A stretch of 64,000 nucleotides of DNA from Escherichia phage slur16, in the sequence record NC_028248.1. One strand, 5' to 3'. Below, piece after piece: positions 1 to 64,000 of the stretch (positions within the stretch are counted from its first letter, which is position 1; every line of letters begins with the position of its first letter). A model generated the notes under the pieces. It worked only from the letters and a program-made list of their open reading frames with translations, was not told where the DNA came from and did not search any database. The position numbers and the translations under genes were made by a program.

Positions 1-789
1 GGGAAACTTACCCTTCATTTCACCAGTGTATACCTTCTCTGGGGCGTTGATGGCATCATAGAACCTTCTGTTCACTTCCTCTGCTTGTTTGTTGGTGGCG
101 CAAATTGTGAGAGCATCTGTTGGTACACCACCTTTGTAACAGCGAGCATTAAGTTCTGCTACAACCTCTTTTATGCGACGACCCTCACGAACACAGTTGA
201 GCATTGTGGCAAATCGAATAGACTCCTGTCGGAACTGATCTATTAGGGCTATGTTGTGGAGGTCAAGCTCTTTCCAAGATTCGGTATAGCAACACAGGTC
301 CGTATGGTAGAAGTTGAAATAGGCCTCCTTCTCCATAAAAGAGACAACAGGAGGAGCCTGGTAAAAATCGCCAAACAATATGACCTGTATGCCTCCGAAA
401 GGTTTGTCATTTTTTCGAAGGAAGCGGAGTTTCCTATCCATCTCTATAAACTTATCAGCACGGATCATAGAGATTTCATCGATAATTAGGATGGTAAATG
501 CCTTGCTTTTCAAAGGCTTTGCTGTTTTTGCCCTTATTGCGGTCCAGTCTGACTCCATGCTCACACCTGCTGCAAGATCGAAGGTTCGGTGTGCTGTTGC
601 TCCATTAACGTTTAAAGCGGCTACCCCTGTCGGGGCAACCGTTATGCAAGAGTCTCCATACATTGACTGGATCATGTTGATGAGGTACGTCTTCCCACAA
701 CCTGCGGGTCCTGAAACGAAGACATTCTCACCACTCATGATTGCAACGAGGGCAGCATCTGTGCCTACATCATACTGCCCTTTTTCCAT
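1..789 (-). CDS. SF1B helicase, Pif1/Dda/RecD-like (3' end beyond window start)
   Basis: Manual translation of minus strand from ATG at 789..787 gives Walker A GPAGCGKTY, Walker B IIDEISM and ILFGDFYQAPPV, typical of Pif1/Dda helicases. GGAGG RBS upstream; TAATG stop/start overlap with the upstream gene. No stop within window. Confidence 0.75.
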   Translation of the reverse strand, partial: MEKGQYDVGTDAALVAIMSGENVFVSGPAGCGKTYLINMIQSMYGDSCITVAPTGVAALNVNGATAHRTFDLAAGVSMESDWTAIRAKTAKPLKSKAFTILIIDEISMIRADKFIEMDRKLRFLRKNDKPFGGIQVILFGDFYQAPPVVSFMEKEAYFNFYHTDLCCYTESWKELDLHNIALIDQFRQESIRFATMLNCVREGRRIKEVVAELNARCYKGGVPTDALTICATNKQAEEVNRRFYDAINAPEKVYTGEMKGKFP

Positions 790-1994
790 TACGCCTCCTC
801 GTAAAGAATGTCGATAGTGTTACCGTCACGATCAACTACATATTCAATAGGGTCTCCATCTTTGCGTGCTTCCGGAGCTACCACAATCTCATAGCGGCAT
901 GCACGGCACTTAGCGCTATTGTGTTGGTATGGCACACTAACCACATCTGCAGGGTCAACCATAACAGTCATTACAGTGCCGTAGCTCTTTGCATACTCTT
1001 TGCTGGCGCAGTGTAAGCCATAGGAGCACGCAGCTTCAGGATCATCCTCTACAAAGTTACGAGGCATGGATACAAAAGCACCTTGGTATTGTGGGACTTT
1101 ACCACTGTGCCAATCCACCCACTTGCTGCCGTTAAACTGAACCCCTTTGTAGCAAATGATTCGACCATCTTCTGCAATCTGGATATCGTTGGCCTGCATA
1201 AAGTCGTAGAGCATGTTTACAGATTTTGCAGAAGGATTGCGTAGCAGGCGAACGAGGAATTTCACATAGCGGTCATCCAGTGTTCCGTCTGCATAATCTT
1301 TCTCAATTTTCTTTGCAATGGTGGATCGCATCTCTACACCGTAGTAGTAGAGCTTACCATCTTTCATGATCAGGTTGTCTGCAAGTGTGGTGAACTCATT
1401 CTTGCGTTCCAGCCAGACAAGGATTTCACCAATTGCCTCATCATATTCCTGAACAGAGATATGGTCGAAGACTTTCTGGTAAACTTCCTCACTTTCGCTG
1501 CGGCGAATTTCAAAAATGCCTTCGTTGCAGGTGATCTGGAGGAGTTCCCCGCAAATAACTACCAAAGGTTCGATGCTTCGAGTCTGTTGCTGAGACACAC
1601 TACTCACCACTTCCAGCACCGGATCTTTGACTTCTACTAAAGGTTCTTCTGACTTGATTGCTACTCCAGTGAACCCCACACCGTGAACAACACACAGTGG
1701 GTATACCACGCCCCAACGTTTAACGGAACCTTCGCCTAAATCTAAGATCATGGCGTACTTACCGTTATCTTCCAGACCGTATCGAAATAAACGGGCTTCT
1801 TCGCGGGTTTCAAAATCCTCACGGGTGTAGCAGACGCTGTCACGGTCAGGATCGAACAACTCTGGGGCACCCACTGCCAGTGTCCAGGTTGTGTCGCCTT
1901 TCTCAATAGTACATGTGAAACCCTTCTTCTCAAGTTCTGCACGGCGGTCGCGTGCTTCTTTACGAGTTTTGAAGTGTTCGTAGATGAAAATCAT
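789..1994 (-). CDS. hypothetical protein (~401 aa)
   Basis: ORF 789..2030; start moved to ATG at 1994 (MIFIYEHF) which has an AAGGAGA RBS and removes overlap with the upstream gene. No motif recognised. Confidence 0.55.
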   Translation of the reverse strand: MIFIYEHFKTRKEARDRRAELEKKGFTCTIEKGDTTWTLAVGAPELFDPDRDSVCYTREDFETREEARLFRYGLEDNGKYAMILDLGEGSVKRWGVVYPLCVVHGVGFTGVAIKSEEPLVEVKDPVLEVVSSVSQQQTRSIEPLVVICGELLQITCNEGIFEIRRSESEEVYQKVFDHISVQEYDEAIGEILVWLERKNEFTTLADNLIMKDGKLYYYGVEMRSTIAKKIEKDYADGTLDDRYVKFLVRLLRNPSAKSVNMLYDFMQANDIQIAEDGRIICYKGVQFNGSKWVDWHSGKVPQYQGAFVSMPRNFVEDDPEAACSYGLHCASKEYAKSYGTVMTVMVDPADVVSVPYQHNSAKCRACRYEIVVAPEARKDGDPIEYVVDRDGNTIDILYEEA

Positions 1995-2004
1995 AACTGT
2001 CTCC

Positions 2005-3987
2005 TTATTTGGTGTTATTCTTTGTATCAATCAGCTCACGGTATTCAATCATAGCAGGGGTGTCCCAATATTTCAAGCCTACATGCTTCAAAAGTGGATA
2101 TTTCTTTTCCAATCTTGCAATATAGGCCTTCCCGCATTTGACTCGGTTGGCGATTAAGATTTTGGCACGATGATTTAGCTCACTATGCTTCCACGCGGTG
2201 TTACCTTCCCACTTGTGGAAATGTGGCCGATAATTTCCAAAATCTTGCATGGGGATAATTTTCCCCAATTGTCTATACAGGCTGTCATATGAAGTTTCAT
2301 TTGCTGCGCGAGTCAGTAAGAATTTCCAAGCATCCTCTTTCAACAAATGTTCCACACTCTTCTCTGTAACATACTGGCAATCAGGATCAGTCCAAAGCAG
2401 ACGAGATTCTGATACCAGGTACAGATCTTCCCCTTCAGGAATCTGAAGTGCCGCACGCACACGGTCATAATTTTGCTGGTAGATGTTACTCAGCTGTCCC
2501 AGCCAACAACTTCCACGTTGGATATCACCCTCATAAGGGATGCAGTGTTTAATCTTCCGGAACTCTGCCTTAGTAATACGCTCACGGCGAAAGTAACCAT
2601 CCTTCTCAAGTTTTTTAACCCAATAACCTGGCTCATAACGAGTTTTTGTTTCACCTTTCTTGACAGGTCGGCGAGGGAGCTCTGATAACAATTTGACCGT
2701 ATCTGCAAAGAACGGGTGGTGTGCCGCTTCTTTAAACTCTTCCACCAGATCCGTGTTACGGCAATAGAAAACGTTGCGTCCGGTGATCTCGCTTAAGTAG
2801 TTACACTTATTTCGGTTATATTTGCCGTCTCCGTCGTTAAATACTAAATAGACTCCCCGCAAAAACTCTGACTTTCCATAACGAGCATAGCCTATGCGGC
2901 CTTTATTTAAGCCGCCAGCGAAAATTTCACAATCGCCTAAGTCTCCAAGTCCTGTTTCTTCCCAACGGTTCCACATAAAGTTTTTGCCGAAGATGTGTCC
3001 GAACACCCCACTATTCTTCATCATTTCACGTGCTTCTGCGGAGGTTTTTGCCGTCTCCAGTTCTGCAACAACTTCTGCCCCGCGAAGACGTATACCTTCT
3101 TTGACAAAGGCCTCCAGGCGATCCTGGAATCCACCGTCGTCATGGCCCTCTATGGTCCATTCACGCCCAGGGTTAATATTGCAATCCCCAATAGGAATTT
3201 CCACGCAGATTGCAGGGTAATCGGTCAATGTCTCCAGGAACTTAGAGCGGTAAGGTTGGTGACCCATCACAACACGGCTCTCATCAGAGCTGGTATAACC
3301 TTTCAGGATAGTCATTTTCCAACCATCTTTCTCGTAGCGATACTGCGCCTCAACCTTGTCACCTTCCAGCATCTTACTGGTCATAGGGTCGGTAACGGTA
3401 AACGGAAACTTTGCATAGCGTAGGCATGACGCAATAGCAGTGCGATATTTCAGAACATGCTCTTTCTTAACATGGAACTGAACTTTTACCCCGTTGTGCT
3501 CTTCAGTCTTCCGCTCGCGGATCTTGGTAACGTTTGGGATACCCTGATCCAAGAACAATAGATATGTGCTTTCAACACCGTTGTGCACACTGATCACATC
3601 GAAAGTGTCCACCATGCTGAACGGGGCCTTTGAACCTACACCTTTATTACCTACCAGAGCGTTGCTGTTGCGCTTGGTTGACTCCCCGAGGTTCATGAAA
3701 GTGTTGCGGACCATCTCTTCTGACATACCCAATCCAACGTCCTGCACAAAGAAGTATGGTTCAAGGTCTGTAGGGGAGTGAATGATGATCGGTACATCAC
3801 CCCGTCCAGACTCAACATGGGAGTCCACAGCATTGAAGATTGGTTCACGGCAGCTTGCCAGCACCTTATCTTCGTAAATCCCTTTAATGATTAGCCCAAA
3901 AGTCTCTTTGTTCAGAGAAATTGAGCCCCTGGTGACCTCCATATTTCCGGTTAGTACTGCTTTAGTTTCATTACTGTTTACAATCAT
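2005..3987 (-). CDS. GHKL (Bergerat-fold) ATPase-domain protein with large uncharacterised C-terminal region
   Basis: N-terminal motifs EPIFNAVDS (N box), DVGLGMS (G1, Hsp90/MutL-like DxGxG) and GNKGVGSKA (G2). No Toprim EGDSA motif, so not a GyrB-type topoisomerase subunit. C-terminal ~450 aa unassigned. Confidence 0.6.
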   Translation of the reverse strand: MIVNSNETKAVLTGNMEVTRGSISLNKETFGLIIKGIYEDKVLASCREPIFNAVDSHVESGRGDVPIIIHSPTDLEPYFFVQDVGLGMSEEMVRNTFMNLGESTKRNSNALVGNKGVGSKAPFSMVDTFDVISVHNGVESTYLLFLDQGIPNVTKIRERKTEEHNGVKVQFHVKKEHVLKYRTAIASCLRYAKFPFTVTDPMTSKMLEGDKVEAQYRYEKDGWKMTILKGYTSSDESRVVMGHQPYRSKFLETLTDYPAICVEIPIGDCNINPGREWTIEGHDDGGFQDRLEAFVKEGIRLRGAEVVAELETAKTSAEAREMMKNSGVFGHIFGKNFMWNRWEETGLGDLGDCEIFAGGLNKGRIGYARYGKSEFLRGVYLVFNDGDGKYNRNKCNYLSEITGRNVFYCRNTDLVEEFKEAAHHPFFADTVKLLSELPRRPVKKGETKTRYEPGYWVKKLEKDGYFRRERITKAEFRKIKHCIPYEGDIQRGSCWLGQLSNIYQQNYDRVRAALQIPEGEDLYLVSESRLLWTDPDCQYVTEKSVEHLLKEDAWKFLLTRAANETSYDSLYRQLGKIIPMQDFGNYRPHFHKWEGNTAWKHSELNHRAKILIANRVKCGKAYIARLEKKYPLLKHVGLKYWDTPAMIEYRELIDTKNNTK

Positions 3988-4484
3988 TTATTGCGCTCCT
4001 TGTAGTAGATATGACTCCCGAATTGAGCTGTCCTCTGCATCTTTTTTGCCCATTTCGGTCGTACTTTGGTTGTATGGTAGTGTGTTGCTCCACCTGTTAT
4101 GTCCATAGCCATGTATGCAACATGGTTGTTATTATAGACCTTTAGAAGCATCTTTGCAAGACTTTTAGCGTGATCCCATGAATCTTTTTCTGTCACCTTA
4201 AAAGTTTTGCCGTGGTTTGTCCACGAAAACTGGTTAGGTTGGTAGACAATCTTTCTTATAGTGTCTGGGTATTTGGGGTGAGATTTCCTGTTTAGTGTGG
4301 CAAATCCTGATGCCAGCATACCCATCGTGCCATCCCCTCTAGCCTCCCTGTAGATATTGCATGCCAGAATGTTTTCCTTAGTATCTGAGGGCTTGCAAGT
4401 ATGATATACTTTTTGTTTTGGTGCTGCAACAACAGGCAGCGATAAAAATGCGCTCAAAATAATAGCAAAGATCTTAATTTTCAC
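3984..4484 (-). CDS. secreted cell-wall hydrolase, SleB/CwlJ-like (Hydrolase_2 family)
   Basis: N-terminal signal peptide MKIKIFAIILSAFLSLPVVAAP followed by YREARGDG...LNR...YQPNQFSW, matching the EARGE / NR / QFS hallmarks of SleB-type hydrolases. Confidence 0.55.
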   Translation of the reverse strand: MKIKIFAIILSAFLSLPVVAAPKQKVYHTCKPSDTKENILACNIYREARGDGTMGMLASGFATLNRKSHPKYPDTIRKIVYQPNQFSWTNHGKTFKVTEKDSWDHAKSLAKMLLKVYNNNHVAYMAMDITGGATHYHTTKVRPKWAKKMQRTAQFGSHIYYKERNK

Positions 4485-4491
4485 AATAACT

Positions 4492-4520
4492 CCAAATAGA
4501 AAATCCCCGCCGAAGCGGGG
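4492..4520 (-). terminator. rho-independent terminator candidate
   Basis: Plus-strand CCCCGC-cgaa-GCGGGG hairpin (4505-4520); on the minus-strand transcript it is followed by a U-rich run (revcomp of 4492-4504). Lies between gene ends 4534 and 4484. Confidence 0.5.
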
Positions 4521-4533
4521 GAGGTCTTAGAAA

Positions 4534-4914
4534 TCAATCGTAGTGTGCCAAAATCTCTCCATCGTTGCAAGTTCCCTCTACAAAGTTATGAAGATTCATG
4601 CACTCATCTTGATAGAAGAATTTACCGCTTTTCAGCCGTAAGCCAAACAACTCCGCATCTCCACGATGGCAAGCCTCTACAAGTTCATAGATTTCATACG
4701 GCAACTCTCCGTCGTCATGGAAGAACCCAGCCTTATCGTTGACATAGATGAAGAAATAATCACTGCTATCGCAAGCGTCCAATATTTCAAACCAGATTTC
4801 ATCTACATCTTTTTCTCGGATATCGATCACGCAAGTGGAGCTGCATTCGTACTCCTTCTCCGGCTCTTCGGTCAATACTACCAGGTAGTTTCCCCGCTTA
4901 CCTACTTTAGCCAT
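4534..4914 (-). CDS. hypothetical acidic protein
   Basis: 126-aa ORF, compact spacing with neighbours, no motif recognised. Confidence 0.45.
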   Translation of the reverse strand: MAKVGKRGNYLVVLTEEPEKEYECSSTCVIDIREKDVDEIWFEILDACDSSDYFFIYVNDKAGFFHDDGELPYEIYELVEACHRGDAELFGLRLKSGKFFYQDECMNLHNFVEGTCNDGEILAHYD

Positions 4915-4923
4915 ACAACCTCC

Positions 4924-6108
4924 TCAAGCTTTAGCCAAAATGGCGCTAAACTCTTCACCAAACTCTTTTACAATCTTCATCAGGTTTGGGTATGCTTTAA
5001 TCAGCTGAGCAACAATCTTGTCACGCCCTTTACCGATAAGCAAGGCATTTCCTAAGGCATTAGGTTTCATCATCGCCATAAAGACTGAGAATACAAAATC
5101 TCGGTTCTCGTCCTTGAAATTTTCCCAAAGGAAATCGAGGAAGTTTGCCACACAGCTAACAAGATCTTCGTCGGAGATACTTGCATTTTCCATCATATTA
5201 CGAATAGCGATACAACCTTCAGACCCAAGAATCCACAAGATGTCTGGCTGTTTAGGACCTATGTATTCTTTGCAACCCCCTGCCATAATCCGACCGATTT
5301 CCGGTAAGTTGCGTTTCTTGGTGTGGTAGGTCCAGATCTCTACCGCTGCAGTGTGACCAATAGCACCTTGCAGAAGAACACGGGCCATAGCGTCAGAAAT
5401 AATACCGCTGTCAAAATCGTGCAAGATGTCAGATGCAGCAACCCAAGATCGCGGTGTGGCAAAAGATGGACAATTAATCTCAGCCATAGCCTCATAATTA
5501 TCGATAGCTGATGGAACTCTTTTCAGATACCCAATTACAGAGGAGTGCACCCCATTGAGGAATGCGTAGTCCTCAATAAACACCTCTGCATTGCTTGTAA
5601 CCTCTACAATGATAAAGCGGTTAGCCAGAGGAGCTTCGAGCGCCGAAAGAACAGCACCATCTGTAGAACGGTTACCCGCAGCCACAAAAACAGAGCCTTT
5701 AGGGAATGCATAGGTGCCGCACTTGTGGTCGAGCATAATCTGCATTGCAACCTTTTGCAGATAGTTATCTGCATGAGTAAGCTCATCCAGAAAGATAATT
5801 CCACCCCAGTTCGGATCTGCAGGCCAAAATTCTGGAATTGCAAACACTGTACGTGTAGTTCCATCAGCTTCTACAGGGATAGGTAGCCCAGATAAGTCGG
5901 CAGGATCTTTATCTGACAGCCGCACGTCAACCAGGTTGTCATCTCGCTCACCGAACATATTATCGGCGATCTGCTTCATCACCTGGCTCTTTCCCACGCC
6001 CATTGGTCCTAAAATCAGGACAGATCGGTTATGACGCTGGGCAAACTGAATGATAGCTGGCAACTCACGGACAGTGATTTGACCACTTTCAAATACGTTT
6101 CTTGACAT
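4924..6108 (-). CDS. AAA+ ATPase, MoxR/CobS-like
   Basis: Walker A LILGPMGVGKSQ, Walker B IIFLDELTHA, downstream sensor region VFVAAGNRS; size (~394 aa) typical of MoxR/CobS (AAA_5) proteins. Confidence 0.7.
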   Translation of the reverse strand: MSRNVFESGQITVRELPAIIQFAQRHNRSVLILGPMGVGKSQVMKQIADNMFGERDDNLVDVRLSDKDPADLSGLPIPVEADGTTRTVFAIPEFWPADPNWGGIIFLDELTHADNYLQKVAMQIMLDHKCGTYAFPKGSVFVAAGNRSTDGAVLSALEAPLANRFIIVEVTSNAEVFIEDYAFLNGVHSSVIGYLKRVPSAIDNYEAMAEINCPSFATPRSWVAASDILHDFDSGIISDAMARVLLQGAIGHTAAVEIWTYHTKKRNLPEIGRIMAGGCKEYIGPKQPDILWILGSEGCIAIRNMMENASISDEDLVSCVANFLDFLWENFKDENRDFVFSVFMAMMKPNALGNALLIGKGRDKIVAQLIKAYPNLMKIVKEFGEEFSAILAKA

Positions 6109-6416
6109 TAGTAAAAGTCCTCTACTTGTGTGTAAGTGTTTTCAAAGTTTTCCAAAACAGATGCCACATCGGATCTGTCAATATCGTACACAACTTCCCA
6201 GTTGTATGCAACCCTTTCTGCTGTTGCTTCTTCAGGACTTAGCCGTCTACTGGGGTGAAAGAATGTTGGGGTACACCTTCTTAGTTGTCTTCCGGTTTTC
6301 CCATAACAATATCTGTGGATAACTTTGTCAAAATTTAACTCTTTTTCTGCACAAAGTTCGTGTTTCTGGTATAACATGTTTATTACTCTTCTAAGCGGCA
6401 TCCCTGCCACCACCAC
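6108..6416 (-). CDS. hypothetical protein
   Basis: 102-aa ORF, start/stop abutting neighbours in an operon-like array. Confidence 0.4.
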   Translation of the reverse strand: MVVAGMPLRRVINMLYQKHELCAEKELNFDKVIHRYCYGKTGRQLRRCTPTFFHPSRRLSPEEATAERVAYNWEVVYDIDRSDVASVLENFENTYTQVEDFY

Positions 6417-6419
6417 CTG

Positions 6420-6800
6420 CTAGAATGCAGTTCGAATCCAGACAAGGTTCTTATCTGCCCAATCATAGAGGCAAGTCATTGCGCTATTGAATTGCTCACA
6501 CGGAGGATAATCTTCTTCCATCTGGCGCATAGCAGAGCCTTGTGGGTAAAGCTCCCGTGCTGCAAGCCACGCATCGTAGTCATCCACGGTATCGAAGTAG
6601 TATACAACATCCTCCAACTCAGGATCGAACTTTGAATTATCAGGATCCAGTTGTTCAGGGAACTTGGAGCGTAACTTGCCAGCCACAATGCTTGCCAACT
6701 CGCTAACATGCTTATTGTCCCACTCTACTAGTTTCCCGTCTTCAGCGATGCGTCCTAACCACTGATCATGAAGGTCAACTGTTGTCTTCCACCGGGCCAT
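6420..6800 (-). CDS. hypothetical protein
   Basis: 126-aa ORF in a co-directional tightly packed array. Confidence 0.45.
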   Translation of the reverse strand: MARWKTTVDLHDQWLGRIAEDGKLVEWDNKHVSELASIVAGKLRSKFPEQLDPDNSKFDPELEDVVYYFDTVDDYDAWLAARELYPQGSAMRQMEEDYPPCEQFNSAMTCLYDWADKNLVWIRTAF

Positions 6801-6802
6801 TA

Positions 6803-7060
6803 TCAGTCCACCTCTTCTTCTCGTTGCAGTTCAAGATACCCGTAGGTCTGGATATCTTCAAGGGTGTGGAAATCCCCATCTGCCGCTAAGGCACGAACAA
6901 CTTGGCACAAAACTTTATGAGGAACTTCATCCAGACCCAGATTCAGTGCAGGGAACACCTTATCTAAGTCAACAAAATAAACGAACTGTAGCTCACCAGC
7001 TTCAAAAGGTGTATCTTCAATAAACATCTTCTCGGCATTAGTCAAGATCTGCACTTTCAT
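6803..7060 (-). CDS. hypothetical protein
   Basis: 85-aa ORF, abuts neighbours. Confidence 0.4.
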   Translation of the reverse strand: MKVQILTNAEKMFIEDTPFEAGELQFVYFVDLDKVFPALNLGLDEVPHKVLCQVVRALAADGDFHTLEDIQTYGYLELQREEEVD

Positions 7061-7437
7061 TATTCTGCCTCCTCTTCTTTTTCTTCGGCGTTAGTTTCAG
7101 TGCTACCCCACTCTGGAGTTTCCACCTCGATAGTAAACTCACGCACTACACGGTAATTGCCCATGAAGCGCTCCACCTCGTCAAGGCTTATGGCGAGGCC
7201 ATTGGAAACCAGGTCTGCAGCACCCTCTTCTACCAGATAGTCCAGATTGGCTTCCAAAGCTTCAGGCTCGAACCCTGTCAATGCAATCAGATAACCTTTC
7301 CCTTCATCAGGTAGGACAATACAGCCCAACTGATTTTCTTTAAAAAGGCAGTGACCATCATTATTGATGGGGTGTTCATTGCAGTAAATAGCTGCACGAT
7401 AAGTAGCTTTAGACATCGGTAAGGCCTCCTTAGGCAA
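7060..7437 (-). CDS. hypothetical protein with acidic C-terminus
   Basis: 125-aa ORF ending in EEKEEEAE; overlaps neighbours by 1-8 nt. Confidence 0.4.
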   Translation of the reverse strand: MPKEALPMSKATYRAAIYCNEHPINNDGHCLFKENQLGCIVLPDEGKGYLIALTGFEPEALEANLDYLVEEGAADLVSNGLAISLDEVERFMGNYRVVREFTIEVETPEWGSTETNAEEKEEEAE

Positions 7438-7708
7438 TTGTCATTTTACATTCTTGAAATTTTAACACAAGACGGTGATTGTGTCTAGTGTCTAAAAAGA
7501 TTTTTTCAACCATCAGGCACACGGTATAACCGTCCATCTTGTTAACAACAAAATCTCCAGGGTGAGGGAGGATGTCCCCTGGATTGGGGAAACATAACCC
7601 GCTCAAGAAGGCATCATCGGTGGTGGACTTAATGGATTTCCACACATTGTCTGCCTGAACATTTTCACCCACATAGTATACACTACCACATGCCTTCATC
7701 ATAGTCAA
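7430..7708 (-). CDS. hypothetical protein
   Basis: 92-aa ORF, overlapping start/stop with neighbours. Confidence 0.4.
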   Translation of the reverse strand: MTMMKACGSVYYVGENVQADNVWKSIKSTTDDAFLSGLCFPNPGDILPHPGDFVVNKMDGYTVCLMVEKIFLDTRHNHRLVLKFQECKMTIA

Positions 7709-8604
7709 ATCTCCGCGTAAATTAAACTGGAATCAGTATACTTCTTTAACGGGTAAATATCCTGTCCATAGATGCCGTCATTAAACACCTCATCTACCCA
7801 AAGGCTACACTTATATCCCATCATTTCTAAAACGCCCATCTCTTCTTCGGTGAACTTATCACCGCTCTTGCAAGATGTCAATACCTCATTCTGTACTCTT
7901 GCTACCTCGAAGCGGTTATTGGCAATATCACTATTGGCAATCAAATACTCACCTAAAGGGTGTGCAGCATTAAAGATGCACAGTGGACGGTTGACGTAAT
8001 AGTCTCCCGGTGTATAAAAATTGTTGAGATCCTTCACCAGAACATTCTTATCAGTCACTTCATTTATAACATCATGCATATCACACATCTTTATATGTTT
8101 GAGGATTCCATCCCCCATCACAAAATAAAAACTTGCTGAGACACTCTCGGCATAGATCTTACTAGATCCGTTGTAGTTGTATTTTACGCGAATGCTTACA
8201 GGGGTTTTGCCTGTCGCGTTAGCCATCATCCAAAGGAACGGAAGTTCAAACCTCTCCTCTGAGGAAACAAAAGGTGAAGTTGCCAGAGATCGGAAACCTC
8301 CAGAAAAGTTGAAAGTTACAGAGCCGCTCCGGCGGTATGATACCGCGTATTCTACTTTTATATCGACGTACCCATTGGAATAGGTGTGTCCTTCATTATC
8401 TAAATATGTCCACTTATCAGACCCAGATACCAATCTACGCTCAATAACCTTCATCACTACAGGAATTAGTGGGTTGGTACAAACCGCTTTTGAAGTAGCT
8501 TTATCATCTAAAGCCTCGTAAATTGCAGAAAGGATGTCCCCAGCTGAAAGATTGGTTGTTATGTCCTGTTTCCACCGCGTACTAAAACTGTTAAGATTTG
8601 CCAT
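7705..8604 (-). CDS. hypothetical protein, first gene of the leftward block
   Basis: 299-aa ORF; AGGAG RBS upstream of ATG at 8604; promoter candidate immediately upstream. Confidence 0.5.
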   Translation of the reverse strand: MANLNSFSTRWKQDITTNLSAGDILSAIYEALDDKATSKAVCTNPLIPVVMKVIERRLVSGSDKWTYLDNEGHTYSNGYVDIKVEYAVSYRRSGSVTFNFSGGFRSLATSPFVSSEERFELPFLWMMANATGKTPVSIRVKYNYNGSSKIYAESVSASFYFVMGDGILKHIKMCDMHDVINEVTDKNVLVKDLNNFYTPGDYYVNRPLCIFNAAHPLGEYLIANSDIANNRFEVARVQNEVLTSCKSGDKFTEEEMGVLEMMGYKCSLWVDEVFNDGIYGQDIYPLKKYTDSSLIYAEI

Positions 8605-8644
8605 AAGTAAGTGCTCCTATGTTAGTTTTCTTTCGAATGGGTGC

Positions 8645-8673
8645 ACTATATTGTGGAGTTAGAGTAAAGTCAA
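8645..8673 (-). promoter_or_regulatory. sigma70-like promoter for the leftward block
   Basis: On the minus strand: -35 TTGACT (8673..8668), 17-nt spacer, -10 TATAGT (8650..8645); ~40 nt upstream of the ATG at 8604. Confidence 0.5.
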
Positions 8674-8683
8674 CACGTTTTTG

Positions 8684-9724
8684 ATGTTGACATCTGTTGA
8701 GACAATTGATACGATTTCTTCACTTACAGAGCACGAGAGACGACTCATGAATCTTGAAAAATATTATACACCAGAAGAGTTAGAGCGCTTGCTCAAAAAA
8801 TATAGACGCAAACAGAATAACGCACGGAAACGAGATATAGAGTTCGACCTGTCATGGGAAGAATACCTCCTATTTGGTAAAAAACTTTTAGGGGAGGGGG
8901 TATGCGACTACACCCTTATACCTTTCGACATGCACACAGATGAAAACGGACTGGGAAATCCTTTCTACCCATCTCTGGAGCGGATAGATGATGAAGGTCC
9001 TTACGCAATTGATAATTGTTGTGTGGTAGGGTTGAGGTGCAATGCTCTGAAAGACTGTCTGGTAGATAAAAAGACTGCAATCCTGATTAAAGACAAAACT
9101 GATCGAAAAATTGTCCAGCAGATGATGCTCCACCTGAGCGAAGAGCGTATGGAGAAATTGAAAGGTGATTATACTTTTGAAGATTTCATCTTGCAATACG
9201 GGACAGAAGAAGATAAACTAGCACTATTTGACGAAGAGGAGGAAGATATGTCACCAATGCAGGACTTTAAAAATTTCATGGCTGATCGTGCAGCCAACAA
9301 ACACATTTCAGACATCGTAAACGAGACTGTGGCAGAAGAAATTGAAGAACAGAACTCTGAAGAGGAAAAAGATCCTCAGGAGGTCGAAGAGGAGATTGCA
9401 GAAGAAGTTCCTGCACTGCCTGATGATGTTGAGATTGCTAAGGCTTACACTTTCTATTGTCAAACGTTCTACGATGCAGGTATGAAAGTTGATCTGTCGT
9501 TCAGCCAATTTAAGAGTTCGTATATTCGCAAATGCTGTGCTTTAACTGGTGAACGTCTCGGAGCTGGACTTAAACCACTGTTGGTGACCGACTGGAATAA
9601 AGGTTTCACTAAAGGAAACTTTATGGTAGTATCTCCAATTATGGAGAAAGCTATGACAGATCTTATGAAGACCACCCGCATGACAATGACCGAGTTGGCA
9701 GGTATTTTCAAACACGTTAAATAA
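8684..9724 (+). CDS. hypothetical protein with acidic region
   Basis: ORF 8681..9724 (track start is TTG; first ATG at 8684; alternative start at 8747 downstream of the candidate promoter). Contains a Glu-rich stretch. Confidence 0.5.
   Translation: MLTSVETIDTISSLTEHERRLMNLEKYYTPEELERLLKKYRRKQNNARKRDIEFDLSWEEYLLFGKKLLGEGVCDYTLIPFDMHTDENGLGNPFYPSLERIDDEGPYAIDNCCVVGLRCNALKDCLVDKKTAILIKDKTDRKIVQQMMLHLSEERMEKLKGDYTFEDFILQYGTEEDKLALFDEEEEDMSPMQDFKNFMADRAANKHISDIVNETVAEEIEEQNSEEEKDPQEVEEEIAEEVPALPDDVEIAKAYTFYCQTFYDAGMKVDLSFSQFKSSYIRKCCALTGERLGAGLKPLLVTDWNKGFTKGNFMVVSPIMEKAMTDLMKTTRMTMTELAGIFKHVK
8687..8715 (+). promoter_or_regulatory. sigma70-like promoter candidate for the rightward block
   Basis: -35 TTGACA (8687-8692), 17-nt spacer, -10 TACGAT (8710-8715). 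It lies inside the called N-terminus of the next ORF, so the true start may be the ATG at 8747. Confidence 0.35.
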
Positions 9725-9736
9725 TGACAGGGGCCA

Positions 9737-11218
9737 ATGGCCCCTTCTGGAGTTTTAATGGATAGCAGAAGTTCAGAAATCATTGCCTCACAGAAAGATG
9801 ATGCCCTGAGAATGTTGCAGGCTGCACGTATGTATCTCCTTGAAAAGCTGCCGTTTTATGGCACACTGCTGTCAGGGTTGCAGTTCGTAGAAAACCACAC
9901 ATGGTGCTCCACCATGGCAACCGACCATAAACGCATTTATTACAGCCCTGAGTTCATTATGGGATTGGCTGATGAACGCAAGGCTATTCTTAAGGCTTCT
10001 CTAACTGACGAGCAGTTTGAGATGGCTGAAGTTTTCTATTCCCCAAAATCTGTGAAAGAGGTGGCCTTCCTTCTGTCACATGAGGTGGGGCATATTATCT
10101 GTGATCACCTGGTCCGTGGTAAAAGCTTTGAGCCGGAACTGTTCAATATTGCTTGTGATCACGTTATCAACACAGGTCTTGTGGTTGACTTTAGCAAGCC
10201 TCCTTGTGTTTTCTTCCCGAAGGGGAAAAGCACTACGTTCGTGAAAGGCAAGCCTTTTGGCTTCTTAGCTAACTGCTACTGCGACATGAAGTTTCATGGA
10301 TGGATTGCTGAGAACGTCTATGCAGTTCTTGATAAGCAAAGAGATCAGAATAACGGTAAAAGTAAGAGCGGTAAAGGTGAGAACTCTCAAGGAGATAAGC
10401 GACAAACCGATGATCACATGAGTGGGAACGGTGGCACCAGTGATGATCTTGGAAAGGCTATGGGGTATGATCAGCCACAACCTGTAATCAGCCAATCTGA
10501 TAAAGATCAGGCCATGCAGGACTCTGGCGATATGCTGGAGGCAGCAATGCAAGCGTCCGGAGGTCGTTGCCCTGAGGCGGTTCGTGAGTTTGTCAAGAAT
10601 AGAGGTAAGCCTGTAATCAATTATATAGACATCATCAAGCAGCGTATGTTGTCTAAAAGAAAGGCCGAACTGACCTACAGAAAACCTGGTCGCCGATCTG
10701 GGTCTTTGACCAGCACAATGCGAAAAGTCGGAGCTATAAACAAGAACCAGCACGTTATTGTTCCTGGTCGTAATCCGGAAAACACTATAGATATTGTGGT
10801 GGCTTTAGACGTTTCTGGCTCGATCTCTCAAAGAACTTTAAAGAAAATGTTCAATGAAATCACCGGATTGTGCAATCTGTATAAAGAATTTAAGGTTACA
10901 ATGTTCTGTTGGTCAACTGAGGTTGGAGAGGTTAAAGTATACACTCGCGGCAACATAGACGAAATGATCAACTATGAGGTCCACTCAACATGGGGAACAA
11001 CAGCTGCTTGCGTGTTCGAGTATCTGGATGCCAACATACCAAATGCAAAAGATGTCATCGTCCTGACCGACCTATACTTTGAGCATAACTTTGAACAAAA
11101 GGCTGTTGACAACAAGTGGAAAAAGTACGATACTTTATGGGTTCTAACCGAAGGGTATAATAAAAATTATATCCCTAGCTTTGGTAAAACTGTGGAATTA
11201 ATCGAGTACGCTAAGTAA
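9737..11218 (+). CDS. VWA-domain protein with N-terminal HExxH metallopeptidase-like motif
   Basis: HEVGHIICDH (HExxH) in the N-terminal half; VALDVSGS (DxSGS MIDAS motif) in the C-terminal half. Alternative in-frame start at 9758 with GGAG RBS. Confidence 0.65.
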   Translation: MAPSGVLMDSRSSEIIASQKDDALRMLQAARMYLLEKLPFYGTLLSGLQFVENHTWCSTMATDHKRIYYSPEFIMGLADERKAILKASLTDEQFEMAEVFYSPKSVKEVAFLLSHEVGHIICDHLVRGKSFEPELFNIACDHVINTGLVVDFSKPPCVFFPKGKSTTFVKGKPFGFLANCYCDMKFHGWIAENVYAVLDKQRDQNNGKSKSGKGENSQGDKRQTDDHMSGNGGTSDDLGKAMGYDQPQPVISQSDKDQAMQDSGDMLEAAMQASGGRCPEAVREFVKNRGKPVINYIDIIKQRMLSKRKAELTYRKPGRRSGSLTSTMRKVGAINKNQHVIVPGRNPENTIDIVVALDVSGSISQRTLKKMFNEITGLCNLYKEFKVTMFCWSTEVGEVKVYTRGNIDEMINYEVHSTWGTTAACVFEYLDANIPNAKDVIVLTDLYFEHNFEQKAVDNKWKKYDTLWVLTEGYNKNYIPSFGKTVELIEYAK

Positions 11219-11224
11219 GAGAGG

Positions 11225-11491
11225 ATGTTATTTATGGCAACAGAGGTAGTAATTAAAGCTGAACGCCCAGTTAAAAAAGCTATCAACACGTTCCCTGTGG
11301 GAACCATTGTGAGCATGATCACAGAGTCAGGTCGTGTATCTACGCTGCTGATTGTGAAATCTGCATGTTCTTCTTGTGTGTGGGCTTACGATCTGGACGA
11401 GAAAGAACTAAAAGATTTTGTTGGGGAGCTGAAAGCAACCGAGCTCGATGCTCGTATCGAAGTATTTGGTGAAACTATGGAGGAAGAGTAA
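11225..11491 (+). CDS. small hypothetical protein, paralog 1 of a tandem trio
   Basis: 88 aa; shares an F-x-x-G-x-[IV]-V ... C pattern with the next two ORFs. Confidence 0.45.
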   Translation: MLFMATEVVIKAERPVKKAINTFPVGTIVSMITESGRVSTLLIVKSACSSCVWAYDLDEKELKDFVGELKATELDARIEVFGETMEEE

Positions 11492-11754
11492 TGACCACGA
11501 AAATCACTATTGCAGAACCGAAAGCTAACACTCAACCCATCGAAAAGTTTAAATGCGGTGAGGTGGTAACATTTACGCCAGATAATGAAGATGCTAAGAT
11601 TTTCGCCATGGTCACAGCTGAGTGGATGTGTGACAACACCACACAGGTTCTGCGTTTTGACACCTACCTTACAGATGAAATCAGGAACGATAAGATCGTG
11701 ACTGGTGTAGATACTGAAATTATTTTCTACAAGAGCTTTTTAGAGGGTTTCTAA
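11491..11754 (+). CDS. small hypothetical protein, paralog 2
   Basis: 87 aa; ATGA overlap with the upstream gene; KFKCGEVVTF motif. Confidence 0.45.
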   Translation: MTTKITIAEPKANTQPIEKFKCGEVVTFTPDNEDAKIFAMVTAEWMCDNTTQVLRFDTYLTDEIRNDKIVTGVDTEIIFYKSFLEGF

Positions 11755-11755
11755 T

Positions 11756-11992
11756 ATGGCGAAAATTCGTAAATTATCCAACAATCAGGTTGTTAAAGAT
11801 TTTGAACCCGGGGAGATTCTGTATGTTCGTGATGCAGATGACGAAGGAGAAGATCTTGTTATGCTGCTAGGACACGCTGCTGAGGACGGATGCATCCAGG
11901 CTGTTTTTCTTGAAACAGCTATGGTGCACTGGATAGAGCTGGACATGAAAGCACGAAAACCTAAAGCAGAAATCCTGATTTACGAAGATTAA
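11756..11992 (+). CDS. small hypothetical protein, paralog 3
   Basis: 78 aa; DFEPGEILYV motif. Confidence 0.45.
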   Translation: MAKIRKLSNNQVVKDFEPGEILYVRDADDEGEDLVMLLGHAAEDGCIQAVFLETAMVHWIELDMKARKPKAEILIYED

Positions 11993-12008
11993 CAAAAAGG
12001 AGAGAGCC

Positions 12009-12458
12009 GTGTTGAGCAAACGTGAATGCGACAGCATTAGCCTGAATTCTTATAAGAAACAATGGTTTGGGGTAGAAGTTTGCCGACTGCGGCTAGGCTC
12101 CTACCTGAACTTCGTTTATTACGAGAGCGACAGTCGTATCGTTTCTTATGAAGTGTTCTACACTAAGAACACATTCGAACTGCGCCGTAAAGTAGAGGGA
12201 GGGAGAACTACCACCCAGAATAATTGGGAAACTATTCTGCCTCCAGATGTTATAGGAAGTCCCCTGAATGTATCTGAAGATGAAAATCTTATGGTTCATG
12301 CTATGATGGGACTTGACAGCTTAGAGCTGGCGATCTATGATATGTCCATCGAAGCAGTTAAGCTGGACTACATCGAAAACACTTTAGAGGAAGGTATCAA
12401 GAAGTTTCTCAGTGAGAAATTAAAAGATCACTTTCATAAGGAGCTATACCTGTTATGA
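12009..12458 (+). CDS. hypothetical protein
   Basis: 149-aa ORF, GTG start with AGGAGAG RBS. Confidence 0.4.
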   Translation: MLSKRECDSISLNSYKKQWFGVEVCRLRLGSYLNFVYYESDSRIVSYEVFYTKNTFELRRKVEGGRTTTQNNWETILPPDVIGSPLNVSEDENLMVHAMMGLDSLELAIYDMSIEAVKLDYIENTLEEGIKKFLSEKLKDHFHKELYLL

Positions 12459-12700
12459 AGACCCGTAAAGAACGTAACAAAATTTTACCTGGGGCTCTCG
12501 AACACCTGATGAAGTGCAGATCTATTTGGCACTCTGCCAAGGAAGGGCAGAAGGTGGTTGTGGTTAGTGACAATACCAACCCGTTTGGAGATTATACCAC
12601 CATGATGGCCCCATATGTCCGTGATGGCGTTGTGGAAGTGGTCCCTTACAACGGTCTGCATGAACGTCACTTTGAAAGCACTTTGCTAGTGGAGCTATAG
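12455..12700 (+). CDS. hypothetical protein
   Basis: 81-aa ORF, 4-nt overlap with the upstream gene. Confidence 0.4.
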   Translation: MKTRKERNKILPGALEHLMKCRSIWHSAKEGQKVVVVSDNTNPFGDYTTMMAPYVRDGVVEVVPYNGLHERHFESTLLVEL

Positions 12701-12702
12701 TC

Positions 12703-13269
12703 ATGGCGGTCAATGTGGCTTACAACACAGGAAAGCTTGACAGAGACATTGGGTGTCTTGTCCTTTCAGATACAGAAGAGTATTGGGGTCATGGGTTGCT
12801 GTCAGACCCACACCCGAGCAACCTTGTATCAACAGTGCTATACCGCTACGACCCTGTGCCAACGGTACACGACAAAGACATTCACGACCTTCGGATCAAG
12901 TGTCTGGAAGATCTGCTGAACAATGGTTGCAACGATCTGCGGGTAGCCAAAGAGAAGCTTACAAACATTCACAAAGAGGAAGTGATGAGCACCATCAGTA
13001 AGAGATCAGTGCACAAAAAGATGATGCTGAACTTTGCAATGGGTATCTACATGGACGGGTATAAGGGGGGTGATCCGATTCTCAAGCTTCGCTGCCCAAC
13101 ACTGTGGGAAAGAGTGGTTGACAGTAAGGACGGCACTGCCCTGCTCGAACTCCACACCGCAGGTTGGATTTGGCGGTATGTAGACGGATACCCTCTGTGG
13201 GCATGTGGACCTGGGGAATTTGTTGACAGACCTAGCGCGGTAGTGGACTTGCTATTACAGTTTGAATAA
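12703..13269 (+). CDS. hypothetical protein
   Basis: 188-aa ORF. Confidence 0.45.
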   Translation: MAVNVAYNTGKLDRDIGCLVLSDTEEYWGHGLLSDPHPSNLVSTVLYRYDPVPTVHDKDIHDLRIKCLEDLLNNGCNDLRVAKEKLTNIHKEEVMSTISKRSVHKKMMLNFAMGIYMDGYKGGDPILKLRCPTLWERVVDSKDGTALLELHTAGWIWRYVDGYPLWACGPGEFVDRPSAVVDLLLQFE

Positions 13270-13328
13270 AAGGTGAGTTATAAGGTATTCATGCACCTAC
13301 CAACAACAATACAACAGGAGAGACTGAG

Positions 13329-13604
13329 ATGACGAAAGAAGAGGCCGACGTATTAGATTTTGCACTAGAGGCTACGCAGGAGGCTTTGGTGTTAGCTTGG
13401 AAAATGAACCAGCGTGCTGCAGAATGCAACCGCCGCATCAATGAGATTCTGGGCATGTCTATGTATGATTTTACCATGCATGCCGGAGAGATTCCTGAAT
13501 TAACTGCAGAGATGAATGATCTTGACAATAAAATTAATATCATTCTGAAGACAGCAGAAACAACTCACCAAACCGCCCGTAAATTTATCAACGAGAAGGT
13601 GTGA
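13329..13604 (+). CDS. hypothetical protein
   Basis: 91-aa ORF, helical-looking composition. Confidence 0.4.
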   Translation: MTKEEADVLDFALEATQEALVLAWKMNQRAAECNRRINEILGMSMYDFTMHAGEIPELTAEMNDLDNKINIILKTAETTHQTARKFINEKV

Positions 13605-14071
13605 ATATGGACTACAGCTACTGCGGGGAAGAAGTTCCTTTTAACTACAGCAATCTTACCACGAGCAATCCATATGAGACTCGCCACGGCACGCACATCA
13701 TCGCCATTGACTTTGATGGAACGTTTAATGCGAGCCCTTTCATCTTCTCCCGCCTGATCAGGGATCTGAAGAAAGAGGGGTGGACAGTCTACCTTGTGAC
13801 TTTCCGATTCATTACTCAAGACAATGTAGACATCGAGTATTGGCGCAAGGAGCTCAATGTTGGTGTGTTTTATACTGGTGGTGTTCAGAAGGCAGCCTAT
13901 CTGGCGCAGTTTGATATCTACCCAGATATCTGGATTGATGATTCTCCGGCATGTATTCCGGCTAAGAATCAGTTAGAGTTTGCAATGAAGGAGATCGAGT
14001 ATAAGTCTGAGGCTAAGCGGAACGGATGGCCCTTTATTATTGAAGATTACCCAGATCCTGAACCGGAGTAA
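13601..14071 (+). CDS. HAD-superfamily phosphatase-like protein
   Basis: HIIAIDFDGTF matches HAD motif I (hhhhDxDGT); size ~156 aa. Confidence 0.45.
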   Translation: MNMDYSYCGEEVPFNYSNLTTSNPYETRHGTHIIAIDFDGTFNASPFIFSRLIRDLKKEGWTVYLVTFRFITQDNVDIEYWRKELNVGVFYTGGVQKAAYLAQFDIYPDIWIDDSPACIPAKNQLEFAMKEIEYKSEAKRNGWPFIIEDYPDPEPE

Positions 14072-14076
14072 GAGCC

Positions 14077-14247
14077 ATGAGGCGAAGATATCATTACCTG
14101 ATGTGGAAGTTATATCAAAATGCTGCCAAAGCCTATCATACCATGTTTGGCAATGACGATCACTACATCATGCTACATCTCACCGCTATTGAGCATCACA
14201 ATGAGTGGATTCATGCAATCGTGGCAGGTGATAAAGACTTTAAGTAA
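14077..14247 (+). CDS. small ORF (56 aa) absent from the ORF track
   Basis: ATG at 14077 preceded by GGAG 8 nt upstream; translates to MRRRYHYLMWKLYQNAAKAYHTMFGNDDHYIMLHLTAIEHHNEWIHAIVAGDKDFK; stop at 14245-14247. Confidence 0.35.
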   Translation: MRRRYHYLMWKLYQNAAKAYHTMFGNDDHYIMLHLTAIEHHNEWIHAIVAGDKDFK

Positions 14248-14374
14248 GATATGACTTAAAACGCAACAGGAGCCCCTGCAGCGCACTTAACTCACCGCAG
14301 GTATAAGATTGCATTGCTAGGTAGTTTTGTGCGTCATTTTTAGTTACATAGCTTTCTAGACGGAGACTGATTAA

Positions 14375-14755
14375 ATGTGCAAGTGTAAATCCTATAATTG
14401 GAAAGTGAAAGGTGCCAAGCATCCAAATGTTATCGTTGATGTGCCTAAAAAGCTCCGTGACGGCAAAAAACGTGTGTGCCTTGATAAGTGCATGGTTAAG
14501 CCTATTATGAGTCTATGGGCAGCAGGATTGAAAACTCTAAACTGCTGCTGTGGTCACAACAAAGATGTTCCAAGCATCATTATCCCAGAAGATGCAGACC
14601 CTAAAGCTTATGCCAAAATACTGACCCGCTACCCAAGCACCTTTCTGATCGGAAAATGGTGTCACGATGAACTTCAATGGTGGATAGCGTACGGTAGTGT
14701 AGGTGCTGCTTTTGGCTTCCCAGCTTTGTCAGAGCGCTACGTCAAAGCGTCATAA
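14375..14755 (+). CDS. Cys-rich hypothetical protein
   Basis: 126 aa with MCKCK...C..C...CCCGH clusters suggesting metal binding. Confidence 0.4.
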   Translation: MCKCKSYNWKVKGAKHPNVIVDVPKKLRDGKKRVCLDKCMVKPIMSLWAAGLKTLNCCCGHNKDVPSIIIPEDADPKAYAKILTRYPSTFLIGKWCHDELQWWIAYGSVGAAFGFPALSERYVKAS

Positions 14756-14764
14756 TCTGTTTTA

Positions 14765-14782
14765 AGGCCTCAAACGAGGCCT
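14765..14782 (+). terminator. hairpin (possible attenuator/terminator)
   Basis: AGGCCTC-aaac-GAGGCCT perfect 7-bp stem directly after the stop at 14755; no clear U-tract. Confidence 0.3.
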
Positions 14783-14860
14783 GTGCCTTCATAAATTGCC
14801 CTACCTTATGTGATTACCCTCCTGAACAAAATACCTCCCCAAAATCGTTTAAAATTAAGC

Positions 14861-14889
14861 TTGACCCCAACATCAGATCTATGTATGAT
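14861..14889 (+). promoter_or_regulatory. sigma70-like promoter candidate
   Basis: -35 TTGACC (14861-14866), 17-nt spacer, -10 TATGAT (14884-14889); overlaps the track start (14881) of the next ORF. Confidence 0.4.
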
Positions 14890-14919
14890 TATCTCACCAA
14901 CCAAACAGGGGAGATCGTC

Positions 14920-15327
14920 ATGGATAATCTTGCAAATGTGAACGTCGAAATTGTTAAACTAAAGTTTTTGGGATTTCGAGACCCTAATTCTTTAACAGCC
15001 ATACTAATGGATACCCACTTCACGCCAGGGAAAGAGTACACTGCCTTCCGTTATATTTGCGGAGATCACGAATCAGCTTACAGTGTGAATACAAACCTCG
15101 GCGAGGGATATTTCATCAGAGATATCACAGATCACTTGTGGGGTATGTGGGAGTTGGTGGAGGAAGAGAATAAATCCCTTCCTAAAGAGATTTGGGTGCA
15201 CACCTTCCACACAGGTAAGTTTGGAGGTACGGAACATAAGTCTATCCACTATGATGAAGAAAGTGCCATCAAACAACAAGCTGTGCTTGGTGGATCTATA
15301 GAAAAATTTGTTAAATGCGAGGACTGA
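14920..15327 (+). CDS. hypothetical protein
   Basis: ORF 14881..15327, start moved to ATG at 14920 which follows the promoter candidate and an AGGGGAGA RBS. Confidence 0.45.
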   Translation: MDNLANVNVEIVKLKFLGFRDPNSLTAILMDTHFTPGKEYTAFRYICGDHESAYSVNTNLGEGYFIRDITDHLWGMWELVEEENKSLPKEIWVHTFHTGKFGGTEHKSIHYDEESAIKQQAVLGGSIEKFVKCED

Positions 15328-15330
15328 GAA

Positions 15331-15531
15331 ATGGCTGATTTTTGTAAAGATTGCTCTGAAGAGTTGTTTGGCTTTGACTGCAAAGATTTGGAAGGTCTGA
15401 TCACTGAGGATCAGTGGAAGGAAGGCTATGCAGCACCTGTTATTTGTGAAGGTTGTGGCTATACCTATGTTGACCATAAAGGTAAGCGCGTCAAGCCGTC
15501 TGAAGATGGGGCATGTTGGGAGTATTACTAA
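15331..15531 (+). CDS. small zinc-ribbon-like protein
   Basis: 66 aa with CKDC...C...CEGC spacing typical of a CxxC..CxxC zinc ribbon. Confidence 0.4.
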   Translation: MADFCKDCSEELFGFDCKDLEGLITEDQWKEGYAAPVICEGCGYTYVDHKGKRVKPSEDGACWEYY

Positions 15532-15541
15532 CTATAAAAAG

Positions 15542-15563
15542 AAAGGGGCCGTTTGGCCCCTTT
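15542..15563. terminator. bidirectional rho-independent terminator
   Basis: AAAGGGGCC-gttt-GGCCCCTTT hairpin with T-runs on both sides, between the convergent genes ending at 15531 (+) and 15579 (-). Confidence 0.65.
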
Positions 15564-15578
15564 TTATTTACCCCCTTG

Positions 15579-18500
15579 TTAACGAGAAAAGGTTGCGTAG
15601 GCTTCTAGACGATACTGCTGGTCACCAGGGAACATAACACCTATAGAGGCTGTCCCTAGAATCCTGCCTTCCTTTCCAGACTCCATTCTGAACCCTACCC
15701 ATCCTGAACTCCTTGCAGCCTCGATGTTGTCGCTATACCCGAAAGTGGCAAGATCGTCAACACCAGCCCCAAACAGCAACTGAAGCTGACTTCTCGGAAG
15801 CCCTATAATTTCAGGAATATACGCACCAAAGTACACCATCTGCCCTACCTTAGGACCGCTGCCGTACTCCATCGGTTTGCTTGTAGAGAAAGTCTTCATA
15901 CCAGAAGTACCTGCCGGATTAGGGTATGCCCCGTTTGTTGCTGTACCTATCCACATTCTCCACTGTGGTGCCATCTGTTTGACAGTAAAAGATGTTGAAG
16001 ACGTTTTGCGCCCTGCATCATCTGTAACTACAAACTTTATGGTGACATTCCCAGTAGCTTTAAATGTTACCAGTCCTGTGGTGGCATCCACTGTTGCAAT
16101 GTTGGTATTACTACTTTCCCAAGTCTTTCTAATCCCGGATACGTTGGAAGGGGTAATAGAAGGTTCCTGCATCTGCAGTTTACCACCCACAATCCCTATG
16201 CCGTTGCCCGGATTATACAGCACACCAACCTCGTCTATAATGTTCCCTGCTTTGAGACTATACTTCCTTGAGAAGTTGTAGGTTCCGTTATAAGTGTGTG
16301 TCCCTGAGAAGGTGACATCTGCCTTCCCGTAAGAGATGCAAACCAAAGCATACTTCCTGTCAGGCAACGTTTCTCCAGTCTCTGGGTGAGTTTTACCTAC
16401 CTGGAACACACTCGGGTCAGTAGAGTCGTGACTATCACTAACGGAGCTTGGACCGCCCATCAACTGTGACAAACAATTCCTTACCCATGTCCAGTTATTA
16501 TCGCTGGAGAAGTCCACAGTCAAATCAAACACAACCCACTCATTTGGCTTCCACACAGGTGTTGTAATGGACTTGCCTACACCACCTCCTTGGAGTGTTG
16601 CCGACTGTTCAGTGATCAGGGCCGCATAGGCCAGAGTTCCTAAACTCAAAGTCTGGCTTGCTGTCCTCACTACCTTAGAATCAGCATCTGTGAAGTTGTT
16701 GATGATCTGGAATGTGCCATAAGTGTTTTTACAGGTAATTCTGGCGTTCAGCGTGTCAATCTTCCTCACATCTGCCATAGCAGTGTTAGACACAGAGAAG
16801 TCAGAAGCTTTAGCTGAGTTTGCCGCAACAGCAGGATCAACGTTAAGAGTTGCGTTGAACTGACAGGCAGGGGTAACCAGCAGCTTGTTATCACCTATTT
16901 GCTTCCATGAAATACTTTGGACAGGTAGATTCCATTTAATGCCTGAGAAAACTTTAGCAACCCGTGGCCCCAAAGCTCCAGTCCTGTTGTCTTTACAGCA
17001 CATAGACATGGTGATCGTTGACGGAGTTGCCTGACCAAATAATTGCTGTGCTTTTGCAGAGGACATAGTGTAGAAATTGTCCTTAACAAACTCATCAGCA
17101 GCTAAAGATCCATCAGCTCTCCACCACTGAACCTGGTACCCTGTTTTGTCCCAACCACCGACCTGCTTCAAGTCCTCCCAGGAGATTTCTAGATCCCCAG
17201 TGGTAGGGTTGATTGCAGCAGTTCCCGGTGTTCCGGGTGACCACAATGGAATATCGAACCACGCTGGTTTAACCGACTGCACTGCGCTGGGACCTATTGC
17301 GGCAGCAAGTTGCTGGCCCATCAATACGCGAGCATCTTTCACCAGACCCCACTCGATCATAGACCCAGAGTAACCTTCTTTCTTGTAGGCTGAGGATCCG
17401 TTCAAATGGATGAGTCGGCTTGTGCCAAAGTTATGTGCTCCACCACCGTTGTCGTCTGCAAAATTGGTTATGATTCTATCCCTGATATTTTTCCATGCCC
17501 TGCCCCCAATCTCATAGTCATGGTCATAACATCTTTGCAGTGTTGTCCAGCAAATGATCGCCATCCTTCTACCATCGCTGAATCCAAAGGCCTGATCGTT
17601 AAGCTCTCTCCACAAGTAGCAGTTAGTGGTCCACATGGCCCTATGAATGTTAAACCAGTTTATAGATTTGGCTGAGTTGTCCCACTGAGTCCCAGGTAAT
17701 TCAGGCCATACTGCATTAACCAGCATGTCTTCTGTTCCTGCATCAACCAAGAACCCTCTTACCTTCTTACCCATGCCTACCCTATCTTTTGCAATCCAAC
17801 TGCCAAACAATCTCAGTTTTGGACCATAGACAACATCTTCCGGATGCTCAAAAGAAATATATTTTAGGTATATTGTAGGGTCACCATAGGTGCCATCACA
17901 AACAGCTTTGTGCATGTTCTCGCCAAGGTCTAGACGAAGTCCTGTTACAACTTTAGATGTGTCGGTGAATTTGTCTGTTAAATCAAACTCATACCACCAC
18001 CAACCTGCACCCAACAATACTTTCTTACAACGCTGTGCATCTGTATCAGATATTCTCTTATCACCTGCAAAAGGCGAGTCAGCAAACTGATAGTGCAGAG
18101 CAATCTCAAAAGGATGTGTGGATGTCCCGTTTTCTGCAAGAACTTGTTTACCTATTAAGTCGCACTTAATGATCATCACAACACGTTTGTACCCGTTTGT
18201 TACCGGAATTTGCATAGACATGGATGTCCCGTCCATGTTTGATCTCAGTGCAGTCATGATGATATAAGGGTCAACGGCATTGCCCAGAGTCTCAGGACCG
18301 GGGATTATCTTATACTTCTTGACCTGCCCCATGATGTAGTCACTGGCGTAAGTTGCCTCATTCAAGCAAGATCCTCCACCAGGTAACTCACCAGGTCCCC
18401 AGAAAAATGCGCCGTAACAGTTGTAGAACCACTTGTTAGGATCGTATTTATTCTTGAAGGTCTGAACCTCGTTGGCCTGTTTTGTCAAGAAAACCTGCGT

Positions 18501-21215
18501 ATCTGTGAAGATTGCAGGGTTTACTCTCGCCTGACGTGGAGGGTATCCTGTTGATTGGTTAAACCACTGATTACAAGAGTAATCCCTCATATAGTCATAA
18601 TCAGAGTATTTGTTTGCATCCTCGTTCCAACACATGTTCAGGTTGGTACCACCCATGCATACAATATATTCTGCGACATACTTATCACTTCTGGTAGGAA
18701 TACCTATGAACCATCTGTTAACAGGTTCATCCCAAGCTGTGCGCTCATCTTTAACGCAGATAGCAATCCAGTCATGTGTTCCTGTTTTCTTGCACACATC
18801 TCGCTTCATACCATAGTAGAACTCTTTAGTATTCGGCTCAGGTGCATTTATCAGGTAACTCCATGCCTGATTTGCATAAGTTCCATTGGTGCGTGGATCA
18901 TGATCAAAGGCATACATGATGATCCTTTCCCCACCAAGATGTTCGCCAAGAGTAACTTTGACATTCACATCGCCGTAACCATTGCGAACAACATCCATAT
19001 TATCAATAGAGATACCTCTGGGCGTGTAGGCAATTTTCAGCGAGTTATCTTCACTAGTGCCGCCAAGTGTAATCCCTATGTTGTTTGTTGTCCCGTCGAC
19101 ATATCTTACTGTAGCTTCCCAACGTATTCCGAAATATCCTGCATCATGGCTGACAATTTTCAGTGTACGAGCCCCAGAGTTAGGTTTTCCAGGATCAGGC
19201 CAAGGATCTGGATGTTCATGGACAGTCAACGATGTTCCGTTTTGCTCGTTGACCTGCAACATTTTACCGCCTCTGCCGTTAGGGTTGAACTCCCACAAGG
19301 CTTGTGTTTTCACAACATTGTCATACGTGGTACGTCTCTGATCGTAGATCTCTTGAGTCACATCGTAGGTTACAGACCCGGCATCCATTCTATGGAGTCG
19401 TACCATATACGATGTATCGCCTTCTACAACAGGTTGAGCTGCGTTAAGCCCGAAGTATACAGTATCGTTGACATGGAACTGTTTGTTTCTACCGACAGTA
19501 TGCCACTTGCCGTTGGACGGATACGCAGGAACTATGGTGTTCCAGTTCAAAGTTCTTGTCGTATGGGTTCTGCCTGTGCCATGCTTGTCATGATAGGTTA
19601 TTTTTACAGAGTACAGGCCACGTCTGTTAACATTTCTGTTATACTGGGTAACAACAACTTCGTTGGCCCCACCGTGGTTCCAGTTGGTGGAGAATTGGTA
19701 ATTTGCATCTGTAACAACCGTACCTGCAGCATTTACCAACTCAATCTTGTCAATAATGAACGTAGCCCCCTCTGGCTGAGGCTTCAATTTCATCTTGACC
19801 GTGTCACCAATGTAGATATTGCTAACACTACTAACACCATTAACGTCGAAAATATCATCAACGCCCCAACTGTCTACTGGGACATTTTTATACCAATTCT
19901 CAGGAACCTCTGTGAACCCCTGACTATTAAGTCTGCCGCCAAACAGGTTATTAGAGCCTGCAAAACTTCCCCTTGGGATGCCTGACCACCAAAGTTTGCC
20001 ATTAACAACAGTAAAGGTCCCTAAGAAACCTTCTCTGTGGATACCCTGGAAATAAACACTTTCTGTCCAGCTTACTGGCATCCGTTGCTCGACGTATTTA
20101 GCCGTAGCCAGAGCCTGATAGTGAATAAAATTAGCCCTAGGACTGTTGTTTGCAGATTGTGCACCAATATCATTGCACAGATTGCGAGAGAAGCCACGAT
20201 ACTGTTTGGTGCCATTATTGAAGAAAATGCCACTTGTGCCGTATCCACGAGCCATTATCACCTCATGGGTGTAGGTGATATTTAAGGAACGCCATGTGTC
20301 ATCTCCCCAGACGTCTTGCCCGTAGAATACGTTAACAAGCTGTTGGTCATCAGGTTTGTGCATCCTTTCTGTGGCTATAATTGCACCATTAGGTCCACAC
20401 ATAAACCCTTTCCACTCCTCATCTGCAGGAATGCCCCTCAAATCGTTACGAGTAATCTGCACAGGAGGCCAAACAAGGTCGTTTCTACTGTTATTTCTCA
20501 GAAAGTCGTATCCAGCAATCCAGAAACCTCTAGGACCACCGAAAATAACAGAGTTGTCATGCACCTCGCAGTTGATGCTTGGGTTTTTCCAAGGACCTGT
20601 TTCAGGATTTTCCGATGTCTCACCAATCTTTACAGGGGTTGCATGCTGATTTTTGTCAACATGAAGAGAGCCGTAAGTATTATTGCCAGAGCCGTACAGG
20701 TGAAGCATACCATCAGCCTCTGGTGCAGCAATTACCCACACTGTATTGTTTACGCCACCCATTACTTCAACAAGTCTCTCAGGATGGGTGTCCAAATGCA
20801 ACCCTGTTACGATCTGTTCCGGCAAAGGTGTCCACTCTCTGACACAAACATCGTTTCCACCTGCTGCCTCCGATCCGATAAGACCAGCTGTGCAACCAAT
20901 ATAGAAAAATTTATTATCGAATGTGCGGATTACAAATGCACGGTCAGCTCTCCAAACATGGTCTACGTTCCAAGCTGCCTCATTAGGATAGTTTATTGTA
21001 TCAAGATCTCCAGTCCGACACTCTCCGAACCTATTATAGCCAGTAATATTAAGCTGACCATCATCAAAAAGTATAGCTAAGCTATTTACATAGGATACTG
21101 TGTTGCTTGTACCATCACTGTTGTCTATTGGGTATGACAGAACAGCAAGTTCCTTAATTCCACCCCTCTTATCGAGGAAATGACGACCAAGTTTTAGCAA
21201 AGGGATTGGAAGCAT
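15579..21215 (-). CDS. giant virion-associated protein (1878 aa) with Big_2-like Ig domain; probable fibre/adhesin
   Basis: Uninterrupted 5.6-kb ORF. C-terminal segment TWESSNTNIATVDATTGLVTFKATGNVTIKFVVTDDAGRKTSSTSFTV resembles bacterial Ig-like group 2. N-terminus has RCC1/beta-propeller-like Gly-rich repeats. Sits at the distal end of the tail-fibre cluster. Confidence 0.6.
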   Translation of the reverse strand: MLPIPLLKLGRHFLDKRGGIKELAVLSYPIDNSDGTSNTVSYVNSLAILFDDGQLNITGYNRFGECRTGDLDTINYPNEAAWNVDHVWRADRAFVIRTFDNKFFYIGCTAGLIGSEAAGGNDVCVREWTPLPEQIVTGLHLDTHPERLVEVMGGVNNTVWVIAAPEADGMLHLYGSGNNTYGSLHVDKNQHATPVKIGETSENPETGPWKNPSINCEVHDNSVIFGGPRGFWIAGYDFLRNNSRNDLVWPPVQITRNDLRGIPADEEWKGFMCGPNGAIIATERMHKPDDQQLVNVFYGQDVWGDDTWRSLNITYTHEVIMARGYGTSGIFFNNGTKQYRGFSRNLCNDIGAQSANNSPRANFIHYQALATAKYVEQRMPVSWTESVYFQGIHREGFLGTFTVVNGKLWWSGIPRGSFAGSNNLFGGRLNSQGFTEVPENWYKNVPVDSWGVDDIFDVNGVSSVSNIYIGDTVKMKLKPQPEGATFIIDKIELVNAAGTVVTDANYQFSTNWNHGGANEVVVTQYNRNVNRRGLYSVKITYHDKHGTGRTHTTRTLNWNTIVPAYPSNGKWHTVGRNKQFHVNDTVYFGLNAAQPVVEGDTSYMVRLHRMDAGSVTYDVTQEIYDQRRTTYDNVVKTQALWEFNPNGRGGKMLQVNEQNGTSLTVHEHPDPWPDPGKPNSGARTLKIVSHDAGYFGIRWEATVRYVDGTTNNIGITLGGTSEDNSLKIAYTPRGISIDNMDVVRNGYGDVNVKVTLGEHLGGERIIMYAFDHDPRTNGTYANQAWSYLINAPEPNTKEFYYGMKRDVCKKTGTHDWIAICVKDERTAWDEPVNRWFIGIPTRSDKYVAEYIVCMGGTNLNMCWNEDANKYSDYDYMRDYSCNQWFNQSTGYPPRQARVNPAIFTDTQVFLTKQANEVQTFKNKYDPNKWFYNCYGAFFWGPGELPGGGSCLNEATYASDYIMGQVKKYKIIPGPETLGNAVDPYIIMTALRSNMDGTSMSMQIPVTNGYKRVVMIIKCDLIGKQVLAENGTSTHPFEIALHYQFADSPFAGDKRISDTDAQRCKKVLLGAGWWWYEFDLTDKFTDTSKVVTGLRLDLGENMHKAVCDGTYGDPTIYLKYISFEHPEDVVYGPKLRLFGSWIAKDRVGMGKKVRGFLVDAGTEDMLVNAVWPELPGTQWDNSAKSINWFNIHRAMWTTNCYLWRELNDQAFGFSDGRRMAIICWTTLQRCYDHDYEIGGRAWKNIRDRIITNFADDNGGGAHNFGTSRLIHLNGSSAYKKEGYSGSMIEWGLVKDARVLMGQQLAAAIGPSAVQSVKPAWFDIPLWSPGTPGTAAINPTTGDLEISWEDLKQVGGWDKTGYQVQWWRADGSLAADEFVKDNFYTMSSAKAQQLFGQATPSTITMSMCCKDNRTGALGPRVAKVFSGIKWNLPVQSISWKQIGDNKLLVTPACQFNATLNVDPAVAANSAKASDFSVSNTAMADVRKIDTLNARITCKNTYGTFQIINNFTDADSKVVRTASQTLSLGTLAYAALITEQSATLQGGGVGKSITTPVWKPNEWVVFDLTVDFSSDNNWTWVRNCLSQLMGGPSSVSDSHDSTDPSVFQVGKTHPETGETLPDRKYALVCISYGKADVTFSGTHTYNGTYNFSRKYSLKAGNIIDEVGVLYNPGNGIGIVGGKLQMQEPSITPSNVSGIRKTWESSNTNIATVDATTGLVTFKATGNVTIKFVVTDDAGRKTSSTSFTVKQMAPQWRMWIGTATNGAYPNPAGTSGMKTFSTSKPMEYGSGPKVGQMVYFGAYIPEIIGLPRSQLQLLFGAGVDDLATFGYSDNIEAARSSGWVGFRMESGKEGRILGTASIGVMFPGDQQYRLEAYATFSR

Positions 21216-21223
21216 TGTGTTCT

Positions 21224-21256
21224 CCAGATAAGAAAACCGCCCCGTCAGGAGCGGTT
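21224..21256 (-). terminator. rho-independent terminator candidate
   Basis: AACCGC...GCGGTT hairpin, followed on the minus transcript by UUUUCUU; between genes ending at 21266 and starting at 21215. Confidence 0.45.
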
Positions 21257-21265
21257 AGATATATA

Positions 21266-23011
21266 TTAACGTTGTGCAATTACTACGTCTACGATATCAC
21301 CAACACCACAATATGTTAATTGCAGCAAGGTAACACTATTAGCCTTGTTATTAATAACAGGCGTTGCCGACAGGATAGCATACTTATCGTGCAAAGTCAC
21401 GTTGTGACCTACAGCATCCTGAATGACATAGATAACCGCAGTGAATGGATAAGGTTTATCTTCCGCTGATGTACCAGGCCATTGTCCTATTGTAAAATCC
21501 CCTTTCGCGTGGACAACATACATACTGGCCTGCCCGTTAGGTGTCCATGTCCCACTGGACGCGTCAACCTCCTCTAAATCAAAATCTACCTTTCCTGCGT
21601 GGAAAGTAGGGGCAGTAATGGTTTTACCCGCCTCAATTTCTTGAGAGGTGGTTATCTTGCCACTGGAGTTAATGCCATTACAAACAAAGTTGACATTAGA
21701 GAAGTCTGGCAGCCACCCAGTCACTGTGCCGGATATTTCAAGGTTGTGAAGGTAGGTGGTGCCCGTCCCTGCTGCGTTTAAACTAACATCTCCATTTACC
21801 TGCAAGTTTCTGGTAACGTTGCAGTTTTCAGAGTTTGCAGTTGTTGCAGTTAAAGTAGTGGTTGTCAGCTCGGTAATTACACCTTTGTTGGCTGTAAGCC
21901 CTTCCCCTTCAAAAGTTGCACGCTCATTGACTCTTAGGGTATTCAGAGCTATGTTTTGGATAGAGGCTGTACCTCGAACAACTACAGATCCGCCAACTTC
22001 TAAATCACCATTTATTAATGCGTCCCCCGTGCTTTCAATATAGCTAGGGTAAATCATGGTGCCATCGACAGAGTAGGTTATCCCTGTAACAGTGCCTGTC
22101 ACCTCAAGGTTCTTAACCCTGGTGGTTCCATCTACCTGCAATGTCGGTTCGGTTGCTGCCTTCATGGCATTACCACGAATGTACACGTAGTCAAAAAAGT
22201 TATTACCTAGACCATCAAAATGCACATCGTTATTATTAGCCACTGGTTTCCCAGAAGTTATAGTGTCAGCTATAACCCTGTGGGTGGACACTTCATGAGG
22301 TTGCAGCTCTGTGCTTCTCCAGTCTGCATGCTTAGGATCACTCCACGCAAAAGTAAGTGTAGAAGTATTTGCCGTGAGGATTAGGTTCCTGAAGCGTGCA
22401 GTAGAATCTGCTCCATTAACAGGCCCATGTAAGGTGAGTGTGCCACCAACTATAGTGTTAGCAAGTTCTGTAAGACCTTTTACCACCAAAGACCCTACAG
22501 TAACTTTCATTCCCTCCATGGCTTCAAATATGCTATCCACATAGTCAACAACAAACTCTGTGTTTGCTATAGACTCGGATTTGTCGTCCATTGGAGGCGT
22601 AGGTACTCGCGGGTCACCTTCGAACCTCGGACTGTTAAGTTTTGCGTAGTATTTTGCCATTACTGCAGAGTCGGTATATAATCTCCAGTTTGGAGATTGT
22701 GAAGGATCTGCTGGCATTCTAACCGGGTTAGATTTTGATGCTGCGGGAGCGTACCACCACTGAGGGCCTGTGTCCCCTTTAAACTCGTACAGCTGGTTAA
22801 AAACTGTTGTGGATGCACCATACGCCCAAGGGATCGGTGGCGTTTTAAAATAAAGGTTGTCAAGCATGGCTTTTCGTACCGTAGGGATGGTGGTCCCATC
22901 CTCTACGACAACTTCATCCACAGCGTTACCGTTGACAACCAAGTGCAAACGTTCAGAATCAACAATTACTTGATCTACCGCCTGCTCAAAGCTTGTCATG
23001 TCTTGCGCCAT
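21266..23011 (-). CDS. putative tail fibre protein
   Basis: 581-aa ORF rich in Thr/Gly/Asn beta-type repeats (TGTVTGITYSVDGT, LTANKGVITELTTTTLTATTANS), within the fibre cluster. Confidence 0.5.
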   Translation of the reverse strand: MAQDMTSFEQAVDQVIVDSERLHLVVNGNAVDEVVVEDGTTIPTVRKAMLDNLYFKTPPIPWAYGASTTVFNQLYEFKGDTGPQWWYAPAASKSNPVRMPADPSQSPNWRLYTDSAVMAKYYAKLNSPRFEGDPRVPTPPMDDKSESIANTEFVVDYVDSIFEAMEGMKVTVGSLVVKGLTELANTIVGGTLTLHGPVNGADSTARFRNLILTANTSTLTFAWSDPKHADWRSTELQPHEVSTHRVIADTITSGKPVANNNDVHFDGLGNNFFDYVYIRGNAMKAATEPTLQVDGTTRVKNLEVTGTVTGITYSVDGTMIYPSYIESTGDALINGDLEVGGSVVVRGTASIQNIALNTLRVNERATFEGEGLTANKGVITELTTTTLTATTANSENCNVTRNLQVNGDVSLNAAGTGTTYLHNLEISGTVTGWLPDFSNVNFVCNGINSSGKITTSQEIEAGKTITAPTFHAGKVDFDLEEVDASSGTWTPNGQASMYVVHAKGDFTIGQWPGTSAEDKPYPFTAVIYVIQDAVGHNVTLHDKYAILSATPVINNKANSVTLLQLTYCGVGDIVDVVIAQR

Positions 23012-23020
23012 GATTTCTCC

Positions 23021-23287
23021 TTAAGCTTTTTGCTCTTCGTTTTTAACGTGGTCAGGGTGCTGGCAACCCCACCGGAGCGAGATGAATTTGCTAATAAGCT
23101 GGGGGCAAGCTACTGAAGGCGCGTATATCCACGCATACCATTCAGGAAGCGTATCATTATACCCCATATGAATAAACACCCCAGTCATCACCGCCATGCC
23201 TATGTTTGACCATAGCTTAGATTGGGACACTTTCGTAGGGTCATCAGATGCCGCAACCAGTCCCCATAAAAACTGAGTTAGTTTCAT
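23021..23287 (-). CDS. small membrane protein (holin-like candidate)
   Basis: 88 aa with two or three hydrophobic helices (FLWGLVAA, WSNIGMAVMTGVFIHMG, WYAWIYAPSVA) and a charged C-terminus. Confidence 0.35.
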   Translation of the reverse strand: MKLTQFLWGLVAASDDPTKVSQSKLWSNIGMAVMTGVFIHMGYNDTLPEWYAWIYAPSVACPQLISKFISLRWGCQHPDHVKNEEQKA

Positions 23288-23298
23288 TTACCCTCTTT

Positions 23299-24345
23299 TT
23301 AAGCATAAGATATAGTGATCCATTGACCATTTACAAGTTTTTGGATAGCACCTGTCCAGTAATCACCTTGATAAGGGTGTTTATAAGCGTAGTTACCAGA
23401 GCACATCACATGTCCAGGGTAGACTCTTGACTCTCTGTAGGTGGTTTTAAAACGGTTTGCTATCCTTACATCATCAACCCCTCTGCTAGGCATAGGGATA
23501 GTAAGGTTACCGCTACTGTCTGCGCCGTTACCATTTACCCTGCGGACCACGTTTCTTCCACCAACTGTTGCATATTGGCCCCTGACGGTTTCATCGTTAC
23601 AATCAACTCTTCCACCTATTTGAGCGCTTCCGCAGGATTGTTGTCCATTAACAGTGGCTCTTGGTATCGTGACCGCATTGGCATTTGCAGAGGAACTTTT
23701 TGCATCGTTGCATTCAAGATTTCCTTGGATAGCCAGTCTTGCACGGTTGGCAGTTATAGCATTGAGCTTCATAGCTGAAAACACAGGCTGCCCACCAGAA
23801 GGTTGAAATCTCCAACGGAACCCATCTATTTGGTGAGAAGGATCATCAAGGTCTGTGCCGTCAGCACCACCGATGTTGTCCATAATCCAGAAATCCATCG
23901 TCGTCTTGTCTGGAGTTATGGTGGTATATATTGCCGCACTGTCTGTTGACGCAGATGCAAACTCGATTCTTTGAAGACCTAAAGTTTGAGTCTGAGTCAT
24001 TATGTCTCCAGACTTGTCAACATATAGATCGTCCATTTCTTCAGGTGAGTATACATTGAGAACTTGACGTGCAGCAGCTTTGTCTGGAACGTCTGCTAGA
24101 TTATTAGTGACCCTTAAGAATCTATTATCCCATCCTGGGACAACATCTTCTGTTAAATGCTTCAACCACGCAGAAAGCATGTGAAGTTCAAAGTTAACAA
24201 CTTCACATGCCATTCTTTGTGTCATATCCCAACCTTTCAATCTCTCTTCTTTTTTTGGTTGAGATTTATTCAACTCTCCCGTATTTTCAAGCACAACATC
24301 CTGATTGGCCCAAATATCAAGAGGGATAACTGGTTTAGTCATCAC
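23299..24345 (-). CDS. tail fibre protein, paralog A
   Basis: 348 aa; N-terminus MMTKPVIPLDIWANQDVVLENTGE and C-terminus QKLVNGQWITISYA are homologous to 25357..26397. Confidence 0.55.
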   Translation of the reverse strand: MMTKPVIPLDIWANQDVVLENTGELNKSQPKKEERLKGWDMTQRMACEVVNFELHMLSAWLKHLTEDVVPGWDNRFLRVTNNLADVPDKAAARQVLNVYSPEEMDDLYVDKSGDIMTQTQTLGLQRIEFASASTDSAAIYTTITPDKTTMDFWIMDNIGGADGTDLDDPSHQIDGFRWRFQPSGGQPVFSAMKLNAITANRARLAIQGNLECNDAKSSSANANAVTIPRATVNGQQSCGSAQIGGRVDCNDETVRGQYATVGGRNVVRRVNGNGADSSGNLTIPMPSRGVDDVRIANRFKTTYRESRVYPGHVMCSGNYAYKHPYQGDYWTGAIQKLVNGQWITISYA

Positions 24346-24431
24346 GTTCTCCTGAGAAAATTCCTTAGGACTATTTTAACACTTTAGAGAACAAAATGCA
24401 AGAACGGAGTCCTTTCCGTTCTGACCTTTGT

Positions 24432-24746
24432 TTACCTTTTACTATGCTCTACGAGCATGTGCAAAATCTTTTGTACATCAGCTCGGATGCCGGAGACATC
24501 TGTCCTGACATCCTGCTTAAGGTCGTTAATATCGGCCTCTAGCTTGCTTAACCGAGTCTCGATAACGGAATCAAGTCTATCTTTTGTAACCATACTGTTT
24601 TTCACTAAGATGAGGTCTTTCTCCAGCTCATCCAACCTCTTGGAAATGCCTTTCCATTTGGTGTGCCACTGGTTGAAAGCCCATACACAGATCGGGACAA
24701 CGGTACCCATGCAGATACCGTACAATGCCGCCAAATCCAACTCCAC
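24432..24746 (-). CDS. membrane-anchored coiled-coil protein
   Basis: 104 aa; N-terminal hydrophobic helix (LAALYGICMGTVVPICVWAF) then a heptad-like charged region. Confidence 0.35.
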   Translation of the reverse strand: MELDLAALYGICMGTVVPICVWAFNQWHTKWKGISKRLDELEKDLILVKNSMVTKDRLDSVIETRLSKLEADINDLKQDVRTDVSGIRADVQKILHMLVEHSKR

Positions 24747-24757
24747 AACACCTCCTC

Positions 24758-25342
24758 TTAGAGGGTAGGTCGCTCCGGGAAGAAAATGTCAGGGGCTTTA
24801 GATGTATCTATTTCAAGAAGTTTTACCCTGTACATTTTCAAATCTCTGATGTTACGTTTCTGGTCATCAGTAAGATCATATTCAAGGTCAATCATGTCTT
24901 GATAGGCACCAATTCTAGCAGTAGCCCAAGCAAGTTCTGTCTCTATGACACCCTCTGCCTGTTGAACAAAGAATTCATTGTCTGTGACAAATCCATCACC
25001 AACTAAACGCAAAGCGTCGTGGTGAAGCATAATGTTTTCTGGTACCTCTTCTTTTTTGGCGATAACCACACGAAGACCTGGAGCAGGCCATAAGGCATCA
25101 GGTTCTTCTGTAGATGTCTTAAGAATTCCCTTCTCGTCAACAAGCAGGAAGATACAACCTGGATTTTCTTGTCGTAATGTTCGTGACTGCACATACCAAT
25201 CGCCATCATCATTACGTAAAAAATACCCGGTGTATGCGGTGTAATCCTCAACCTCTTGAGGGGTCAGCTCTTTGGTTTCCTTGTTGGCGTGGTATTCGCC
25301 AGATCCCGGTTGGTAAAGTTTAAACTCTTGAAGTATTTTCAT
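24758..25342 (-). CDS. tail fibre assembly chaperone (Tfa-like)
   Basis: 194 aa; C-terminal DDQKRNIRDLKMYRVKLLEIDTSKAPDIFFPERP resembles the conserved C-terminal motif of Tfa/gpG-type chaperones; sits directly downstream of a fibre gene. Confidence 0.5.
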   Translation of the reverse strand: MKILQEFKLYQPGSGEYHANKETKELTPQEVEDYTAYTGYFLRNDDGDWYVQSRTLRQENPGCIFLLVDEKGILKTSTEEPDALWPAPGLRVVIAKKEEVPENIMLHHDALRLVGDGFVTDNEFFVQQAEGVIETELAWATARIGAYQDMIDLEYDLTDDQKRNIRDLKMYRVKLLEIDTSKAPDIFFPERPTL

Positions 25343-25356
25343 GCTAGTCCTCCGAT

Positions 25357-26397
25357 CTATGCATAATTAACAGTGATCCATTGACCATTTACAAGTTTTT
25401 GTAAAGGTCCTGCCCAGTAGGTTGAACCACGCATCTCTTTTTTGTCACCGAAATGCCAGCCTGTGACAACGTAGCCGTTGCGGATTGGAGATTCAGAAAC
25501 GCCGTCCACAAGTCTTGCACCGATTCTGATGTCTTGCACACCTGTCTGCGGGATAGTGATCGTTACATCACCGTTACCGTTAGCCGTCACTCCGTTCACA
25601 GAGCGAACCACATTTCTGTTACCTACAACACAGTGCTGGCTTCTTACAACCATACTGTCACAACTTGCACCACCATTAACATATACTGACCCAGCCGTCA
25701 ACTGACTGGCCACATTACAGTTGGTGAATGTTGCGGTATTGCTGATAGTAAGGTTATTGCACCTCATGTTATCGACAACTTCAACATTGCCTACCACTTT
25801 CAACAGCGCACGGTTAGCCGTGATCGCGTTAAGGTACATCAAAGTGAACTCCGGATTAATATCCGGCTGAGTTGGCTGGAATCTCCAACGAAACGCATCT
25901 ATTGTAGATGTGCCACCATCATCAAACGCCCCAGTATTATCACTTAACCCAAAGTCGAGAGTTGTCTTATCTGGGCCAATAGTTGTCTCTATCCAAGCCT
26001 TATCTGTCTCGGCAGCTTTAAAGTTGATACGTTGCAAACCCAATGGGCCTGTCATTGTATCACCTGTAACTTTTACATACCTGGCGTCTGCCTCTTCCTT
26101 AGTAATAATCCCAAGGTTTCTACGGGCAACAGGAATGTTCAAAAGATCACTCAAGTTATTATCACGTACCAGATAACGGCCTTCTTGAGCGGGGATCTGC
26201 TCGTCAGCAATGTATTTTGCCCAAGTTCCGAGCATATTGAAAATATAGTTAAGTTCTTCACATGAGGGCTTTTGACCAAGATCCCAACCTTTTCTCCACA
26301 AATCATCAATCGGGCGTAGCCTGTTCTGTCTGTGGGTGTTAGGCAGAACCTGATCCTCCTCTGCCCAAATCTCTAATGGAAAACTAGGTTTTGACAT
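25357..26397 (-). CDS. tail fibre protein, paralog B
   Basis: 346 aa; N-terminus MSKPSFPLEIWAEEDQVLPNT and C-terminus QKLVNGQWITVNYA; last ~29 nt of coding sequence identical to paralog A. Confidence 0.55.
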   Translation of the reverse strand: MSKPSFPLEIWAEEDQVLPNTHRQNRLRPIDDLWRKGWDLGQKPSCEELNYIFNMLGTWAKYIADEQIPAQEGRYLVRDNNLSDLLNIPVARRNLGIITKEEADARYVKVTGDTMTGPLGLQRINFKAAETDKAWIETTIGPDKTTLDFGLSDNTGAFDDGGTSTIDAFRWRFQPTQPDINPEFTLMYLNAITANRALLKVVGNVEVVDNMRCNNLTISNTATFTNCNVASQLTAGSVYVNGGASCDSMVVRSQHCVVGNRNVVRSVNGVTANGNGDVTITIPQTGVQDIRIGARLVDGVSESPIRNGYVVTGWHFGDKKEMRGSTYWAGPLQKLVNGQWITVNYA

Positions 26398-26409
26398 TTT
26401 ATCTCCTGA

Positions 26410-28482
26410 TTATGAGAAGTCTGGCGGGACAACATCTTCTACATACCCTTTCAGAGCAACCTGCCCCATATGAAGCACGGTAGAATCTCTAGCGGTAACA
26501 GTGATGCTGTCAGACATTACTTGCGGATATGCCCATACATACTGTTTTACCTCAGGGTATCTATACTCTATAGTTGCCATGTTTCCGCAAATACATCTCC
26601 ATAAAAATTCTTGGTAATTCCTAGTTGGGTCGTAGCCATATACCGGAGCAAGCTCTTTACTAGGAACGAACCCTGCAAGGTATTGTATTTCAGACGGTTG
26701 CCAACCTAACTTAACGATAGGTATGTTTACAGACTCTTTTGCCTTTTCAATACCTCCCTGCATCACCCAATCGTAGCACTCAGTACAGAAGAAATCAAGA
26801 GCACCTGCTTCCTTTTTATATTGGTCAGCAAGGTTCAGCTTTTGCGTAAGCTCGGTTTCCATAATGGTTGGGAAAAACAGCAAAGCTGTCATCTGAGCTG
26901 ATGCAGCGTGTGCCTTTACTGCCTTTGAAATAGCCGCAATACGAGCGCCAAGCTTACCACGACAAAATGCTACATACTTGTCGTAAACACCGCCAGTTTT
27001 AGGATCGTCAATAGTCCCAATATCTAATGCATACTCACCTGTCTCATCATAAAACGCCTGCTTTGTAGGGTAATCATAAATACAAGGTCTACGAGTATCG
27101 GTATTGTACCACCACCACGGTTCACCAACCTGCATAATCACTGGCAGGTTGTTTCTCATAGCGGCTGATGCAAAATTCTTAAATACTGCAGTAAGGAAAT
27201 TCATACCCTCTTCAATGGTTGGAGACAGGAGGTAGCTACAAGGTGTATACCCTGTTTTAGCGTAGTTATCGTTCCAGTCTCTTTGGGTCCATTCCAACGG
27301 GCAGGCATCGCTGAAAAGCTCAAAACTTACAGATTGCATAACGTCGAAGTTATGTCGTTTGGCATTGTACATAAAATCATCATGCCATTTATAAGCTGCA
27401 GCGTTTAGCGCTCCTGTTCTGTTTATAGACCATTGAGTTCCTGACCATGTGTAGTCATAATAATGACTCATACCAACATAATGGTTTATGGTTCCGGTAT
27501 AGCCCAGACGCTTGATATTGTTCAACACCCTTAAAGGAGACACGTTCCACATATCGTCATATGCTGTGCAGATCCCAACGTCGTGTTCTTTCACCTGAAT
27601 ATTGTTAAGTTGCATCATTTTCCAGCCTGTGTCTGGCTGAAGCAGATCTAGGCGCAACTCACACTCTACATTTTCCGTTCTTGGGTTTGTGCTATTGCTT
27701 ACCCAATCTTTAGGCATAAGCGGTATTAAAATCCTTCTCACCTGTCGAGGATCAACACCCATCATATTGTTGTTCTGGTCCATCCCGACGCAGTCCTCGA
27801 AATCAATATGAATTTCTGCAACATTCTTATCCTCTGAGATGCTGACAGCATATTGAGCTAAAGGAACATAGATGATTGTGCCATCAACAAGGTCTACAGT
27901 CATAATCATCTTTTCAGGAGTGGAGAAGTTGCTGGCGTTGGTTATTGACATTCTGAACCAAAGCTTGGTATTTCTCATCTCATAATGATCATCAAACCCA
28001 ATACCGAAATGGTCATACTTGTCAACTGTTTCCCAAATGCACCCAGCCATACCTCCATATGTTCTTGACACTAAACGGTTAATACAACAGTTATTATCTG
28101 CAACAATACAGGTGCTTTCAGTCTGCTGGGTAGTTGTAACCCAATATCTTGGGTGAAACATTCTCTCCTCGACAGTATCCCAAGATATCCTGTCAAGATT
28201 CTCATCTGAAACTATTGTACATTTCGCCCTTTGTGTTCCAATCATCACCCCTTGAGATTTTGATGAAAACTCCATAAAGAAGCTTCTTGGCAACCTGTTG
28301 GGTAATTTGTCAACAATTTCCACTGGGATCTCAATACTGGTTGCCCCAATTGGGATAGTTACATCACCCTCAACATGATTATAATCCCTACCAGGAACGG
28401 CAGTATCCTGAACTGTGCGGTAATGAAACCGTGCAGCCATTGTAGAGTAATCACGGTAAGGTTTAAAAATAGCTGTTGCCAT
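26410..28482 (-). CDS. putative tail fibre/spike protein
   Basis: 690-aa ORF in the fibre cluster; N-terminal GRDYNHVEGDVTIPIGATSIEIPVEIVDK is Calx-beta-like; remainder unassigned. Confidence 0.45.
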   Translation of the reverse strand: MATAIFKPYRDYSTMAARFHYRTVQDTAVPGRDYNHVEGDVTIPIGATSIEIPVEIVDKLPNRLPRSFFMEFSSKSQGVMIGTQRAKCTIVSDENLDRISWDTVEERMFHPRYWVTTTQQTESTCIVADNNCCINRLVSRTYGGMAGCIWETVDKYDHFGIGFDDHYEMRNTKLWFRMSITNASNFSTPEKMIMTVDLVDGTIIYVPLAQYAVSISEDKNVAEIHIDFEDCVGMDQNNNMMGVDPRQVRRILIPLMPKDWVSNSTNPRTENVECELRLDLLQPDTGWKMMQLNNIQVKEHDVGICTAYDDMWNVSPLRVLNNIKRLGYTGTINHYVGMSHYYDYTWSGTQWSINRTGALNAAAYKWHDDFMYNAKRHNFDVMQSVSFELFSDACPLEWTQRDWNDNYAKTGYTPCSYLLSPTIEEGMNFLTAVFKNFASAAMRNNLPVIMQVGEPWWWYNTDTRRPCIYDYPTKQAFYDETGEYALDIGTIDDPKTGGVYDKYVAFCRGKLGARIAAISKAVKAHAASAQMTALLFFPTIMETELTQKLNLADQYKKEAGALDFFCTECYDWVMQGGIEKAKESVNIPIVKLGWQPSEIQYLAGFVPSKELAPVYGYDPTRNYQEFLWRCICGNMATIEYRYPEVKQYVWAYPQVMSDSITVTARDSTVLHMGQVALKGYVEDVVPPDFS

Positions 28483-29168
28483 TAACCCTCCTGTCTAGTT
28501 GCGTTTACTGTAATACTTTCACAATAAATGGTTGTGGTGTCCCAATCAGGTCTTACGTCAGGAACATACAGCAAAGTAGCCAGCCCACCAACTCCGAATT
28601 GGTTTTCTTCCCACACTGATCCGAAGCCAAGAGCTGTATGGTCCCCTTCAAAACCAAAAGCTTGCCCTTGCGATTCTGTAAGACGCAAATGACAAGGCAA
28701 TGGTAGCATATCTAAGATCTGATCGATAGACTGCAATATGTCAAAGCAAGTTTTTCTAATATTTATGTCAAACCTGAAGTTGTCTCCTTTCCACGTATCG
28801 AAATTGTTTCTTCCGAACAATTGTCGCAAGGTGGAGATGACATCTTCGCGAGTCCCGCCCCTTGATGCTGCGGCCTGCTGAATAATTAGTGTGGCACGAA
28901 AATCAGCATCTGAAAGTCCATTCCTAAGAATACCAAGTTGATTACCAACTTCGTCAAGGTATCTTCCGCTGGCATTGTTAAGCAATCTTCCTTCAGCCAA
29001 ACCTACCAGCATCTTATCAACATCCTCCAACCTTTTAAGGTACACGGTTAAGAATGTGACCAAATTAACCTTCTCAGCCAGAAAATCTCCAGGCAGGTAG
29101 TCAAGACCTCCCTGAACAAAATCTGGCAGAGTGTGGATGTGGTTAACATCCGACTTAATCTCTGCCAT
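28482..29168 (-). CDS. putative baseplate/tail protein
   Basis: 228-aa ORF, start overlaps the stop of the upstream gene; position only. Confidence 0.4.
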   Translation of the reverse strand: MAEIKSDVNHIHTLPDFVQGGLDYLPGDFLAEKVNLVTFLTVYLKRLEDVDKMLVGLAEGRLLNNASGRYLDEVGNQLGILRNGLSDADFRATLIIQQAAASRGGTREDVISTLRQLFGRNNFDTWKGDNFRFDINIRKTCFDILQSIDQILDMLPLPCHLRLTESQGQAFGFEGDHTALGFGSVWEENQFGVGGLATLLYVPDVRPDWDTTTIYCESITVNATRQEG

Positions 29169-29179
29169 ATCTCGCCGCC

Positions 29180-30670
29180 TTAAATAGTTTGTTGGAAAGT
29201 TATATTACTTTCGTCGAGGTCAAACACCTCGGTCATGTTCGCAACAATATCGTTTGTAGTGTAAGCTTCATCAGAAGCTCCTACTGGTTTAACTTGAATT
29301 ACCAGTCTATTAAATCTGCCTATTGATACAGCAGCAGATGCAGCGCCGACCAATTGGATATTATACAACGTATCTGCAACATCCAGTCCGTTAACAACCT
29401 GCAAAAGAGCCTCTACAATGGCATCTTTTTCGGTTGTGGAAAGTGCGGCACCGGAGTAGGTAATTCTTACATCTAGGCGGTAGGTATTTGCCTTGGAGTA
29501 ATAAATTCTTTCAGTTTGACCATCAGATGTAGTGACATCGTAGAAAATATTACCATAAGTCCTGTTAGTACAGGCTATAGTTTGGTAAAGTGCTTGGCAA
29601 ATGTCCTCCGTTGCACCACCAAACACAACCACTTGGAACTTGTAAGGAGGTATACCTTTAGCATCAGTTTTATCGGTGTTGTTGGAGAACACCCTCACTT
29701 TCTCAACACCTTTCACCTCGCTTACAGCGCTAAGGATTGCAGGACGGGTAGCCTTAGATGTTAACTGTTTTGTGCTGGAAGCTCTTAAGCGATACTCTGA
29801 GTCTTTCTCAACATCCCTGCCCTCATTGAATCTTTCTCGGTTGGTAAGCTTGATAAATCCACTGGGAGTAGGTGACATTGTTGTCACGGTTTCTGCCTCT
29901 CTTGACAGCTCACCAGCCTCGTTAGCGATAACATCCAGGGTGATAGTTCTTTCCCCTACAATCGGGGATACTCTGAAATCTACTCTACTATTAAGTCCAA
30001 CTTGATCAAGATTCGAATTGTACCCTATCCACAACGTTCCTGTCAACATATCGACCTGAATCAAATCGTCGTTCAACAGGGTTGTATTATCGACAATGAA
30101 TTGCTTAATCTCTCCGTAAAAGCTTGGCAAATCAGAAGAGTCCAGAGACTTATCTGTTAAAACCAGACTTTTTGTTTTGATACTTCCATCTGTCTGGTTG
30201 GTAATTTGAAAGTTGTATTTACCAATCCTTAGGTCTGGAGCATTTATTCTGTGAGCAATAAGATTCCCTGCTACTTGCACATCGTTGCTAAGAACAAAGT
30301 TGCCACTGTCCAGCGTATAAGTTTTGGAATCATAAATCATATTGTACGGCACAGTTGTGTTGATTGTCAACTGGCAGGTACCTGATGATTTAGAACGGCC
30401 TCTTCGGTAAATACCCTGTCTTCCAAGAAGCTCATCCAGGTAAATACCTTCTGCCCCATACAGCGTCTGTGATGCGTATACAGATGCTGCCATAAGAATA
30501 AGTTGATACTCTCGCTCGTTGAAGATAGTGGTCAGCTTATCTGCAACGGAGTTACTCTGTACGTTGAAGTTTTCGCCAAAAGCACGGATCAGGCTTTGCT
30601 TAGTTTCAACGATTAGGTCATTTAGGGTTGGTATAACGAAACCAGCCTCTGTCAATCCATACTTAGCCAC
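29180..30670 (-). CDS. putative baseplate wedge-type protein
   Basis: 496-aa ORF, first gene after a promoter candidate; GGAGG RBS. Function from position and size only. Confidence 0.4.
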   Translation of the reverse strand: MAKYGLTEAGFVIPTLNDLIVETKQSLIRAFGENFNVQSNSVADKLTTIFNEREYQLILMAASVYASQTLYGAEGIYLDELLGRQGIYRRGRSKSSGTCQLTINTTVPYNMIYDSKTYTLDSGNFVLSNDVQVAGNLIAHRINAPDLRIGKYNFQITNQTDGSIKTKSLVLTDKSLDSSDLPSFYGEIKQFIVDNTTLLNDDLIQVDMLTGTLWIGYNSNLDQVGLNSRVDFRVSPIVGERTITLDVIANEAGELSREAETVTTMSPTPSGFIKLTNRERFNEGRDVEKDSEYRLRASSTKQLTSKATRPAILSAVSEVKGVEKVRVFSNNTDKTDAKGIPPYKFQVVVFGGATEDICQALYQTIACTNRTYGNIFYDVTTSDGQTERIYYSKANTYRLDVRITYSGAALSTTEKDAIVEALLQVVNGLDVADTLYNIQLVGAASAAVSIGRFNRLVIQVKPVGASDEAYTTNDIVANMTEVFDLDESNITFQQTI

Positions 30671-30703
30671 GTCACTCCTCCGGTATGAAAATCTCTACAA
30701 GGT

Positions 30704-30732
30704 ATTTTACCAAATTTTGTAACAATAGTCAA
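30704..30732 (-). promoter_or_regulatory. sigma70-like promoter with extended -10
   Basis: Minus strand: -35 TTGACT (30732..30727), 17-nt spacer ending in TGG, -10 TAAAAT (30709..30704); 34 nt upstream of the ATG at 30670. Confidence 0.55.
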
Positions 30733-30740
30733 TCTGAGCA

Positions 30741-30766
30741 TAAAAATAAACCCCGCCGAAGCGGGG
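30741..30766 (-). terminator. rho-independent terminator
   Basis: CCCCGC-cgaa-GCGGGG hairpin, followed on the minus transcript by UUUAUUUUU; directly downstream of the 1279-aa gene. Confidence 0.6.
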
Positions 30767-30775
30767 CTTTAAAGG

Positions 30776-33700
30776 TTAGTCGTGAGACTCGTTCCAAGGT
30801 CCTTGGAAACTAGAGTTAGAACGGCTTACCACAACAGTAGGACAGGATATTGCGACCCCTGTTACAGAAGACGTTGACCATGGTGTGTAGATTTCAACAA
30901 CAATATCTATGGTTTGTTCACCAAGACCCGTTATCCCTACCGCACACATGCCGTTGTTGTCGTTTCCGTACTTCTTACCTGCAAGGATTTGATGTCCGGC
31001 TATCCAAACGTTAAGCTGGGAGCTGGCAAGAGTACCATTCAGTTTAAAGAAGAATGTTACGTTCTTACCCTGACCTGAAACGTTATCTACGTATCTCCAC
31101 CTCCAACGGCAAACCCTTTGCTGGGAGTTATATACTGGAGCACAATCTCCGTAAGTCCTGTGTGCAACAATTGCACCTTCGAACTGGTTAGCGCGGATAA
31201 CAGAAGCTTCTACACGACCACGGAAGGTACCTCCGGTTGCATCTATGGTGCCTCTAAAGCTACCATTATTGGCATAAACATCCCCACGGAAGGTACCACT
31301 AGTGGCGTTAACTGCCCCTGTGAAGTTACCAGAACTGGCGTTGATGTTGCCTTTCACCCACACATCCATAAATTGGGCGTGCCCGTTCTTGTTAATATAC
31401 CAACCGTATTTATGGTACCCGTTGCCATCGTAGTTGTTTGACGAAATTTCTTGTGCAATCTTGGCAGAGGAGATCGTGCCATTCTCTATAAAAGCGTCTT
31501 TCAAGAACGCTTGGTTGTTCTTGATTGCGAAAGCAAGGGTTGCTGTTCCATTGCCAGGGTTGTATACCGCAAAATTGTTTGCGCTAACCATGAAGTAGGA
31601 TTGAACTTGGCCTCCAGACCCTTCCATCCCCAACTGAATACCTGCAACATATTTATTCCCTGCGGAGTCTACCTGTATTTTTGTGCCCCATTGAGCATTT
31701 ACTTTACCCTCTAAGTCGGTTACAGCCTTAGATGTTGTAGCTACTGCAGCCCTGATCTCAGACACATCCCCAACATCATCAATGATCTCCTGCTTAGCAA
31801 CAGCAAGTTCTTGACGAATAGCTGACGCTGTGCCGTTGATAAGGTCCACAGTGGCTTTATTGGTATCGGAAATTGTAGCATCCAGCGCTGTTTTTGTGGA
31901 GGTCAGTTTTCCATCCAAAGCATCAATCGCTTGCTTGTTGGTAGAAATCTCCCCACGTGCAGAAGTTATCTGCTCTGACAGTGCAGATGTTTTCTGATTC
32001 AACAAGTCAGTGGTGGCCTTGTTGGTATTGGCAATCAAGGTGTTGAGGTCAGTTTTTGCGGTAGTTATCTTGCCGTCAAGGGTGGTATAGTTTTTAGATA
32101 CCGTCGCGTTTGTCTGACTAATCTTTTGATCCAGAGTTTCAGATGTCCTGTTCAAAAGATCCACAGTGGCCTGGTTAGTGCTCAAGATGCTTGCGTCAAG
32201 TTCTGTTCTCTGAGTATTGATCTTACCATCCAGAGTTTTATCTCCGGCTAAATACCCGCTCTCAACTCCCTCTATCTGCTCTACCAGCTCACCTTTGGCG
32301 GCAACCAATTTCTCATCTAAAGCCTCTGTCTTTTTGTTCAGAAGATCAGTAGTTGCTTTATTGGTTGTCTCAATCAGGGATGCCAATCTTCCACTTTCAG
32401 TGTTCAGATCGTTGGTGAACTTGTTCTGTGCAGCAACAAGTTTCCTATCCAGCGCTGTGATATTGCCATTGACATCCTCAAACTTCTGAGTTGTCTCTGT
32501 AACTACCGCACCTATTCTGTCTCCAAGTTGCTGGAATGCCTCATCTACCCTACCATCCATGTACCTGTTAAGTTCTGTGACACGATTTTCAACCTCTTCA
32601 ATAGAGGAATCCAAAGTGCTCATCAACTCTTTATAAGTTTCTGTCTTTTTGAATTCAGCATCTATCTGAGGCATCAAATCCTCAATAGAGGTGTAGCAGC
32701 GTGCAGCGCATTCTACAAACTGAGAACTACCAAAAGCGTTTGTGGTTCGAATATACCAATAATAAACCTTATCGTTCTGCAGACCTTCAGATGTCCAAGT
32801 TGAACCAACACCCATACGGGTGGCGTTTGAAGTAACGGTTGCATCACTGGTGTCGGGCAACCTTGTCATACCGGATGTCCAAAAGTCATACTGGGTGCTA
32901 ACACTTGCTAAATCCCTACTATGCGGAATCAAGGTGATAGCAAAGTATCCTTGCTTAACCTCTACAGAAACCGGAGCTTCAGGTGCCTGAATGTTAAACT
33001 CACAATACGCTTCTGGAGATACACCACCTTTATAAGATGTTGCAACAACAGTGGCTGTGTAGGAACCTTTAGTCAGACCTTCAACACGGACAAACTGCTC
33101 AACTGTCTGTGCTGTCCAAACAATCTCTCCGTTCTTTCTTACCTGCACAATATTTTGAGCGTAAGTCCCAACGTTGTCCCAGGCCAAAACACCGTGAGTT
33201 ACTTCCCCAGCTTGGAGAACGGAGTATCTGAAGTTTTGCGGCTGAGCTACACCGGACGGGGATATCGGAATATCTACATCGCCGGAATCCGGAAGTTGCC
33301 CTGTGGCATCATTCCACTCTTTAGCATCTTGACGAAGTTTTACCTTGACACCGCCCTTTTTGGTGAACTCCCATTCAAGAACCCTCATTTCTTGGCCCAC
33401 GATACCAATACTTGGGAGGTCCATTGTAACATAACGGCCAGGCTTAAATTTAAAACCTCGCATATTGCAGGTGACTTCAATAATCCTGCCAGCTCTAGCA
33501 CGTCTTAGGAAGATTGCAGAAACACGCTGAGCTTGATAAGGACTGGTAACAAAGCGATAATCTATATCGATTATCTTTCTTTCTCCATCCTTCTCTATCC
33601 ACTCTGGGACAAACACTGATGGAAAATCTGTTTCAGAATACCCTTTGGTCGGGCTAGTGAATCTGCCAGTTATTGTGTTGGATCTTTTGTCAAATGAGGC

Positions 33701-34615
33701 TTCCGGATAGATCTTAACCTCACCACAGACACAGTCCTCACTAAGTGTCATTGTTGCTGGGCCATAGTATGCACCAACCAGCAAACCATACTTACCAGCA
33801 ACATAACTAAGATCTGCACCGCAAGCTTTCAGCATTTCTGCCATAATACTTGCTGGGGCCTCATCCATGTCAAACTCACCGTTAATGGTGTAACGGCGCT
33901 CACTGGTTCCGTCTGCGTTTTTTACCGCCTCGTCGCATATGTTGGCAGCCTCCTTGAAGGACTCCCAGTTGATGGTTTCGTCAGGACATTTAAGGTACGT
34001 TCTTAAATAGTCTAGGATCACCAAGGCAGCGTTATTGGTGTACACCTCTTTACTGATACGAGGATCATAGCATTTTTTACCAATCTTGACGAGTGTAACG
34101 TTTGGCAACCCAAAAGGAAACTTGTTAGGGTCAAACCTGAAGCTGGCACGTAGCCAACTGATCCCTCTACCTATCATGTCAGGTGACCATGATGGGCAGT
34201 GTGTACCCATGAAAGGATCAGATGTTTTTCTGTCGTTATGTAGCTCCCACGATACCAGATCTCCATACGAGGAAATAGGATTACCGTCGATAAGTATATC
34301 TTCTATACCTTCCAGAGGGTGATTGGCAAGAACAATAGCACAATGGAGGGTTCTGTCGCTATCCTGCTCCAAAAACGCAAGCAATCCAGATGTGCGTGTC
34401 TTTCCATACACTACAGAGCAAGGTGCAGCAGAAGATCTGAGAAGCTTTTGTCTATCTTGCTGACTTCTGTAAGATTTGTTGCCCTCAAAAATCTTATCCA
34501 AAGTTCTGGTGGTCACAGTGTTCAGGCTGTCAGCCAGAGCTGCCTTGGATGCGTTCCAGTCATAACTTGAAGATCTTGCAGAAGCAACGATGTTATCAAT
34601 CATTGCAATTGGCAT
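30776..34615 (-). CDS. tail fibre / host-specificity-type protein with coiled-coil tandem repeats
   Basis: 1279 aa; N-terminal region followed by a fibronectin-III-like segment, then tandem ~50-60-aa repeats (TNKATTDLLN / TNQATVDLLN / TNKATVDLIN), then a Gly-rich C-terminal domain. Confidence 0.6.
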   Translation of the reverse strand: MPIAMIDNIVASARSSSYDWNASKAALADSLNTVTTRTLDKIFEGNKSYRSQQDRQKLLRSSAAPCSVVYGKTRTSGLLAFLEQDSDRTLHCAIVLANHPLEGIEDILIDGNPISSYGDLVSWELHNDRKTSDPFMGTHCPSWSPDMIGRGISWLRASFRFDPNKFPFGLPNVTLVKIGKKCYDPRISKEVYTNNAALVILDYLRTYLKCPDETINWESFKEAANICDEAVKNADGTSERRYTINGEFDMDEAPASIMAEMLKACGADLSYVAGKYGLLVGAYYGPATMTLSEDCVCGEVKIYPEASFDKRSNTITGRFTSPTKGYSETDFPSVFVPEWIEKDGERKIIDIDYRFVTSPYQAQRVSAIFLRRARAGRIIEVTCNMRGFKFKPGRYVTMDLPSIGIVGQEMRVLEWEFTKKGGVKVKLRQDAKEWNDATGQLPDSGDVDIPISPSGVAQPQNFRYSVLQAGEVTHGVLAWDNVGTYAQNIVQVRKNGEIVWTAQTVEQFVRVEGLTKGSYTATVVATSYKGGVSPEAYCEFNIQAPEAPVSVEVKQGYFAITLIPHSRDLASVSTQYDFWTSGMTRLPDTSDATVTSNATRMGVGSTWTSEGLQNDKVYYWYIRTTNAFGSSQFVECAARCYTSIEDLMPQIDAEFKKTETYKELMSTLDSSIEEVENRVTELNRYMDGRVDEAFQQLGDRIGAVVTETTQKFEDVNGNITALDRKLVAAQNKFTNDLNTESGRLASLIETTNKATTDLLNKKTEALDEKLVAAKGELVEQIEGVESGYLAGDKTLDGKINTQRTELDASILSTNQATVDLLNRTSETLDQKISQTNATVSKNYTTLDGKITTAKTDLNTLIANTNKATTDLLNQKTSALSEQITSARGEISTNKQAIDALDGKLTSTKTALDATISDTNKATVDLINGTASAIRQELAVAKQEIIDDVGDVSEIRAAVATTSKAVTDLEGKVNAQWGTKIQVDSAGNKYVAGIQLGMEGSGGQVQSYFMVSANNFAVYNPGNGTATLAFAIKNNQAFLKDAFIENGTISSAKIAQEISSNNYDGNGYHKYGWYINKNGHAQFMDVWVKGNINASSGNFTGAVNATSGTFRGDVYANNGSFRGTIDATGGTFRGRVEASVIRANQFEGAIVAHRTYGDCAPVYNSQQRVCRWRWRYVDNVSGQGKNVTFFFKLNGTLASSQLNVWIAGHQILAGKKYGNDNNGMCAVGITGLGEQTIDIVVEIYTPWSTSSVTGVAISCPTVVVSRSNSSFQGPWNESHD
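31840..32360 (-). repeat. imperfect in-frame tandem repeats (~155-185 bp period) within the fibre gene
   Basis: Plus-strand motif cagtggc(c/t)tt(g/a)ttggt recurs near 31851, 32011, 32161 and 32341, matching the repeated peptide motif. Confidence 0.5.
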
Positions 34616-35052
34616 TAATACCTCCAGACATCAACAACGATAGAATCTTTCATGTCGAACATAAAGACCCCTTTATCACCTTTCGCCCAAATCTGGTTGT
34701 TCCAGAACACACCAGCGGTGAGCCCGTTCAGACCTTCGAAAATAACAATATCGCCACGCTGAACCTGTTTAGGAGTATCCAGTCGAGTCATAAAGAGATC
34801 AAAAATAGTAGGCAGGTGTGTAGTTTTGAAACGAAGCATGCACCATCTTTTGCTTTCCAACTCTGTTTTATACGTTCCTTCGAAGTTGGAAAGAAAATCT
34901 GTTCCGTATTGGGCATCAACACACTTAGCCGCAAAGGTGCAACAATCGTGGAATCCCCATTCAAAAGGTATGGTGGCCTCTTCGTCAAACACTTTCCACA
35001 ATCTTTCTTGCCAATCCACTAAACGAGGGTGTGTGCTCATTAAACCTCCCAA
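34615..35052 (-). CDS. tail-associated protein, possible NlpC/P60-like cysteine peptidase fold
   Basis: 145 aa; FHDCCTFAAKCV and RGDIVIFEG loosely resemble the Cys and downstream elements of NlpC/P60 domains; stop overlaps the start of the downstream fibre gene. Confidence 0.3.
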   Translation of the reverse strand: MGGLMSTHPRLVDWQERLWKVFDEEATIPFEWGFHDCCTFAAKCVDAQYGTDFLSNFEGTYKTELESKRWCMLRFKTTHLPTIFDLFMTRLDTPKQVQRGDIVIFEGLNGLTAGVFWNNQIWAKGDKGVFMFDMKDSIVVDVWRY

Positions 35053-35606
35053 ATGATCGGGCGGCTCGCCACCTGATCCACATATTTAAAAAATCTGTCA
35101 TTATCGTTTCTTGAGCTGTGGCTTTCCTCCGTGTACCGATAAGGAAAACCTCTTAACCAACTGTTGAAGATGGAAGAGATGGATATGGACAGAGCACTGT
35201 TCTCACCTGTCTGAATAGCCATATCTGTTATAAGGCCGTCAAACAAGCCATTAGTTGTAACAGGCAGACCATTCTCCATAGCGGTAATATACAACGTGGC
35301 ACGACAACCAGAATACTCCGTCTTCAGTAGATCACCAACATACTTAGGATCAAACCCGTTCAATGTTGCTACCACAGATCCGAAGTTGGTGGCATCTTTC
35401 TCAGACACAGCAGTTAATGTTGCTGATCCACCTATCCCTATAAAATGTTGCCCCTCAATTACTACAACACCAGTGCCTGAGCACACCCTGACAGTTCCTG
35501 TCGGTAGCTCCAGCTTTGCAGCAATTAAGATCTCAACACCATCAAGCTCCAGCTTTTCAAGAAATAAATTATCTAATGGCGCTCTGATCATCTTAGAAAT
35601 CCTCAA
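35040..35606 (-). CDS. putative tail/baseplate protein
   Basis: 188-aa ORF overlapping both neighbours. Confidence 0.4.
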   Translation of the reverse strand: MRISKMIRAPLDNLFLEKLELDGVEILIAAKLELPTGTVRVCSGTGVVVIEGQHFIGIGGSATLTAVSEKDATNFGSVVATLNGFDPKYVGDLLKTEYSGCRATLYITAMENGLPVTTNGLFDGLITDMAIQTGENSALSISISSIFNSWLRGFPYRYTEESHSSRNDNDRFFKYVDQVASRPIIWEV

Positions 35607-36183
35607 AGAAGTTGATAACTATATTATCACCTTTTTGCATAGCATCGACTTTTTGCTTAATTTTATAAATATCTCTGATATGAAACCTACCCTTCGGGGA
35701 TTGAGTTATTATCTTCATAGTGTCCCCTGCGGCAATAGGTTTTCTAAGTCTTGGAGATATGCTTATAACAGCAGACCCAACACCATCGCTACGCACTGGA
35801 GCTGTTACCACTTTCAATTCATCATTGACAGATATTTTATCCCCAGCTCTAGCTATATCCCTGTTCGGCTCCCAACCAACCGTCTTCAAAAAATCGTCGT
35901 TACCAGTAGGCCCAAGGGCGATTGGCTCATTAGCTGTAACTGAGTGACCGTAAGTTTTAATAAGAAAGATGTTTCCATCTTTATACACCTGATCAACAAA
36001 GCTCTTAAGCTCTAGCAACTGTGACTCGCTGATATTGGAAACCGTCAAAGTGCCTTTCCAGTTAGGTGTGGCATAGGTTACTTTTTGCGTTTTACCTGTA
36101 AACGGACTTTTAAACGTAACAATATCTGCCAGCAGCTCCAATCTAATATCTGGAAGGTATCTAGGCCTTTCCCATAAAAACAT
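35593..36183 (-). CDS. putative tail/baseplate protein
   Basis: 196-aa ORF with GGAGG RBS, first gene after a promoter candidate. Confidence 0.4.
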   Translation of the reverse strand: MFLWERPRYLPDIRLELLADIVTFKSPFTGKTQKVTYATPNWKGTLTVSNISESQLLELKSFVDQVYKDGNIFLIKTYGHSVTANEPIALGPTGNDDFLKTVGWEPNRDIARAGDKISVNDELKVVTAPVRSDGVGSAVISISPRLRKPIAAGDTMKIITQSPKGRFHIRDIYKIKQKVDAMQKGDNIVINFFEDF

Positions 36184-36214
36184 TGTGCCTCCAGGTTAAA
36201 CAATCATGATAGCT

Positions 36215-36243
36215 ATTTTACCAGATTTTGAGTTAATACGCAA
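36215..36243 (-). promoter_or_regulatory. sigma70-like promoter with extended -10
   Basis: Minus strand: -35 TTGCGT (36243..36238), 17-nt spacer ending in TGG, -10 TAAAAT (36220..36215). Confidence 0.5.
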
Positions 36244-36245
36244 TA

Positions 36246-36275
36246 CAAACAAAAAGCCCCCGCCGAAGCGAGGGC
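36246..36275 (-). terminator. rho-independent terminator
   Basis: GC-rich hairpin GCCCCCGCCGAAGCGAGGGC with one mismatch, followed on the minus transcript by UUUUUGUUUG. Confidence 0.5.
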
Positions 36276-36282
36276 AGAACAG

Positions 36283-39200
36283 TTACTTCAGTTTCTCTTG
36301 CAATCCAGTAACAACCTCTGTCAATTTTTTAACCTGCTCCTCAAGGGCGGTTATTTTATCGTCCTGTTCCCTGCAAACCTGGACAAGCAAGCCTGTTACA
36401 GCTGCGTAGTCAACGTTATAGAACCTTTCCTCGGTCATCAGAGGAATACCGTCTTGAGTAGGACCTTCTATTTCCTTCCTTTTCACGAAAGATCCTACTG
36501 CCTCTGGCAATGCTTCCATAACCTCTTGAGCAATCACGCCTGCATAAGGCATACCATTCTCTTTCAAGGTGTAGGTATAGCCTTTCATCTTTCTAATTGC
36601 TTCCAGAGCGTTAGGTATGACCTCTATATTATCCTTCAGGTCTCTATCGGAACTTTGGCTAACAGTGGTACATTCTACCGTGCCGTTGACAGCAAAATAT
36701 CTTGATTTAGCCTCATCTGTCTTAGCTCCGCAGTGGAATACCCAGCTGGCGGCTGTTGAGTTATCACTTATCTGAAACTCAAGCACATTCTTCCTATCAG
36801 CGCCATTACCCCAATAGTACAACCTGCCTGTATTAGAAGGCATGTTCGAAGTGTTGGTAACATCAGCACCACCACCTGTGTGTATTGTGAACTCAGGTTC
36901 AAGATTGGACCCTTGAGTTTTTAAAGTGATACCCTTACCGCCAAGCTGCTGCCAATGGCCCCATGTGAAAACACCACCTATCGTTGTTCCATAACGCAGG
37001 AATTTTTCTCCAAGATATGTTGTATATTCCTGTACGCAACTCTCTGGAACGTTGGCATAGTTTCTATAGACAAGGAGAGTACCTGCCTGAGAGCATGGGT
37101 AGTTTCTATCAAGTGCGGCTTGAGCATTGGTCTCCTGATGATAAAAACCCTCTCTATCTCCTTTGTAGTCGTTAAGGTCATTAGTTCCCAACCCTTGACC
37201 ACGGTGCTGAATAACTTTGTTCCACGCTCTGTGGTTTCCCTGCTCTATGGAACGAGTGTACAGCTGGTCTAAACGACCTGCCATCTGGAAAGCGTAGTTT
37301 CCAGAAAAACCAACCGACAACCCTGCTACAACCATGGAACCTTCAGGTCCGTTGACGTTACCAGCCATTATTTTAGAAGGGTTGTTATTCCCGAACTGGT
37401 TGTTCCAGTCTGCACCTGTGTGGCATACAAAACCACCAGGAGCTGAGAAAGTGCCATCTTTGTTGAAGTTGTAGAATCTGTGAGCAGAACCTACAACATC
37501 ACGAACAATAACTTGACCAGCCTCTGGAGTAGATCTGAACTCTGCCTGACCTTTGAGACCAGCACCATTACCGCATTTAGAGGTAAACGTACCGTTAGTC
37601 AGATCCTCTGTCCCATCTGATGCACACTGGAAGCCTGCATTAGAGAATAACGCCTTTCTAGGACTGCCGTAGCACAAATAGTCAAGACCGTCTGCCCATA
37701 GCTCGACTTTTGGCATATTCATTTTGCTCATCACAGCATAGCGTTCAGCAGTGCCTATATAGTGCCACTGTGTGCCGCCACCAGTGTAGAACCCTGAAGT
37801 ACCTTTGAAGTCAACAATAGGTCTGGTATTGGTGTTATTATCTCCAAGAATAGCAAGATTCAAATCTGCTGACTGAAGAGGTGCAACGAACTTAACCCCA
37901 TCCTGATTGTCTGTTACAGCCCCAACCTGGTAATCTTGCTCTCTGGTAAACACTTCGACAACATTTCTACTTGCGTATATGCTGACAGGGAAAGCACGAG
38001 CCTCCACATAGAAAGCAACATACTCTTGTTTACCCCTTGTTGGAGCAATCATCCCAAGAAGTGCTTTTTCATTCTGGTAGAAATTTACTACCCCGTAGAA
38101 AGAGTCTCCCCTGTCCGTCCAGCCGCCAGTTCTATAGTGACACTGCAGGGTGGCACAGTTCATAGGGTCATTTCCAGATGAAGACCTGGTGACTATAGTA
38201 ATATCTGTACCTGTCGAAGGGGCGTAATACGGATCTGTTCTAACGATGATTGGGTAGTATTTCCCATCTTCCATCCCTGCGGTTCTTGGTAGTGTTAAGA
38301 AGTCTTTTACACCTGCTGCTATAGGAACTTTGAACAGATTCTGAGCATCTGCTAAAGTTGTAGCCCCGGTGCCACCTGCGGCTTGAGGTAGAGGTTCCCA
38401 CTTGGCCTTCCGGTTGTTATAAACACCCCATTCCAGAGTGCCGTTACCGGATTCGTCCATCCCACCATCCCAGATAACCATCTTGGCGGCTTTCTTGGAC
38501 CCCCAGAAGCCTCTTTCTGCTCCTGAACTACGAATCCACTCTCCAAGTCCCCAGTTTGTCAGCTGACCAGTAAGATCCCCAACCTGCATGTATTTAGGGC
38601 AGTCTAACACGCCGTCTTCGCGGAAACCTAAATATCTATGGGTTTCAGATCCTTTTGCACCTTTGTGCAGGTGGATTGTCAACCAAGCCTTATTGTCGTT
38701 TCTTACCTCAGAGTAGATCCTATATCCATGCTCAAGGACACCGTCAGCGCTGTATTTGTCCCCGTTAACAATACCTGATGCTGACTTAACATCAGCAGAA
38801 CTTTGAGACAGGTAAAGGTGCCCGAAGGTAGGGGAGTTTCTAGACCCGAGACCGATGTGCGATCTAAAGGTATCATCGTTACGAGGTCTGACCATTGGCT
38901 GCCATGCAGTCCACTGGTTTGTGTTGGCCTGATAGGTTCTCAAATACCAAACATCCACGTTAGAGAATGGATAGTATTCCTGACGACAACCTGTACCGCC
39001 GTTAGCATTGTTCTGCCAAACAATCAAGTGACCAGCACCAGAACCTGCAGGGTAACCATTTGCCTCAGTTGCATAAGCAGTCATCGGCTGGTAGTATACA
39101 CCATCCTGATTACCAGTCAAGTTATTGATATTGAAATTTGGCTCAAGGGCTGCACGTTGCTTATAGAAAGCCCCGATATTGATACGGACTCCAGCGGCAT

Positions 39201-40083
39201 CTCTGGCCCCCGTACCGCCTTGCTCTATAGCAAGAGGTTGCCACGAGGCTGTTTGTTGGTTCCACATGCCCCAACGGCCTGTTGCGTCAAGCTGCAAGTA
39301 CCCTGCCGTGTTTAAATCATCTCCAGCACGGATAACTGTTCTTGTTGGGTTGTTTGCCTCCAGGCGTTTAAATTCATCACGAAGTGCTATTCTTTTTGTT
39401 GTTGCTACACCGTTGGTTACTGCGATGGTATACATGGCTCCGGATGTAGCGCCACGGAAAATACCATCAACAGTTGTAGTATCACGACGAGATACCACAC
39501 CGTTCAGAAATTTTTCACCAGCTGCTACAGAAGGGTAGTTGGTGGTTCTTCCCTCTTCAATAACTGCAGGACCCACAAAGTTATCAAGGTGAATAACATC
39601 ACCTACAGTGTGCACCGTACCAAAATCTACACGCTGTGCAAGTGCTTTAGCATCGTTAGCTGTCTGAACAGTAACATCCATTACATCCTGGACAGACTGC
39701 CCTTCGGCTGTCATGATCATAGATGCGCCAATGGTAGATTCCAGCTCCTCCCTTAGGGACGGGTCAGTATATACCATCCATGCAGCGTCAGTAATCCCAC
39801 CATCGGAGTACGGTGAAGATAGTGCAGGAACAGTGTGTGGAAATTCGCCTTTCCAACGCAGGTAGAGATCTTCCTCTTCGAAATAGGCAAAATCCATTGG
39901 GCCGTTTAACTTACCACCTTCCTTAAAGGAGATTACATGAGAAACAGTCCCATCCACATGGACAACATCGCCAATTTTTACACGACGGGTCAGGTCTGGT
40001 TGTTGAACAACCAGGTAATCATCCTCTGTCACTGCGGTAGTGGCAGGAAGAGATTCAATTCTGACAACTTTAATATCAGCCAT
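36283..40083 (-). CDS. large tail fibre/tailspike protein (1266 aa)
   Basis: N-terminal ~90 aa (DYLVVQQPDLTRRVKIGDVVHV...FKEGGKL...DFAYFEE) homologous to the stand-alone 222-aa protein at 42718..43386; long Gly/Asn/Thr-rich body. Confidence 0.6.
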   Translation of the reverse strand: MADIKVVRIESLPATTAVTEDDYLVVQQPDLTRRVKIGDVVHVDGTVSHVISFKEGGKLNGPMDFAYFEEEDLYLRWKGEFPHTVPALSSPYSDGGITDAAWMVYTDPSLREELESTIGASMIMTAEGQSVQDVMDVTVQTANDAKALAQRVDFGTVHTVGDVIHLDNFVGPAVIEEGRTTNYPSVAAGEKFLNGVVSRRDTTTVDGIFRGATSGAMYTIAVTNGVATTKRIALRDEFKRLEANNPTRTVIRAGDDLNTAGYLQLDATGRWGMWNQQTASWQPLAIEQGGTGARDAAGVRINIGAFYKQRAALEPNFNINNLTGNQDGVYYQPMTAYATEANGYPAGSGAGHLIVWQNNANGGTGCRQEYYPFSNVDVWYLRTYQANTNQWTAWQPMVRPRNDDTFRSHIGLGSRNSPTFGHLYLSQSSADVKSASGIVNGDKYSADGVLEHGYRIYSEVRNDNKAWLTIHLHKGAKGSETHRYLGFREDGVLDCPKYMQVGDLTGQLTNWGLGEWIRSSGAERGFWGSKKAAKMVIWDGGMDESGNGTLEWGVYNNRKAKWEPLPQAAGGTGATTLADAQNLFKVPIAAGVKDFLTLPRTAGMEDGKYYPIIVRTDPYYAPSTGTDITIVTRSSSGNDPMNCATLQCHYRTGGWTDRGDSFYGVVNFYQNEKALLGMIAPTRGKQEYVAFYVEARAFPVSIYASRNVVEVFTREQDYQVGAVTDNQDGVKFVAPLQSADLNLAILGDNNTNTRPIVDFKGTSGFYTGGGTQWHYIGTAERYAVMSKMNMPKVELWADGLDYLCYGSPRKALFSNAGFQCASDGTEDLTNGTFTSKCGNGAGLKGQAEFRSTPEAGQVIVRDVVGSAHRFYNFNKDGTFSAPGGFVCHTGADWNNQFGNNNPSKIMAGNVNGPEGSMVVAGLSVGFSGNYAFQMAGRLDQLYTRSIEQGNHRAWNKVIQHRGQGLGTNDLNDYKGDREGFYHQETNAQAALDRNYPCSQAGTLLVYRNYANVPESCVQEYTTYLGEKFLRYGTTIGGVFTWGHWQQLGGKGITLKTQGSNLEPEFTIHTGGGADVTNTSNMPSNTGRLYYWGNGADRKNVLEFQISDNSTAASWVFHCGAKTDEAKSRYFAVNGTVECTTVSQSSDRDLKDNIEVIPNALEAIRKMKGYTYTLKENGMPYAGVIAQEVMEALPEAVGSFVKRKEIEGPTQDGIPLMTEERFYNVDYAAVTGLLVQVCREQDDKITALEEQVKKLTEVVTGLQEKLK

Positions 40084-40118
40084 TCTTTCTCCTGAAAGGG
40101 GGCAAACAGCCCCCTATG

Positions 40119-42716
40119 TTAAAGGTACAATCCACGGTATTGAGCATAAAGGCCCAGACCGCGAAGGATTTCGCCAGAGTGATAGCCCACCGGATCAGAA
40201 ACTGCCCAGCAGCCGTTTAAAACATTATCCCCATTGATGAAGTGGTGCTTTTGCAGTAGCTTCATACAGGCTTCTACAACAATGTCTATTTGAGGTATTG
40301 TCTCTGAATACCCGCACAGACCTAGCCAGCAGCAACCTGCAAGCCATTCACCTACCACCCACATCCTGTCCCCCCTGTCTTGATAAGAATATCCCCCAGA
40401 GGTGTTAAAGTCTGTAGGCAGATTTCCTGAATGAGATGACTGGAATCTGTTGAGGAACCATGCCCATTTCTGGCAGAACAGGAATAATCTTTCATCAACA
40501 GGTTCTTTATGTTTCTTGAGCTCATAGATTGTGCGGCACGCAGCAACAAAAGATCTTGACTGGAGCTTAGAGTTATCTACCATCTCCCACCAACCAGTCA
40601 GCCCTTCATTACCTCTCTGCCATACATAACGCGAGGCAACTGGACCCTCTGTCTTAAATGTATTATTATACCAGACTTGAGCGTCATACAGAAAGCCTAT
40701 TGTATTTGACAATCTATGGCGATCTATGTTTTCTGCACCCATGCAGTATACTGCTGGGTATTGCATGCCAGGGTAGGGCCAATTTGGCTTTTCCTCTAAG
40801 AGATAGTTTTCCTTATCTATCACCTTTCCGGCAGGGAACACACCTGGTGTGTGCCTGTATGCACCTTGCTTGTAGTTTCTGACATAGCAATCACCAACCT
40901 TAGCGGTTGATTCTGTCTTGCTTGCCATCCATACGCTAAACCATATTAGATAAGCATCCCTATCTGCAATATAGAACTGCGGCAGCGTGTTTACGCAGTA
41001 CAGATCAAACAAGCCATTACCTATCTGCCTGTCGCTTAGGCTGAAATCTACAGAGGTGAGCCCCTTAGGATTAGCAAAGAAAGGTTTAATCTCTTCTTCG
41101 GTGTGATGAGGTTGTGTCGGATCTAGTTTGAAATCTCCTAGAGTAAGAGTTTCTGTTATCCATTGTCCATTAGTGGCATATAGATCAGCATACCATAACC
41201 ACCTATCTTTGTCAAGAAATTTGACCCTTACCATCTCATCATCTGATCGATAAGTTACTGAGTTTAAAGAAATCTCTCTCCCAAAATTGAAAGTTACTTT
41301 ACCTCTTGCTATATTACAACGGGTGAAGTTGTCAGAGTGGTTGTAAATGTCGGTATCATACTGCATACTAACACTAGCGCCACCGCTTACGACAATGTTT
41401 TCCTCTTTAGGTAAGAGATACGGATTACCGTCTTTACCAACTACCTCTACGAAATCAGTAACCTTGGCAACTATTTCTGTTACCTCTGCCCCTCCAAAAG
41501 GAACCCCTATCCTGTACTGTTTTTTGTTATTGTTGCCATCATTAAGGATGAAATGTGGCTGGAACAGAACCCCTTCTCCTCCGAAATTCATAACAATTTC
41601 AGCATCTCTGCCTATTTTGTATGTAGTCCCTTTTTGAATTATTTCGCAAGGCTGGCGTGCGTTCATTCTAAAATTGATATACCCGTCACTGTCCCTGCTC
41701 ATGGCAGGAACTGTTCCTGCAACAAGGCAAGTACCATCTGTAAACGGTGCCTTAATCAACGTGGTCTTCCTAAACAGTTTGTCGTAGGCGTTTATATCAC
41801 TGAAATTAAGCAATTTGTTGTAAGACTGTTTAAACGCGGTGTAATACTTTTCCTCACCTGTCAAGGTGTAGAGTTGATAACAAGCGTCACACCACATTTC
41901 TTCCCCGTCCAACTCTGGGGCCTGATTATCTGCAACCACGTTTATAGGATTTACAATTACAGGGGATCCTGCAGGTATCACCGATCCGCCCTGCTCTTGA
42001 GGTAATCTTACACAATAGGTCACCTTGTGGCTGCCTGTAACACCCTTATCTTGTAATTGGATTGTGCCGAACTCTACAGACGTATGACCACTGTCGGCTA
42101 TGCTACCGTTAGCCCAATAGCGGTTACCATCCCATGCTATGTACCACTCAACCCACCAACTTAATCCGGATGTTGTCCAATCTGGGTTAGCATCTGTGCC
42201 ACCGTAAACATCAGAGTCTACAGTGTTTCTTCCTAACACACCGTTATACGCTTGGAATGCCTTGTCAAGGTATTCTCCCCATGTCGGAGATCCAGCTGGG
42301 ATTTTTCCTCTACCGTTGGTAAAAGACACCACCACATCTTTAAACCCACCATGTGATGGAACCCCATCTGTGGATAGGGGGTAGTGGGACAATCTTTGCA
42401 TTTTACTTTCTACTGCATATGCACCCAGAAGATGGCTATTGTAAGCTTCCCAAGCATCTTTTGCCCTACCCAGATAGAAATCGCTTTTCGATGCCCTGTA
42501 TGCTTCAATGTATCCCAGAATCAACACAGCTTGGGACTCATGCATTGCCCAATCATTATTTATCTTATTACCTGCCCACCCTGCAGCTATAAGACCATCA
42601 GGGTTTACTAGCTTATTTTGTGTAGGGGTGTTGGTAATACCTGTGTTGTTATCGAGGCACTTCCTGTGCCCCTCAATCATCTGAAATACGTTATCAATGT
42701 TATGTTGAATACGCAT
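40119..42716 (-). CDS. putative tailspike catalytic/receptor-binding protein
   Basis: 865 aa, Trp/Tyr-rich, glycosidase-like composition; starts 2 nt after the stop of the anchor-domain protein with its own AGGAG RBS. Confidence 0.45.
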   Translation of the reverse strand: MRIQHNIDNVFQMIEGHRKCLDNNTGITNTPTQNKLVNPDGLIAAGWAGNKINNDWAMHESQAVLILGYIEAYRASKSDFYLGRAKDAWEAYNSHLLGAYAVESKMQRLSHYPLSTDGVPSHGGFKDVVVSFTNGRGKIPAGSPTWGEYLDKAFQAYNGVLGRNTVDSDVYGGTDANPDWTTSGLSWWVEWYIAWDGNRYWANGSIADSGHTSVEFGTIQLQDKGVTGSHKVTYCVRLPQEQGGSVIPAGSPVIVNPINVVADNQAPELDGEEMWCDACYQLYTLTGEEKYYTAFKQSYNKLLNFSDINAYDKLFRKTTLIKAPFTDGTCLVAGTVPAMSRDSDGYINFRMNARQPCEIIQKGTTYKIGRDAEIVMNFGGEGVLFQPHFILNDGNNNKKQYRIGVPFGGAEVTEIVAKVTDFVEVVGKDGNPYLLPKEENIVVSGGASVSMQYDTDIYNHSDNFTRCNIARGKVTFNFGREISLNSVTYRSDDEMVRVKFLDKDRWLWYADLYATNGQWITETLTLGDFKLDPTQPHHTEEEIKPFFANPKGLTSVDFSLSDRQIGNGLFDLYCVNTLPQFYIADRDAYLIWFSVWMASKTESTAKVGDCYVRNYKQGAYRHTPGVFPAGKVIDKENYLLEEKPNWPYPGMQYPAVYCMGAENIDRHRLSNTIGFLYDAQVWYNNTFKTEGPVASRYVWQRGNEGLTGWWEMVDNSKLQSRSFVAACRTIYELKKHKEPVDERLFLFCQKWAWFLNRFQSSHSGNLPTDFNTSGGYSYQDRGDRMWVVGEWLAGCCWLGLCGYSETIPQIDIVVEACMKLLQKHHFINGDNVLNGCWAVSDPVGYHSGEILRGLGLYAQYRGLYL

Positions 42717-42717
42717 C

Positions 42718-43386
42718 TTAGATAGCTCCTGCGATAATCAGTGCCCCGTACCAAGTTAACCCGTTGTCGTAGGTTTCCAACTTGAAAATATCTGTTGCAC
42801 CAGCTGTAAATGTTAGGATAGGATCTCTTCCGTAGGACCATTTAACATTACCAGGCCAATAGACTTTGTTGCCGCCAGAGGTCTGAGTAATGCATACGGT
42901 TATAGTTCTCGCCACTCCTTCAAGACCTTCTGTTTGATTTTCAAAAGAGATTGTGGTATTTGAAGTTAGTCGAACCTTAAAGGTATCCGCAACTTCAAGA
43001 TCCATATCAAGCTGACCACCGATAGATCCGTAATCAACTATTCTGCCAGAAGAAGTTGCAGCAAGCTCACCAAAAACAGACCAGGCATTTGCAGACACAC
43101 CCCCAGCACCCTCTACAGTGGAGTCTGGGAGGATTATTTTAGGATAATCCCCGTTCCACGTGTAGTAGCGCTTAGTTTCTGGGTCATAAGCAAAGTCCTT
43201 CTTGCTCTTAAGATAACCACCCTCTGTGAAATAGACTATCTTAGTAATGCTAAGATCGTTGACAACATCGTCAATCTTAGCCTTTCTTGTCCCATCAGTC
43301 TGGTTGACAACCAAGAAGTCATCACTCAAGACTGTTTCTGCATCTTCAAGATCTGGAATTGGTATTGTAGGATAAGCTACAGCCAT
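42718..43386 (-). CDS. tail fibre N-terminal anchor-domain protein (stand-alone)
   Basis: 222 aa; motif DFLVVNQTDGTRKAKIDDVVN...FTEGGYLKSKKDFAYDPE parallels the N-terminus of the 1266-aa fibre. Confidence 0.5.
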   Translation of the reverse strand: MAVAYPTIPIPDLEDAETVLSDDFLVVNQTDGTRKAKIDDVVNDLSITKIVYFTEGGYLKSKKDFAYDPETKRYYTWNGDYPKIILPDSTVEGAGGVSANAWSVFGELAATSSGRIVDYGSIGGQLDMDLEVADTFKVRLTSNTTISFENQTEGLEGVARTITVCITQTSGGNKVYWPGNVKWSYGRDPILTFTAGATDIFKLETYDNGLTWYGALIIAGAI

Positions 43387-43395
43387 GATTTCTCC

Positions 43396-44112
43396 TTAGT
43401 TAACATCAATAGCACGACCAGACTGGTTGGCAATAGCCTCATCATTGGAGGTAGCAATAACACCAGAGTATTCGCGCTCATCTGGAGCAAGCGTCCAGGT
43501 ATTGCGGTTAATGGTTTGTTCTGCCTCAGTCATCAGCAGATCTTTATCCTGAGTCAACAGAGAGCCTACAGGGATCGGGTTTTCCATCTCAGGGCCAGCA
43601 TACTGGTTCCACCATGTGGCATCTCCTGTTCTAGGCAATCTGAAGTTGATCAGATAGTACAGTTTATTAGCCCACTTAATCCAACCCTCATCATCACAGA
43701 GAGAGGTTGTCCCAGAATCAGGCTGTGGGTAGGTGAACTGATCAAGACCTACGAAAGCCAGCCTTACAATCTCGTTCTCTTTGGTAACAACCTCGAAGAA
43801 CGCTTGGTATGTTCTCGATCTTCGGTCCATGGTAGACTGGAAGTTTATGATGTTTAGCACATCCGGCTCTTGTCTTGCCACTTCCATGATCTTGTTATCA
43901 AGAACAGTCTTCATGACCTTCTTGCTGAGAAAGTCCATATAAGGGAAGCCAAACAGCTCGTCAAAGTACCAGCTCCCCTTCCACGTATTAAACCTCATCC
44001 ACAAGCGCTGGCGCAGACTTACCTGGTTTGAATCTATCAACTCAAGACCTTTGTCTATCGCCAAATCGCCTGTCTGTGGGTCCATCAATATATCACTATA
44101 AAGCGTAGCCAT
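43396..44112 (-). CDS. putative baseplate protein
   Basis: 238-aa ORF immediately downstream of the spike gene. Confidence 0.4.
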   Translation of the reverse strand: MATLYSDILMDPQTGDLAIDKGLELIDSNQVSLRQRLWMRFNTWKGSWYFDELFGFPYMDFLSKKVMKTVLDNKIMEVARQEPDVLNIINFQSTMDRRSRTYQAFFEVVTKENEIVRLAFVGLDQFTYPQPDSGTTSLCDDEGWIKWANKLYYLINFRLPRTGDATWWNQYAGPEMENPIPVGSLLTQDKDLLMTEAEQTINRNTWTLAPDEREYSGVIATSNDEAIANQSGRAIDVN

Positions 44113-44124
44113 GAAAGCCCTCTA

Positions 44125-44802
44125 TTAGTGCGGTCCACTTGTCTCGCCATCAGGGCAAGAGTGGGTATGACCTTTATATTCTGCATAGAATGAATCCAAA
44201 TCCACGCCAGCAGCAGTTATAATTCTACCAGATGGGTCTATTGTAGCACCATTCATTCTGATATTCCCATCCACAGCAGCTCGCAAATTGGCAGCCCCGT
44301 TAGTGAAAGAAAACTCCCCGCTGCTGTCGCACCGTAATGTCCCACCAGGTGTTTGAAGCTCAAAATCGCCAGAAGGTGTCAGTTTAAAATAAACCCTATC
44401 ATTCCATAACTCTACGTTATCAGGATCGATCTGTAAGGCGTTTGAGTCTGAATGAACAGAGGTGATTGCCCACCCCGGAAACAGGCCGTGAGTTTGTTGA
44501 TCGTCGTTATTGTTTTCATTTCTCTCTGAAAACTGCAATCCTACAACATCTCCAGCCTTAATAGGGAGTGTTAACCTTGCCTTTCCGCTGTTTGCAGACA
44601 TCACCTGAATTGGAACGTCATAGATAAGAGGGTATCTCTCCACATCTCCGTCATCAAACGTAGTTTCAGCTATTGGCTGCACGGCTGCAGAAGGTATACT
44701 GTAGTCTACACTGACAACTCTGGCCCTGATACTGGTGTGGTAGTCCCTCATTATTTTTTCTATAAAAGATCTTACAGCAGCATCTTTCCTATTTATTGCC
44801 AT
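44125..44802 (-). CDS. baseplate central spike protein (gpV/gp5-like)
   Basis: 225 aa; C-terminal YKGHTHSCPDGETSGPH (HxH apex motif); position in the baseplate block. Confidence 0.5.
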   Translation of the reverse strand: MAINRKDAAVRSFIEKIMRDYHTSIRARVVSVDYSIPSAAVQPIAETTFDDGDVERYPLIYDVPIQVMSANSGKARLTLPIKAGDVVGLQFSERNENNNDDQQTHGLFPGWAITSVHSDSNALQIDPDNVELWNDRVYFKLTPSGDFELQTPGGTLRCDSSGEFSFTNGAANLRAAVDGNIRMNGATIDPSGRIITAAGVDLDSFYAEYKGHTHSCPDGETSGPH

Positions 44803-45806
44803 TATACCTCCTCAGTTTTGTCAACAACTCCACCCACTGTTTCCCCAAGGCCAAGCTCTGTAGTGTAATCACCACCTTCTATGGTGCCCTTATGATGCAC
44901 CGTGATCACCTTATAGAAGCCTGTATATTGCTTGCTTTTAAGATAAATAGTGGACTCTGGGAGGATAGCTCCGTTAAGGCATGTGGTTACAGTAAGGCCA
45001 ACATCCTCTCTCGGGTTTTTCTTTTTCTTTTTAGATGTCGAACCACCTTTGGCAGCAGCTTTAGCTTTTCGTTTTTTAGCAGGTTCTGGGTTTTTAGGGG
45101 TAGGAGATCCGTGCATCCCAGACTCTGCACTTATTTCAAACACAGAGTCTTTGAACCTTTTTCCAACCTTGGTCCAATACAAAGCCCCATCCTGAACGCT
45201 AAATGTTGAGTTGGTCAGCCTTGCAAACCTGCGGAGGTTCTCTGCAGTGTTTCCAGAGAAAGCCATAGAGTATTGCAAAGTCTGGTTTCCAAAACCAACA
45301 ACCCTACCTTTTGGCAAGTTCATATCCTTCAGTAGGTCATTAAGCACAGAGTTCAGAGGTGTACCTTTCTGATAAGATCTTGTGCTTTGGCACTTAATGA
45401 TGTTCTCAGTGCCATCCCCAAAGATGAACTTAGTTTTTCTGGTCGGACCTTCCCACCTGTCTTCAACAAACTCCACAGTTCCGGAGAATATCAACTGGTT
45501 CTCATTATCATAGCCAGCTTCAAACATAACTGCAAGGGCATCAGCCTGATGCATATCCAGATAGTTAACTGTATCGTCAGACAGGTTGTAAACTGTCACA
45601 TAACCTTTGTTTGGCTCTTTGGTATTGTCCTTTTGTATGTCAAACTCTATATTGGCAGCACCAGTGTCTGAGCTAACTTCATAAACTCCGGAATCACTCT
45701 CCCCTTTCTTTTCAACAGATTTTGGGATATTGGTTTTTGATTTACCGCCATGTTCTACAGGACGACCAAACAATAATCGCCATGTTCTACGTCTGTACTC
45801 TGCCAT
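44802..45806 (-). CDS. putative baseplate hub protein
   Basis: 334-aa ORF with a Lys-rich low-complexity segment, directly upstream of the spike gene. Confidence 0.35.
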   Translation of the reverse strand: MAEYRRRTWRLLFGRPVEHGGKSKTNIPKSVEKKGESDSGVYEVSSDTGAANIEFDIQKDNTKEPNKGYVTVYNLSDDTVNYLDMHQADALAVMFEAGYDNENQLIFSGTVEFVEDRWEGPTRKTKFIFGDGTENIIKCQSTRSYQKGTPLNSVLNDLLKDMNLPKGRVVGFGNQTLQYSMAFSGNTAENLRRFARLTNSTFSVQDGALYWTKVGKRFKDSVFEISAESGMHGSPTPKNPEPAKKRKAKAAAKGGSTSKKKKKNPREDVGLTVTTCLNGAILPESTIYLKSKQYTGFYKVITVHHKGTIEGGDYTTELGLGETVGGVVDKTEEV

Positions 45807-46186
45807 TATTCTAACCCTTGCTGTTCCTTGTAAAGATCAACCGGGGTGCCGTATACAAGTTGTAGCTCAGATCTCGCCCCAAGGTTATATCTTCCAACCC
45901 TGCCCCAATATTGATCGTCTTTAAACGACAGCGCCATCAATCTACCTTTCGGTAAATCGTCTCTGTAATGCAGTCCGTCTAAAATATCTTGACAAGCTGT
46001 TACTTTTCTGGTTACTAAAGGGCTGTCACCTACCGGACCAAGAGATAACCACCAGGACTCATCCCTCTCATTCCATTGCATACGCATTTCATACGTCTCA
46101 TTGTCTAAAACAACACGCATGGTTTGATCAGGAAAGCCGTCAATGTCCCACACAAAGGTGATTATGCACCAATCTTTAAGTTCCAT
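45806..46186 (-). CDS. putative tail protein
   Basis: 126-aa ORF, ATGA-type overlap with the downstream gene. Confidence 0.35.
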   Translation of the reverse strand: MELKDWCIITFVWDIDGFPDQTMRVVLDNETYEMRMQWNERDESWWLSLGPVGDSPLVTRKVTACQDILDGLHYRDDLPKGRLMALSFKDDQYWGRVGRYNLGARSELQLVYGTPVDLYKEQQGLE

Positions 46187-46198
46187 TACACGCTCCCC

Positions 46199-47110
46199 TT
46201 ATTTTCCGTTAACTTTGTTGTAGTTTCCCTGCTCAGATGGGACTATGGTAGAAGGTCTTCCATATTCCTGATAATACCAATCCGCAGCAGATTGAGTAAC
46301 ACCGTTTTCATCCGTCCACATCATAGATTTGTAGGGCTGCCACTCTTCTGCGGCATTTGTTGATGCAGTGTCTGCAAATGCCCCTGTGTCCCTCTTGTTA
46401 CCTACGTTACTGCCATTCTTACAGTCGTTGACAGCACCTTTTTGCTGGGTCTTGCCTACTTTCTTAGGGTTGCTGTATACAGTTGCATTAACAACCTTGT
46501 TCAAGTAGAATGTGCGGAACTCTGTAAGTTCTACATCAAACACCATCGCAGCACCTTCACCAACAGACTTGTTGGCAGAAAGGCTGGTTATGATGTAGTT
46601 CTCAAGGAGTCTCTCCTCGGTAACCAAAGAAACCAACTGGCGCTTATTAATGATCTCAGTCAAAGCCTCCAGTGCAGCGCCTGGTCGCATAGACGCTGCA
46701 GGGTTTTTAGAGTCAGTATTCCTGTCAATGTAGTTTTGCTCATAGATTATATGTGGTGATGTATTTACCCTACCAGTAAAAGAAAATACACCATCTTTAA
46801 TTACAGCGTGGTCTGACAGGGTAGATTTATCTTCCACCGCAAACCCAGTCTTATCAACAGAATGTTTGAAAGAGTAATTCTCAACCTGATCGAAGATGAT
46901 GGCAAGATCGTTAGTAAAGTTTTTACCCTTCATCTCCGTATTGCGACCACCATAGTTAAGACCGCTGACAAACATAGTGTACTTTACATCGCTTTCAGTT
47001 TGCTGTTCTGCCTTTTCAGCCTTTGGAGATTTAACCTCTTGAGGCTTGTACAGGTCTTTTTCATCAACTATATTGCTTGGCATAACCTCTCCAGGACACT
47101 CCGATACCAT
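46199..47110 (-). CDS. putative tail protein
   Basis: 303-aa ORF; an internal ATG at 47083 has a better RBS (GGAGAGG) and may be the true start. Confidence 0.4.
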   Translation of the reverse strand: MVSECPGEVMPSNIVDEKDLYKPQEVKSPKAEKAEQQTESDVKYTMFVSGLNYGGRNTEMKGKNFTNDLAIIFDQVENYSFKHSVDKTGFAVEDKSTLSDHAVIKDGVFSFTGRVNTSPHIIYEQNYIDRNTDSKNPAASMRPGAALEALTEIINKRQLVSLVTEERLLENYIITSLSANKSVGEGAAMVFDVELTEFRTFYLNKVVNATVYSNPKKVGKTQQKGAVNDCKNGSNVGNKRDTGAFADTASTNAAEEWQPYKSMMWTDENGVTQSAADWYYQEYGRPSTIVPSEQGNYNKVNGK

Positions 47111-47116
47111 CTAAAT

Positions 47117-47145
47117 ATTGTATCATAAAATAGCCGTTTTTACAA
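47117..47145 (-). promoter_or_regulatory. sigma70-like promoter candidate
   Basis: Minus strand: -35 TTGTAA (47145..47140), 17-nt spacer, -10 TACAAT (47122..47117); follows the terminator downstream of the tape measure gene. Confidence 0.35.
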
Positions 47146-47149
47146 CACC

Positions 47150-47176
47150 GATAAAATAAAGGGGGCCGGAGCCCCC
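47150..47176 (-). terminator. rho-independent terminator
   Basis: GGGGGC-cgga-GCCCCC hairpin, followed on the minus transcript by UUUAUUUUAU; 14 nt downstream of the tape measure stop. Confidence 0.6.
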
Positions 47177-47189
47177 TATGTGCTGTTTA

Positions 47190-49526
47190 TTACCAAAGAT
47201 CTGTTGACATAAAGTTAATATCTTTGTTATTCTCCCACTCAAGTTTTGCATCAAGTATTTTGCTAAACTCACCCTCATCTATTGAAATCGTGATTTTCCC
47301 ATCACTAATCTCTAAAGGTAGCATTTCCATAGTTCTTAATTGAGAAGCAAAACCAGGGCCACCTGGCAACGGAAGAGTACCGCCCGGTAAGGTGTCCAAA
47401 GGATTAACAAATCCGTTACCTCCCGATATGATATCTTTGCGAATCATATCGCTGATAGTATCCAGCTGCTGATTTCTTTCACTTAGTGGGTTGTAACGGT
47501 CATTAAATAATTCCCCGGCGCTTAGTATTGTACCGATAATACCCAGCTTACCGAGCAGACCAACTTTGCCACCAGGTGTCTTGAGGCCACCTCCCCCTTT
47601 TCCTGCCGGAGCGCCACCACCAGATCCTTCTGTAGTAGCGGCACCTGCTACTCCAGCTGCACCCCTTAGAGAGCTAAGGAATTTAAAGGTTTTTACAAGC
47701 ATAGATGCCATGACAAAACCTTTTGTTAGGGCGTTGACGACCAGCATGATGGCAGCAGCAAACCCTGCCCATTTAGCATAGCTAAAGGTGTCATGGAGCT
47801 CTTCAGAATATTCCTTCGTCTTAGCTGTTATGAACCCCCATTTAATCCCCCATTCAAGGAAAAACATGCGGATCTTGACTATAGTGTTGTTCAGTTCACC
47901 AACTACCCAGTTAAGGCCTCTCACAAACCCGCTAACAAAATCACCAGAGGCATCCCACACAAATTGCAGAGTCTCACCAGTGCGGATTAGTGTATAATAG
48001 AACTCTGTTAGTTCGTCAGACCAACGGGTGAACAGTTTCTGACGAGTCAGTTCGATAAAGGTTTTCAGTCTGTTTTCTGCCAGCACGTTAGACTTCTGCA
48101 TTCTTTCATAACCAGCTGCAGATGCCTCGTTCATGTACTTAGCCACATACTTCATGATCTTGGCTGTTTTAACCTCACCTTTCTTCATCATGTCCATGAA
48201 CTGATCCATGGAGAGTTCAGAAAGACCAAAAGCCTCTTTGGTGGCCTTGATAAAAGGTTCGTATGCACCAGGCAATGCTTCAGCAAGTTGTTGCTTCAGT
48301 TCTTCGGACATTACCTGTCCTTTCCCGAGCATCTGTTGGATTGCCATAATACCGCGCTGGTATTTTACCTCATCGGCACCATAAGCAGCAGCATACTGGG
48401 AGTATGCAGAAAACAGCTCATGCACTTCCTGATTTGTCATCTGGTTTTTGGCGTTTACCGACATCTGGGCGTAACCTTGAAGACCAGATTTGAGATCAAA
48501 ACCAAGACGCATAGCCTCTTGCTGGACAAACGCAACCTCACTGTTGGCTTTGTTTGGATCTCCAGTAACAGCAGTAAGAGCAGCACTTGCCCCCTCCATC
48601 ATGTGACCGGATCTGTTAACCGCAGCAAATCCAGAAAAAGCTGTATACGCAGCTGTTGCATTAATAACAGATCTACGTAAGTCTCTCATGGCATCGCCTA
48701 GTGTAAGCGTTTGGCTGGTGGCGCTTTTAAACCCAGACTGCAGCGCTGACAGGTGGGCGTTAAAGGTTGACTTCTTCATCTCCCCGCGAGCAAACCTGGA
48801 CTCTAACTCTGAGTATCCTGGCAAGCTTCCACGGAATCCGGCCCCATACTTGGCAGAAAGTCTTATCGCGGAGTTGTAGAGGTGGGTTCTCCTTGCCTCA
48901 CGATCCGACATAAGCCTATTATCCATACCAGCTTTACTGTCTCTTCTTAGCTGTCTATGATAACGATTCATAGCGGCTGTCTGAGCTTTCACAAGGTTAG
49001 GGTCGGAAGCCACACCACCCATATTAGGGTTACCGGGGATATATTTGAAAGATTTGGCATTAGCCAAAACTCTTGCCTTAGGTGCCTTATAACCACCGTA
49101 AGACACTGGTGCAGATTTGGCAGCCTTTTTGGCCTCTTTAGCTTGCTGCTGGTAGAACTTACGCATCCTAGCCATTTCTGGATTTTTAGCGGTAAGATTA
49201 CCTACAGCTTGTTTACGTCTCGCATTCTCCCTACGTTCTATTGCAGCCCTTACTGCAGCCTCTTTCTTGGCCTGTGCTACGCTCTCTCTGTGCAGTTTAG
49301 CATTTGCCTGAGATTGCTGTCTGGCAACCCTCTGCATTGTCTGCTGGGTTTTAACAGCTACCGCCTGCCATCTACTCATTGGGTTGGCTGAGTTAAAATC
49401 CTCGCCCAGTTTCCTGAACTCCCTCCCAATACTGCGAATTTTCTCTACAGCTTTTTTGTAGGAGGAGTTCTCTATCTCAAAGCCAATCTTGTTGACTGTT
49501 GTGGCAACTATTTTGTTTGTAGCCAT
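47190..49526 (-). CDS. tail tape measure protein
   Basis: 778 aa, Ala/Gln/Lys-rich with long helical segments and a Gly-rich stretch (GAAGVAGAATTEGSGGGAPAGKGGGG); downstream of tube and chaperone-like genes. Confidence 0.6.
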   Translation of the reverse strand: MATNKIVATTVNKIGFEIENSSYKKAVEKIRSIGREFRKLGEDFNSANPMSRWQAVAVKTQQTMQRVARQQSQANAKLHRESVAQAKKEAAVRAAIERRENARRKQAVGNLTAKNPEMARMRKFYQQQAKEAKKAAKSAPVSYGGYKAPKARVLANAKSFKYIPGNPNMGGVASDPNLVKAQTAAMNRYHRQLRRDSKAGMDNRLMSDREARRTHLYNSAIRLSAKYGAGFRGSLPGYSELESRFARGEMKKSTFNAHLSALQSGFKSATSQTLTLGDAMRDLRRSVINATAAYTAFSGFAAVNRSGHMMEGASAALTAVTGDPNKANSEVAFVQQEAMRLGFDLKSGLQGYAQMSVNAKNQMTNQEVHELFSAYSQYAAAYGADEVKYQRGIMAIQQMLGKGQVMSEELKQQLAEALPGAYEPFIKATKEAFGLSELSMDQFMDMMKKGEVKTAKIMKYVAKYMNEASAAGYERMQKSNVLAENRLKTFIELTRQKLFTRWSDELTEFYYTLIRTGETLQFVWDASGDFVSGFVRGLNWVVGELNNTIVKIRMFFLEWGIKWGFITAKTKEYSEELHDTFSYAKWAGFAAAIMLVVNALTKGFVMASMLVKTFKFLSSLRGAAGVAGAATTEGSGGGAPAGKGGGGLKTPGGKVGLLGKLGIIGTILSAGELFNDRYNPLSERNQQLDTISDMIRKDIISGGNGFVNPLDTLPGGTLPLPGGPGFASQLRTMEMLPLEISDGKITISIDEGEFSKILDAKLEWENNKDINFMSTDLW

Positions 49527-49535
49527 GGTTTCCTC

Positions 49536-49575
49536 ATAATAAAAAGGGCCAGATCCCAGAAAAGGAATCCGGCCC
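49536..49575 (-). terminator. hairpin plus U-tract (attenuator/terminator candidate)
   Basis: Imperfect GGGCC...GGCCC hairpin, followed on the minus transcript by UUUUUAUUAUG just before the tape measure RBS. Confidence 0.35.
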
Positions 49576-49580
49576 TTAGA

Positions 49581-49829
49581 TTATCCTCTCCTGCGCTTAG
49601 CTTTCGCAGCAGCTGCGGCAGCCTTCTGCTCCCGCTCCATTTCCCTGTTTTGGACGGTATCTAGGAATTCTTCGATATCAAGATACTCACAGAGCTTCAG
49701 GAAATACGCCATATCTGCAAGATTTAGCGATTCAAAATTTTCCCCTTTGAAATTCTTGAGCACCCTGCACCAAAGAAAGTCGAACCAATTGAGTGAACTG
49801 TTCTTGGCTGCCCACTCACTGGCCCTCAC
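49581..49829 (-). CDS. small protein, possible tail assembly chaperone
   Basis: 82 aa, GTG start; between tube and tape measure genes. Confidence 0.35.
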   Translation of the reverse strand: MRASEWAAKNSSLNWFDFLWCRVLKNFKGENFESLNLADMAYFLKLCEYLDIEEFLDTVQNREMEREQKAAAAAAKAKRRRG

Positions 49830-49840
49830 AACAACCTTGC

Positions 49841-50314
49841 TTATTCCTGCTCTTCCGGAGTCTGATCCAGATTGTTCACCTGCTGAATCATACCCATCTG
49901 CTGTAACATCTCCAGAAGGCTTCCTAAACCGTCTTGTGTGAAAAAACAGCCGTAGTTAACCTCCAGAACCTTACCTGCCAGCTTAATCATCTCCAGCAGA
50001 TGCCCTGCAAACACAACATCCGGGTTAAGCCTATCCACACCATCTACGGTAATATCTTCGAACAAGATTTTAAATAGCTCTTCAATGGAGTTATCATCAA
50101 GTTCTTGGAACAGGTAAGCCAGGGCTGTAGGAAGGACCTCTGCCATATTCTGACCACCTGAGAGAATAGATCCACCGATAGCACCTAGCGGGACAGCCAC
50201 AATCTTACCGATTTTAGGCATGTTTTTCATTGCTTTCATCGGCCCCCAGTGGGTGATCACAAAGTTGTGCCCTGCTAAATCAATCTCTGTTGTAGGTCTA
50301 AAGTTTACAGCCAT
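49841..50314 (-). CDS. putative tail assembly chaperone
   Basis: 157 aa, acidic C-terminus; tube-to-tape-measure position. Confidence 0.4.
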   Translation of the reverse strand: MAVNFRPTTEIDLAGHNFVITHWGPMKAMKNMPKIGKIVAVPLGAIGGSILSGGQNMAEVLPTALAYLFQELDDNSIEELFKILFEDITVDGVDRLNPDVVFAGHLLEMIKLAGKVLEVNYGCFFTQDGLGSLLEMLQQMGMIQQVNNLDQTPEEQE

Positions 50315-50341
50315 TTTATAGCATCCTTATTAGTCATGTTG

Positions 50342-50386
50342 TGCACCATATTTGTGTATTTTACCATGATTATGGTGCATTGTCAA
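50342..50386 (-). promoter_or_regulatory. sigma70-like extended -10 promoter flanked by a 9-bp inverted repeat
   Basis: Minus strand: -35 TTGACA (50386..50381), 17-nt spacer ending in TGG, -10 TAAAAT (50363..50358). Inverted repeat TGCACCATA (50342-50350) / TATGGTGCA (50371-50379) is centred on the -10. Confidence 0.55.
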
Positions 50387-50426
50387 TTTAACCTTTCAAG
50401 CAATTCAAGAACGTGTGTCAAAACCA

Positions 50427-50460
50427 TAAAAGCAAAAAGCCCCACCCGAAGGTGAGGCTT
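50427..50460 (-). terminator. rho-independent terminator candidate
   Basis: AGCCCCACC-cgaa-GGTGAGGCT hairpin with internal bubble, followed on the minus transcript by UUUUUGCUUUU; downstream of the tube gene. Confidence 0.45.
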
Positions 50461-50476
50461 ATGCTAAAGTGTGCCC

Positions 50477-50950
50477 TTAGATAATACCTGCAAGACCTGC
50501 GAGGCCAGTAAGAGCACCAGTGATGTTATCACGGTTGAGCCATGCATCCAGAATACCGATATCCCAGTCCAGCTGACCTACTTCGGTTCCGTAAGTCAGG
50601 TCAGGCTGTTTCTGGATCCAACCAATTGTGGAAATACCAGGGCCCTGGCTACCTTCCAGCAGAACCGGGAAGAATACCAGGCCAGTAATCGATGCCTGTT
50701 TCTGCCAGTCAGAAAGGTAAGCGTTCCATACAGAAGTGTTCTGCAAAGATACAGTCATAACACCAGATTGGTTACGAGACAGGGCAGCAGACATTTCGCC
50801 ATCCACACCAACGTGAGGGTAGATGTTGTCTTCGTTTCTTGAAACAACGATCTTGGTGTCAGCAGCGAAGCCAGTGACACGCTGCTGCATCAGATACAGT
50901 TTGACCTTTTTAGGATCATAAGCATAAGGAGTTAAAATTTGAGTTTCCAT
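50477..50950 (-). CDS. putative tail tube protein
   Basis: 157 aa, immediately downstream of the sheath-like gene and upstream of chaperones and tape measure. Confidence 0.5.
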   Translation of the reverse strand: METQILTPYAYDPKKVKLYLMQQRVTGFAADTKIVVSRNEDNIYPHVGVDGEMSAALSRNQSGVMTVSLQNTSVWNAYLSDWQKQASITGLVFFPVLLEGSQGPGISTIGWIQKQPDLTYGTEVGQLDWDIGILDAWLNRDNITGALTGLAGLAGII

Positions 50951-50960
50951 CTAGTCTTCC

Positions 50961-52337
50961 TTATTCAGTCATTGCAACAGCATTGGTGGATTTAGAACCA
51001 ACTTTGTCCAGAAGGACGTTGATCCGGATACGAACGAAGTGCAGGGCGTTGTTATACACCAGTTCTACTTTCACACCTTCCAGAACACGAGCAGCCAACT
51101 GATTGGTTGGAATCTCTGCACGTTTAGGAACTGTGATGATCGGGTCGTAGAACACATTGTTGTCTTCGTCAAAACCTGTCAGGATCGCACCATTCTTAAT
51201 GCCAGTGTTGATTGGGTTGTTCATCAGGACAGACTTGATAACCGGAAGATCATCATCAGACATCTTCATGCTTAAACCCATGTTGGAGCGACGATGCATG
51301 TACCCAAACATAGATTCTTCAGATCTGAACTTGATCCAGTGTGCAAAACGAATAGCGTCTGCATACTGACCTGAAGCACACTTACCTTCCCAGAAAGCGC
51401 CAACACCGTTAATCATTCTGTAGAAGTTAACGTGGTTTTCCCAAATAGCCATACGCTGAGTTAAAGTCAGAGACGGTGCAATCACACCTGGCATCTGTTT
51501 TAAGTGCAAGCTGTCGCCGTAGGACGGATCGTTGGATGCCATAGCACCTATGATACCACCCTCCGGGAAGTCCTTATCTGCACGAGGATCGTACATGCCA
51601 ACACTGTCATATTGTGCAGCTTTCAGTTTGGTAGCGATGTTACTATCTTTGCCAGTCACATCTTCTGCAGTAGAGTAGACGTGCAGCTTGTAGTTGGCCT
51701 GAGCCCACTTAGCACATGCTTCAATGTCGGTGTGGTCTTCATGGCACAGGAAGTACCAATTGTCCCGCTCAGCATTGATCTTATCAACTACTGTAGAAGG
51801 TTTTTCAGCATTGGCGATATTTTTAATTGTATAGTTACCAGTATGATAACCTACAGTGCAGTCACCAGTGATGGTGATAACACCGTCTTCAGCCGCTACA
51901 GTGATATCGTCCAAGTTATCATCTGCTTCGATTTTAGTCTTCATGGACTCTGCGATCTGAGTTGCAGCTGTCCCACCAGAGATAGGAACTATCAAAGAGG
52001 TATTGTAGCCACCTTTTGCAATAGTCATTACTACATCGGTATCAGCTGCGGCAGCAATACCTTTAAAATCTACAGTGGTTTTTTCTTTGGCCTGTCTGCC
52101 GATCATAACATATTGTGGAGGGAATACACCACCAAAAGCTTTTGCTGCAAACTCATACGCTGCAGAGCCTTGTGCGAAACCATCTTCCACCATCTGATCC
52201 AGCTCCGCATATACGCGAGCTCGCTCAGTAAAGTTGTTGTGGATAGCGATGAACAGGGGAGTTTCGAAACCTACAGTGTCAATAGGTTGGGTTCCGAGGT
52301 TAACTGTAACATCTACCACTTTATCTAAATATGGCAT
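50961..52337 (-). CDS. putative tail sheath protein
   Basis: 458 aa, first gene of the tail block directly upstream of the tube gene; assignment from gene order and size. Confidence 0.45.
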   Translation of the reverse strand: MPYLDKVVDVTVNLGTQPIDTVGFETPLFIAIHNNFTERARVYAELDQMVEDGFAQGSAAYEFAAKAFGGVFPPQYVMIGRQAKEKTTVDFKGIAAAADTDVVMTIAKGGYNTSLIVPISGGTAATQIAESMKTKIEADDNLDDITVAAEDGVITITGDCTVGYHTGNYTIKNIANAEKPSTVVDKINAERDNWYFLCHEDHTDIEACAKWAQANYKLHVYSTAEDVTGKDSNIATKLKAAQYDSVGMYDPRADKDFPEGGIIGAMASNDPSYGDSLHLKQMPGVIAPSLTLTQRMAIWENHVNFYRMINGVGAFWEGKCASGQYADAIRFAHWIKFRSEESMFGYMHRRSNMGLSMKMSDDDLPVIKSVLMNNPINTGIKNGAILTGFDEDNNVFYDPIITVPKRAEIPTNQLAARVLEGVKVELVYNNALHFVRIRINVLLDKVGSKSTNAVAMTE

Positions 52338-52377
52338 TTGTTTCCTCTTAATATCTGTGCACGGATATCAAACACGC

Positions 52378-52405
52378 AGTGTAATCATTACACTACACAA
52401 TTATA
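52378..52405 (-). promoter_or_regulatory. consensus -10 (TATAAT) with adjacent 17-bp palindrome upstream of the sheath gene
   Basis: Minus strand -10 TATAAT at 52405..52400 with no good -35; perfect palindrome AGTGTAAT-c-ATTACACT at 52378-52394 covers the expected transcription start. Confidence 0.4.
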
Positions 52406-52409
52406 ACGA

Positions 52410-52961
52410 TTACTGACCACTGTCTGTAACCGATTTATCAGAATTGGGTGAAGGGAAGTGTGTGGTTATTTCAGCCTTAATTCCCTGAAGATCCTCAAAA
52501 GCCCCAATGTCTGTCTCAACAAACCTTACGTTAAATGTCAGCATTACCGTGGCTCTATTTTCATACGTCTGCTTATTCAACGGCACTCTTTGAGGTGAGA
52601 TTGTTGAATTGTTAGAGTAGGCAAAGCACGATCCCAGAGGGAAATACTTGTCATAAAACATTGGAAGGTTTATTGCTTGCAATACTCTGCTAAGTGCAGC
52701 ATATGCCCTGCCGCGATAAGCTGTTAACAGATAAGTAACAGTGTAACTGTGGGTGACGTAAGCATTACCTTCCGCATCTTGAAACTCATTATCTTCCCAA
52801 GTGGTGGGATTGATCGCCAGGGTTTGCAAAAGTACAAACTCACCTTCCGGCTTCGGTATGGTAGAGCTTTCTGCCAGAACTACAGTTCTTCCTGTGGCAA
52901 CCTTGACAAGCTTAGCGATGGTTGTTTCAAGATCAGAAAAAACTTTTTCGAAAGCTTCCAT
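52410..52961 (-). CDS. putative neck/tail completion protein
   Basis: 183-aa ORF between capsid and tail genes. Confidence 0.4.
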   Translation of the reverse strand: MEAFEKVFSDLETTIAKLVKVATGRTVVLAESSTIPKPEGEFVLLQTLAINPTTWEDNEFQDAEGNAYVTHSYTVTYLLTAYRGRAYAALSRVLQAINLPMFYDKYFPLGSCFAYSNNSTISPQRVPLNKQTYENRATVMLTFNVRFVETDIGAFEDLQGIKAEITTHFPSPNSDKSVTDSGQ

Positions 52962-53386
52962 CAGTTTTCTCCTTCAGGCTCTTCTACCACAAAAAATCTA
53001 TATCTTCCACCACCAGACGTGACATAAGCATCACATTTTAAAACGGTAAACCACTTCAGGTCACCACGGATGTCAGGCAGTTGAATTTGATCAGCCATTG
53101 CATATGTTCCTTCGTCTGGACTATACAACTTGGTTGAGGAGTAAACTGTAAAAGCCTCGTACTGTCTGTCACCCTCAGGATTTATCTGGGAGGAGTAATC
53201 TTTAGCTGCCCTTCCTGTCAACGGCTGCACAACACACTCTAAGACATCAAACTCTTCATACTCAAGTTCTAACCCCTCGTTGGCAAAAGGGCCACCAACT
53301 GTTTTGTTATACACTCTGTGGCGACCTTTGAATGTTTTACGAGGTATTAGTCTGTTCTTTCCTATCAGCTTATAACCTGCTGCCAC
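52961..53386 (-). CDS. putative head-tail connector protein
   Basis: 141-aa ORF, ATGA-type overlap with the downstream gene. Confidence 0.4.
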   Translation of the reverse strand: MAAGYKLIGKNRLIPRKTFKGRHRVYNKTVGGPFANEGLELEYEEFDVLECVVQPLTGRAAKDYSSQINPEGDRQYEAFTVYSSTKLYSPDEGTYAMADQIQLPDIRGDLKWFTVLKCDAYVTSGGGRYRFFVVEEPEGEN

Positions 53387-53402
53387 TCAACCCCCCTTAT
53401 TT

Positions 53403-53873
53403 TTACTGTCCGATTTTAAAGGTTGCAGATTCAAGCAGCACATCGTAATGCCGCATAGCCTCGTTGAAGCCTTTCTCTTGTGCCCACTGCTCGCTAACAG
53501 TAGGATTACTAAACTGCCCAGCCTCAATAACAAACTGGATAGCTTTGGCCCCTGTGTCCCCCATCTGCTTAAGAATAGCCTCTGCACTCGATCCCCTAGC
53601 CATAGCTCTCAACAATTTTTCTGTCAAGGTCTGTAGTTGAGTACTATGAAATGCAAAAGCTGTCTCCATGAAATTGCGAACAGGCAGCCCGTTCCAACCG
53701 AAGTTGTGAATGGCTGCCAATGTTGCCATATTTAAGCCTGACGGGTGAGGTTCGTCATAAAAGCCGTAGGTTATTGTTTTACTTTCAAGTCTCACAAGCT
53801 CTTTGTAGAAGCGATCTAAACGCTTTAGGTTGAACCTTGTTTGACATTTAACCTTTAGCATTATATCCCTCAC
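53403..53873 (-). CDS. putative head-tail connector protein
   Basis: 156-aa ORF in the neck block. Confidence 0.4.
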   Translation of the reverse strand: MRDIMLKVKCQTRFNLKRLDRFYKELVRLESKTITYGFYDEPHPSGLNMATLAAIHNFGWNGLPVRNFMETAFAFHSTQLQTLTEKLLRAMARGSSAEAILKQMGDTGAKAIQFVIEAGQFSNPTVSEQWAQEKGFNEAMRHYDVLLESATFKIGQ

Positions 53874-53914
53874 TAATGTATTTTACCACAAAGATGCATC
53901 AAAAGCAACAATTT

Positions 53915-54592
53915 TTAAAAACTGCGTTTGCGTCTTGGGTGGCGAGGAGGTTGGTTATTTAGACCACTGATAGGTGTAATCCCCTGGACATCGAACGGTC
54001 CGTTGCTGTTTTCATTAAATTTAACCCGAATTCCTTCGTCTACACGAACACCACCAATGATAATCATTCTGCTGTAAGCATCTAACTCAGAATCTACATA
54101 GTCTGGGTGTGCCAGCAGCCAATCAAGAAAATCCTTCCATTGGGCGTAGGAAGATCCACCACGAATCTCTATGGTCTCATCACCTATTTTTTCCAGACGG
54201 GAAGTTATACTTGCATTACCACTGGACACTTCCTGCATCATCAGCCACCGCACAAGTTGCACAAGAACATTGTACTTAAGCAGCGGTAGCTTATCAGGAT
54301 CTGCCGGATAATTTAGTTTCAACTTCTCCATGTCAAGGAATGTTTTAATTACCTCATCAGGGAGAGTTTCCTCATCAACATTGCCAAGCAATAACCTCAT
54401 AATATCAATAAGAGGTTGGTCTGGATCAGGTTCCGGAGGCACAGGATCTTCTTTTGGTGGTTCTTCTGGGGTATCGACTACACCATCATGGTTAGGCGGT
54501 GACGGGATAATCTCTTCATCTTCATACCATGCCATTTGAAAATACCTCGTAAAAATAAAGCCCCATTCCTGATTTGGAAGGGGCCTTAACAA
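53915..54592 (-). CDS. hypothetical structural protein with Pro/Glu-rich segment
   Basis: 225-aa ORF with PEEPPKEDPVPPEPDPDQP low-complexity linker. Confidence 0.4.
   Translation of the reverse strand: MLRPLPNQEWGFIFTRYFQMAWYEDEEIIPSPPNHDGVVDTPEEPPKEDPVPPEPDPDQPLIDIMRLLLGNVDEETLPDEVIKTFLDMEKLKLNYPADPDKLPLLKYNVLVQLVRWLMMQEVSSGNASITSRLEKIGDETIEIRGGSSYAQWKDFLDWLLAHPDYVDSELDAYSRMIIIGGVRVDEGIRVKFNENSNGPFDVQGITPISGLNNQPPRHPRRKRSF
54547..54584 (-). terminator. hairpin plus U-tract
   Basis: GCCCC...GGGGC stem with inner TTCC/GGAA pairing, followed on the minus transcript by UUUAUUUUUAC. Confidence 0.4.
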
Positions 54593-54594
54593 AA

Positions 54595-55422
54595 TTATGC
54601 CAGTGCAGCCTCAAAATCTTTCATCATATTTTGGAAAGTTTTTGCCTTACTTAAGGTAACACCGTACTCTTTAGCGAAGGTTTGGAGTGCATCTTTTGAA
54701 CCACTTTTGTCATCTTCGTTGTTAAGAGCTGCGGCCTGTTTAAGGATTTCATCCTTATTCTCAACGGCTACAAATGAGGAAGAGGATACAGTCACATCTT
54801 GCGGATCTGCTACAGTAACTTCACCGTCACCACCAGGTTCAGTAGGACCTACAGGTGGCTCCGGCTCTGGTTCAGGCGGTGGAGCTATCGTAGAGACCAG
54901 TCCAAGATTTACAACCTGAGAACGTTTCTTAGGCCACTCAATGGTGAAAGTTTGGGTATCTTCTTCATAAACAATGTTGCATTGCTCATCGTTTATGGTC
55001 ACTTTTTTAGGCATCCCTACAGGGTCCCATAGATGGCCCTCTGCCACGGAAACTTGGAAAGCCGCATCTACCTCTTTAAACACTGACGGGGTGAGTGTGA
55101 TATTGACATCCCCGCTTTGCAGTGTTAAAGTGCTTTCATCAAGGTTCTCTGTGAAGAACAGAAGAATAACACCCATACGGATAGTTGAAATACCAGTATC
55201 AATTGGCAGGCCTGTGTGTTTTGCAATCTTCTCGAAGAAGTCTACAATCGTTCTGCACGGATAGTGAACACTGCCAATAACGAATTCTGTTGGTGGCAGC
55301 AGGGCTGATAAACCAACATTGATTTCTGGATTGTATTGTGATAAAAATTGATAAAAACTTAACTGATTGTTGAAAACTCTTAATAGAGGATCATACTCGA
55401 CTGGATATACAGCTCTCTTCAC
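54595..55422 (-). CDS. hypothetical structural protein
   Basis: 275 aa, GTG start with AGGAG RBS; PPPEPEPEPPVGPTEPGG linker; first gene after the capsid terminator. Confidence 0.4.
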   Translation of the reverse strand: MKRAVYPVEYDPLLRVFNNQLSFYQFLSQYNPEINVGLSALLPPTEFVIGSVHYPCRTIVDFFEKIAKHTGLPIDTGISTIRMGVILLFFTENLDESTLTLQSGDVNITLTPSVFKEVDAAFQVSVAEGHLWDPVGMPKKVTINDEQCNIVYEEDTQTFTIEWPKKRSQVVNLGLVSTIAPPPEPEPEPPVGPTEPGGDGEVTVADPQDVTVSSSSFVAVENKDEILKQAAALNNEDDKSGSKDALQTFAKEYGVTLSKAKTFQNMMKDFEAALA

Positions 55423-55442
55423 GGGACACTCCTGTTAAACCC

Positions 55443-55478
55443 TAATAAATAAAAAGGGGAGGGGAGAACCCCCTCCCC
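55443..55478 (-). terminator. strong rho-independent terminator after the capsid gene
   Basis: GGGGAGGGG-agaa-CCCCTCCCC hairpin, followed on the minus transcript by UUUUUAUUUAUU; 25 nt downstream of the capsid stop. Confidence 0.7.
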
Positions 55479-55502
55479 ATATGGGATGAATCACCTTAGT
55501 GA

Positions 55503-56510
55503 TTATTCACTTTTCAGAGTTACTTTAACAACCAGCTCTGGACGGGTGTTAACTGCCAGCATAGAAGTTTCAGATTCAATCTTCTCTTCACGCAGGTATG
55601 CAGAGTGTTTATACCACATGTACAGTTCCTGTGCTGGAGTGTTTGCTTCGTTAACATCGTCTGCCGGAGCAAAGTGCAGCTGGAACATCTGATCAATACC
55701 CATCGGCAGAATGCGAGCTTCTTTCTTAGGAATATTGCCAGAGATATCTTCGATAAAGGTGATACCTTTATGCTCAAACACACGGTATACGCTGTCTTGA
55801 CCGCCAGCACCCAGACGGCGACGCAGAGGTTCCTGAGCAGAGCCGTAATAGGTGTATGCCAGTTCTACCAGCGGGTGATGAGTAACAGCACTGAAGAACT
55901 CCGGTGAGCACAGGGCTACAATGCGATAGCCAGCTGCGTTATCACCAGCTTGCAGTGCGATGTGCAGACGAGCTTCTTCCAGAACCTCCATAGGATCCTG
56001 ATCTGCTTTTGCAGGGTCGATCTCAACAGACTTCTGAGACACACCCCACAGAGTGTAGTAATCATACTGGCAGGTAGCGTCACCAGGTGCATAGGATTTA
56101 CCCAGAATAGCCTGGAACAGCGCTTTCTCACGCAGTGCTTCATGGGAAACACGGATACGGCGAACAACGCGGGTCACTACGTCCTGAACAGTTTTCGGAG
56201 CATCAGGGGTGAAGTAACGACGGAAGTTCTGGACATCTGCAGCAGTGATGCCTTTATCCAGAGGGAAGAACGGGATGTTCAGGTTTTTAACCTGAGCACG
56301 TTCATTACCAACGTAGTTACGCTCACCACCACGACGGCGTGCTGGAATGTCGGTTACAACTTCATCAACACGCTCAATCTGAGCAATTGTTGAGGTGCCG
56401 AGACGAGTTTCGAACAGATCCATACCGGTAATCAGGCGAAATTGACGCGGAACAAGGTCCAGAGTAGCACCTAAATCGACAATGCCAAATTCATCTTTAC
56501 GAGTAATCAT
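55503..56510 (-). CDS. major capsid protein
   Basis: 335 aa, downstream of the scaffold and decoration-like genes and followed by a strong terminator; order and size typical of HK97-fold capsid genes. Confidence 0.65.
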   Translation of the reverse strand: MITRKDEFGIVDLGATLDLVPRQFRLITGMDLFETRLGTSTIAQIERVDEVVTDIPARRRGGERNYVGNERAQVKNLNIPFFPLDKGITAADVQNFRRYFTPDAPKTVQDVVTRVVRRIRVSHEALREKALFQAILGKSYAPGDATCQYDYYTLWGVSQKSVEIDPAKADQDPMEVLEEARLHIALQAGDNAAGYRIVALCSPEFFSAVTHHPLVELAYTYYGSAQEPLRRRLGAGGQDSVYRVFEHKGITFIEDISGNIPKKEARILPMGIDQMFQLHFAPADDVNEANTPAQELYMWYKHSAYLREEKIESETSMLAVNTRPELVVKVTLKSE

Positions 56511-56562
56511 TTATTTCTCCAAAGTAAAACTTAAATATTTTTCCCGAACAATTTAGGGCTTA

Positions 56563-56949
56563 TTATTCACCAATAGTCTGGACGTGAACTTTGTTACCTA
56601 AAGCTTCCAACTTATCCAGAATTCTTTGGTCTGCTTTAGCTCCATCTGCACCTAACAGCATGTCTTTTGCAAAGGTGACACCATGGACGGCAACAACCAG
56701 GTTATAGGATTGTCCTACTTCTAACGGTTTTGCAAGATGAACCGTACCAGCATCTTTGACAAGAGCACGGTCAACAAGAACGCCGTACACATCAGAACCG
56801 TCTGCGTTAGCGATGGTCCCGGTTTTTGTTACAACAGTGCCAGCGTGGTGATGCTCTGTCAGTGTTACCTTAATCTCTTTAAAATTGTAGCCAGCATCGC
56901 TAGAATCAACTTTGCCGAGCACGATATCAGAATATTGAGCGGTAATCAT
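56563..56949 (-). CDS. putative head decoration / capsid accessory protein
   Basis: 128 aa, Gly/Val/Ala-rich, between scaffold and capsid genes. Confidence 0.4.
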   Translation of the reverse strand: MITAQYSDIVLGKVDSSDAGYNFKEIKVTLTEHHHAGTVVTKTGTIANADGSDVYGVLVDRALVKDAGTVHLAKPLEVGQSYNLVVAVHGVTFAKDMLLGADGAKADQRILDKLEALGNKVHVQTIGE

Positions 56950-56969
56950 TTATTTCCCCCGTTAATGTC

Positions 56970-57947
56970 TTATTTGTTAGATTCTGCACGTGCACGAGCA
57001 AGTGCTTTTGCAACGTTTTCAGCAAGAATTTCTTCTGCGGATTTTGCAATATCATCCACAACAGGTTCGCCATCATTACCATGTTCAGTGGTGGCAAACT
57101 CTTCTTTGGTTTTATGCACCTCTGCTTCCAGCTCTTCAATTTTTGCTTGAGCTTTCTCCAGCATAGCTACGATAGGTTCGTTAGCTTTTTCCAGCATGAA
57201 GTCAACTAGGGTTGCATGATCTTCTTCACCAACAAAGCTTAAAGCTTGAGCCTTAGTCAGCATTTTAGCTTTTTCAACTTCAACCTGGGCCTTGATGATT
57301 TCTTCAGCTTTACTCTGGGTTGCTTTCAGCTCTTCTACTTGCTTCAGCAGATCCAGATACTCTTTAGTTTTGGTTACGTCCACCGGATTCTCCTCGGTAT
57401 TTGCGGATTTTGCAACATCATCCACCTCGGCAGTTTTATCCACCTCAGCAGGTTCCTGTACCGCCTTGATCAGGTTCCCTTCTTTATCGAAGAGATCAGC
57501 GGTTACTTGTTCAAAAATCTGTTGTGTTTTTAACAGGCTGTACTGATCTACCACGCTAAGCTGCTTACCTTCTTTTGCAGCTTTATGAATGGTCACGTTA
57601 TCACAACGCTCTTCCAGCCATGCAATACAAGACTCTGCGTCAGCTTGCGCCCATTCCCAATCAGGATGCTCTTTGGCCCAAGCCTCCTCTTCAATCTCAA
57701 AACCAAGCATGTGTGCAAGTGCTTTAGCATCATCATACCACATATCGAAGAAACGACGCAGGTATTCTTCAAAACTAAGCTCCACAGTAACTTGGCGAAG
57801 TGCCTTAACAATATCGTCTGTTAACTGCTCAGGCTTAAGATCACTCTTCATCAAAAGAGATACAGGTCTGTTGTTAGCGCTATAGCCTTGCGCCTTATGG
57901 CACAGGGCAATCCCCTTCTCTTTAATAGTAATCGTTTTTTCAGACAT
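56970..57947 (-). CDS. putative scaffolding protein
   Basis: 325 aa, Glu/Lys/Ala-rich with predicted long helices (e.g. KAQALSFVGEEDHATLVDFMLEKANEPIVAMLEKAQAKIEELEAEV); between portal/protease and capsid. Confidence 0.55.
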   Translation of the reverse strand: MSEKTITIKEKGIALCHKAQGYSANNRPVSLLMKSDLKPEQLTDDIVKALRQVTVELSFEEYLRRFFDMWYDDAKALAHMLGFEIEEEAWAKEHPDWEWAQADAESCIAWLEERCDNVTIHKAAKEGKQLSVVDQYSLLKTQQIFEQVTADLFDKEGNLIKAVQEPAEVDKTAEVDDVAKSANTEENPVDVTKTKEYLDLLKQVEELKATQSKAEEIIKAQVEVEKAKMLTKAQALSFVGEEDHATLVDFMLEKANEPIVAMLEKAQAKIEELEAEVHKTKEEFATTEHGNDGEPVVDDIAKSAEEILAENVAKALARARAESNK

Positions 57948-58522
57948 TATTCATTGCCCTCTTCTACAACACTGATCCCGAAGTTTACGTTGGTAATTTC
58001 ACCAGTTTCTTCATCAACATTACCTGTTGCCTGAATGCTTAGGCCACCAACAATGCCAGCCTTCTTAGCTTCCCATAATTCAGGATTATTGTATTTAACT
58101 TTAGCAACCCAAGAGCCAGCCTTGATGACCTGCTCAGTGCCAATTACTACAACATCAAACTCTTCTTGAATCCACGTCTTTTCAATAGTGAAAGCATCTG
58201 TAGAGGTCAAGTGAAAAAGGTTTTCAGAAACTAGGCCTGCGGCGTATGCTGCGTCCCAGTTATCTTTAGCCTTTTTGATGGTGTCTTTACTCATCCACTC
58301 ACCGTGAGCATCTTTAGTGTCAGGCTCGTAGATGATTTCGTAGGAAATCATTTCTTCCTGTGGCATCTTATTCCCCATGTGGATTATTTTATCACGCCAA
58401 AGGAGGTTTTGCAACCCCCTGTGTTGATAATTTTTAATTTTCCATGTTGGATATGGAATTATCTCTGGTTGATGACATCTTAGAAGTGCCGTTGCCAGTG
58501 GATCCTGCAGCCATTCCATCAC
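57947..58522 (-). CDS. putative prohead protease or head maturation protein
   Basis: 191-aa ORF between portal and scaffold, overlapping the portal 3' end; no catalytic motif recognised. Confidence 0.3.
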   Translation of the reverse strand: MMEWLQDPLATALLRCHQPEIIPYPTWKIKNYQHRGLQNLLWRDKIIHMGNKMPQEEMISYEIIYEPDTKDAHGEWMSKDTIKKAKDNWDAAYAAGLVSENLFHLTSTDAFTIEKTWIQEEFDVVVIGTEQVIKAGSWVAKVKYNNPELWEAKKAGIVGGLSIQATGNVDEETGEITNVNFGISVVEEGNE

Positions 58523-59990
58523 CAGCCCTACTAATGTCCTGGCCCAAGAGCTTCATCAGCTCTTCCTGATCCATGTCCTCGTCAAATCTTTCATCAAACC
58601 CGCCTACTTCAAGAATCTTATTAATTACTGCAGGAGTTTTTGGCAAGTAACCTACAGCACCGATCCTCTGGACAAACTTGGAGAAGCTCTCCATATCCAC
58701 TTCTTCAATCAGACCAGGTTTCAGTTTAGGCATATCATCATCTTCAAGGATGATACCATTCAATGCCAGAAGCTGCGGAATAAGATCTTTATTGAAGGCC
58801 TCAGTGATAATATCTATATCACGCTGAACAAAATGACCATGGATAGACTGTTTTGACTCAGACAGAGAGAAGGACCCAACGTTATCGTTACCGAGGTTAA
58901 TAAAGCCAGCACCGAAACGGTCAAGAATCGCCTTCTTACGGGCATCAATCAAATCTTTAGTGGAATACTGCTTACCCATACCGTCAACCCCCTTCAGGGT
59001 CATGGAGTAAAGCTCTTTACCAGACTTATCTCTATCAGACGGAAGTATAAAGAAACTTTGCTCACCACTATGGGCGTTTGCTGCGTCAAGCATAAGGTCT
59101 GCAACCATTCTCCCTTCCATTGAATTCGGGTCAATGCTGGCCTTGTTCAAAATATTGGAAGGAATTTTCAGCTCAAGCACACCACCAAGGTCTTTGGAAC
59201 AGCCAACAACCTCAAGGTTTTCAATCAGAACTTTCTCACGGAAAGATCTGTAGCAACCTATCATCGGTGACACACCTGCAGGGTTAGATTCTGTTCCTGA
59301 CAGGGTCATGAGCATAAGCTTTTTAGCAGGGATGAAAATTTCAGGCTCATTAAAGCCTTTTGAAGGCATTGCAGCAAGAGGTCCAGCCCAGCGTGCATTC
59401 TGAGTGTTTAGAAATGCATTAGGTGATTGATAAATACCTGTCAGTGTTCTACTATTCTTGTCAAAGACAAACGGCTCTGATCTGGACAAACTGGCCTGAG
59501 GTCGGAATGCAATTTTATCAATAAGAAGCATCCCGGCATATTTACCTTCTTTCTCTCTGCGGTATACTTTCTCAAACAGTGAAAAACCATACTCGTTAAA
59601 GGTAGCTGCACTTCTTGCAATATCTCGAAGAGTTTGTTGGTTTGCCAAATTACGCAAAGAATACTCTATAAGCTCGGCAGCTTTCTTAGAGTCTTCACTT
59701 TTAACATTATAAAGGATCTTAAAATCATTAAATGCTTTCGTGATGAAAACATATTTTGTATCTAAGGCAGTAGCAACTGTGGAATCACATTTCATAGTCT
59801 CCACTGTAGCAATCAGCTGAGGCCAACGCAATTCCTCAACCATCATAGATTGCGATTCTGCCATAATTTGGGAAAGTGCGCCAGAACCGATCTCACTCAT
59901 ACGAACATTATGAGTTGGTGCGCCTGCGTTCCCAGATTTATTCACAGTTTTGGCTGTGGCGTTGTGTTTCCTGCGGTTCTTTTTGGACAC
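58434..59990 (-). CDS. portal protein
   Basis: 518 aa immediately downstream of the terminase; GTG start with GAGGGG RBS; acidic C-terminus. Confidence 0.6.
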   Translation of the reverse strand: MSKKNRRKHNATAKTVNKSGNAGAPTHNVRMSEIGSGALSQIMAESQSMMVEELRWPQLIATVETMKCDSTVATALDTKYVFITKAFNDFKILYNVKSEDSKKAAELIEYSLRNLANQQTLRDIARSAATFNEYGFSLFEKVYRREKEGKYAGMLLIDKIAFRPQASLSRSEPFVFDKNSRTLTGIYQSPNAFLNTQNARWAGPLAAMPSKGFNEPEIFIPAKKLMLMTLSGTESNPAGVSPMIGCYRSFREKVLIENLEVVGCSKDLGGVLELKIPSNILNKASIDPNSMEGRMVADLMLDAANAHSGEQSFFILPSDRDKSGKELYSMTLKGVDGMGKQYSTKDLIDARKKAILDRFGAGFINLGNDNVGSFSLSESKQSIHGHFVQRDIDIITEAFNKDLIPQLLALNGIILEDDDMPKLKPGLIEEVDMESFSKFVQRIGAVGYLPKTPAVINKILEVGGFDERFDEDMDQEELMKLLGQDISRAGDGMAAGSTGNGTSKMSSTRDNSISNMEN

Positions 59991-60009
59991 AAGCTTTACC
60001 CCTCAAAAC

Positions 60010-60043
60010 AGTATAACAAAATAGCCCTCGTGTTAGAGGGCTA
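60010..60043 (-). terminator. hairpin plus U-tract after the terminase
   Basis: TAGCCCTC-gtgtta-GAGGGCTA hairpin, followed on the minus transcript by UUUUGUUAUACUGUUUUG. Confidence 0.45.
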
Positions 60044-60092
60044 GTATCTCCGATTACTCTATTCTACCACATCTAATTAAGATTGGCAACAC

Positions 60093-61214
60093 TTAGATAA
60101 AACGCTTGAACATAGAAGGTGATGAGATTGATGGAATCACACAAGGAAGTGCTACTTCCTCTTTCTCCAGGAAATTAATAGCAGAAGCTACACAGTCAGC
60201 CCAGTCGTCTTTTCTGTTAAATGTTGATCTTTCCCCGTTGAATTTTTCAAGTTCAGTCAGAAATGCTTCCAGAGTATCAGGATGGAAACTGGATTTTACA
60301 ATCCTCACCATTCCTTGTTGGGCAAGATTGGCAAAAGGTGAGAACCTTGTCAGTTTAGATTTGTTGGAAGGCATTGGGTCTTCTTCAACCCTAAACCCTT
60401 CGGCAAGCAAGGATCTGGAGGAGGTTAAGAACTCACTCTTACCTGCCTGACCGGGGTCCACAGAGAATACGATTATACAATCATCACCATCAAACTGCGC
60501 CTGTTTCCTGATGATCACATCTCGTTCACCAGCCTTTTTACAGAACTTGCCTTCTAGACCTGTGGAATACCTCCCGTCATCCACGTTCTCAGGACAATAA
60601 TCACCGGACAGGTAATAAAAGCCGTCGCTATCTTTACTTACCTTAACACTGGCGGTAAAGTCAGGAAATTTATTACCGGAAGTTCTCTCGGTTCCTGCCT
60701 TATCCCATGCCCTGCAAGATACTGATCCAAGGGGTACTCTATCGGCATCACGAAGGAAAGATCTTTGAAAATAGTTTGCGCCCTCAGGCTTTGCAAACCA
60801 GTTACCATGAAGAAGCTGAGCTTTTTCCAGTTCCGGCAGACCTTCAAGGAAAGCAAGGTATTCTGGGTTGTCTCTTAAGCAAACAGGATTATCGAATATT
60901 GTTGCGCCTATAAACGAGAATGACAACGGTCTTGGCTTGATCTCCACACCAAGTCCGTTAACCGTGGTGTATTTCTCTATCAACTCTTCTTTAGAGTCCC
61001 CCCAGATAAATTCACCGTCGCGTCGGATAAAATATCTTTTCTTACCGCATTTCTCCGGATCTGGATACCCTTCATCGTCCAACCACCACCTAACCAGTTT
61101 GGCAAGCATGTGTTCTGAATCGGGGTTACAGCTGATAACCATTCTTGATGGATACTTTGACTGAGATCGCAGACGAGACATCAGATAGTCTATCTGCTCC
61201 CATTCGAATTGTGT
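60093..61214 (-). CDS. terL: terminase large subunit, C-terminal (nuclease) part; putative exon 2
   Basis: ORF 60093..61181 extended upstream in-frame to 61214 (TQFEWEQIDYLMSRLRS...). Continues the ATPase domain and carries the nuclease region (IIVFSVDPGQAGKSE...). Confidence 0.6.
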   Translation of the reverse strand, partial: TQFEWEQIDYLMSRLRSQSKYPSRMVISCNPDSEHMLAKLVRWWLDDEGYPDPEKCGKKRYFIRRDGEFIWGDSKEELIEKYTTVNGLGVEIKPRPLSFSFIGATIFDNPVCLRDNPEYLAFLEGLPELEKAQLLHGNWFAKPEGANYFQRSFLRDADRVPLGSVSCRAWDKAGTERTSGNKFPDFTASVKVSKDSDGFYYLSGDYCPENVDDGRYSTGLEGKFCKKAGERDVIIRKQAQFDGDDCIIVFSVDPGQAGKSEFLTSSRSLLAEGFRVEEDPMPSNKSKLTRFSPFANLAQQGMVRIVKSSFHPDTLEAFLTELEKFNGERSTFNRKDDWADCVASAINFLEKEEVALPCVIPSISSPSMFKRFI

Positions 61215-61533
61215 CGTTTATGTTCGGGCAAGGTCGCTAGTCTTGCCCCGCCATTTTCAGGCAGCTGCATGTCTCCATGCAGACCAGACTATATCTTATA
61301 AGCGACAACAACCGCTTATCCTCCCGTTTCGAATCGCTTGATTCTACGTCTTTCGACTAGTCGTTGAACGTTCATCCTCTCGGATGCTTCGCTGCGGATT
61401 ATCTAAATTAACACACTGTTACCATACCTTCGATCTCTCTTCGAAGCCTCTATCATGTTACCATGACAGGTTGGTGGTATTAATAGTAAAGATTTCCCCG
61501 CAATTAGGGAGGTTTTACGAGAGCTACAAATTA
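61215..61533 (-). other. ~319-nt non-coding intervening sequence splitting terL; candidate self-splicing group I intron
   Basis: Exon 1 frame hits TAA right after the Walker B codons (..TGC TTC GAT GAG GGT | TAA); no ORF in the insert; hairpin-rich sequence. Proposed 5' splice after U at 61534 and 3' splice after G at 61215 restore the frame (..VCFDEG|TQFEWEQ..). Confidence 0.5.
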
Positions 61534-61959
61534 ACCCTCATCGAAGCAAACCATGGTGTACTCAAGCCCTTGATGGTTAAGCTTATCTTGTACATACTCC
61601 ATGTGGCAGTATTTTACAACAGCTCCCTTTTTGCTTCTATCCCACTTGCCAGTGTTCGGATCAAACCGTGGAAAAATGAACTTATGATCCTTCTCTCTGA
61701 ACTTTGGCTTAATGTTTTCAGGCAGATCACTATAAATAGCTACCGCTTTAGGCCATAGTCCACCCTCACCTTCCAACTGCGGGGTTGTTCTTCGGAACAT
61801 AACCACAGAGCTGTGGGGGTCATCAATAATTTTAAGTGGCATCAATTGCAAGAGGAACGACTTGCCAGACCCTGCGGCACCGCCGATTACCAAAATATCT
61901 GCATCGTTTTCGAGGATCATCTTCTGCTTTTCAGAACACGGTCCGTAAATCTTAGACAT
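61534..61959 (-). CDS. terL: terminase large subunit, N-terminal ATPase part; putative exon 1
   Basis: Walker A VIGGAAGSGKSFL and Walker B TMVCFDE, with a stop immediately after the DE(G). Confidence 0.65.
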
Positions 61960-62246
61960 TAACCGCTCTCCTTTGGAAACAGTGTTCTAATATAGTCTTG
62001 CAAAATGATCAATTTAGCTCTATCATTGCTACAAGACAGATTATTATCCCTCATAATGCCAGAATTCACTGCATCTGGCGCACCTTTCTTCAAAGGCATA
62101 GCTTTAGCAGGTGGTTTCATGGCACCTTCCGGGGGTTTAACAATCAACCTTCCTACATCCGGAGGGTCAATCTTGTATTCTCTCTCAACGTTGGTTGCAC
62201 ACCCACATAATAACAAGCACACAATAAACAGTGTAGCAACTCTCAT
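61959..62246 (-). CDS. outer-membrane spanin (Rz1-like lipoprotein) candidate
   Basis: 95 aa; N-terminal signal with lipobox-like LLLCGC; Pro-rich mature part; 4-nt overlap with the upstream i-spanin candidate. Confidence 0.45.
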   Translation of the reverse strand: MRVATLFIVCLLLCGCATNVEREYKIDPPDVGRLIVKPPEGAMKPPAKAMPLKKGAPDAVNSGIMRDNNLSCSNDRAKLIILQDYIRTLFPKESG

Positions 62247-62641
62247 CGATCCTCCTGATTGATACTCTCATTATAAATATCTATAAGCTGATCAGGGAGT
62301 GTTGACTTCTTGCCTTCAGGTGACTGGAGGTAGATAATCTGCTTTTCTTTACCTGCCTTCTCAGCCATATTTAATTTATCCTGCAGATCAGAAAGGGATT
62401 TTTCAAGGTTTTTAACCTCCTCTGCGTGGCCCATTTTAATTTTGTCGGCCTGCTTTTGTTGCTGATCAAGGATCCGTTCCCACTTTAACTCTGTTGCTGA
62501 CACACCCTCTTGGTAGGCTTCATTAAGCTTAAAGTTAAACCAATATACGGCTCCAAGATAAGCTGTACCTAGCGCAGCTGCAAAAACTAAACCTTTTATG
62601 ATCCCTCTATACCTACTCAGCCATGTTAAAACTGAAATCAT
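62243..62641 (-). CDS. inner-membrane spanin (Rz-like) candidate
   Basis: 132 aa; N-terminal transmembrane helix (GIIKGLVFAAALGTAYLGAVYWF) followed by a charged coiled-coil region. Confidence 0.45.
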   Translation of the reverse strand: MISVLTWLSRYRGIIKGLVFAAALGTAYLGAVYWFNFKLNEAYQEGVSATELKWERILDQQQKQADKIKMGHAEEVKNLEKSLSDLQDKLNMAEKAGKEKQIIYLQSPEGKKSTLPDQLIDIYNESINQEDR

Positions 62642-62654
62642 TTTAAGGCTCCAG

Positions 62655-62690
62655 AAACGAAAAAACCCCGCAGCTATACAGCTAACGGGG
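62655..62690 (-). terminator. hairpin plus U-tract
   Basis: CCCCG...CGGGG hairpin, followed on the minus transcript by UUUUUUCGUUUC; between 62747 and 62641. Confidence 0.4.
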
Positions 62691-62746
62691 CGGGTTAAAA
62701 TTGAGTAACCTAAATAGATCGAAACTAACTAAAAGGAGACTAATAC

Positions 62747-63016
62747 TTATCGAGGCACTCGGTGGATGATTCTAACAGTAACTGCATTTTCATTCATCAA
62801 GTATGCATCTACATCTCTGTAAATATAAAACTTCTGCTCACTATCAACAACACAAGCTACCGCCCCTTCAGAGTTGTCTTCAAAAAAGACCACCACTGCA
62901 TCGCAGCTGAGTTCATGATATGACTCTCGAAGATTTACAGCCAGAGGATTGAAATCGTCACGAAAATCTACGGTATGGGTTGGATTTACACGCTCTACAA
63001 TTTTAAGTGTATACAT
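62747..63016 (-). CDS. hypothetical protein (possible small terminase subunit by position)
   Basis: ORF 62747..63106 trimmed to ATG at 63016 because the longer N-terminus overlaps tRNA-Pro; 89 aa. Confidence 0.3.
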   Translation of the reverse strand: MYTLKIVERVNPTHTVDFRDDFNPLAVNLRESYHELSCDAVVVFFEDNSEGAVACVVDSEQKFYIYRDVDAYLMNENAVTVRIIHRVPR

Positions 63017-63062
63017 TTTAAAGGTTCCTTTTGTTTGTATATGTTTAAAGTATAACTGAAAG

Positions 63063-63139
63063 TGGTCTCCACGGAGTGATTCGAACACTCGACCTCCTGA
63101 TCCCAAATCAGGCGCTCTACCAAGCTGAGCTACGCGGAG
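63063..63139 (-). tRNA. tRNA-Pro (anticodon UGG)
   Basis: Hand-folded cloverleaf: acceptor CTCCGCG/CGTGGAG, anticodon loop TTTGGGA, T-loop TTCGAAT, encoded CCA. Confidence 0.8.
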
Positions 63140-63150
63140 TATTTATTATT

Positions 63151-63225
63151 TGGTGGCCCTGGGTGGAATTGAACCACCGTCTGGCGATTATGAGTCGCTT
63201 GCTTGAACCTTCCAGCTACAGGGCC
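63151..63225 (-). tRNA. tRNA-Met (anticodon CAU; elongator or Ile2-type not distinguished)
   Basis: Acceptor GGCCCTG/CAGGGCC, anticodon loop CTCATAA, T-arm GGTGG-TTCAATT-CCACC, encoded CCA. Confidence 0.75.
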
Positions 63226-63226
63226 A

Positions 63227-63302
63227 TGGTGCTGATGGCAGGACTTGAACCTGCAACCTATTGATTACAAATCAATTGCACTACCAATTGTGCTACATCA
63301 GC
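63227..63302 (-). tRNA. tRNA-Thr (anticodon UGU)
   Basis: Acceptor GCTGATG/CATCAGC, D-stem GCAC/GTGC, anticodon arm ATTGA-TTTGTAA-TCAAT, T-arm GCAGG-TTCAAGT-CCTGC, encoded CCA. Confidence 0.8.
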
Positions 63303-63308
63303 AAAAAA

Positions 63309-63407
63309 GGTGCTAGGTGATGGAATCGAACCACCTATGTATTCAACGACTACCTCGTCTATTTTCAGGATTAAAAATCCTCGCCCTTGCCAAAGGGCTT
63401 ACCTAGC
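63309..63407 (-). tRNA. atypical 99-nt tRNA-like gene (anticodon candidate UUU, oversized ~30-nt variable region)
   Basis: Perfect 7-bp acceptor GCTAGGT/ACCTAGC, D-arm GCCC-TTTGGCAA-GGGC, T-arm GGTGG-TTCGATT-CCATC; anticodon arm only 4 bp (AGGA/TCCT) around loop TTTTTAA; 30 nt between anticodon and T arms; 3' end ACC-U, so CCA not fully encoded. Confidence 0.45.
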
Positions 63408-63505
63408 TCAGTATGTTGACCATGTTGCTAGTCGGCGATGACGACTGTAACATTTGATAATCCGGTTCTGCTTCCGGCTTTCGCTTAATTACAAGGTCAA
63501 CAATA

Positions 63506-63596
63506 TGGCTGAGGGTAATGGAATCGAACCATCATCGAGTCATCCTCAACGGGACGGTTTTCAAGACCGCTTGAGCACCATTGCTCCCTACCCTCA
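63506..63596 (-). tRNA. tRNA-Ser (anticodon UGA), type II
   Basis: Acceptor TGAGGGT/ACCCTCA, anticodon arm GCGGT-CTTGAAA-ACCGT, ~19-nt variable arm, T-arm GATGG-TTCGATT-CCATT, encoded CCA; 91 nt. Confidence 0.75.
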
Positions 63597-63710
63597 TTTA
63601 TAAACAATACTGATAATGACACTGATTTTCGAGCAGTTAGTGACTAGTATAAACGACGATAAATATCAATGCCATTATCTGTATGATTTATGCATTTAAA
63701 ACTATAAATT

Positions 63711-63797
63711 TGGTGGGGAGTGGTGGAGTCGAACCACCCGAGTCGTAATGACAATAGATTTACAGTCTACACCGCTACCTCTACGGGATAACTCCCC
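63711..63797 (-). tRNA. tRNA-Tyr (anticodon GUA), type II
   Basis: Acceptor GGGGAGT/ACTCCCC, anticodon arm GTAGA-CTGTAAA-TCTAT, long variable arm, T-arm GGTGG-TTCGACT-CCACC, encoded CCA; 87 nt. Confidence 0.75.
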
Positions 63798-63801
63798 AAT
63801 T

Positions 63802-63876
63802 TGGCACCCCGTACTGGACTCGAACCAGTGTCAACGGCTTAGAAGGCCGCTGCTTTATCCACTAAGCTAACAGGGC
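63802..63876 (-). tRNA. tRNA-Arg (anticodon UCU)
   Basis: Acceptor GCCCTGT/ACGGGGT with two G-U pairs, anticodon arm GCGGC-CTTCTAA-GCCGT, T-arm ACTGG-TTCGAGT-CCAGT, encoded CCA. Confidence 0.7.
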
Positions 63877-63934
63877 ACTGGGTGGCTTTCTTTTACACCT
63901 TAGCCGCCAGAAAAGGTGGGAGACCATGTTTACA

Positions 63935-63963
63935 ATATTACACTGTTAAGCAAAGTTTGTCAA
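63935..63963 (-). promoter_or_regulatory. sigma70-like promoter upstream of the tRNA cluster
   Basis: Minus strand: -35 TTGACA (63963..63958), 17-nt spacer, -10 TAATAT (63940..63935); ~55 nt upstream of tRNA-Arg. Confidence 0.5.
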
Positions 63964-64000
63964 GAAAATATTTTAGCTATTGCTAACAGGTTGTATTTCT

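Follow-up and report, generated by a model that had tools for sequence, protein, structure and literature searches.

Probably incidental inverted repeat at P51, a near-consensus sigma-70 promoter ahead of the tail assembly chaperone gene in rV5-like phages

Genes, terminators and promoter at the locus

The window analyzed here is a stretch of 64,000 nucleotides from Escherichia phage slur16 (NC_028248.1), which over the 3 kb compared shows 100% identity to Escherichia phage slur12, an rV5-like myovirus of the genus Vequintavirus. All the features of the locus lie on the minus strand of the window. The sheath gene (50961-52337) is followed by the tail tube gene (50477-50950; Pfam KPP10_Orf10), and this in turn by t052 (50437-50460), a rho-independent terminator formed by AAGCCTCACCTTCGGGTGGGGCTT and a subsequent T-run, with 10 pairs, 6 of them GC, which is also annotated in the records of phages Murica and Gotham. 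The next gene, encoding the tail assembly chaperone (49841-50314), corresponds to ORF 51 of rV5, matches Pfam PF21822 (Phage_TAC_15, 1.6e-23) and carries this annotation in relatives. Further downstream, the list of open reading frames includes a small ORF of the chaperone region (49581-49829), which is separated from the gene for the 778-aa tape measure protein (47190-49526; annotated as such in EdH4, naam, ECML-10 and Murica) by t050, a strong terminator-like hairpin (49544-49577; 14 pairs, 8 GC). In Table S4 of the rV5 study, t052 and t050 are listed at -18.3 and -24.2 kcal/mol, respectively (PMC3606486).

Upstream of the chaperone and tape measure genes, a preliminary description of this DNA had placed an extended -10 promoter overlapped by a perfect 9-bp inverted repeat. 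Both the promoter and the repeat are indeed present at 50342-50386 on the minus strand, in the form TTGACA-ATGCACCATAATCA-TGGTAAAAT-ACACAAA-TATGGTGCA, and the two genes downstream are those named in that description, the chaperone gene being the first one served by this promoter, hereafter P51. The -35 hexamer TTGACA (50386-50381, minus strand) matches the consensus at 6 of 6 positions and is the same in every relative fetched. The 14-nt stretch ATGCACCATAATCA separates it from the extended -10 block TGGTAAAAT (50366-50358, minus strand), which constitutes the core of the rV5 'late' motif TggTAaAAtA and contains a TG (50366-50365, i.e. -15/-14) one base 5' of a -10 hexamer of the TAnnnT type (TAAAAT, 50363-50358). 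The spacer between both hexamers is 17 bp long, and together the hexamers match 11 of 12 consensus positions. In a promoter scan covering 20 kb, this was the best-scoring sigma-70-like site.

According to the geometry of sigma-70 promoters, transcription is predicted to start at an A around position 50351, 7 nt 3' of the -10 hexamer, giving a chaperone mRNA with a 5' leader (50315-50350, minus strand) in which a Shine-Dalgarno sequence, AAGGA, is found at 50328-50324. Folding of the leader RNA from the predicted start revealed no significant structure (-3.9 kcal/mol, z = +0.36).

The hexamers, a spacing within 16-18 bp, the TG, the intergenic position facing a gene and the conservation of the elements are all as expected for the sigma-70 extended -10 type, and support the assignment of the site as a near-consensus promoter of this type, for which recognition by sigma-70 and the start site given above are inferred. 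Regarding its likeness to known promoters, P51 shares with E. coli sigma-70 extended -10 (TGn) promoters the TG at -15/-14, the TAnnnT -10, the 17-bp spacer and the consensus -35. In classic extended -10 promoters the TG makes up for a poor -35, whereas P51 has both the TG and a good -35, so that it is predicted to be a very strong promoter. A literature search for transcript mapping, start-site or binding data retrieved none for any rV5-like phage.

The only point of the promoter description that had to be amended is its rank as the third TTGACA-N14-TGGTAAAAT element. It is the sole exact one in the window, and the count holds only for a looser class, as its siblings read TTGACT-, TTGCGT- and TTGCTT-N14-TGGTAAAAT.

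Prior annotation and the late-promoter class

In the GenBank record of rV5 (DQ832317), the site is annotated as 'Sigma70-type promoter; P51' at 48291..48319 (29 bp). The 45-bp element of rV5 is identical to that of the window and occupies the same place, after terminator t052 and before ORF 51, with no difference at the sequence level. A PhagePromoter prediction appears at the same location in the Gotham record. Kropinski et al. (2013, Virol J 10:76, PMC3606486) included the site as P051 both in Table S4A, among sigma-70 consensus promoters, and in Table S4C, as one of eight 'putative late promoters' defined by the MEME motif TggTAaAAtA, and the sequences published there, TTGACAATGCACCATAATCATGGTAAAAT and TGCACCATAATCATGGTAAAATACACAAATATGGTGC, are exactly those of the window site. 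The entry in Table S4C displays both arms of the repeat, and the passages of that paper devoted to promoters make no comment on an inverted repeat. The promoter itself is, hence, already published and annotated (2013).

The eight late-motif sites of rV5 lie upstream of genes 27-66, and its authors left late regulation open (PMC3606486). The window site contains the exact motif TGGTAAAATA upstream of a structural gene and on the coding strand. Siblings within the window are found at 30704, 36215 and 53880 (exact) and at 60061, 24373 and 47117 (near), all of them on the minus strand and before structural genes. In a search for the block TGGTAAAAT alone, five exact copies were detected in the window, all on the minus strand (13468, 30704, 36215, 50358 and 53880), together with near copies on the same strand at 60061, 24373, 7459, 58386 and 47117. 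Copies with one mismatch at most are enriched (48 vs 21.5 +/- 4.4 in shuffles), and the intergenic ones sit 14 nt after a TTGnnn hexamer. In contrast to the rest of the late-motif class, P51 is alone in having a full TTGACA -35 and an inverted repeat longer than 5 bp around the -10. Beyond a plain -10, the information in the late motif resides in a G at -13 and an A at -6, a feature that hints at specialized recognition.

Geometry, conservation and recurrence of the inverted repeat

The arms of the repeat, their 20-nt spacing and their centring on the -10 hexamer proved to be as first described. Arm 1, TGCACCATA (50371-50379, minus strand, ~-31 to -23), is located in the promoter spacer, between the -35 and the extended -10, as had been proposed, and arm 2, TATGGTGCA (50342-50350, minus strand), corresponds to ~+2 to +10 of the predicted transcript, starting ~1 nt after the predicted start site. 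Complementarity is perfect over 9 + 9 bp, and the dyad centre falls at 50360.5, inside the -10 hexamer. ATGGT is shared by the extended -10 block (cATGGTaaaat) and arm 2 (tATGGTgca), and arm 1 can consequently form the pairing ACCAT/ATGGT with the former as well, across a gap of 4 nt, so the complementarity of the repeat partly re-uses promoter sequence.

Repeats of this size are common in this DNA. Perfect 9-mers with their reverse complement at 30 nt or less gave 15 k-mer hits in the 64-kb window, which correspond to 10 distinct repeats or ~1 per 6 kb, and dinucleotide shuffles produced 8.7 +/- 3.6 such hits, with 6 of 100 shuffles reaching 15. As the shuffles reach similar counts, 9-bp repeats are ordinary here and only the position at a promoter is unusual. 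The chance of finding one centred on a -10 was calculated as ~0.01-0.05, a rough and post hoc value obtained from 10 repeats x 9 promoter-like sites x ~11 allowed centre positions / 64,000.

This low probability of coincidence, together with the perfect dyad centred on the -10 hexamer, is part of what speaks for the repeat as an operator, to which a dimeric protein of phage or host origin would bind through both arms, occluding or activating P51 and timing the expression of the chaperone and the tape measure protein. Late genes placed behind a near-consensus sigma-70 promoter would presumably benefit from early repression, and the rV5 authors' statements on late regulation leave room for it. 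The closest known systems of this kind are the dyad-symmetric operators overlapping promoters, such as lac O1, lambda OR/OL, tetO and the LexA boxes, and the C-repressor half-sites around the -10 of Pe in phage P2. What P51 has in common with them is a pair of matching half-sites, here of 9 bp each, which flank the -10 inside the stretch covered by RNA polymerase.

The spacing, on the other hand, does not agree with the classic geometry for a dimeric repressor or activator that had been attributed to the repeat. The half-site centres, 50375 and 50346, are 29 bp apart, i.e. 2.76 turns at 10.5 bp per turn, so in B-DNA the arms would lie about a quarter turn out of phase and not on one face of the helix. 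In well-studied dimeric operators the half-site centres are ~10-11 or ~21 bp apart, the former being the case of lac O1, lambda OR/OL, tetO and LexA, and the C-repressor half-sites flanking the -10 of Pe in P2 are direct repeats with centres ~22 bp apart. Known dyad operators are furthermore conserved as joint sites and usually recur in the genome, whereas the repeat at P51 has its centres 29 bp apart, a single conserved arm and no second site.

Evidence on joint conservation came from Vequintavirus relatives. Of 116 GenBank Vequintavirus records, 105 have the 45-bp element in identical form, so that the perfect repeat is the majority state (~90% of the sequenced relatives), and the remaining 11 have 1-2 changes. 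Ten of these 11 variants were fetched or typed, along with 3 close relatives from IMG/VR, and all the variation identified (12 of 13 variant genomes: 10 from GenBank and 2 from IMG/VR) is confined to positions 5-8 of arm 1, making this arm the sole variable stretch of the element. Five allele patterns were found at these four adjacent positions: C5T, C6T, C5T+C6T, A7G (8 records) and T8C. The corresponding arm sequences are TGCACCGTA in 8 records, TGCACTATA in HMD-6, TGCATTATA in ECP26, and TGCATCATA and TGCACCACA in the IMG/VR relatives. Arm 2, in contrast, is unchanged in 116 of 116 GenBank records and in the 3 close IMG/VR relatives. Double changes within a pair of the repeat were not observed, all the arm-1 changes being uncompensated, and the outer four bp of each arm (TGCA / TGCA) are invariant.

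The invariance of arm 2 does not single it out. All 116 records share, without a single difference, a 59-nt block (50312-50370, minus strand) that begins with ATCA-TGGTAAAAT, takes in arm 2 and the leader and extends to the ATG, and the next 28 nt of leader after arm 2 are as well conserved as arm 2 itself. As this block is invariant, the eleventh variant record must be changed within the first 16 nt of the element; A147 and PDX, which were fetched as candidates for it, both carry the reference sequence. No change of the -35 hexamer was seen among the 18 relatives fetched or the 105 records in which the whole 45-mer is identical, and one unfetched variant could differ in it. Upstream of ~-37, a stretch of 50 nt contains many substitutions and is replaced altogether in three phages: in HMD-6 and PDX the replaced sequence lies upstream of ~-25 from the -35 hexamer, and A147 has the same truncated match. 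In summary, over the ~85 nt that run from the -35 hexamer to the ATG, the genus varies only at four positions in the middle of the spacer. Such strong constraint on promoter and leader supports a real promoter and, as comparative evidence, speaks well for a function of P51 and its leader. The strictness of the 59-nt block is itself unusual for a leader with no predicted structure, as the neighboring sequence differs by 1-5%.

The sequence found in place of the upstream region in HMD-6 (PQ505080, 73951-75576), and also in PDX and A147, is an insertion of ~1.7 kb between t052 and P51. In HMD-6 it contains a 541-aa ORF, the only match of which is a sub-threshold treble-clef zinc finger (DUF4379, E = 0.003). 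The stop codon of this ORF abuts the -35, and rV5-like homology resumes ~25 nt upstream of the -35. The insertion has the appearance of a mobile gene that entered precisely between terminator and promoter. A separate observation concerns 18 records of 'Campylobacter phage' (MG0656xx, host C. jejuni), which are ~98% identical to E. coli rV5-like phages across the region; A147, the one fetched, is marked UNVERIFIED, and the 'Campylobacter' labels are probably due to mislabelling or contamination in the source records.

A symmetric operator would be expected to constrain both arms, and for this reason variation restricted to arm 1 counts against it. If both arms were equally constrained, the probability that 4-5 independent events all fall on one arm would be ~0.03-0.06, a rough figure. 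Identity among the relatives amounts to 95-99%, which limits the power of the comparative test, and there are no intermediate relatives in which to search for covariation: the chaperones of the phage collection share either 95% identity or more, or less than 60%.

Recurrence was analyzed in the full slur12 genome (136,898 bp), assembled from the window and two fetched pieces. Besides P51, the half-site has 3 exact copies in this genome vs ~1 expected; two of them fall in coding sequence, the third in a part of the early region that lacks annotation. These copies are unpaired and lie away from promoters, and P51 is the only paired site in the 136,898 bp. Thus, the recurrence of the half-site that an operator usually shows was not borne out. 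In eight sibling promoters, which were also checked, repeats around the -10 do not exceed 5 bp. Beyond this genome, the exact paired pattern is absent from the Escherichia genomes of GTDB, where it was detected in 108 taxonomically scattered bacterial contigs vs ~60 expected (a rough estimate that assumes uniform composition), a number close to chance. It was also found in 6 contigs of IMG/VR, the sole related one being rV5-like, so that no recurrence is seen in other phages.

We also compared the site by eye with the consensus sequences of the host regulators CRP, FNR, IHF and Fur, and no convincing match was found. For Fur, CATAATCAT resembles part of the box, with only ~10 of 19 positions matching.

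Overall, of the proposed candidate operator on a promoter, the promoter is supported and the operator is not: an inverted repeat is there, and its arms are unequally constrained, spaced off-phase and restricted to a single promoter. We consider the operator reading unlikely, and it keeps a small share of the probability on account of the perfect repeat in the majority of relatives, the invariant outer TGCA of each arm and the question of how late transcription is timed. A shade less probable is a variant based on the same invariant TGCA, in which a so far undescribed phage or host factor would contact the outer part of both arms and keep P51 silent until late in infection. If this were true, the arm-1 substitutions would be tuning or escape variants instead of neutral drift.

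Readings of the repeat at the RNA level and the meaning of P51

The repeat could alternatively act as RNA, as read-through of t052 would produce a transcript with a 9-bp stem and a 20-nt loop, which might affect processing or stability of the polycistronic RNA. For the 141-nt intergenic RNA, both the minimum-energy and the centroid structure include the hairpin, the 38-nt unit has a folding energy of -12.5 kcal/mol (z = -3.6), and 3 of the 4 variable positions keep pairing through G.U wobbles in the sense RNA. The z-score is circular, however, given that the repeat was the reason for selecting this segment, and 6 of the 9 possible arm-1 transitions give wobbles anyway, so that 3 of 4 is roughly what chance predicts. 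Moreover, there are no compensatory double changes, T8C breaks a pair, and transcripts started at P51 contain arm 2 only. A search of Rfam over 49400-51000 gave only two sub-threshold chance matches and thus no family for the hairpin. This role is very improbable, also in view of the more distant relatives, which have a different and genuinely covarying structure at this place.

These relatives, distant Vequintavirinae of Seunavirus, Certrevirus and similar genera (loci L006-L015), have no sigma-70 promoter in the spacer between the tube and chaperone genes. At locus positions ~1420-1505, a nested hairpin is conserved among them (CGTGWG-CCAC-loop-GTGG-CCTTT..-CWCACG), accompanied by a mini-hairpin in whose loop the Shine-Dalgarno AGGA is displayed (ACGC-AGGA-GCGT vs ACAC-AGGA-GTGT). 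Compensatory double changes affect 5 of the 15 predicted pairs of these hairpins, which may constitute an attenuator or a translation-control element. The lack of a promoter in these spacers fits the reported clustering of Certrevirus sigma-70-like promoters in early regions, and makes the arrangement of terminator plus P51 specific to the rV5 genus.

No better supported is a role for arm 2 alone, with arm 1 irrelevant, in which TATGGT, at ~+2 to +7, would serve as a -10-like element where the sigma-70 holoenzyme pauses, as it does near the lambda PR' promoter, and the paused enzyme could load a factor that helps it to read through t050 ahead of the tape measure gene. Both A2 and T6, the key positions of a -10 hexamer, are present in TATGGT, which belongs to an initial transcribed region invariant in 116 of 116 records, and a strong terminator-like hairpin does separate the chaperone ORFs from the tape measure gene; but a 4/6 match including A2 and T6 is expected by chance in about one of every ten initial transcribed regions (our estimate), the sibling late promoters have no consistent -10-like element at the same position, the whole leader is as invariant as arm 2, and rV5-like phages are not known to encode a Q-like antiterminator, all of which makes such a pause highly doubtful.

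We therefore favor, as the most probable account, that the site is the known promoter P51 with an inverted repeat that is incidental, since the related phages do not maintain the repeat, nothing indicates that it is selected as a whole, it does not recur and its spacing is unfavorable. The absence of a bound regulator is what we infer from these data. According to this account, the host RNA polymerase holoenzyme would restart transcription at P51, just past the terminator that ends the sheath/tube transcript, and the resulting mRNA would direct the synthesis of the tail assembly chaperone and, by read-through of t050, of the tape measure protein. The repeat would be a feature of the ancestral sequence not maintained by selection, with arm 1 located in the middle of the spacer, where a sigma-70 promoter is least constrained, and arm 2 amounting to no more than the initial 9 nt of a transcribed leader that is conserved throughout. 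Transcripts from P51 must read through t050 for the tape measure gene to be expressed, and this read-through may set the ratio of chaperone to tape measure protein.

Taken as it is, the finding matters little, as it recovers a promoter that was predicted and annotated in 2013. Its useful by-product is the conservation map, and the natural arm-1 variants, JES2013 and ECP26 among them, are available for tests of promoter strength. The broader question is what silences P51 early, given that a near-consensus sigma-70 promoter precedes late structural genes; a repressor would provide the answer. If a regulator were bound at P51, it would bear on how rV5-like phages schedule their late genes using host-type promoters, and a factor recognizing the TGCA ends of both arms would offer a first handle on the timing of late transcription in rV5-like phages without late factors of the T4 type.

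Follow-up and report, generated by a model that had tools for sequence, protein, structure and literature searches.

Large terminase gene of an rV5-like Escherichia phage interrupted by a putative ORF-less group I intron

The large terminase gene (terL) in the window, the 64-kb stretch of DNA analysed here, is interrupted just past the Walker B motif by an insert that, judging from its sequence, is almost certainly a group I intron, of subgroup IA type and without an ORF. The insert and its flank match the Rfam family RF00028 (Intron_gpI) from 61543 to 61265 on the minus strand, with a score of 84.3 bits (E 7.7e-22; gathering threshold 50); the alignment is complete (model positions 1-253 of 253), and it is the sole intron match that Rfam returns within the window. 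Over a region that includes terL, identity of the window is 100% to Escherichia phage slur12 and 99.9% to JohannBauhin, both members of Vequintavirus (rV5-like myophages). The intron is already known, having been described and annotated in rV5 and its relatives.

The interrupted reading frame and its intron-less counterparts

The 5' part of terL is a minus-strand ORF of 142 amino acids (61959..61531) that carries the Walker A sequence GGAAGSGKS and has the C-terminus ...MVCFDEG. Its frame reads GAT GAG GGT and then, directly afterwards, TAA at 61533-61531. The same frame reopens 319 nt further on in a second minus-strand ORF, which runs from an ATG at 61181 to a stop at 60093 and whose frame is open upstream as far as a TAA at 61220-61218. 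Within 61215..61533, the ORF list holds short antisense ORFs only, and no sense-strand ORF reaches 30 amino acids. The initial annotation had described a terminase frame that runs into TAA right after the Walker B glycine and an ORF-less insert of about 319 nt; sequence and coordinates confirm both, and the insert measures 319 nt exactly.

Exon 1 ends on a whole codon, so exon 2 begins at a codon boundary past the in-frame TAA at 61220-61218. Among the first such boundaries only 61214, which lies ahead of the conserved residues TQFEW, is preceded by a G (G61215). When the exons are joined after U61534 and after G61215, as had been proposed, they give a continuous terminase of 515 amino acids that reads ...VCFDEG/TQFEWEQIDYLMSRLRS... 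(the slash marks the junction). This protein matches the Pfam family Terminase_6N (E 6e-20) over residues 25-294, across the junction at residue 142, and also matches Terminase_6C (E 3e-6).

The proposed boundaries were compared with alleles that lack the insert. Exact excision of 61533..61215 leaves 1548 nt (61959..61534 plus 61214..60093), and the uninterrupted terL genes of bov10K2 and NHEP1 are likewise 1548 nt long and align without gaps to the spliced window gene, with nucleotide identities of 97.5% and about 95%, respectively, and a protein identity of 99.8%. Exon 1 is colinear with positions 1-426 of the intron-less alleles, its final U being the 5' splice-site U, and exon 2 opens with ACA CAA TTC. 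Both comparisons suggested in the initial annotation, colinearity of the spliced protein with intact terminases and a continuous gene of identical length in close relatives, thus came out in favour of the spliced reading. Sliding the junction by one base (GG/...C/GACA) is colinear too, but this placement was rejected; it breaks the rules of a U before the intron and a G as its last base, and the wobble pair in P1 picks U61534.

A search of a phage collection with the spliced terL yielded 119 related records. By a junction-spanning query, the insertion site (site 1) is empty in 66 of these and occupied by the intron in about 53 (45%). Homologs are consequently not two separate genes as a rule, an outcome that the initial annotation had named as evidence against splicing: the gene is continuous at this site in the 66 records.

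An alternative is that the terminase is truly split, with a 142-residue polypeptide carrying Walker A and Walker B assembling with one of about 362 residues, and that the spacer is merely intron-like non-coding DNA. The records of slur12 and several other phages do annotate two CDSs, and translation of the second ORF could begin at the ATG at 61181, but we consider this arrangement very improbable. The spacer matches a full ribozyme model (E 8e-22), and its removal restores the length of the uninterrupted alleles present in more than half of the related records. A start at 61181 would lose TQFEWEQIDYL, which is conserved in intact homologs, and by our reading of the sequence the sole GGAG upstream of this ATG lies about 15 nt off, a poor spacing.

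Group II introns, inteins, and ribosomal bypass are also known interruptions of phage genes, and one of these, for example a bypass like that of T4 gene 60, might cross the gap instead. We rate the chance of this as close to negligible. No group II family matches at E <=1 in Rfam between 60900 and 61800, and a group II intron would not fit into 319 nt. For an intein, the insert would have to be open and in frame, whereas the one in the window opens with TAA, contains a second in-frame TAA, and has none of the longer sense-strand ORFs sought. The only bypass known to us spans 50 nt, as against 319 nt here. The initial annotation had excluded an intein and a bypass on similar grounds, the lack of an ORF and the length of the insert, and we concur.

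In the neighbourhood of the gene, a tRNA cluster (Pro, Met, Thr, Ser, Tyr, Arg) occupies 63063-63876 on the minus strand and lies upstream of the genes for lysis and terminase. ARAGORN assigned a four-base anticodon to an odd tRNA-like element of 99 nt at 63309-63407, which scores 35.5 bits as a tRNA in Rfam; with introns allowed it is reported as an unconvincing tRNA-Gln with a 5-nt intron.

Predicted ribozyme fold and splicing pathway

The minimum-free-energy fold of the insert has a z-score of -4.4 and is more stable than all 100 shuffles, and this unguided fold recovers most of the helices drawn in Table 1. The elements of a conserved group I core, namely P3, P4, P6, P7, and P8 with the P3/P7 pseudoknot that would hold the guanosine-binding site, can all be drawn with standard pairs. 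In P1, which is invariant across five Vequintavirus copies, U61534 pairs with G61524, a wobble that marks the 5' splice site. A P10 helix with the 3' exon would comprise 3 bp at best, with a one-base offset, as read from the sequence. The initial annotation had proposed a group I intron with these two boundaries. The full-length RF00028 match, well over the curated threshold, the drawable P1-P9, and the exact colinearity with intact terL all support that proposal, and the U•G pair at the 5' site and the terminal G are found at the positions it named.

Table 1. Features of the interrupted terL gene and helices of the predicted intron structure
Feature	Position	Strand	Description	Basis
terL exon 1	61534..61959	minus	142 codons; N-terminal ATPase with Walker A and Walker B	ORF list, Pfam
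Putative group I intron	61215..61533	minus	319 nt, ORF-less; starts UAA (stop in the exon 1 frame), ends ...AAACG	Rfam, excision, fold
terL exon 2	60093..61214	minus	rest of ATPase and RNaseH-like nuclease domain; 373 codons plus stop	
P1	61517..61541	minus	5' exon AUGAGGGU plus intron UA, paired with internal guide sequence UAGCUCUCGU; 10 of 10 standard pairs	Rfam alignment, helix listing
Catalytic core	61287..61512	minus	all listed pairs standard	Rfam alignment, manual helix map
P3	61512-61507 / 61325-61320	minus	CCUCCC/GGGAGG	
P4	61502-61497 / 61398-61393	minus		Rfam alignment, manual map
P5	within 61287..61512	minus	three-part extension P5a/P5b/P5c, about 75 nt	
P6/P6a	within 61287..61512	minus		Rfam alignment, manual map
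P7 (pseudoknot)	61362-61358 / 61291-61287	minus	GACUA/UAGUC	
P7.1	61357-61348	minus	GUC-GAAA-GAC	
P7.2	61344-61331	minus	GAAUC-AAGC-GAUUC	
P8	61319-61298	minus	short closed stem; 7 bp, 8-nt loop	
P9	61282-61265	minus	GAGA loop; 3' domain (61215..61282)	
P9.1	61264-61248	minus	3' domain	
P9.2	61247-61227	minus	3' domain	
3' tail	ends 61215	minus	11 nt, GAACAUAAACG; terminal G at 61215	
Clustered synonymous sites	61534, 61212, 61209	minus	spliced terL 426, 429, 432	

The helices P7.1 and P7.2 are a hallmark of subgroup IA, the class to which the phage T4 introns belong, and both are present here, at intron positions 177-203, in the segment that separates P7 from the 3' strand of P3. T4 introns also have a P2 helix between P1 and P3, whereas the window intron has none: the Rfam alignment deletes the P2 positions, and the linker between P1 and P3 is just 4 to 6 nt (GUAAAA). 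The intron is an atypical, P2-less member of subgroup IA.

Base pairing was compared among six aligned sequences (n=6): the window copy, those of rV5, HMD-6, and EI-SP-GF, that of phiWec193 with its P8 ORF trimmed, and the phiKZ intron. The Aya copy, which differs in the 3' strand of P8, was left out. In this small sample, where all but one of the sequences share at least 95% identity and the window sequence was itself the source of the structure, standard pairs made up 97.9% of cells in the drawn structure versus 33-43% when the 3' partners were slid by 1-3 columns, and 11 pairs had changed on both sides with pairing kept, versus 0-2 in the slid controls. The compensatory changes, contributed by the sister copies and phiKZ, are located in P4, P5a, P5b, P6a, P7.2, P8, and P9.2; P7.2 of phiKZ is fully compensated (CACUC/GAGUG). 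Most core pairs show no variation among the six sequences, and P1, P7, and P9 are invariant, so that covariation says nothing on these three helices. MAFFT misregisters P6a, P7.1, and P8 of phiKZ in part, and some of the unpaired cells are alignment artefacts.

These data also bear on whether the intron might have decayed and no longer splice, leaving terL a pseudogene in the genome or in the assembly. The missing homing endonuclease ORF and P2 would fit such decay; against it, the core helices and both splice-site nucleotides are all intact, and where copies differ in P5a, P5b, and P8, the differences keep the pairing. terL is, moreover, essential for packaging, and the 319-nt form without an ORF persists, at 96-100% identity, in many viable, plaque-forming phages of independent isolation, including rV5, LL12, JohannBauhin, and naswa. 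We regard decay as highly unlikely.

For an intact intron, established group I chemistry suggests how the terL transcript would be processed. The pre-mRNA would fold into a ribozyme core of P3-P9, in which P7 would form the guanosine-binding site. An external guanosine would attack the phosphate after U61534, presented by P1 as a U•G wobble, and the freed 3'-OH of exon 1 would then attack after the terminal G61215. Ligation would join GAU GAG GGU to ACA CAA and yield a single 515-residue terminase; the predicted junction in the spliced RNA is GATGAGGGT/ACACAATTC, and the predicted junction peptide is ...CFDEGTQFEWEQ.... Unspliced RNA would give just a 142-residue fragment, because the intron opens with UAA. 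It is conceivable, if unlikely, that this UAA-ended ATPase fragment has a role of its own.

Distribution among relatives and the endonuclease-bearing form

Architectures of terL were counted in a systematic half-sample of the 119 related records (Table 2). Besides the site occupied in the window, the sampled genes use a second one (site 2), at spliced positions 740/744, which corresponds to about 60898-60901 of the window and is empty there. In rV5, site 2 holds a 979-nt group I intron that bears an HNH gene (1601-2582 of the rV5 sequence compared), and in phage A112b it holds an ORF-less group I intron of 268 nt that scores 87.5 bits (834-1060 of the A112b sequence compared).

Table 2. Architectures of terL in a systematic half-sample of the 119 related records
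terL span (nt)	Insertions	Records
1548	none	about 31
1867	319-nt intron alone	7
2431	883-nt form of the site 1 intron	11
2846	319-nt intron and 979-nt second intron (rV5)	2
3410	883-nt form and 979-nt second intron	3
2527	979-nt second intron alone	1
about 1815	about 267-nt insert at site 2	2

Eighteen of the records (MG0656xx, e.g., C15, A116, A147, and A112b) are labelled 'Campylobacter phage' with C. jejuni as host, yet across terL they share 97-98% identity with rV5-like phages of E. coli. These host labels look doubtful, and at least one of the records is flagged UNVERIFIED.

The 883-nt form, found in phiWec193, navn, the O157 typing phages 4 and 14, MaxBurger, and others, shares with the window intron its site and the core outside P8. 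The two differ in P8 itself: where the window copy has a short closed helix, the longer form has a different stem (GAAUGUGUAA/UUACACAUUC) and a loop with a 196-aa ORF of the endonuclease VII family (PF02945 Endonuclease_7, E 2e-21). The statement in the initial annotation that the insert is not a homing-endonuclease gene holds for the window, yet such a gene is carried in P8 by these sister copies.

The element is a selfish mobile intron. The window copy has no homing endonuclease ORF of its own in a peripheral loop and, because it lacks such a gene, cannot promote its own homing. It may instead spread by recombination, or by means of an endonuclease from a co-infecting, ORF-bearing relative; the enzyme of the ORF-bearing form could thus spread the ORF-less copy in trans. 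An occupied site would also shield terL from this endonuclease VII-family enzyme. We consider it unlikely that the ORF-less intron is more than a passive passenger and has a part in the competition among co-infecting rV5-like phages.

One observation that would agree with such a part is that the exon sequence around the site differs between the two kinds of allele. Across 52 nt of junction context, all 66 empty-site alleles carry at least 3 differences from the intron-bearing exon sequence, none matching it above 94%. Alleles that were read directly differ by synonymous substitutions at -1, +3, and +6, with GGT/ACA CAA in the presence of the intron and GGC ACG CA(A/G) without it; the base at -1 is T in 7 of 7 intron-bearing alleles and C in 3 of 3 empty ones. 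These clustered differences could reflect co-conversion, or they could be variants of the endonuclease target that resist cleavage.

Relation to known introns and significance

In the rV5 genome paper (Kropinski et al. 2013, PMC3606486), one section is entitled "Introns in terminase," and D. Shub is acknowledged for having located the intron. In the rV5 record (NC_011041), terL (ORF64ABC) is joined from three parts, and its second intron contains an HNH endonuclease. The first terL intron of rV5 corresponds to that of the window in gene, site (GAGGGT/.../ACACAA), and 319-nt length, with 96-100% identity and nearly the same Rfam score (84.9 bits versus 84.3). rV5 differs in its second, 979-nt terL intron with an HNH gene at about 740, a site that is empty in the window. 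The announcement of LL12 reports predicted introns that disrupt terL and the DNA polymerase gene (PMC6658697). terL is a two-part join in the record of JohannBauhin, and two separate CDSs, each named "Terminase-like family protein," appear in that of slur12. We found in the searchable literature no splicing experiment on this intron or on any E. coli rV5-like phage.

The introns of T4 td and nrdB and that of the phiKZ gp72 region have core motifs and architecture in common with the window intron, namely helices P7.1 and P7.2 between P7 and P3', AAGAUAUAGUC as the J8/7 sequence, and P9-P9.2. Identity to the window intron is 72% over 187 nt for phiKZ, 82% over 79 nt for the td introns (3' part), and 73% over 109 nt for the nrdB intron. 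The phiKZ intron scores 87.6 bits in Rfam, and its 3' tail (GAACAUAACG) is nearly that of the window. All of these introns lie in other host genes, and the P5a/b/c extension of about 75 nt is specific to the window intron. In phiKZ, the ORF just upstream of the intron core (PHIKZ072; 220-1170 of the sequence compared) has an end that resembles the DNA-binding tail of a homing endonuclease, and the hairpin that Rfam aligns as P1 may really be P2.

Introns in terminase genes have been described in other phages as well. In Pectobacterium phage CB7, a member of the same subfamily, splicing of a terL intron was demonstrated by RT-PCR (PMC7344957). That intron (384-1347 of the CB7 sequence compared) is of group I and bears an HNH gene; its insertion point, which follows GAT in Walker B, lies upstream of the site used in the window by 6 nt. 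With its HNH gene and its different 5' splice site, it was rejected as the same element; two different introns, in CB7 and in Vequintavirus, thus target nearly the same conserved sequence. The first terL intron of Bacillus phage phiAGATE is 69% identical to the window intron over 183 nt. A shared site was rejected here too, as the phiAGATE introns are inserted at unrelated positions in a terminase of another lineage. A terL group I intron in Lactobacillus phage LL-H is cited in the rV5 paper (PMC3606486), and terminase introns also occur in Bastillevirinae (PMC11878797).

The window intron leaves the general knowledge of group I introns unchanged. Its practical consequence is for annotation, which needs correction because slur12 and others list two CDSs: slur12 and many relatives are credited with two "terminase-like" or hypothetical proteins, whereas the real product, as predicted from sequence, would be one spliced terminase of 515 amino acids. 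For the genus, terL of Vequintavirus forms a natural series for the gain and loss of introns and homing endonucleases, with two sites that each occur empty, ORF-less, and endonuclease-bearing in phages that are about 97% identical.

Follow-up and report, generated by a model that had tools for sequence, protein, structure and literature searches.

Extra arms between the anticodon and T arms are familiar from class II tRNAs (Ser, Leu and Tyr), in which the variable arm is ~13-21 nt long with 1-2 unpaired nucleotides. There is also precedent for unusual RNAs in phage tRNA clusters; species 1 and species 2 of T4 (rnaC and rnaD) are small stable RNAs, partly tRNA-like, that are encoded in the T4 tRNA cluster and are co-transcribed and co-processed with it. 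With regard to charging, the identity set of E. coli LysRS consists of U34, U35, U36 and A73, and class II LysRS approaches its tRNA from the variable-region side. Phage tRNA genes have lately been recast as counter-defence against tRNA-cutting nucleases of the host. The PARIS system attacks the anticodon stem of tRNA-Lys, where AriB recognises the anticodon stem-loop of the host tRNA-Lys and cuts between residues 40 and 41, and phage T5 escapes by means of a variant tRNA-Lys of its own (PMC11464382).

The stretch of DNA analysed here (the window, 64,000 nt of Escherichia phage slur16, record NC_028248.1) comes from an rV5-like coliphage of the genus Vequintavirus and carries, on the minus strand of its last kilobase, a tRNA cluster in the order Arg, Tyr, Ser, X, Thr, Met, Pro. 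The element X, between tRNA-Ser and tRNA-Thr, was called by ARAGORN along with the six ordinary tRNAs around it, at coordinates of exactly 63407-63309 (99 nt as called) and under the label 'tRNA-??? (atcc)', that is, without an amino-acid identity; ARAGORN found no tRNA-Lys other than X for this phage in the window. The Rfam tRNA model recovers X with E = 2e-5 (35.5 bits against a gathering score of 29), with ~26 nt inserted in the variable region relative to the model. A sequence-only reading of this DNA had proposed a 99-nt tRNA-like gene in an otherwise ordinary tRNA cluster, with a perfect 7-bp acceptor stem, good D and T arms, 30 nt between the anticodon and T arms and a 4-bp anticodon stem around a UUU-containing loop. 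ARAGORN, Rfam, the MFE fold and the sequence itself bear out this description, to which we add the strand (minus), omitted from that reading.

Over the kilobase around X, Escherichia phage slur12 matches the window at 100% identity and many rV5-like Vequintavirus phages do so at 98-99%. Full-length X, identical or nearly so, is present in 121 phage records and in metagenome contigs as well, under public labels that conflict with one another (tRNA-Lys, tRNA-OTHER, tRNA-TERM, pseudo, '???' and hypothetical protein) or, most often, under no label; the rV5 genome paper gives six tRNAs only and omits X (PMC3606486). X is probably part of one cluster transcript because a sigma-70-like promoter lies just upstream of tRNA-Arg (Table 1), and this putative promoter is likely the start of that transcript, although the promoter scan returned three sites in total, which is the chance expectation, so that the site is plausible only. 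Eighteen records labelled 'Campylobacter phage' (MG0656xx; C12, C14, C15, A12a and others) also match the X query; over the cluster or X, those among the matches listed share 98-100% identity with rV5-like coliphages, a pattern that suggests mislabelling or contamination.

Table 1. Component parts of X and the putative promoter of its cluster, in window coordinates.
Feature	Position	Strand	Evidence or remark
Whole tRNA-like RNA X	63309..63407	-	ARAGORN; Rfam tRNA 35.5 bits; family covariance model 105.6 bits
Acceptor stem, 5' strand GCUAGGU	63401..63407	-	Pairs with 63312-63318; compensatory changes in 5/7 pairs across family
A8 A9	63399-63400	-	Just before D arm
D arm GCCC-UUUGGCAA-GGGC	63383..63398	-	3/4 stem pairs covary
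Anticodon-like arm, 15 nt, AGGA-U-UUUUA-A-UCCU	63367..63381	-	4-bp stem covaries; loop clade-specific
Variable region, 5' flank GAAAAUAG (family GAAAA)	63359..63366	-	Columns invariant or nearly so in alignment
Variable-arm hairpin ACGA-GGUAG-UCGU	63346..63358	-	ACGG-GCUAG-CCGU in Av-05 (compensatory)
Variable region, 3' flank UGAAUACAUA (family AAUACAUA)	63336..63345	-	Block invariant in 27/27 aligned sequences
T arm GGUGG-UUCGAUU-CCAUC	63319..63335	-	Stem covaries
Acceptor stem, 3' strand ACCUAGC, discriminator A (63311) and CC (63310-63309)	63309..63318	-	Sequence
Putative sigma-70-like promoter TTGACA-17-TAATAT	63935..63963	-	Upstream of tRNA-Arg; consensus scan, 10/12 matches

The MFE fold of X is an acceptable cloverleaf (-34.2 kcal/mol, z = -3.66; 0/200 shuffles fold as well). 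The 5' part of the RNA reads GCUAGGU AA GCCC UUUGGCAA GGGC G AGGA UUUUUAA UCCU G AAAAUAG and the 3' part ACGA GGUAG UCGU UGAAUACAUA GGUGG UUCGAUU CCAUC ACCUAGC A CC. All seven pairs of the acceptor stem (GCUAGGU/ACCUAGC) are perfect, and the base after CC is U, so that the encoded 3' end is CCU and CCA is not encoded. An alternative form of the D arm, with 6 bp in the stem and 4 nt in the loop, is the one predicted by the MFE fold and RNAalifold; the 4/8 and 6/4 forms are indistinguishable by covariation since U14, U15, A20 and A21 never vary. The anticodon arm, AGGA-UUUUUAA-UCCU when drawn with a 4-bp stem, has alternative folds of 5 bp with 5 nt or 6 bp with 3 nt in the loop, and is flanked by an invariant G at 63382 and another at 63366. 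Nucleotides 30-40 of X are GAUUUUUAAUC. Counted from the G that follows the anticodon arm up to the T stem, the variable region is 31 nt long; if that G is left out, it is 30 nt.

Homologues of X were collected by BLAST and pattern scans, giving a family of 31 distinct sequences of 99-110 nt, mostly unannotated, from Vequintavirinae (Vequintavirus, Avunavirus, Seunavirus, Mydovirus and Henunavirus), Stephanstirmvirinae (Justusliebigvirus), one N4-like Schitoviridae phage, and viral and metagenome contigs. The family spans at least three phage lineages and >200 sequenced genomes, and every copy sits inside a tRNA cluster. A covariance model (R1) built from 27 of the 31 sequences scores members at 81-121 bits (105.6 for the window copy) and ordinary tRNAs at <= 29 bits, and finds a single copy of X in the window. 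No member was found in GTDB representative genomes, where 35 pattern hits were all ordinary tRNAs at <= 29 bits, and 5,426 E. coli genomes gave no match, so that derivation of X from a host or a prophage is unsupported. The window copy has all of the family's hallmarks, namely the R1 score, A8, U14-U16, A20-A21, the GAAAA and AAUACAUA flanks and a location within a tRNA cluster. X is the rV5-clade member of a conserved phage family of tRNA-shaped non-coding RNAs, and the family is apparently undescribed so far, literature searches having found no description of X or its relatives. In the N4-like member, Salmonella phage UTK0002, X directly follows an unannotated gene that resembles a class II tRNA-Ser(UGA) (L008, ~1413-1498), and X together with a downstream motif, CTGCATCTA-TGGGGATGTGA, resembles the Henunavirus locus; this resemblance suggests that the X block of UTK0002 moved horizontally between phage families.

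In the alignment of 27 family members, 540/540 stem cells form standard pairs and compensatory changes are found in 11 of the 20 pairs, with a covariation score of 0.450 as compared with 0.174 in shuffles and <= 0.109 when the pairing partners are slid. RNAalifold independently gives the same cloverleaf, with the 6-bp form of the D stem and its 4-nt loop. Judged by this alignment, the cloverleaf fold of the family is proven by covariation. The tertiary structure is also represented: D-loop G19 changes to U in exactly the 10 sequences in which T-loop C56 changes to A, so the elbow pair G19:C56 is preserved as U:A and the RNA therefore folds into the L-shape of tRNA. Other positions hardly vary. 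A8 (U8 in tRNAs) and U14 (A14 in tRNAs) are invariant, as are U14-U16 and A20-A21, and both G's bordering the anticodon arm, GAAAA, AAUACAUA and the T loop are invariant or nearly so; the AAUAC of the 3' variable-region flank is retained even in the most distant members. The hairpin between the flanks is present in all members, at the same site, with wholly different sequences, and comes in three forms: with a GC-rich stem, with a short stem and a GAACUAACAGUA loop that is conserved, or as the 4-bp/5-nt stub of rV5 and Av-05. The relatives' hairpins are longer than that of the window and unrelated to it. We considered pairing of the two flanks with each other (AUGU/ACAU), which is possible in some type 1 members only and is not conserved.

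The oversized variable region with its conserved flanks is found in every member of the family, while a UUU loop together with A73 is found in the rV5 clade only; the long variable region is therefore ancestral and the Lys-like loop derived. At the 3' end, U73 followed by an encoded CCA is found in most members. It is replaced by A73-CC-U in the rV5 clade and by U- or C-ACA in Av-05; outside these two clades the exceptions are two Stephanstirmvirinae-type variants ending in U-UCA and U-CCC. These comparisons overturn one suggestion of the sequence-only reading, a Lys-like tRNA that had acquired an insertion, and they also refute the prospect that related phages would have an ordinary 76-nt tRNA at this site, as the relatives carry versions of 107-110 nt. 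Its further suggestion of a non-canonical tRNA or a tRNA-derived regulatory RNA was in the right neighbourhood, leaving its interpretation partly supported overall.

Selection on X within the rV5-like phages was gauged by aligning the whole cluster from divergent rV5-like contigs and counting differences from the window in each region. Against the two most divergent contigs, X differs at 3/99 and 4/99 positions (3-4%), tRNA-Thr, Met, Pro, Arg and Tyr at 0-2 positions each (of ~76) and tRNA-Ser at 10-11/91, and the two long spacers have 18-20 differences per ~100, a divergence about five-fold that of X. Furthermore, the changes in X keep its pairing: A66 to G opposite U7, a T-stem G-U to G-C, and ACGA/UCGU to ACGG/CCGU. 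On these counts, X in rV5-like phages is under strong purifying selection. Because X is as conserved as the tRNAs and its changes maintain pairing, assembly error is ruled out and a decaying pseudogene, which had also been entertained from the sequence, is strongly disfavoured.

The long spacers on the same strand have structures of their own. The 98-nt spacer between tRNA-Ser and X (63408-63505) folds with z = -2.6; its closing helix, UUGUUGACC/GGUCAACA, becomes GGAUCA/UGAUCC and GAUCAUG/CAUGAUU in divergent rV5-like contigs, and its core hairpins, CCGG-AAGCAGAA-CCGG and GUCG-UCAUCGC-CGAC, are conserved. This spacer probably represents a further structured RNA. Between tRNA-Tyr and tRNA-Ser, the spacer (63597-63710) forms a long imperfect hairpin (z = -4.2; 0/200 shuffles fold as well) with compensatory changes in one divergent contig, L022, where GGCAUUGAU/AUCAGUGUC becomes GGUAUUGAU/AUCAGUACC, and may be a processing site or a small RNA. 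In Seunavirus and Avunavirus, X is followed directly by a second unannotated tRNA-like element of ~170 nt (L001, ~2621-2790; L006, ~1615-1790), which is absent from the window. This element consists of a 5' GUGCAU-UAGCUCAG, a 6-bp stem with a conserved CUGAUCA loop, an insertion of ~100 nt and a 3' AUGCAAC, and its acceptor-like helix covaries (GUGCAU/AUGCA versus GUGUAU/AUACAC). Kissing between the X loop and the CUGAUCA loop was considered and rejected, as CUGAUCA is constant while the X loop changes.

The part of X that does change is its decoding end. In 31/31 members the anticodon arm is 15-16 nt long, whereas that of a canonical tRNA is 17 nt, and its loop is specific to the clade: AUCAA in Henunavirus, Justusliebigvirus, the N4-like phage and several contigs, where it is invariant though the bodies are only ~70% identical; C-N-K-CCA in Seunavirus and Mydovirus; UUAUA in Av-05; and UUUUA in the rV5-like phages. 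The anticodon is consequently not conserved, with UUU, UAU, UCA, UCC and GCC at equivalent positions among orthologues, and most clades are without U33 (A33 or C33 instead); the window copy has U33 only under the 7-nt loop reading. As a canonical tRNA, X scores above the RF00005 gathering threshold and has the 7-bp acceptor stem, the D arm, the T arm with its T-loop and the G19:C56 elbow pair; it lacks a 17-nt anticodon arm with U33, residue 26, U8 and A14, and its orthologues do not share an anticodon. The Seunavirus and Mydovirus orthologues match no Rfam model at E <= 0.01.

The window copy is the most tRNA-like member of the family. The 4-bp stem with a 7-nt loop gives it U32-U33-UUU-A37-A38, and its nucleotides 30-40 (GAUUUUUAAUC) are those of E. 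coli tRNA-Lys (GACUUUUAAUC, verified in all 5,426 genomes) except for C32U. With A73 as the discriminator, all of the LysRS identity nucleotides (U34-U36 and A73) are present in its sequence. Av-05, from the sister clade, combines UAU with U73 or C73 on a body almost identical to the rV5 form, a combination that, to our knowledge, fits no synthetase. In addition, relatives that have a normal tRNA-Lys(UUU) still carry X. Given that the loop copies that of the host tRNA-Lys here but differs in relatives, we consider X more likely to be a tRNA mimic than an ordinary decoding tRNA.

Two specific decoding schemes were examined and set aside. The UCA loop of the copy in Erwinia phage Hena1, annotated 'tRNA-TERM', could be taken for an opal suppressor; we rejected efficient suppression, as Hena1 uses TGA freely (the stop codon of 30/68 long ORFs, or 44%, compared with 13% of 61 in the window) and the window copy has no UCA. 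Likewise, the four-base anticodon 'atcc' proposed by ARAGORN needs a stem composed entirely of A and U as well as A at position 33, and was rejected; AUCC in the window is the 3' strand of a covarying stem, and its occurrence in the Seunavirus loop is a coincidence.

We favor the possibility that X is a functional tRNA-shaped RNA that acts as a tRNA mimic in phage-host conflict over tRNA and is not a routine Lys decoder, and our analysis gives this scenario about an even chance of being right. Transcription would start at the promoter ahead of tRNA-Arg and take in all seven genes of the cluster, and X would be excised in the manner of a tRNA, by RNase P at the 5' end and exonucleases at the 3' end, with the CCA-adding enzyme optional. 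In the folded, L-shaped product the elbow and acceptor end would be normal, the anticodon arm would be short and the extra arm would lie between two A-rich strands that are conserved. By analogy, X would be bound by some protein that recognises tRNAs, for instance serving as decoy or competitor where a PrrC- or PARIS-type nuclease targets tRNA-Lys. Consistent with this idea, X copies host tRNA-Lys(UUU) in its loop and the lower part of its anticodon stem, and it has the Lys-type discriminator, A73. The conflict context is provided by Henunavirus, which encodes a CCA-adding enzyme, a PNK-like ATPase and an Rnl1-like ligase.

Some observations run counter to a mimic. Three features of the relatives are gone from the rV5 form, namely the encoded CCA, U73 and the conserved loop of the variable arm, and for that reason its role may differ from theirs. 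If the invariant G/G is counted as 27:43, the anticodon arm of X becomes 17 nt long and lacks residue 26 alone. The search for a partner protein beside the cluster identified none; the neighbouring ORFs are without a Pfam hit and match only PHROGs of unknown function, tail-fibre or Rz-like spanin type. Moreover, Escherichia phage V18 is viable without X. A natural deletion in this phage (L017, 1442-1538) has removed tRNA-Ser and both spacers and left tRNA-Tyr, in its 5' part, joined to the 3' part of X; judging by this deletion, X, tRNA-Tyr and tRNA-Ser are dispensable in V18.

The repair genes of relatives merit a separate description. Hena1, a Vequintavirinae relative, has a tRNA-repair kit (L086, 9592-13855 and 39592-41641) made up of a CCA-adding enzyme, a second nucleotidyltransferase, a PNK-like ATPase, an Rnl1-like RNA ligase and a phosphoesterase. 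Homologues of the CCA enzyme were found in Seunavirus, Mydovirus, Avunavirus and Septuagintavirus, and rV5-like phages were not evident among the hits. A link between a phage CCA-adding enzyme and the missing CCA was considered and is not clean, in that Av-05 has the enzyme and its X is without CCA.

The same loop can be accounted for if X is a working but structurally unusual tRNA-Lys(UUU) that would be charged by LysRS via U34-U36 and A73, would read AAA and AAG, and would resist nucleases by virtue of its altered anticodon stem and extra arm, as T5 tRNA-Lys does PARIS. We regard this as the main rival and a serious one, though less likely than the mimic. The canonical-looking 7-nt loop UUUUUAA (U33, UUU, A37, A38) and A73 are what a real tRNA-Lys would need, and they count against a mimic to that extent, as does the match to E. 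coli tRNA-Lys over nucleotides 30-40, with C32U the one exception; however, U32-A38 and U31-A39 can close this loop to 3-5 nt, as in the MFE fold, the stack from D stem to loop is one layer short (G/G plus 4 pairs versus 26:44 plus 5 pairs) and A8/U14 stand in place of U8/A14. A73 here against U73 in other clades has the look of a concerted switch, but in Av-05, the sister clade, almost the same body bears UAU and either U73 or C73. The cluster has no other tRNA-Lys and several public records annotate X as tRNA-Lys, yet X is retained by relatives that possess a normal tRNA-Lys, and it does not encode CCA although six/six of its neighbouring tRNAs do. Strong purifying selection and the T5/PARIS precedent would fit a decoder, whereas the 31-nt variable region, on the approach side of class II LysRS, may hinder charging.

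A distinctly less probable scenario is that X has no trans-acting role and is instead a processing signal, a form of 'punctuation' at which RNase P and exonucleases would mature the cluster transcript and release the neighbouring structured spacers. X is always found within tRNA clusters, beside conserved structured spacers, and its best-conserved parts are the acceptor stem, elbow and T arm, which RNase P recognises. Such punctuation leaves several features unexplained: GAAAA and AAUACAUA, the single-stranded flanks, are invariant; each clade has an invariant loop of its own (AUCAA in members that are just ~70% identical); and U73-CCA is conserved in most clades. There are also ordinary tRNAs on both sides of X already.

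It is very improbable that in the rV5 clade X is a neutral relic or a tRNA pseudogene in decay: the loss of the encoded CCA, U73 and the relatives' long variable-arm loop, the complete loss of X in V18 and the pseudo-tRNA label in some records could be read in this way, but X diverges by 3-4% against 18-20% in adjacent spacers, substitutions in it keep pairing, it is conserved like the neighbouring tRNAs and every stem covaries across genera. We give practically no credence to an assembly artefact or chance cloverleaf, in view of identical or near-identical copies in 121 independent phage records and metagenome contigs and a covariance-model score far above that of ordinary tRNAs.

Returning to the mimic, we tentatively extend it to the family as a whole, which may be a class of phage tRNA mimics with a constant L-shaped scaffold and an exchangeable anticodon-like loop, a decoy or off-ribosome aminoacyl carrier that can be retargeted. 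Seunavirus and Mydovirus have a Gly-like loop (UCC/GCC, with U73), the rV5-likes a Lys-like one (UUU, with A73), and Henunavirus and Justusliebigvirus one with UCA. The scaffold would soak up tRNA-directed immune nucleases or carry an aminoacyl group away from the ribosome, and loop and discriminator would be retargeted as host defences change, the rest of the molecule staying fixed. If X proves to be a decoy or a nuclease-proof substitute, it would represent a new RNA-based anti-defence strategy and would explain why this element is found in many coliphages that are candidates for therapy. At the very least, X should not be counted as a normal tRNA-Lys when tRNA genes are tallied or codon usage is analysed for phages that bear it.

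It is worthwhile to set X beside the systems that it most resembles. Bacterial tRNA-Sec (RF01852) shares with the X family a long extra arm and the possible 6-bp D stem with 4-nt loop, and for the 'type 1' relatives, which have a UCA-containing loop, it is the best Rfam model (39-40 bits; gathering score 47). The family differs from it in having 7/5 rather than 8/5 acceptor/T geometry, U73 or A73 rather than G73, and A33 in place of U33; a tRNA-Sec reading of the relatives was rejected on the geometry, the sub-threshold score, the discriminator and the free use of TGA as a stop codon in Hena1. The window copy has UUU instead of UCA and gave no tRNA-Sec hit in Rfam. YrlA (RF02553) resembles X as a non-decoding RNA with a tRNA elbow and an acceptor-like stem, whereas X has no Ro-binding stem and, in most clades, ends in a discriminator and CCA like a true tRNA. 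Rfam gave no YrlA match over X, the sole weak YrlA hit in the region covering tRNA-Pro and tRNA-Met. With T4 species 1 and species 2, X would share the character of a small stable RNA co-processed with tRNAs; X is a complete cloverleaf. In the phage database X showed no sequence similarity to T4, its matches being confined to Vequintavirinae, Stephanstirmvirinae and one N4-like phage.

Class II tRNAs have the same cloverleaf, extra hairpin between anticodon and T arms, normal T loop and G18/G19 elbow contact as X, and genuine examples, tRNA-Ser and tRNA-Tyr, adjoin it in the cluster. The variable region of the X family is 31-42 nt long, with 7-10 conserved unpaired nucleotides on each side of the hairpin, and that of class II tRNAs is shorter; the family also has A8/U14 for U8/A14, an anticodon arm of 15-16 nt and a loop that is not conserved, and ordinary class II tRNAs score <= 28 bits on the family model as opposed to 81-121 for members. 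The tRNA-Lys of T5 is similar to X in its tRNA-Lys(UUU) anticodon loop, its changed anticodon stem and its place in the tRNA cluster of a lytic coliphage. It is, however, a decoder of ordinary size, in contrast to X with its shortened anticodon stack, 31-nt variable region, A8/U14 and 3' end without an encoded CCA, and, unlike T5 tRNA-Lys, the orthologues of X are without a Lys loop. Thus X appears to be of a known kind insofar as tRNA-like RNAs and phage tRNAs in counter-defence both have precedent, and what appears to be new is the constant scaffold with its A-rich strands, short anticodon arm and clade-specific loop.
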